Source: a phage
DNA: 1,271 nt
Sequence record: OR846114.1
Reading direction: 5' to 3' (one strand)
Part shown: piece by piece, positions 1 to 1,271 of the stretch
Position numbering within the stretch: position 1 is the first letter of the stretch
Layout: every line of letters begins with the position of its first letter
Translations under genes and position numbers: made by a program
Notes under the pieces: model-generated
The model's database searches: none
Told to the model about the DNA's origin: nothing
The model's input: the letters and a program-made list of their open reading frames with translations, nothing else

Positions 1-9
1 GCACGTAGC

Positions 10-60
10 TATCTTGTGCGGCAAGATAAAACAAGCGCTCTTCTGGGCGCTTGTTTGCTT
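10..60 (+). other. Two tandem hairpins; the second is followed by a T-rich tract (terminator-like, possibly bidirectional)
   Basis: Hairpin 1 is TATCTTG (10-16) / CAAGATA (22-28) with a 5-nt loop. Hairpin 2 is AACAAGCGC (30-38) / GCGCTTGTT (47-55) with an 8-nt loop, followed by TGCTT on the plus strand and preceded by AAA, which gives a T-tract on the minus strand. Seen directly in the sequence; function inferred. Confidence 0.3.
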
Positions 61-123
61 ATGGAGAGAGTCCACAGATGCTAATGCATAGCAGGTCGGT
101 CTCAGCACCGAAGAAATAACAAA

Positions 124-147
124 CCTCGCACTCGCGGGGATTTTTTT
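124..147 (+). terminator. Rho-independent terminator-like hairpin followed by a T7 tract
   Basis: Stem CCUCGC (124-129) pairs with GCGGGG (134-139), 6 bp including one G-U wobble, with tetraloop ACUC, then A followed by TTTTTTT (141-147). The G-U wobble becomes a C-A mismatch on the minus strand, so the plus strand is the likely functional orientation. Confidence 0.45.
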
Positions 148-177
148 CATATGAACTCGCTACGGCGGGTTTTTATT

Positions 178-181
178 GGAG
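178..181 (+). promoter_or_regulatory. Shine-Dalgarno-like GGAG for the 125-aa ORF
   Basis: GGAG lies 4 nt upstream of ATG 186 and 7 nt upstream of the in-frame ATG 189. The spacing favours 189 as the true start. Confidence 0.4.
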
Positions 182-185
182 ATAG

Positions 186-563
186 ATGATGGCAATGAAT
201 AAACGAGAAAAAGAACAACTTGAAAACGCTGTTCGCCTTATGGATATAAACCGATCGCTTAGATGGTCTGACTATGGAGCAGATCGCGATGTAGGCGTAC
301 CAGATAGCATCACCCAGTATGTTAACGGTTGGTCTATCAACACATATTCCTGCCGTGTATATAAATCATGGTCATCCACTGTATCTCATGGTGACGGATG
401 GGTTGAAAATGAAGAAAGACCCCGCTCCGCATCACAGAAAGGGATTGCGCAATACAGCACCAAAGAAAAGGCACTTAAAGCATTAAGGCATTGCATGGAA
501 ATGAAGTTTGCAGAAGCACTATACGAGATAGACCAGCAAATTCTCGCCACCGACGCGGAGTAA
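186..563 (+). CDS. Hypothetical protein, 125 aa, function unknown
   Basis: Open frame from ATG 186 to TAA 561-563, with alternative in-frame starts at 189 and 195; GGAG RBS at 178-181. Same strand as, and 96 bp upstream of, the excisionase-like gene. The translation is hydrophilic with predicted helical N- and C-terminal segments and a Trp/Tyr/Ser-rich middle. I see no Walker A, HExxH, CxxC pair or transmembrane segment, and I do not recognise the family. Confidence 0.6.
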   Translation: MMAMNKREKEQLENAVRLMDINRSLRWSDYGADRDVGVPDSITQYVNGWSINTYSCRVYKSWSSTVSHGDGWVENEERPRSASQKGIAQYSTKEKALKALRHCMEMKFAEALYEIDQQILATDAE

Positions 564-578
564 CAATGGAATCACACA

Positions 579-597
579 GCCTCATCGAGTGTGAGGC
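579..597 (+). other. Short hairpin in the spacer between the 125-aa ORF and the excisionase-like gene
   Basis: GCCTCA (579-584) / TGAGGC (592-597) with a 7-nt loop. There is no clear U-tract after it, so it is not called a terminator. Confidence 0.25.
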
Positions 598-646
598 CTG
601 TGCATTTCTCAAGATATCCCTTCCCTCCAAGTTCGATTCCCAAACC

Positions 647-650
647 GGAG
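647..650 (+). promoter_or_regulatory. Shine-Dalgarno-like GGAG for the excisionase-like gene
   Basis: GGAG lies 9 nt upstream of ATG 660. Confidence 0.4.
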
Positions 651-659
651 ATAAAACCT

Positions 660-863
660 ATGCGCGAATTACGCGATGACTCGCTTGTTGACTTGAAGTT
701 CATGATGGAGGATTCTGGAATGGGCAAGACCTTCATTTACTCAGAAATTAAGAAAGGCCGGTTGCCTGTCCCTCACAAAATCGGTAGCGCATCCAGATGG
801 GTTTATGCCGACTACCAAAACTGGAAACGCAGCCACTTCTCCCCTCTCCAAAATGCATCATGA
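660..863 (+). CDS. torI: AlpA/TorI-family winged-helix DNA-binding protein, probable prophage excisionase (recombination directionality factor), 67 aa
   Basis: Translation from ATG 660 is MRELRDDSLVDLKFMMEDSGMGKTFIYSEIKKGRLPVPHKIGSASRWVYADYQNWKRS... The block DSLVDLKF..GKTFIY..I..G.LP......RW.Y closely parallels E. coli KplE1 TorI as I recall it and the AlpA/Vis family signature. Size is typical for the family (about 65-70 aa). Stop TGA at 861-863. The GTG at 591 suggested by the ORF track would add a Pro-rich 23-aa extension with no RBS, so ATG 660 is preferred. The symbol is assigned by homology from memory and is unverified. Confidence 0.75.
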   Translation: MRELRDDSLVDLKFMMEDSGMGKTFIYSEIKKGRLPVPHKIGSASRWVYADYQNWKRSHFSPLQNAS

Positions 864-874
864 ATTGCCTTTGT

Positions 875-894
875 GGGCATAATTGCGGGCATAA
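875..894. repeat. Direct repeat GGGCATAA x2 with a 4-bp spacer (12-bp periodicity)
   Basis: GGGCATAA at 875-882 and again at 887-894, separated by TTGC, located between the excisionase stop and the att core. Seen directly; any role as a protein-binding site is inference. Confidence 0.3.
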
Positions 895-948
895 AACTCT
901 TCACTTCTGTAATTTCTTATAAATACCCTGCACTTACCATATTCATTA

Positions 949-968
949 GGTGTCTGCAGGGGACACCA
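949..968 (+). mobile_element. Candidate attR core: 3'-terminal fragment of a tRNA-Arg gene flanked by inverted repeats
   Basis: Positions 954-968, CTGCAGGGGACACCA, match from memory the last 15 nt of E. coli argW tRNA-Arg(CCU): T-stem 3' arm, acceptor 3' arm, discriminator A and CCA. Upstream sequence 894-953 has no T-loop, so this is a partial duplicate rather than a tRNA gene. GGTGTC (949-954) and GACACC (962-967) form 6-bp inverted repeats around the 7-bp TGCAGGG, which resembles core-type sites flanking an overlap region for a tyrosine integrase. Confidence 0.5.
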
Positions 969-1077
969 TTGATACCCAGGACATTCTCTTCTTGCTGCAT
1001 AGTCTTTCGAGCGGTTCCCCTTTCATGTTGCTTTTATTGCCCCTATGCAATATCACCGGACATGCCATACGTTCAGC

Positions 1078-1111
1078 AAAAAGTCGTCATCGGCCGGTTA
1101 TGACCGATGAC
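1078..1111 (-). terminator. Possible intrinsic terminator for the convergent outer-membrane protein gene
   Basis: On the minus strand, stem GTCATCGG (complement of 1104-1111) pairs with CCGATGAC (complement of 1086-1093) with a 10-nt loop, then GAC and TTTTT (complement of 1078-1082). It starts 14 nt downstream of the minus-strand stop codon. The stem is only about 50% GC. Confidence 0.35.
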
Positions 1112-1124
1112 ATCCCGATGTGGT

Positions 1125-1271
1125 CTAGAAGCGATACTGCAACCCCGCGGTAACCGTATAGTTATTATTAGCTATACCTGCGGCATCGCCACCAAAATAC
1201 GCCGTATCACCGCTGGTTTTATCTATGATTTGCGTACCGCCCTTACCTTCTTCATATTTACTGTAAGCGAA
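1125..1271 (-). CDS. Outer-membrane beta-barrel protein, C-terminal 48 codons plus stop (partial; 5' end outside the window), OmpX/Ail/Lom/OmpW-like terminus
   Basis: The minus-strand frame is open from 1271 down to stop TAG (complement of 1125-1127). The translated tail is [48 protein letters not shown]. The last 11 residues alternate hydrophobic and polar ([11 protein letters not shown]) and end in a terminal Phe, the classic final beta-strand signature of Gram-negative outer-membrane barrels (compare OmpX ...GVGYRF and OmpW ...AGYRF, recalled from memory). It is absent from the ORF track only because it has no start codon in the window. Confidence 0.6.

What the first reader, a model, noticed from the sequence alone, without database searches (positions are those of the whole stretch)
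186..563. Unrecognised 125-aa protein immediately upstream of the excisionase
This is the only gene in the window I cannot place in any family. It is hydrophilic, with helical-looking termini around a Trp/Tyr/Ser-rich centre, and has no catalytic or membrane motifs I can see. It has a GGAG RBS, sits directly after a terminator-like element, and lies 96 bp upstream of the RDF on the same strand. Prophage-end genes outside the core lysogeny functions are often morons, anti-defence or superinfection-exclusion factors, but nothing in the sequence proves any of these.
Basis: inference. Interest (0 to 1): 0.55.

Follow-up and report, generated by a model that had tools for sequence, protein, structure and literature searches.

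The report
Conserved orphan-fold phage and plasmid protein
The 124-aa gene is real and strongly conserved, belongs to a large uncharacterised family carried by phages and by hundreds of large conjugative resistance plasmids, and has a confidently predicted fold with no solved relative, but its function remains unproven and it is not part of the excision machinery next to it.

Summary
An ORF at 186-563 (probable true start ATG 189, 124 aa) follows GGAG and two tandem terminator-like hairpins, and ends 96 bp before a TorI-type excisionase at the argW attR end of a lambdoid Salmonella prophage.

The link to the excisionase is positional only. A mosaic joint lies at position 618. Relatives occur in long phage-like contigs with no integrase nearby, and on 660 plasmids (623 conjugative, IncHI2A/MOBH among them). 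No partner gene is conserved across 34 non-redundant contexts, and the gene is usually tightly packed in a co-directional operon.

The moron, superinfection-exclusion, DNA-mimic and leading-region readings each failed a test. My best inference, at low-moderate confidence, is an autonomous cytoplasmic early protein that binds a conserved host or defence target, or a ligand, to help a mobile element establish itself. Function is unproven.

The parts
124..176 (+). Two tandem intrinsic-terminator-like hairpins (124-139 + T7; 153-173 + T5) immediately upstream. The second U-tract runs into the RBS.
   Evidence: first hairpin; both hairpins in MFE and centroid, z = -4.16. They belong to the upstream module: absent in L016/L017, where the previous gene ends 33 nt before the focal start.
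178..181 (+). GGAG ribosome-binding site
   Evidence: Sequence. 7 nt before ATG 189, 4 nt before ATG 186.
189..563 (+). Focal gene: 124-aa member of phrog_28248. The listed ORF starts at 186; the probable true start is 189.
564..618 (+). Relic 5' fragment of a different helix-turn-helix (xis-type) gene (MESHSLIECEACAFLKIS...). Identity to phage 29485 ends at 618, which marks a mosaic joint.
   Evidence: identity stops at 618. (PGAP annotates the same fragment in E. coli E89 as an HTH protein missing its C-terminus). (37-aa ORF called there in L007).
660..863 (+). TorI-family recombination directionality factor (67 aa). Context only; not part of the focal module.
   Evidence: PDB 1z4h Tor inhibition protein, E = 4.8e-15; phrog_66 excisionase, 2.2e-09; AlpA, sub-threshold.
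954..970 (+). attR core: a copy of the 3' end of tRNA-Arg argW (CTGCAGGGGACACCATT). Marks the prophage right end.
   Evidence: 15-nt exact search plus visual comparison of the two following T's give identity to the K-12 argW 3' end at the CPS-53 boundary; 0 matches in 200 shuffles. E. coli homology to the window stops at about 969-977.
1125..1271 (-). 3' end of the host omptin gene (pgtE-like), outside the prophage
   Evidence: Omptin PF01278 at L005 10937-11875, minus strand, followed by pgtA/B/C/P-like genes; Omptin 1.5e-132.

Best explanation
The ORF encodes a genuine, strongly constrained, soluble cytoplasmic protein of about 14 kDa. It belongs to a large family of mobile-element accessory genes (phrog_28248). 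In this prophage it is the last gene but one of the N-antiterminated early-left (pL) operon. Its own upstream region is occupied by terminators and holds no promoter-like site, so it should be made only after induction or infection, by read-through. It acts alone: no partner gene is conserved, and it is not functionally tied to the excisionase. The family spans hosts from alpha- to gamma-proteobacteria and very different elements (temperate phages, long phage-like contigs, IncHI2A/MOBH megaplasmids). Its conserved positions are rich in Trp, Tyr, His, Ser, Thr, Asn, Gln and Arg. The most likely mode of action is therefore stoichiometric binding of something widely conserved in bacterial cells: a core host protein, a widespread defence component, or a nucleotide-like ligand. 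That binding would help an incoming or awakening element establish itself. Shown: real gene, family membership, fold prediction, distribution, operon embedding, independence from int/xis. Inferred: timing of expression, binder rather than enzyme, establishment or counter-defence role.
For: Real gene: dN/dS 0.07-0.38; 969 representatives at E<=1e-3 and 515 at <=1e-10. Family: phrog_28248 matched by all 149 diverse members. Fold: pLDDT 91.2, pTM 0.77; independently predicted BFVD models of relatives at 21-28% identity superpose at TM 0.68-0.86. Early-operon setting: cI-like repressor, N peptide, cIII, Arf, Rad52-type recombinase and Anti-RecBCD_p2 (Abc2-type) lie upstream on the same strand. No sigma-70-like site was found in the whole window, and two terminators abut the RBS. 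Autonomy: 34 non-redundant contexts show no recurrent neighbour family. Operon embedding: the downstream neighbour is co-directional in 28 of 34 groups, median gap 2 nt. Independence from excision: mosaic joint at 618 with a different xis/int cassette in phage 29485; relatives in 71-277 kb contigs with no integrase in the surveyed flanks. Cross-element distribution: 660 plasmids, 623 conjugative. Soluble with unremarkable charge. Conserved polar and aromatic positions are spread over the whole domain: K5, E7, R25, W26, D34, W48, N51, W61, S62, H67, S82, Q83, Y89, S90, T91, R100, E104, D115.
Against: There is no direct functional evidence of any kind. No similarity to any known anti-defence, host-takeover or ligand-sponge protein was found by sequence or fold. 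On the IncHI2A plasmid examined, the homolog lies about 51 kb from mobI/mobH (oriT), so it is not in the leading region where plasmid anti-defence genes concentrate (concept from PMC11541004). Very strong purifying selection and near-invariant His, Arg and Asp residues would fit an enzyme at least as well as an arms-race inhibitor. The promoter scan is a simple consensus search and cannot exclude a non-canonical promoter.
Confidence: 0.4

Rival explanations
1. It is a small enzyme, for example a hydrolase or transferase acting on a nucleotide, nucleic acid or metabolite. The near-invariant His67 with Ser62 and an Asp would form the active site. Ser62 and His67 are cross-strand neighbours in the beta2-beta3 hairpin; that is inferred from the secondary structure, not measured.
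For: Conservation is high and evenly spread, including H67 92%, S62 84%, D34 90%, R100 100% and D115 100%. dN/dS is as low as 0.07-0.10. Distribution is very broad across hosts and element types, as expected for chemistry on a universal substrate.
Against: No known catalytic motif or fold matches. At 124 aa, with about half the chain in two long helices, little room is left for an active site. S62, H67 and D34 are not strictly invariant (84-92%). The Rhizobium phage homolog appears to lack the His in the alignment.
Confidence: 0.17
2. It is a nucleic-acid-binding accessory factor of the phage recombination and replication module. It would bind ssDNA or recombination intermediates, or modulate host repair, through a small SH3/chromo-like beta-sheet packed on a helix.
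Confidence: 0.15
3. It is a lysogeny-expressed moron, lysogenic-conversion factor or superinfection-exclusion factor at the prophage end.
For: It lies near the prophage end, in the non-essential ea region where accessory genes accumulate. A terminator precedes it.
Against: No promoter-like site is present, and the terminator U-tract runs into the RBS. The protein is soluble and cytoplasmic, with no TM or signal-like segment in 149 members. Elsewhere the gene is translationally packed into operons. It also occurs in long phage-like contigs with no integrase in the surveyed flanks.
Confidence: 0.05
4. It is an accessory of site-specific recombination that works with the adjacent TorI-type excisionase, for example by modulating excision.
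For: In every enterobacterial prophage examined it lies immediately upstream of an xis gene. An integrase lies within a few genes downstream in 5 of 34 groups.
Against: The same gene (100% identical) is joined to a different (lambda/P22-type) xis-int cassette, with the joint at 618 inside a relic of yet another xis gene. Most distant relatives and the examined plasmid copies have no int/xis nearby.
Confidence: 0.03

Closest known systems
phrog_28248 (PHROGs v4, 'unknown function')
   Same: Full-length HMM match, E = 5e-72 to 7e-72 depending on the start codon used. All 149 diverse family members match it.
   Different: Nothing differs. This is the family, but it carries no annotation, no structure and no literature.
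Non-essential 'ea' accessory genes of the lambdoid/P22 early-left operon (e.g. Ead/Ea22-like, EaA/EaD, and the DUF550 protein that occupies the same slot in E. coli E89)
   Same: Same genomic slot, between the recombination genes and xis. Same strand and the same presumed N-dependent delayed-early expression. Same modular exchange at conserved joints.
   Different: No sequence similarity to the DUF550 protein in the equivalent slot. No Pfam Ea family matched. Unlike most ea genes, this family extends far beyond lambdoid phages to alpha-proteobacterial phages, long phage-like contigs and plasmids.
Small autonomous counter-defence or establishment proteins of phages and plasmids (nucleotide sponges of the Tad/Acb2 type, Ocr/ArdA DNA mimics, PsiB-type SOS inhibitors). 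This is a functional analogy from general knowledge.
   Same: Small, soluble, and needs no partner gene. Expressed early. Shared between phages and conjugative plasmids.
   Different: No sequence or fold match to any solved example. Not acidic like DNA mimics. Not in the plasmid leading region in the one plasmid mapped. Evolves under strong purifying selection.
Chromo/PWWP/Tudor-like small beta-sheet-plus-helix domains

Membership tests
phrog_28248 | Significant full-length match to the family HMM | tested here: met
   E = 4.9e-72 (ORF from ATG 186) / 7.4e-72 (from ATG 189), residues 2-125 on profile 15-147 of 149. 149 of 149 diverse relatives also match.
Any curated Pfam / NCBIfam family | Score above the curated gathering cut-off | tested here: not met
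   Best Pfam hit is TACC_C at 14.6 bits against a cut-off of 29.9. NCBIfam gives none. No family recurs among 149 members.
Moron (autonomously expressed prophage gene) | Own promoter upstream and own terminator downstream | tested here: not met
   0 promoter-like sites in the window. The terminator U-tract abuts the RBS. The downstream hairpin at 575-602 is not significant (z = -1.9) and lacks a U-run. Relatives are operon-embedded. The promoter scan covers the sigma-70 consensus only.
Superinfection-exclusion proteins (SieA/SieB/Imm-type) | Membrane association (TM helices or a lipoprotein signal) | tested here: not met
   The maximum Kyte-Doolittle 19-residue window across 149 members is 1.55, so none exceeds 1.6. 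GRAVY is -0.78.
DNA-mimic anti-restriction proteins (Ocr/ArdA-like) | Strongly acidic surface with large net negative charge | tested here: not met
   pI 5.7 and net charge -2. Family median pI is 8.0 and median net charge +1.
Plasmid leading-region anti-defence genes (PMC11541004) | Located within the first genes to enter, next to oriT and oriented for T-strand transcription | tested here: not met
   In IncHI2A plasmid NC_021845.1 the homolog is at 90.6 kb, and mobI/mobH are at 137.5-141.9 kb, about 51 kb away. oriT itself was inferred from the mobI position, not mapped. Only one plasmid was examined.
Known anti-phage defence system components (PADLOC-DB) | Match to a PADLOC model | tested here: not met
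   0 families at E<=1.
Integration/excision module (co-inherited with int/xis) | Consistent linkage and co-variation with a particular integrase/RDF type | tested here: not met
   An identical gene is joined to a TorI-type RDF here and to a lambda-type excisionase plus integrase in phage 29485, with the joint at 618. An integrase lies nearby in only 5 of 34 groups.
TorI/AlpA-type RDF (for the neighbouring 67-aa gene, context only) | Sequence homology to TorI; location at the argW attR end | tested here: met
   1z4h E = 4.8e-15 over residues 2-59. The attR core at 954-970 is identical to the argW 3' end.

The most novel reading that the evidence does not exclude
The family is a structurally new class of establishment or counter-defence protein shared by phage early operons and IncHI2/MOBH antibiotic-resistance megaplasmids. 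It could be, for example, a sponge for an immune signalling nucleotide or an inhibitor of a widely conserved host defence or repair component, acting through a fold with no solved relative.
Probability: 0.22. Interest if true: 0.75.

Novelty: new member of a known kind. Interest (0 to 1): 0.45.

Why it matters
If the family does promote establishment of incoming mobile DNA, it would be a new tool-like protein with a new fold. It would also bear on how IncHI2-type multidrug-resistance plasmids and temperate phages overcome host barriers. Even without a known function, the work turns an 'unplaceable prophage-end ORF' into a defined and tractable target. The target is a 124-aa soluble protein with a confident model, clear conserved residues for mutagenesis (K5, E7, D34, S62, H67, R100, D115), and two easy genetic systems for knock-outs: a Salmonella argW prophage and IncHI2 plasmids. 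Many conserved phage proteins of unknown function exist, however, so on present evidence this is a good candidate, not a discovery.

Tried and rejected
(1) Pfam, NCBIfam, PADLOC and PDB-sequence searches with the single protein and with profiles of 34 and 149 sequences gave nothing significant. A CstF-64 RRM hit at E = 0.04 with the 34-sequence profile vanished with the 149-sequence profile.

(3) Looking for informative domain fusions among longer members gave only one C-terminal Mu Gp27/small-terminase match, probably a fusion or miscall. Other extensions are low-complexity.

(4) Looking for source-given names: all are 'hypothetical protein' or 'phage protein'.

(5) Literature searches by PHROG id, phage name and protein accessions found nothing relevant.

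(6) Guilt by association across 34 non-redundant loci found no conserved partner.

(7) A shared C-terminal module with the DUF550 protein in the same slot in E. coli was rejected.

(8) The leading-region hypothesis for the plasmid homolog was not supported in the one plasmid mapped.

(9) Co-occurrence with PAPS-reductase or methyltransferase genes was seen in a few loci but not in the census.

(10) The search for related loci with the 149-sequence alignment failed because it had no conserved stretch. It was repeated with the 34-sequence alignment.

Full report
OBSERVATION. The window contains an ORF at 186-563 on the + strand (125 aa). All relatives begin MAMNKKE, so translation most probably starts at the second ATG (189; 124 aa). 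That places GGAG (178-181) 7 nt upstream. A terminator-like hairpin at 124-139 followed by T7 was found by the consensus scan. RNA folding of 100-185 shows it together with a second hairpin (153-173 + U5); the segment folds far better than shuffles (z = -4.16). The gene ends 96 bp before the next ATG, at 660. The protein is hydrophilic (GRAVY -0.78, pI 5.7).

IS IT A REAL GENE? Yes. Against orthologs from related prophages, dN/dS is 0.38 (85% identical), 0.10 (78%) and 0.07 (between those two). At 58% protein identity the synonymous sites are saturated. A profile of 30 relatives finds 969 cluster representatives (50% identity clusters) at E<=1e-3 and 515 at E<=1e-10 among 1.84 billion proteins. 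Nearly all are single-domain proteins of 115-140 aa aligned end to end.

WHERE IS IT? The exact protein is encoded in Salmonella enterica genomes. It is the last gene but one of the early-left operon of a lambdoid/P22-like prophage. The order is: S24-type repressor, N peptide, HNH, cIII, Arf, Rad52-type recombinase, Anti-RecBCD_p2 (Abc2-type), a run of small ea-type genes including a PAPS-reductase-family protein, then this gene, then a 67-aa gene. Host genes follow immediately (omptin/pgtE-like, then pgtA/B/C/P-like) on the other strand.

The 67-aa protein is a TorI homolog (PDB 1z4h, E = 4.8e-15). Window 954-970 (CTGCAGGGGACACCATT) matches the 3' end of E. coli argW exactly where the CPS-53/KplE1 prophage annotation starts (15-nt exact search, the two following T's read by eye). 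E. coli homology to the window stops at about 969-977. The window is thus the attR end of an argW-integrating prophage. From my own knowledge of KplE1, in that recombination module the integrase sits at the opposite (attL) end. That would explain why no integrase follows the RDF here.

IS IT LINKED TO THE EXCISIONASE? Only by position. The gene is 100% identical in Salmonella phage 29485. The two sequences are identical from about 170 to 618 and unrelated thereafter, and phage 29485 continues with a lambda-type excisionase and an integrase. The 55 bp between the stop codon and the joint (564-618) are the relic 5' end of yet another helix-turn-helix gene. PGAP annotates the same fragment in E. 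coli E89 as an HTH protein missing its C-terminus, and there it follows a DUF550 gene instead of this one. The DUF550 protein shares no similarity with the focal protein. The focal gene is therefore an independent mosaic module that has been joined to at least two different int/xis cassettes.

HOW WIDE IS THE FAMILY? Only 11 of 50,697 cultured phage records carry it: Salmonella, Azospirillum phage Cd, Rhizobium phages and the 134-kb Shewanella phage 1/4. It is common in viral and metagenomic contigs, including contigs of 71-277 kb where it sits in long co-directional arrays of small unannotated genes.

A homolog about 50% identical (P0036, 'MULTISPECIES Enterobacterales') is present on 660 plasmids of PLSDB. 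Of these, 623 are conjugative; the listed examples are 167-402 kb, and both plasmids examined are typed MOBH/MPF_F, one of them IncHI2A. They are found in Enterobacter, Escherichia, Salmonella, Klebsiella and Citrobacter. On the IncHI2A plasmid NC_021845.1 the gene lies about 51 kb from mobI/mobH (and so from oriT). It sits in a block of about 40 kb made up almost entirely of co-directional, small, mostly hypothetical genes, together with orphan methyltransferases, HNH endonucleases and a PAPS-reductase-family gene. It is therefore not in the canonical leading region, where plasmid anti-defence genes concentrate (concept: PMC11541004).

WHAT IS IT LIKE? No Pfam, NCBIfam or PADLOC family matches it. 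Its only family is phrog_28248, 'unknown function' (E = 5e-72), and all 149 diverse members match that family and no annotated one. Profiles of 34 and 149 sequences find nothing significant in PDB sequences. No Pfam family recurs among the 149 members scanned individually.

Across 149 members there is no transmembrane-range hydrophobic segment. The median pI is 8.0 (5th-95th percentile 5.8-9.4) and the median net charge is +1. Conserved positions are spread over the whole domain and are unusually rich in aromatic and hydrogen-bonding residues: K5, E7, R25, W26, D34, P38, G47, W48, N51, W61, S62, H67, G68, G70, S82, Q83, Y89, S90, T91, A95, R100, E104, A108, L111, D115, I118. Of these, A95, R100 and D115 are invariant.

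CONTEXT CENSUS. I reduced 60 loci to 34 groups (focal protein under 80% identical between groups). I then scanned the four ORFs on each side against Pfam. No family recurs beyond generic early-region content: integrase in 5 groups, HNH_3 in 4, and single or double occurrences of Erf, RecT, YqaJ, RdgC, Gp157, replication O/P, NinG, NinX, Lar, Ead/Ea22 and methyltransferases. Most neighbours have no Pfam match. The downstream neighbour is co-directional in 28 of 34 groups with a median gap of 2 nt, often with overlapping stop and start codons. ORF calling here was a simple longest-ORF heuristic, so the individual numbers are approximate.

INTERPRETATION. What is shown: this is a real, strongly constrained, soluble single-domain protein with a fold that has no recognisable solved relative. 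It is an autonomous module of mobile elements of very different kinds and hosts. It is embedded in early operons and is independent of the integration/excision genes.

What follows by inference: in this prophage it has no promoter of its own (none found; the terminator U-tract runs into the RBS). It should therefore be expressed only by N-antiterminated read-through from pL after induction or infection. It has no partner, and its hosts range from alpha- to gamma-proteobacteria, with one weak hit in a Saccharibacteria MAG. Its target must therefore be something widely conserved. My best single explanation (confidence about 0.4) is a stoichiometric cytoplasmic binder of a conserved host or defence component, or of a nucleotide-like ligand, that aids establishment of the element.

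The main rivals are a small enzyme built around S62/H67 (0.17) and a nucleic-acid-binding accessory of recombination or replication (0.15). Against the first, no catalytic motif or fold is recognisable and the candidate residues are only 84-92% conserved. Against the second, the window protein is net negative and few basic residues are conserved.

NOVELTY AND SCORE. The family is already catalogued (phrog_28248) but is entirely uncharacterised. Its genomic role, an accessory early gene in the ea slot of a lambdoid phage, is a known kind of thing. The new points are its breadth, its presence on hundreds of IncHI2-type conjugative plasmids, and the absence of any structural relative. That makes it a worthwhile experimental candidate but not, on present evidence, a surprising discovery: interest 0.45. 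The most novel reading not excluded is a new-fold counter-defence or establishment factor shared by phages and resistance megaplasmids. I give that about 0.22 probability, and it would merit about 0.75.

Noticed in passing
window 954-970: CTGCAGGGGACACCATT matches the 3' end of E. coli tRNA-Arg argW at the CPS-53/KplE1 prophage boundary (15 nt by exact search, the last two T's by eye). This is the attR core, so the window spans the right end of an argW-integrating prophage. ARAGORN finds no tRNA because only the 3' fragment is present.
   Followed up: yes
window 660-863: The 'excisionase' is specifically a TorI homolog (PDB 1z4h, E = 4.8e-15). No integrase follows it, and host DNA starts about 100 bp later. 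This is consistent with the KplE1-type module, in which int and RDF lie at opposite prophage ends (own knowledge).
   Followed up: yes
window 564-618: Relic 5' fragment of a different HTH/xis-type gene (MESHSLIECEACAFLKIS). It is conserved in phage 29485 (where it carries a stop at codon 2) and in E. coli E89 (annotated as a truncated HTH pseudogene after a DUF550 gene). It marks a recombination joint at 618, a fossil of xis/int cassette swapping.
   Followed up: yes
window 1-176: Three hairpins lie in 176 nt of intergenic DNA: 33-56, 124-139 + T7, and 153-173 + T5. Only sub-threshold Rfam hits were found (istR terminator part 19.7 bits, rsmX 21 bits). This could be stacked terminators of the upstream module or a small RNA gene.
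   Followed up: partly
window 1085-1112 (minus strand): A strong terminator-like hairpin (11 pairs) lies between attR and the stop codon of the omptin gene. It is probably the pgtE terminator.
   Followed up: no
P0019 (148 aa, one NCBI genome): A frameshifted copy of the focal gene reads through into the downstream relic region. This is an example of pseudogenisation in one lineage.
   Followed up: no
L047 (E. coli 1919D3, NZ_CP046006.1 1399714-1400005): An unannotated relic of this torI-like gene plus the attR arm (91% identical to window 678-969) sits next to dsdC, directly after an IS3 insertion and a truncated tail gene. It is a decayed argW prophage.
   Followed up: partly
L005 7149-8393; L063/L064 (NC_021845.1 104779-107163): A PAPS-reductase-family gene accompanies the focal family both in the Salmonella prophage (four called genes upstream) and on the IncHI2A plasmid (14 kb downstream). 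It was not seen in the +/-4-gene census of other loci, so this may be coincidence.
   Followed up: partly
P0058 (195 aa): One family member carries a C-terminal Mu Gp27/small-terminase-like segment (Pfam 5.5e-14, phrog_426 1.7e-12). It comes from a 1.8-kb contig and is probably a gene fusion or a missed stop.
   Followed up: no
L061 (Candidatus Saccharibacteria MAG, 5001-5333): A 28%-identical relative (E = 9e-6 relative to candidates only) occurs in a CPR bacterium contig. If genuine, the family reaches well beyond Proteobacteria.
   Followed up: no

What the first reader, a model, noticed from the sequence alone, without database searches (positions are those of the whole stretch)
660..863. 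TorI/AlpA-family excisionase homologue at the element's distal end
The 67-aa product has the AlpA/Vis/TorI winged-helix signature and, by my recollection, about half its residues match E. coli KplE1 TorI. In KplE1, TorI is the recombination directionality factor and also inhibits the TorR response regulator (established knowledge for that system). A divergent homologue in a different flanking context suggests a related but distinct tRNA-Arg prophage. Whether it retains a host-regulator moonlighting role is open.
Basis: partly seen in the sequence, partly recalled or inferred. Interest (0 to 1): 0.5.

Follow-up and report, generated by a model that had tools for sequence, protein, structure and literature searches.

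The report
TorI-type excisionase of a Salmonella prophage
The 67-residue gene is a real but ordinary relative of the E. coli excisionase TorI, sitting as the last gene of a P22-like prophage inserted in the Salmonella argW tRNA gene, where it most likely directs prophage excision.

Summary
Window 660-863 (+) encodes a 67-aa protein that matches TorI (PDB 1Z4H) at E 4.8e-15, with 31/59 identical residues. Its AlphaFold model (pLDDT 89.5) has TorI as the best PDB match. The gene lies 91 nt from the 16-nt KplE1 core CTGCAGGGGACACCAT (954-969), which includes the 3' end of argW. Phage homology stops there, and Salmonella DNA follows (pgtE, convergent).

The window is the attR end of a P22-like (Lederbergvirus) prophage. 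The protein is 100% identical to an unnamed ORF of phage vB_SemP_Emek and occurs in thousands of Salmonella assemblies.

In Emek/g341c the order is RDF-attP-int, as in KplE1/HK620. In attL of prophages with the Emek-type integrase, pentamers G(T/A)TC(G/T) sit at offsets 8, 18, 28, 71, 81 and 91 from argW. The mapped TorI sites of KplE1 sit at the same offsets.

So this is a diverged sub-type of the known KplE1/HK620 argW recombination module: RDF 53% and Int 62% identical, with different integrase arm-type repeats.

The Pfam AlpA profile is below threshold, but it is for TorI too. The 864-968 arm carries integrase-type repeats, not RDF-type sites. An anti-TorR role is untested and unlikely from residue comparison. 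Ordinary; low interest.

The parts
566..619 (+). Stub of a P22-type xis gene (first 18 codons, MESHSLIECEACAFLKIS). It marks a mosaic joint: the TorI-type module starts just after it.
   Evidence: Window 560-619 matches the eaC/xis junction and xis start of P22, ST64T, ST104 and SfV at 80-89%. Alignment with P22 xis shows identity ending at 619. PGAP calls the same stub an HTH pseudogene missing its C-terminus in E. coli E89. Many P22-like phages match window 1-619 and then diverge.
620..659 (+). Leader of the RDF gene. GTTCGATTCCC (631-641) and CGGAGATA (646-653, containing the SD GGAG at 647-650) are invariant in the window, g341c, HK620 and KplE1.
   Evidence: Four-way DNA alignment. The same block is present in Klebsiella aerogenes and Edwardsiella tarda loci and absent in Pantoea. 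No significant RNA structure (z = -0.02).
660..863 (+). RDF/excisionase gene, 67 aa, TorI family (winged helix).
   Evidence: 100% identical to an unnamed ORF of phage vB_SemP_Emek and 92.5% to g341c gp19. The exact protein is indexed in 7406 blocks of the assembly collection.
864..953 (+). Phage arm of attR (the P arm of attP).
   Evidence: Continuous with phage Emek/g341c DNA up to 968. Same length and layout as the KplE1/HK620 arm.
871..894 (+). Two direct 12-nt repeats, TTGTGGGCATAA and TTGCGGGCATAA. Presumed arm-type binding sites of the integrase N-terminal domain.
   Evidence: GYGGGCAYA occurs twice where 0.04 is expected. Further copies, direct and inverted, lie just upstream of int in Emek attP. 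KplE1/HK620 carry GGGTAAAAT-AGC-GGGTAAAAT at the same place. Binding itself is inferred.
954..969 (+). att core, CTGCAGGGGACACCAT. Positions 954-968 equal the last 15 nt of tRNA-Arg(CCU) argW.
   Evidence: Identical to the 16-nt duplicated core of KplE1 given in PMC2951348. Matches E. coli argW, KplE1 attL and attR, and HK620 attP. Phage homology ends at 968.
970..1124 (.). Salmonella chromosomal DNA beyond attR. It includes a terminator-like hairpin for the convergent pgtE gene (1085-1112, minus strand).
   Evidence: No match in phage genomes except mislabelled host-containing contigs. Terminator scan. Identical in Salmonella chromosomes CP194313.1 and CP089798.1.
1125..1271 (-). 3' end of the host gene pgtE (omptin outer-membrane protease), ending ...LQYRF*.
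   Evidence: The full ORF in L003 hits Pfam Omptin at 2.5e-131. The next gene has sigma-54 activator domains, as pgtA does. The order pgtE, regulator, histidine kinase, binding protein, MFS transporter appears in L006.

Best explanation
Window 660-863 encodes the recombination directionality factor (excisionase) of a P22-like prophage integrated in the Salmonella argW tRNA gene. It belongs to a diverged sub-type of the KplE1/HK620/Sf6 recombination module.

Shown here:
- The protein is a TorI homologue with a TorI-like winged-helix model.
- It is the last gene before attR.
- In the corresponding phage genomes the order is RDF, attP, int.
- The att core is the KplE1 core.
- In attL of prophages with the cognate integrase, direct pentamers G(T/A)TC(G/T) lie at 10-bp phasing in two blocks, at offsets 8/18/28 and 71/81/91 from the end of argW. 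The mapped TorI sites of KplE1 lie at the same offsets. The last pentamer abuts the -35 TTGACT of the int promoter.

Inferred, by analogy with TorI:
- On induction the gene is transcribed as the last gene of the N-antiterminated early-left operon. No promoter of its own was detected.
- The protein binds those attL repeats cooperatively through helix 2 and the wing, and bends the arm.
- It contacts the integrase through its C-terminal helix and so allows attL x attR recombination.
- It also represses the int promoter embedded in attL.
- The attR arm next to the gene (864-953) contributes integrase arm-type sites (871-894), not RDF sites.
For: - Homology to TorI: E 4.8e-15 and 53% identity. PHROG_66 excisionase, 2.2e-9.
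- Fold: pLDDT 89.5. Best PDB match is TorI 1z4h (TM 0.68, rmsd 2.7 A over 61 columns), then the GIsul2 excisionase.
- Purifying selection on the 67-aa frame.
- Family of 206 clusters across Enterobacterales, nearly all 65-67 aa.
- Identical protein in the isolated temperate phage Emek. Gene order RDF-attP-int in Emek, g341c and HK620.
- Core identical to KplE1.
- attL of prophages with 96-99% identical Int is tRNA-Arg(CCT) followed by the P' arm.
- Pentamers at the same offsets as the KplE1 TorI sites: six found where 0.65 is expected (site definition from PMC2951348).
- Most TorI residues needed for RDF activity are kept: S9, D12, F15, M17, Y28, P37, W48 (PMC3509656).
- All upstream genes in L006 lie on the same strand, from cIII/kil/erf down to this gene, and an N gene is present.
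Against: - No experiment exists on this protein.
- Three TorI positions where a substitution destroyed DNA binding or in-vitro excision differ here: F22 to M, R45 to A, A46 to S. DNA recognition may therefore differ in detail.
- The Pfam AlpA and NCBIfam profiles do not reach threshold.
- The RDF binding sites are not in the window. They were read from phage attP and from attL of other prophages, not from the genome that holds the window.
- Expression from the early-left operon is inferred only from gene orientation and the lack of a sigma-70 match.
Confidence: 0.85

Rival explanations
1. The protein is an RDF and also keeps a TorI-like second job: it inhibits the host response regulator TorR, or another OmpR-family regulator, in Salmonella.
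For: TorI does both jobs. IntS and TorR compete for the same C-terminal region of TorI (PMC3509656). Salmonella has a tor system (my own knowledge, not tested here).
Against: Every TorI substitution tested abolished anti-TorR activity. This protein differs at I16, F22, R45, A46, E55, F56 and N65, and at D35, H43 and C54. N65Y alone abolishes TorR binding. The C-terminal tail here (FSPLQNAS) is unrelated to TorI's LSRANG.
Confidence: 0.07
2. It is only an AlpA-like transcription factor that controls int or other prophage genes. It has no architectural role in excision.
For: Weak AlpA and HTH-type profile similarity. Databases name it 'AlpA family / helix-turn-helix transcriptional regulator'. 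TorI does repress intS.
Against: The closest characterised relative is required for excision in vitro with purified components. Multiple phased sites span the whole P' arm, not only the promoter. This is the only excisionase-like gene left in the module, because the P22-type xis is reduced to 18 codons.
Confidence: 0.05
3. The real product is the longer 87-93-aa ORF starting at GTG 591 or 600, as annotated in Emek, g341c and some NCBI records.
For: The frame is open from 591. Emek orf74 and g341c gp19 are annotated as 264 nt. Extended calls appear in P0001, P0006 and P0008.
Against: The extension is not conserved as protein across homologues and shows no third-position bias. It overlaps the xis stub and the conserved leader. 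TorI is 66 aa. GGAG lies 9 nt before ATG 660. Most family members, and the gene calls in complete genomes, are 65-67 aa.
Confidence: 0.03
4. It is a decaying remnant with no current function.
For: KplE1 itself is defective. An IS3-truncated copy exists in E. coli 1919D3.
Against: The ORF is intact and identical to that of an isolated phage. There is purifying selection. The neighbouring prophage in L006/L007 carries full lambdoid early functions.
Confidence: 0.02

Closest known systems
TorI of E. coli K-12 prophage KplE1/CPS-53 (identical proteins: HkaC of HK620, gp18 of Sf6); PDB 1Z4H
   Same: Same size (66 vs 67 aa), with 53% identity without gaps over 59 residues and the same predicted winged-helix fold. 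The gene is last before attR/attP, and int lies on the other side of attP. The 16-nt core in argW is identical. Two direct integrase arm repeats follow directly after the stop codon. RDF-type pentamers sit at identical offsets in the P' arm, and the last one abuts the int -35. The leader block GTTCGATTCCC...CGGAGATA is conserved.
   Different: About half of the residues differ, including wing residues R45 and A46 and the whole C-terminal tail. The partner integrase is only 62% identical to IntS. The arm-type repeat motif is GGGCATAA instead of GGGTAAAA. The host is Salmonella and the flank is pgtE instead of dsdC. A P22-type xis stub precedes the gene. Anti-TorR activity is unknown and is not supported by residue conservation.
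AlpA (CP4-57) / Pfam Phage_AlpA PF05930, COG3311
   Same: A small prophage-encoded HTH/winged-helix protein tied to integrase control and excision. Emek's annotators noted COG3311.
   Different: The score on PF05930 is 13.6 bits, below the 21-bit cut-off. The same is true of TorI (12.7 bits). No direct homology to AlpA was demonstrated here.
P22 Xis (116 aa) and lambda Xis
   Same: The functional role is the same: an RDF acting with a tyrosine integrase on phased direct repeats in an att arm. The host phage type (Lederbergvirus) is also the same.
   Different: No sequence match between them and this protein. In P22 and lambda, xis is adjacent to int on the same side of attP. Here only the first 18 codons of a P22-type xis survive (566-619), and the TorI-type gene has taken its place.

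Membership tests
TorI/HkaC RDF family (KplE1-type argW recombination module) | Significant full-length sequence similarity to TorI | tested here: met
   phmmer vs PDB gives 1z4h only, E 4.8e-15. BLASTP 31/59 identities, E 7e-21 pairwise.
TorI/HkaC RDF family (KplE1-type argW recombination module) | TorI-like winged-helix fold | tested here: met
   AF2 pLDDT 89.5, pTM 0.75. Foldseek PDB top hit is 1z4h, TM 0.68/0.69. This is a prediction, not a solved structure.
TorI/HkaC RDF family (KplE1-type argW recombination module) | RDF gene is the last gene before attP/attR and is separated from int by the att site | tested here: met
   Window: stop at 863, core at 954. Emek, g341c and HK620 all have RDF-attP-int.
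TorI/HkaC RDF family (KplE1-type argW recombination module) | Core CTGCAGGGGACACCAT at the 3' end of argW | tested here: met
   Exact at 954-969. attL of prophages with the cognate Int starts with tRNA-Arg(CCT).
TorI/HkaC RDF family (KplE1-type argW recombination module) | Phased RDF sites (GTTCG/GATCG/GTCCG type) in the int-proximal arm, overlapping the int promoter | tested here: met
   Emek attP and L212 attL carry pentamers at offsets 8, 18, 28, 71, 81 and 91. KplE1 has them at 8, 28, 71, 81 and 91 (site definition). These sites are not in the window and were not examined in the window's own genome.
TorI/HkaC RDF family (KplE1-type argW recombination module) | Conservation of residues required for DNA binding and RDF activity | tested here: inconclusive
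   Kept: S9, D12, F15, M17, Y28, P37, R47, W48. Changed: I16 to M, F22 to M, R45 to A, A46 to S (against Table 1 of PMC3509656).
TorI/HkaC RDF family (KplE1-type argW recombination module) | Protein is required for excisive recombination | not testable with these tools
   Needs an in vivo or in vitro excision assay.
TorI as response-regulator inhibitor | Binds TorR and blocks tor operon activation | not testable with these tools
   Only indirect evidence: 7 of 14 single-substitution positions that abolish the activity differ, and the C-terminal tail is unrelated.
Pfam Phage_AlpA (PF05930) | Score at or above the gathering threshold (21 bits) | tested here: not met
   13.6 bits, E 0.064. TorI itself scores 12.7 bits, so the profile does not cover this clade.

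The most novel reading that the evidence does not exclude
The Salmonella-clade protein may be more than an RDF. Like TorI, it could bind a host response regulator (TorR or another OmpR-type protein) through its remodelled C-terminal helix. That would couple prophage induction to host anaerobic-respiration control in Salmonella.

A second, independent possibility concerns the invariant leader block. That block copies the argW T-arm: 16 nt are identical to argW in KplE1/HK620, and 10 nt of it (within the 11-nt block GTTCGATTCCC) in the window. It could be a functional operator that lets the RDF regulate its own gene.
Probability: 0.08. Interest if true: 0.5.

Novelty: new member of a known kind. 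Interest (0 to 1): 0.17.

Why it matters
The practical value is annotation. In phages Emek, g341c and NM-3 this ORF is labelled 'hypothetical protein'. In Salmonella genomes it is labelled 'HTH/AlpA family regulator'. It can now be named the RDF of the argW recombination module, and the right prophage boundary can be placed exactly at 954-969.

Biologically, this is a natural second version of the well-studied KplE1 module. It uses the same attB and the same RDF-site geometry. Its integrase is 62% identical, its arm-type sites have changed, and its RDF has a different wing and tail. That makes a convenient pair for asking which parts of an RDF and an integrase set partner specificity. It would also show whether co-resident argW elements, including the P4-like satellites seen in tandem, can cross-excise each other.

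None of this would surprise a specialist.

Tried and rejected
- NCBIfam returned nothing for the protein, and Pfam only a sub-threshold AlpA hit. I did not count this against homology, because TorI fails the same profile.
- PADLOC gave a weak mad1 hit (18.7 bits, E 3.9e-4). I read it as generic small-HTH similarity. There is no defence-system context, so I rejected it.
- Rfam in E-value mode found nothing below E 0.2.
- Folding the RDF leader (585-675) as RNA gave z = -0.02. I dropped the idea of a structured leader or a sequestered Shine-Dalgarno.
- The sigma-70 scan found no promoter in the window, so no dedicated RDF promoter can be proposed.
- The IHF consensus WATCARNNNNTTR has no match in the 864-953 arm at one mismatch or fewer. 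IHF sites there remain unassigned.
- The RDF-type pentamer GWTCG occurs 5 times in the window against 4.4 expected, and never in 864-968. I therefore rejected the idea that the adjacent arm is the RDF target.
- Two genome contigs pattern scans did not help. The 44-nt Emek P'-arm pattern found nothing among species representatives. attL was obtained from IMG/VR instead, through the integrase.
- Literature searches found no paper describing this Salmonella variant or the recombination modules of Emek or g341c.

Full report
**1. What is in the window**

The 1271-nt window is 100% identical to two Salmonella enterica chromosomes, CP194313.1 and CP089798.1. Its left part (1-968) matches P22-like phages of the genus Lederbergvirus. 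Phage vB_SemP_Emek matches at 97% over 115-968, and g341c, NM-3 and S.Inf 5-2 match over 556-968. Many further P22-like phages match only over 1-619. Every phage match stops at 968.

From 970 onward the sequence is chromosomal. On the minus strand, 1125-1271 is the 3' end of an omptin gene (Pfam Omptin, 2.5e-131 for the full ORF in L003). A sigma-54 activator follows it, then a histidine kinase, a binding protein and an MFS transporter. This is the pgtE/pgtABCP region.

**2. The observation**

ATG 660 to TGA 863 encodes the 67 aa MRELRDDSLVDLKFMMEDSGMGKTFIYSEIKKGRLPVPHKIGSASRWVYADYQNWKRSHFSPLQNAS.

- Against every PDB chain, the only hit is TorI (1z4h), at E 4.8e-15.
- BLASTP gives 31/59 identities without gaps.
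- Against the g341c orthologue, 17 of 24 nucleotide differences are at third codon positions.
- Some annotations use an upstream in-frame extension (GTG 591/600, giving 87-93 aa). That extension is not conserved as protein and shows no codon-position bias.
- GGAG lies 9 nt before ATG 660. The family is almost uniformly 65-67 aa long.
- An AlphaFold2 model built on 49 family members has mean pLDDT 89.5. Its elements are a short strand, helix 12-19, helix 23-31, hairpin 39-48 and helix 49-60.
- Foldseek against the PDB puts TorI first (TM 0.68, rmsd 2.7 A). The GIsul2 excisionase and MerR-type winged helices follow.
- Pfam Phage_AlpA is below threshold (13.6 bits against a 21-bit cut-off). TorI itself scores 12.7 bits, so that profile simply does not reach this clade.
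- PHROG_66 'excisionase and transcriptional regulator' hits at 2.2e-9.

**3. The att site**

Panis et al. give the duplicated core of KplE1 as the 16 nt CTGCAGGGGACACCAT (PMC2951348). That string is exact at window 954-969. Its first 15 nt are the 3' end of argW.

The gene therefore ends 91 nt before the crossover region, and the window holds attR.

Directly after the stop codon lie two direct 12-nt repeats, TTGTGGGCATAA and TTGCGGGCATAA (871-894). The motif occurs twice where 0.04 is expected. Further copies, two direct and one inverted, lie just upstream of int in Emek attP. KplE1 and HK620 carry GGGTAAAAT-AGC-GGGTAAAAT at the equivalent position. These look like integrase arm-type sites whose motif has changed together with the integrase. 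Emek Int is 62% identical to HK620 IntS.

**4. The module in related sequences**

In Emek and g341c the order is RDF, a doubtful 47-aa ORF that spans attP, the core, and then int, all on one strand. HK620 has the same order: hkaC, hkaB, attP, int.

IMG/VR prophage contigs that encode an integrase 96-99% identical to Emek's carry tRNA-Arg(CCT) ending 163 nt upstream of int. This confirms argW-attL-int for this sub-type.

In that 166-nt P' arm, G(T/A)TC(G/T) pentamers lie at offsets 8, 18, 28, 71, 81 and 91 from the tRNA end. About 0.65 such pentamers would be expected by chance. KplE1 has GTTCG/GTCCG/GATCG at 8, 28, 71, 81 and 91. Those are the mapped TorI sites I1-I5: two blocks, the second next to the -35 of PintS, where I4 and I5 mediate repression. 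In Emek the last pentamer likewise abuts TTGACT.

So the RDF-site geometry is kept position for position, although the RDF is only 53% identical.

**5. Mechanism**

Established for TorI (PMC3509656, PMC2951348):
- It is required for excisive recombination.
- It binds five sites on attL cooperatively.
- It contacts IntS through its C-terminal part.
- It represses intS.

Inferred here:
- The Salmonella protein does the same on its own attL.
- The attR arm next to the gene supplies Int arm sites.
- The gene is expressed as the last gene of the N-antiterminated early-left operon. Every gene from cIII through erf and abc2 to this one is on the same strand in L006 and an N gene is present. No sigma-70 match exists in the window.

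Residue check against the TorI mutagenesis table (mapping):
- Kept: S9, D12, F15, M17, Y28, P37, R47 and W48.
- Changed: I16 to M, F22 to M, R45 to A and A46 to S.
- The last three changed positions gave proteins inactive in vitro when mutated in TorI. Details of DNA contact may therefore differ. The loss of the wing arginine is specific to the Salmonella sub-clade, which reads GSASRW where most relatives read GR(T/S)SRW.

**6. Moonlighting**

All TorI substitutions recovered in the screen abolished anti-TorR activity, and N65Y abolished TorR binding. This protein differs at 7 of the 14 single-substitution positions. Its tail is FSPLQNAS, against LSRANG in TorI. I could not test binding. I put retention of a TorR-type function at under 10%.

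**7. Family and novelty**

A profile search returns 206 clusters (at 90% identity), all in Enterobacterales. They include Salmonella, Klebsiella aerogenes, Citrobacter, E. coli TorI, Cronobacter, Pantoea, Erwinia, Edwardsiella and Serratia.

Loci from Klebsiella aerogenes, Pantoea agglomerans and Edwardsiella tarda share one layout. The RDF is the last phage gene, two direct arm repeats follow the stop codon, and an argW-type core lies about 90 nt downstream.

The exact 67-aa protein is indexed in 7406 blocks of the assembly collection. It is identical to an Emek ORF annotated 'hypothetical protein; COG3311'. I found no paper on this variant.

It is a new, uncharacterised member of a known and well-described module type. 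It is not a new kind of system.

**8. Verdict**

The corrections are these:
- The AlpA profile does not support the call; direct TorI homology and the fold do.
- The RDF's DNA targets should be sought in attL rather than in 864-968.
- The gene replaces a P22-type xis, of which an 18-codon stub remains at 566-619.

Interest is low.

Noticed in passing
window 566-619: The first 18 codons of a P22-type xis gene (MESHSL..EACAFLKIS) survive as a stub just upstream of the TorI-type gene. Homology to P22, ST64T, SfV and phage 29485 ends at 619. The same stub precedes lambda-type xis-int modules in phage 29485 and E. coli E89, where PGAP calls it an HTH pseudogene. It behaves like a recurrent mosaic boundary in front of interchangeable integration modules.
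   Followed up: yes
window 580-596: Inside the stub, the window and phage 29485 read CCTCA-TCGAGTG-TGAGG. P22 reads CCTCA-CACTTGA-TGAGG and g341c reads CCTCA-CACTCGA-TGAGG. The window's loop is the exact reverse complement of the g341c loop, and of the P22 loop but for one base. This is a small inversion between 5-nt inverted repeats, and it changes TLD to IEC in the dead reading frame.
   Followed up: partly
window 631-653; L013 (KplE1) and L005 (HK620) upstream of torI/hkaC; L018, L021: The leader block GTTCGATTCCC...CGGAGATA is invariant between the Salmonella and E. coli sub-types, although their coding regions are only about 55-60% identical at the DNA level. In KplE1 and HK620 the block extends to TTGCAGGTTCGATTCC, 16 nt identical to the argW T-arm. 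In Edwardsiella it forms a near-complete T-arm hairpin (ACAGGTTCGATTCCCTGT). It contains the RDF-site pentamer GTTCG. Its function is unknown: it could be an operator, a relic of an older att site, or a translation signal. No RNA structure signal was found (z about 0).
   Followed up: partly
L008-L011, about 10295-20204: In other Salmonella genomes the same RDF/attR core is followed not by pgtE but by a second integrase and a P4-like satellite (Ogr/Delta, Psu, primase-helicase, and in L011 its own AlpA-like gene). argW is thus occupied in tandem by a P22-like prophage and a satellite.
   Followed up: partly
window 186-563: A 125-aa ORF lies upstream of the RDF. It matches PHROG_28248 (unknown function, 4.9e-72) and has no Pfam, NCBIfam or PADLOC hit. 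It is shared with many P22-like and Stx phages. A terminator-like hairpin with a T-run precedes it (124-139).
   Followed up: partly
window 873-1103; L001 4737-4880: The 47-aa 'gene' annotated in Emek, g341c, HK620 (hkaB) and Sf6 (gene 17), which matches PHROG_18701, runs across the integrase arm repeats and the att core. In the prophage it continues into host DNA as a different 76-aa ORF. It is probably an annotation artefact of the attP region rather than a gene.
   Followed up: partly
L003 (OR851279.1) and OR850878.1: GenBank records labelled 'Salmonella phage S.Kent 1-2-1' (UNVERIFIED_ORG) are assembly contigs. One contains the host genes pgtE and pgtA beyond attR, so it is prophage-plus-chromosome DNA rather than virion DNA.
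   Followed up: no
L004 6001-6292 (E. coli 1919D3): A copy of this Salmonella-type RDF (91.5% DNA identity) sits at the E. coli argW/dsdC attR. An IS3 element has truncated it at its 5' end. The sub-type therefore also circulates in E. coli.
   Followed up: no
L167 1338-1503: A prophage with a 90% identical integrase at argW has a different P' arm. There the pentamers appear as reverse complements (CGAAC, GAACG) and at other offsets. This suggests a further sub-type with a rearranged RDF-site layout.
   Followed up: no

What the first reader, a model, noticed from the sequence alone, without database searches (positions are those of the whole stretch)
949..968. Candidate prophage attR core: a 15-nt tRNA-Arg 3' end inside an inverted-repeat core site
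Positions 954-968 read CTGCAGGGGACACCA, which matches my recollection of the 3' end of argW tRNA-Arg(CCU) through the terminal CCA. The 60 nt upstream carry no tRNA body, so this is the partial duplicate left at the distal junction of an element inserted into the 3' end of a tRNA gene. The segment is framed by 6-bp inverted repeats (GGTGTC / GACACC) around a 7-bp centre, the layout expected for integrase core-binding sites flanking an overlap region. An excisionase-like gene ends about 90 bp to its left. If correct, this pins the mobile-element/host boundary to single-base resolution within this window.
Basis: partly seen in the sequence, partly recalled or inferred. Interest (0 to 1): 0.7.

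Follow-up and report, generated by a model that had tools for sequence, protein, structure and literature searches.

The report
Prophage attR at Salmonella argW tRNA
This is the right-hand junction (attR) of a P22-like prophage inserted into the 3' end of the Salmonella tRNA-Arg(CCU) gene argW; it is a well-known, ordinary kind of site, the same 15-base core used by E. coli KplE1, Sf6 and HK620.

Summary
Window 954-968 (CTGCAGGGGACACCA) equals the last 15 nt of argW tRNA-Arg(CCU), and no tRNA body lies upstream.

- **Breakpoint:** homology to free P22-like phage genomes (Emek, g341c) stops at 968. In those genomes the same core lies between xis and int.
- **Host side:** from 969 on, the DNA is Salmonella chromosome (intergenic region, then the pgtE 3' end).
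- **Empty site:** in S. enterica subsp. diarizonae an intact argW is followed directly by the homologue of 969 onward.
- **Other end:** attL loci with 96-99% identical integrases carry an intact tRNA-Arg(CCU) 163 nt upstream of int. Their left flank matches that empty site up to the tRNA end.
- **Same element:** a 42-kb provirus contig 100% identical to the window has int at its other end.
- **Proteins:** the upstream gene is 53% identical to TorI, the KplE1 excisionase. The related integrase is 62% identical to IntS.

Two caveats. The boundary is a 15-bp shared block, and the crossover can only be placed within 955-965. The GGTGTC/GACACC repeat as core-type binding sites is plausible, because the left arm GRTGTC is conserved across 40 divergent flanks, but it is unproven. 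This is already-known biology (E. coli K-12 annotates the equivalent fragment as pseudogene pawZ) and of low interest.

The parts
186..563 (+). 125-aa phage ORF of unknown function (context; the last gene before the xis module)
   Evidence: ORF. Matches phrog_28248 (unknown function, E 4.9e-72). No Pfam or NCBIfam hit. Named hypothetical protein in Salmonella and in Salmonella phage 29485.
660..863 (+). xis, a recombination directionality factor (TorI/AlpA-type excisionase, 67 aa)
   Evidence: 53% identical to E. coli KplE1 TorI (E 7e-21). Its only PDB hit is 1Z4H, Tor inhibition protein (E 4.8e-15). Matches phrog_66, excisionase. GGAG lies 8 nt before the ATG.
872..893 (+). two direct copies of TGYGGGCAYA (872-881 and 884-893): candidate arm-type integrase-binding sites of the P arm
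   Evidence: 2 matches against 0.01 expected. The direct repeat is family D1. The same motif occurs twice direct and once inverted in the P' arm of phage Emek attP, next to int (L001 3524-3577). Binding itself is inferred.
918..937 (+). conserved P-arm block (ATMCCCTGCACTTA) between the arm-type repeats and the core; possibly an IHF or accessory site
   Evidence: Positions -31 to -19 are 80-100% conserved in 40 distinct family flanks, while -18 to -7 vary. The block contains an inverted copy of TGCAGGG (I8). The IHF consensus match at 918-930 has 2 mismatches, which is chance level.
949..954 (+). left arm of the inverted repeat, GGTGTC. Bases 949-953 are phage-only; 954 is also the first base of the shared core. 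Candidate core-type site C.
   Evidence: GRTGTC is 95-100% conserved at 5 of 6 positions (the R position is G or A) in 40 distinct phage-side flanks. The tRNA has GATTCC at this place.
954..968 (+). 15-bp common core, identical to the 3' end of argW tRNA-Arg(CCU) including CCA; the strand exchange happened within it
   Evidence: Phage homology ends at 968. Homology to the empty attB starts at 954. It is the published KplE1/Sf6/HK620 core CTGCAGGGGACACCA(T) (PMC2951348; PMC8787464).
955..961 (+). candidate 7-bp overlap (crossover) region, TGCAGGG, at the centre of the inverted repeat
   Evidence: Inference from symmetry. Natural variants only confine the crossover to 955-965: attP of L087 shares identity with the tRNA only from 955, and the junctions of L010, L149 and L160 lose identity after 965.
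962..967 (+). right arm of the inverted repeat, GACACC (tRNA acceptor-stem end, discriminator and CC); candidate core-type site B'
   Evidence: Its conservation is already imposed by the tRNA, so it says nothing on its own.
969..1124 (.). Salmonella chromosomal intergenic DNA between argW and pgtE, including the pgtE intrinsic terminator at 1085-1112 on the minus strand
   Evidence: Homologous to the DNA directly after argW in S. diarizonae. Terminator. Absent from all free-phage genomes.
1125..1271 (-). 3' end of pgtE (omptin outer-membrane protease), a host gene convergent with xis
   Evidence: The translation equals the C-terminus of Salmonella PgtE. Pfam Omptin, followed by the pgtABCP-like genes, in L005, L006, L011 and L013.

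Best explanation
Window 864-968 is the attR site (P arm plus core) of a P22-like temperate phage (Lederbergvirus, with an Emek/g341c-type int-xis module). The phage integrated by tyrosine-integrase site-specific recombination into the 3' end of the Salmonella enterica tRNA-Arg(CCU) gene argW.

In the free phage the order is xis, attP, int. Integration splits attP. The intact tRNA, rebuilt with phage-borne 3' sequence, and int end up at attL about 41.5 kb to the left. xis and a 15-bp copy of the tRNA 3' end (954-968) end up here, abutting host DNA at 969 (intergenic region, then pgtE).

Shown: the identity of the core, the breakpoints, the empty site, the attL architecture, and the homology to TorI and IntS. 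Inferred: Int binds GGTGTC and GACACC through its catalytic domain and exchanges strands across a roughly 7-bp overlap inside 955-965. Int binds the TGYGGGCAYA repeats at 872-893 through its N-terminal arm-binding domain. A bend in the conserved 918-937 block brings arm and core together. Xis directs excision, as TorI does for KplE1.
For: The core equals the argW 3' end, with no tRNA body in the window.

Matches to free phage genomes stop at 968, and those genomes have xis, the core, a 163-nt spacer and then int.

The right flank is Salmonella pgtE and pgtABCP.

The Campbell model can be reconstructed. The attL loci L086 and L023 align to S. diarizonae attB up to the last base of argW (position 3131). 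The window and L005 align from position 3117 onward. The two alignments overlap by exactly the 15-nt core.

Partners mix and match exactly at the core. The same phage arm is joined to at least 6 different right flanks: the pgtE side, its own int, two kinds of satellite int, and E. coli dsdC. The same host flank is joined to at least 4 phage arms and to the tRNA.

The provirus contig IMGVR_UViG_2923282131_000003 is 100% identical to the window and has int at its far end. A tandem double lysogen, L012/L013, has the two copies 41,692 bp apart in one genome.

Xis is 53% identical to TorI and Int is 62% identical to IntS. The published core of KplE1, Sf6, HK620 and Kapi1 is identical. K-12 annotates the attR fragment as the 15-nt pseudogene pawZ.
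Against: The attL end of the very genome the window came from could not be read. The 100%-identical provirus contig is cut at codon 39 of int, so its tRNA is not seen.

The empty site was obtained only from subsp. diarizonae, where the flank is about 90% identical and the tRNA discriminator is G and not A. No empty site was obtained from subsp. enterica.

No experiment here shows that this copy can still excise. Binding sites and the position of the overlap are inferred from conservation and symmetry only.
Confidence: 0.95

Rival explanations
1. The site is a genuine attR, but the 7-bp overlap is not TGCAGGG (955-961) and GGTGTC/GACACC are not the core-type binding sites. The crossover lies elsewhere in the shared block, for example 957-963 or 959-965, and the inverted repeat is incidental to the tRNA sequence.
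For: Natural variants confine the crossover only to 955-965, which leaves five possible 7-bp registers. The right arm is tRNA sequence and is conserved anyway. A 6-bp inverted repeat alone is common in this window (34 repeats). In attB the left arm is GATTCC, which matches only 3 of 6 positions of the symmetric partner.
Against: The phage-side arm GRTGTC is nearly invariant in 40 distinct flanks whose neighbouring 12 nt vary freely. That points to a protein-binding constraint exactly where a core-type site is expected. The repeat is best in attP, as it is in lambda.
Confidence: 0.3
2. The 15-mer is the scar of a different element, such as a P4-like satellite or a genomic island that also uses argW, or an internal junction of a tandem array. 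On this view it is not the terminal attR of the P22-like prophage.
For: argW is shared by several elements. In L007-L010 the same xis and core are followed by the integrase of a P4-like satellite instead of host DNA.
Against: In the window the left flank is the xis module of the P22-like phage right up to the core. The right flank is the host sequence that follows argW in an empty site. It is therefore the terminal junction, as in L005, L006, L011 and L013.
Confidence: 0.03
3. The match is a chance resemblance, or a decayed tRNA pseudogene left by duplication or deletion of argW, unrelated to site-specific recombination.
For: None beyond the shortness of the match (15 nt). S. arizonae (L015) shows that this locus can also be rearranged, with a tRNA remnant near pgtE.
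Against: The expected chance count is 0.01 even when 2 mismatches are allowed. The homology breakpoints of dozens of independent loci fall exactly at 953/954 and 968/969. The fragment sits at a fixed 94 nt after xis in loci whose Xis proteins are 58-100% identical to the window's.
Confidence: 0.01

Closest known systems
KplE1 (CPS-53) cryptic prophage of E. coli K-12: argW-intS ... torI-attR (pawZ)-dsdC
   Same: Identical 15-nt core, CTGCAGGGGACACCA. The tRNA and int lie at attL, and the RDF and tRNA fragment at attR, all in the same orientation. The RDF is 53% identical and the integrase of the related phage 62% identical. Repeated arm-type motifs lie between the RDF gene and the core (PMC2951348).
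   Different: The host flank is Salmonella pgtE instead of E. coli dsdC. The published KplE1 core is 16 nt (it ends in T); here phage and host diverge right after CCA, so the shared block is 15 nt. The arm-type motif differs: TGYGGGCAYA here, against GGGTAAAA-like in K-12. The prophage is a full-length P22-like genome of about 41.5 kb, not a 10-kb remnant.
Sf6, HK620, CUS-3 and Kapi1: P22-like phages that integrate into argW
   Same: The same attP core lies between xis and int, so the two genes end up at opposite ends of the prophage (PMC8787464; PMC3509656). The virion type is also P22-like.
   Different: Those are E. coli and Shigella phages with TorI-identical or near-identical RDFs. This is a Salmonella lineage (Emek, g341c and relatives) with a diverged Xis and Int.
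Phage lambda attR (P-O-B')
   Same: A heterobivalent tyrosine integrase. Core-type inverted repeats around a 7-bp overlap inside a 15-bp common core. Arm-type sites and a bending-protein site in the P arm.
   Different: In lambda, int and xis are adjacent on one side of attP, and the Xis sites lie in the P arm (attR). In the KplE1-type module xis and int flank attP, and the five TorI sites were mapped on attL (PMC3509656). The target is a tRNA gene 3' end, not an intergenic site.

Membership tests
argW-specific IntS/TorI (KplE1/Sf6/HK620-type) recombination module | Common core identical to the 3' end of argW tRNA-Arg(CCU): CTGCAGGGGACACCA(T) | tested here: met
   Window 954-968 equals the argW 3' end and the published core. 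The 16th base, T, is present at attR (969) but is not shared with this phage's attP, which has C there.
argW-specific IntS/TorI (KplE1/Sf6/HK620-type) recombination module | TorI-type RDF gene as the last prophage gene, reading towards attR | tested here: met
   ORF 660-863 is 53% identical to TorI. PDB 1Z4H is its only hit. It matches phrog_66, excisionase. The core lies at a fixed 94 nt after the stop codon in all related loci.
argW-specific IntS/TorI (KplE1/Sf6/HK620-type) recombination module | IntS-type tyrosine integrase with an arm-binding domain, directly downstream of an intact argW at attL, in the same orientation | tested here: met
   Met in related loci, not in the window itself. 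The tRNA-Arg(CCU) lies 163 nt before int in L023, L086, L028, L038, L041, L043 and L063. Int has Arm-DNA-bind_3, Phage_int_M and Phage_integrase domains and is 62% identical to IntS. The contig 100% identical to the window has int at its far end.
argW-specific IntS/TorI (KplE1/Sf6/HK620-type) recombination module | Order xis, attP, int in the free phage genome | tested here: met
   Phage Emek (L001): xis 3044-3307, core 3398-3412, int 3576-4745. The same order appears at the junction of the tandem lysogen L012.
argW-specific IntS/TorI (KplE1/Sf6/HK620-type) recombination module | An unoccupied attB exists in which the tRNA is followed directly by the attR-side host flank | tested here: met
   S. 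enterica subsp. diarizonae L016. Not obtained for subsp. enterica (searches gave no hits).
argW-specific IntS/TorI (KplE1/Sf6/HK620-type) recombination module | Int and RDF actually bind the arm and core sites and catalyse excision | not testable with these tools
   Only motif recurrence and conservation are available. Biochemistry exists for KplE1, not for this phage.
Lambda-type core architecture (inverted core-type sites around a 7-bp overlap) | Inverted repeat flanking a 6-8 bp spacer inside the region of attP/attB identity | tested here: inconclusive
   The repeat is present and its phage-side arm is conserved. The position of the overlap is only bounded to 955-965, and no cleavage mapping is available.

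The most novel reading that the evidence does not exclude
The strongly conserved 13-nt block in the P arm (window about 921-937, ATMCCCTGCACTTA) carries an inverted copy of the crossover sequence TGCAGGG. It could be an accessory integrase site, or a DNA-structure element specific to argW-type intasomes, that is missing from the KplE1 site descriptions I could read. The more ordinary reading is that it is the IHF bend site.
Probability: 0.1. Interest if true: 0.3.

Novelty: already known. Interest (0 to 1): 0.08.

Why it matters
It matters only for annotation. It fixes the right end of a roughly 41.5-kb P22-like prophage in Salmonella at 954-968. It shows that the neighbouring virulence gene pgtE is host DNA and not phage cargo. 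It also confirms argW as a shared landing site for phages and satellites in Salmonella as well as in E. coli. It raises no new mechanistic question.

Tried and rejected
- **Empty site in the GTDB genome collection:** an exact search for core plus host flank in genome contigs found nothing. A degenerate pgtE C-terminus pattern then recovered only the subsp. arizonae and diarizonae representatives. The arizonae locus has no argW next to pgtE.
- **Empty site in metagenomes:** two scans for the subsp. enterica empty site found nothing.
- **Host flank in phage records:** the only record with the host flank is the same attR, in a contaminated assembly.
- **Papers:** the KplE1 site-mapping papers (J Biol Chem 2007, Virology 2010) are not held. 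The published core-type and IHF site coordinates could therefore not be compared.
- **IHF site:** consensus matches occur at chance frequency (16 found, 15 expected). The IHF assignment of 918-937 stays a guess.
- **RNA families:** Rfam gives nothing meaningful in the window.
- **Hairpin upstream of xis (575-598):** no more stable than shuffled sequence (z -1.1).
- **Xis family assignment:** Pfam and NCBIfam give no hit for Xis. The assignment rests on TorI, PDB and PHROGs.

Full report
**Observation.** Window 949-968 is GGTGTCTGCAGGGGACACCA. The last 15 nt, 954-968 (CTGCAGGGGACACCA), are identical to the 3' end, including CCA, of E. coli K-12 argW tRNA-Arg(CCU). ARAGORN places that gene at L004 810-884, with the core at 870-884. 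ARAGORN finds no tRNA in the window. The 75 nt ending at 968 align to argW genes only over those 15 nt. Even with two mismatches allowed, only 0.01 matches are expected per window. The 6-bp inverted repeat around a 7-bp centre is present, and the upstream ORF ends at 863.

**What lies on each side.** Megablast against phage genomes shows that P22-like Salmonella phages (vB_SemP_Emek, g341c, NM-3 and others) match window 557-968 and stop exactly at 968. In Emek the order is xis (COG3311-type), the same core at L001 3398-3412, a 163-nt spacer, and then a tyrosine integrase with arm-binding, central and catalytic domains. To the right of 968 the window is Salmonella chromosome. The minus strand from 1125 to 1271 encodes the exact C-terminus of the omptin PgtE, preceded by its terminator at 1085-1112. 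In complete genomes that carry the window's Xis, the next genes are pgtE and the pgtABCP-like cluster.

**Campbell reconstruction.** The type strain of S. enterica subsp. diarizonae has an unoccupied site. An intact argW (L016 4870-4944, minus strand) is followed directly by the homologue of window 969 onward and then by pgtE. IMG/VR proviruses whose integrases are 96-99% identical to Emek's have an intact tRNA-Arg(CCU) 163 nt upstream of int on the same strand (L023, L086), and five more distant loci show the same arrangement. BLAST against the empty site shows that the attL loci match it up to the last base of the tRNA (position 3131). The window and L005 match it from position 3117 onward. 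The two sets overlap by exactly the 15-nt core. This is the signature of integration by reciprocal exchange within the core.

**Evidence from the same element.** The provirus contig IMGVR_UViG_2923282131_000003 (42,367 nt) is 100% identical to the whole window (L099) and carries the integrase gene at its opposite end in the same orientation (L058). That places attL about 41.5 kb to the left. One genome (CP077680.1) has two copies 41,692 bp apart. The first xis is followed by the core and int (an attP-like junction), and the second by the core and pgtE. This is a tandem double lysogen. A metagenomic provirus (L043/L160) holds both the tRNA with int and the xis with core fragment on one contig.

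**Partners recombine exactly at the core.** The same phage arm (…TCATTAGGTGTC) is found joined to the pgtE flank, to its own int arm, to the int arms of two kinds of P4-like satellite, and to E. coli dsdC. The same pgtE flank is found behind at least four different phage arms, including a phage whose Xis is only 64% identical (L150).

**Proteins.** The 67-aa ORF at 660-863 is 53% identical to TorI, the experimentally characterised RDF of KplE1. Its only PDB relative is TorI, 1Z4H, and it falls in the PHROG excisionase family. Pfam and NCBIfam give no hit. The Emek integrase is 62% identical to IntS.

**Mechanism.** The origin of the site is shown by the comparisons above. How it works is inferred from the KplE1 and lambda paradigms and from conservation.
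- In 40 distinct phage-side flanks, the six bases just left of TGCAGGG are GRTGTC and nearly invariant. The preceding 12 nt vary freely. The tRNA has GATTCC at that place, so the conservation is not needed for homology with attB. It fits a core-type Int site (C) paired with GACACC (B').
- Two direct copies of TGYGGGCAYA at 872-893 (0.01 expected) recur three times in the P' arm beside int in Emek. They fit arm-type sites for the N-terminal domain of Int.
- A second conserved block at about 921-937 lies between the arm repeats and the core, where a bend site would be expected. The IHF consensus cannot be distinguished from chance here.

Bases 954-968 are common to phage and host, so the junction is a 15-bp block and not a single base. 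The last phage-only base is 953 and the first host-only base is 969. Natural variants narrow the crossover only to 955-965. One attP (L087) shares identity with the tRNA only from 955. Several junctions (L010, L149, L160) lose identity after 965. The register 955-961 suggested by the symmetry is one of five possible 7-bp windows.

**Comparison with what is known.** KplE1/CPS-53 in E. coli K-12 is bordered by the duplicated core CTGCAGGGGACACCAT, with argW-intS at one end and torI at the other (PMC2951348). The RefSeq record annotates the 15-nt attR copy as pseudogene pawZ. Sf6, HK620, CUS-3 and Kapi1 use the same attP core between xis and int (PMC3509656; PMC8787464). The window is the Salmonella counterpart, with a diverged Xis and Int pair and pgtE in place of dsdC as neighbour. 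The window's Xis is listed in 7,406 blocks of the assembly collection, so this junction is very common in sequenced Salmonella.

**Verdict.** The feature is an ordinary, already-known kind of prophage junction, and interest is low.

Noticed in passing
window 872-881 and 884-893; L001 3524-3546 and 3567-3577: The motif TGYGGGCAYA occurs as two direct copies just after the xis stop codon. In phage Emek attP it occurs again as two direct copies plus one inverted copy next to int, and the inverted copy overlaps the int start codon. These are likely arm-type Int sites. The one over the int start suggests autoregulation of int, as reported for intS.
   Followed up: partly
window 918-937 (with 926-932 against 955-961): A block ATMCCCTGCACTTA is conserved in 40 distinct family flanks and contains an inverted copy of the core centre TGCAGGG. 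As single-stranded DNA, 915-975 folds better than most shuffles (z -2.2). Its function is unknown. An IHF site is possible, but the consensus match is at chance level.
   Followed up: partly
L007-L009 10295-11642; L010 10295-11785: In other Salmonella genomes the same xis and core are followed not by pgtE but by the integrase of a P4-like satellite (Ogr/Delta, primase, Psu, P2-capsid-like genes). Phage and satellite therefore sit in tandem at argW. In L010 the shared block ends at GACA, before the CCA.
   Followed up: partly
L012 and L013 (CP077680.1, 41,692 bp apart): A tandem double lysogen of the same P22-like prophage. The internal junction is an intact attP-like xis, core, int arrangement.
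   Followed up: partly
L002 4001-4292 (E. coli 1919D3): Only the distal part of this xis module and the attR core (window 678-969, 91.5% identical) survives in an E. coli chromosome. It is wedged between an IS3 transposase and dsdC. This is a prophage remnant at the E. coli argW-dsdC hot spot.
   Followed up: no
L015 480-560 (S. enterica subsp. arizonae): No argW lies next to pgtE. A short stretch, ttgcaggttcg, resembling the argW T-arm is fused close to the pgtE terminator, with unrelated AT-rich DNA upstream. The locus appears to have been rearranged or partly deleted.
   Followed up: no
L016 4870-4944: S. diarizonae argW has G at the discriminator position (GACGCCA). The window and all lysogen attL tRNAs have A (GACACCA). 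Some related attP sites also carry G. Such heterologies could be used to map the crossover in natural lysogens.
   Followed up: no
window about 556-557: A mosaic joint. Many phages share 557-968 (the xis module) but not the 125-aa ORF at 186-563, and others share 1-619 only. The segment 556-619 is the most widely shared piece (it also occurs in epsilon34 and in an E. coli prophage). It holds a hairpin at 575-598 that is not more stable than shuffles.
   Followed up: partly
window 124-139 and 29-56: A terminator-like hairpin with a T-run lies at 124-139 on the plus strand. A perfect 10-bp inverted repeat lies at 29-56. Both are upstream of the 125-aa ORF and probably separate early-left phage transcription units.
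   Followed up: no
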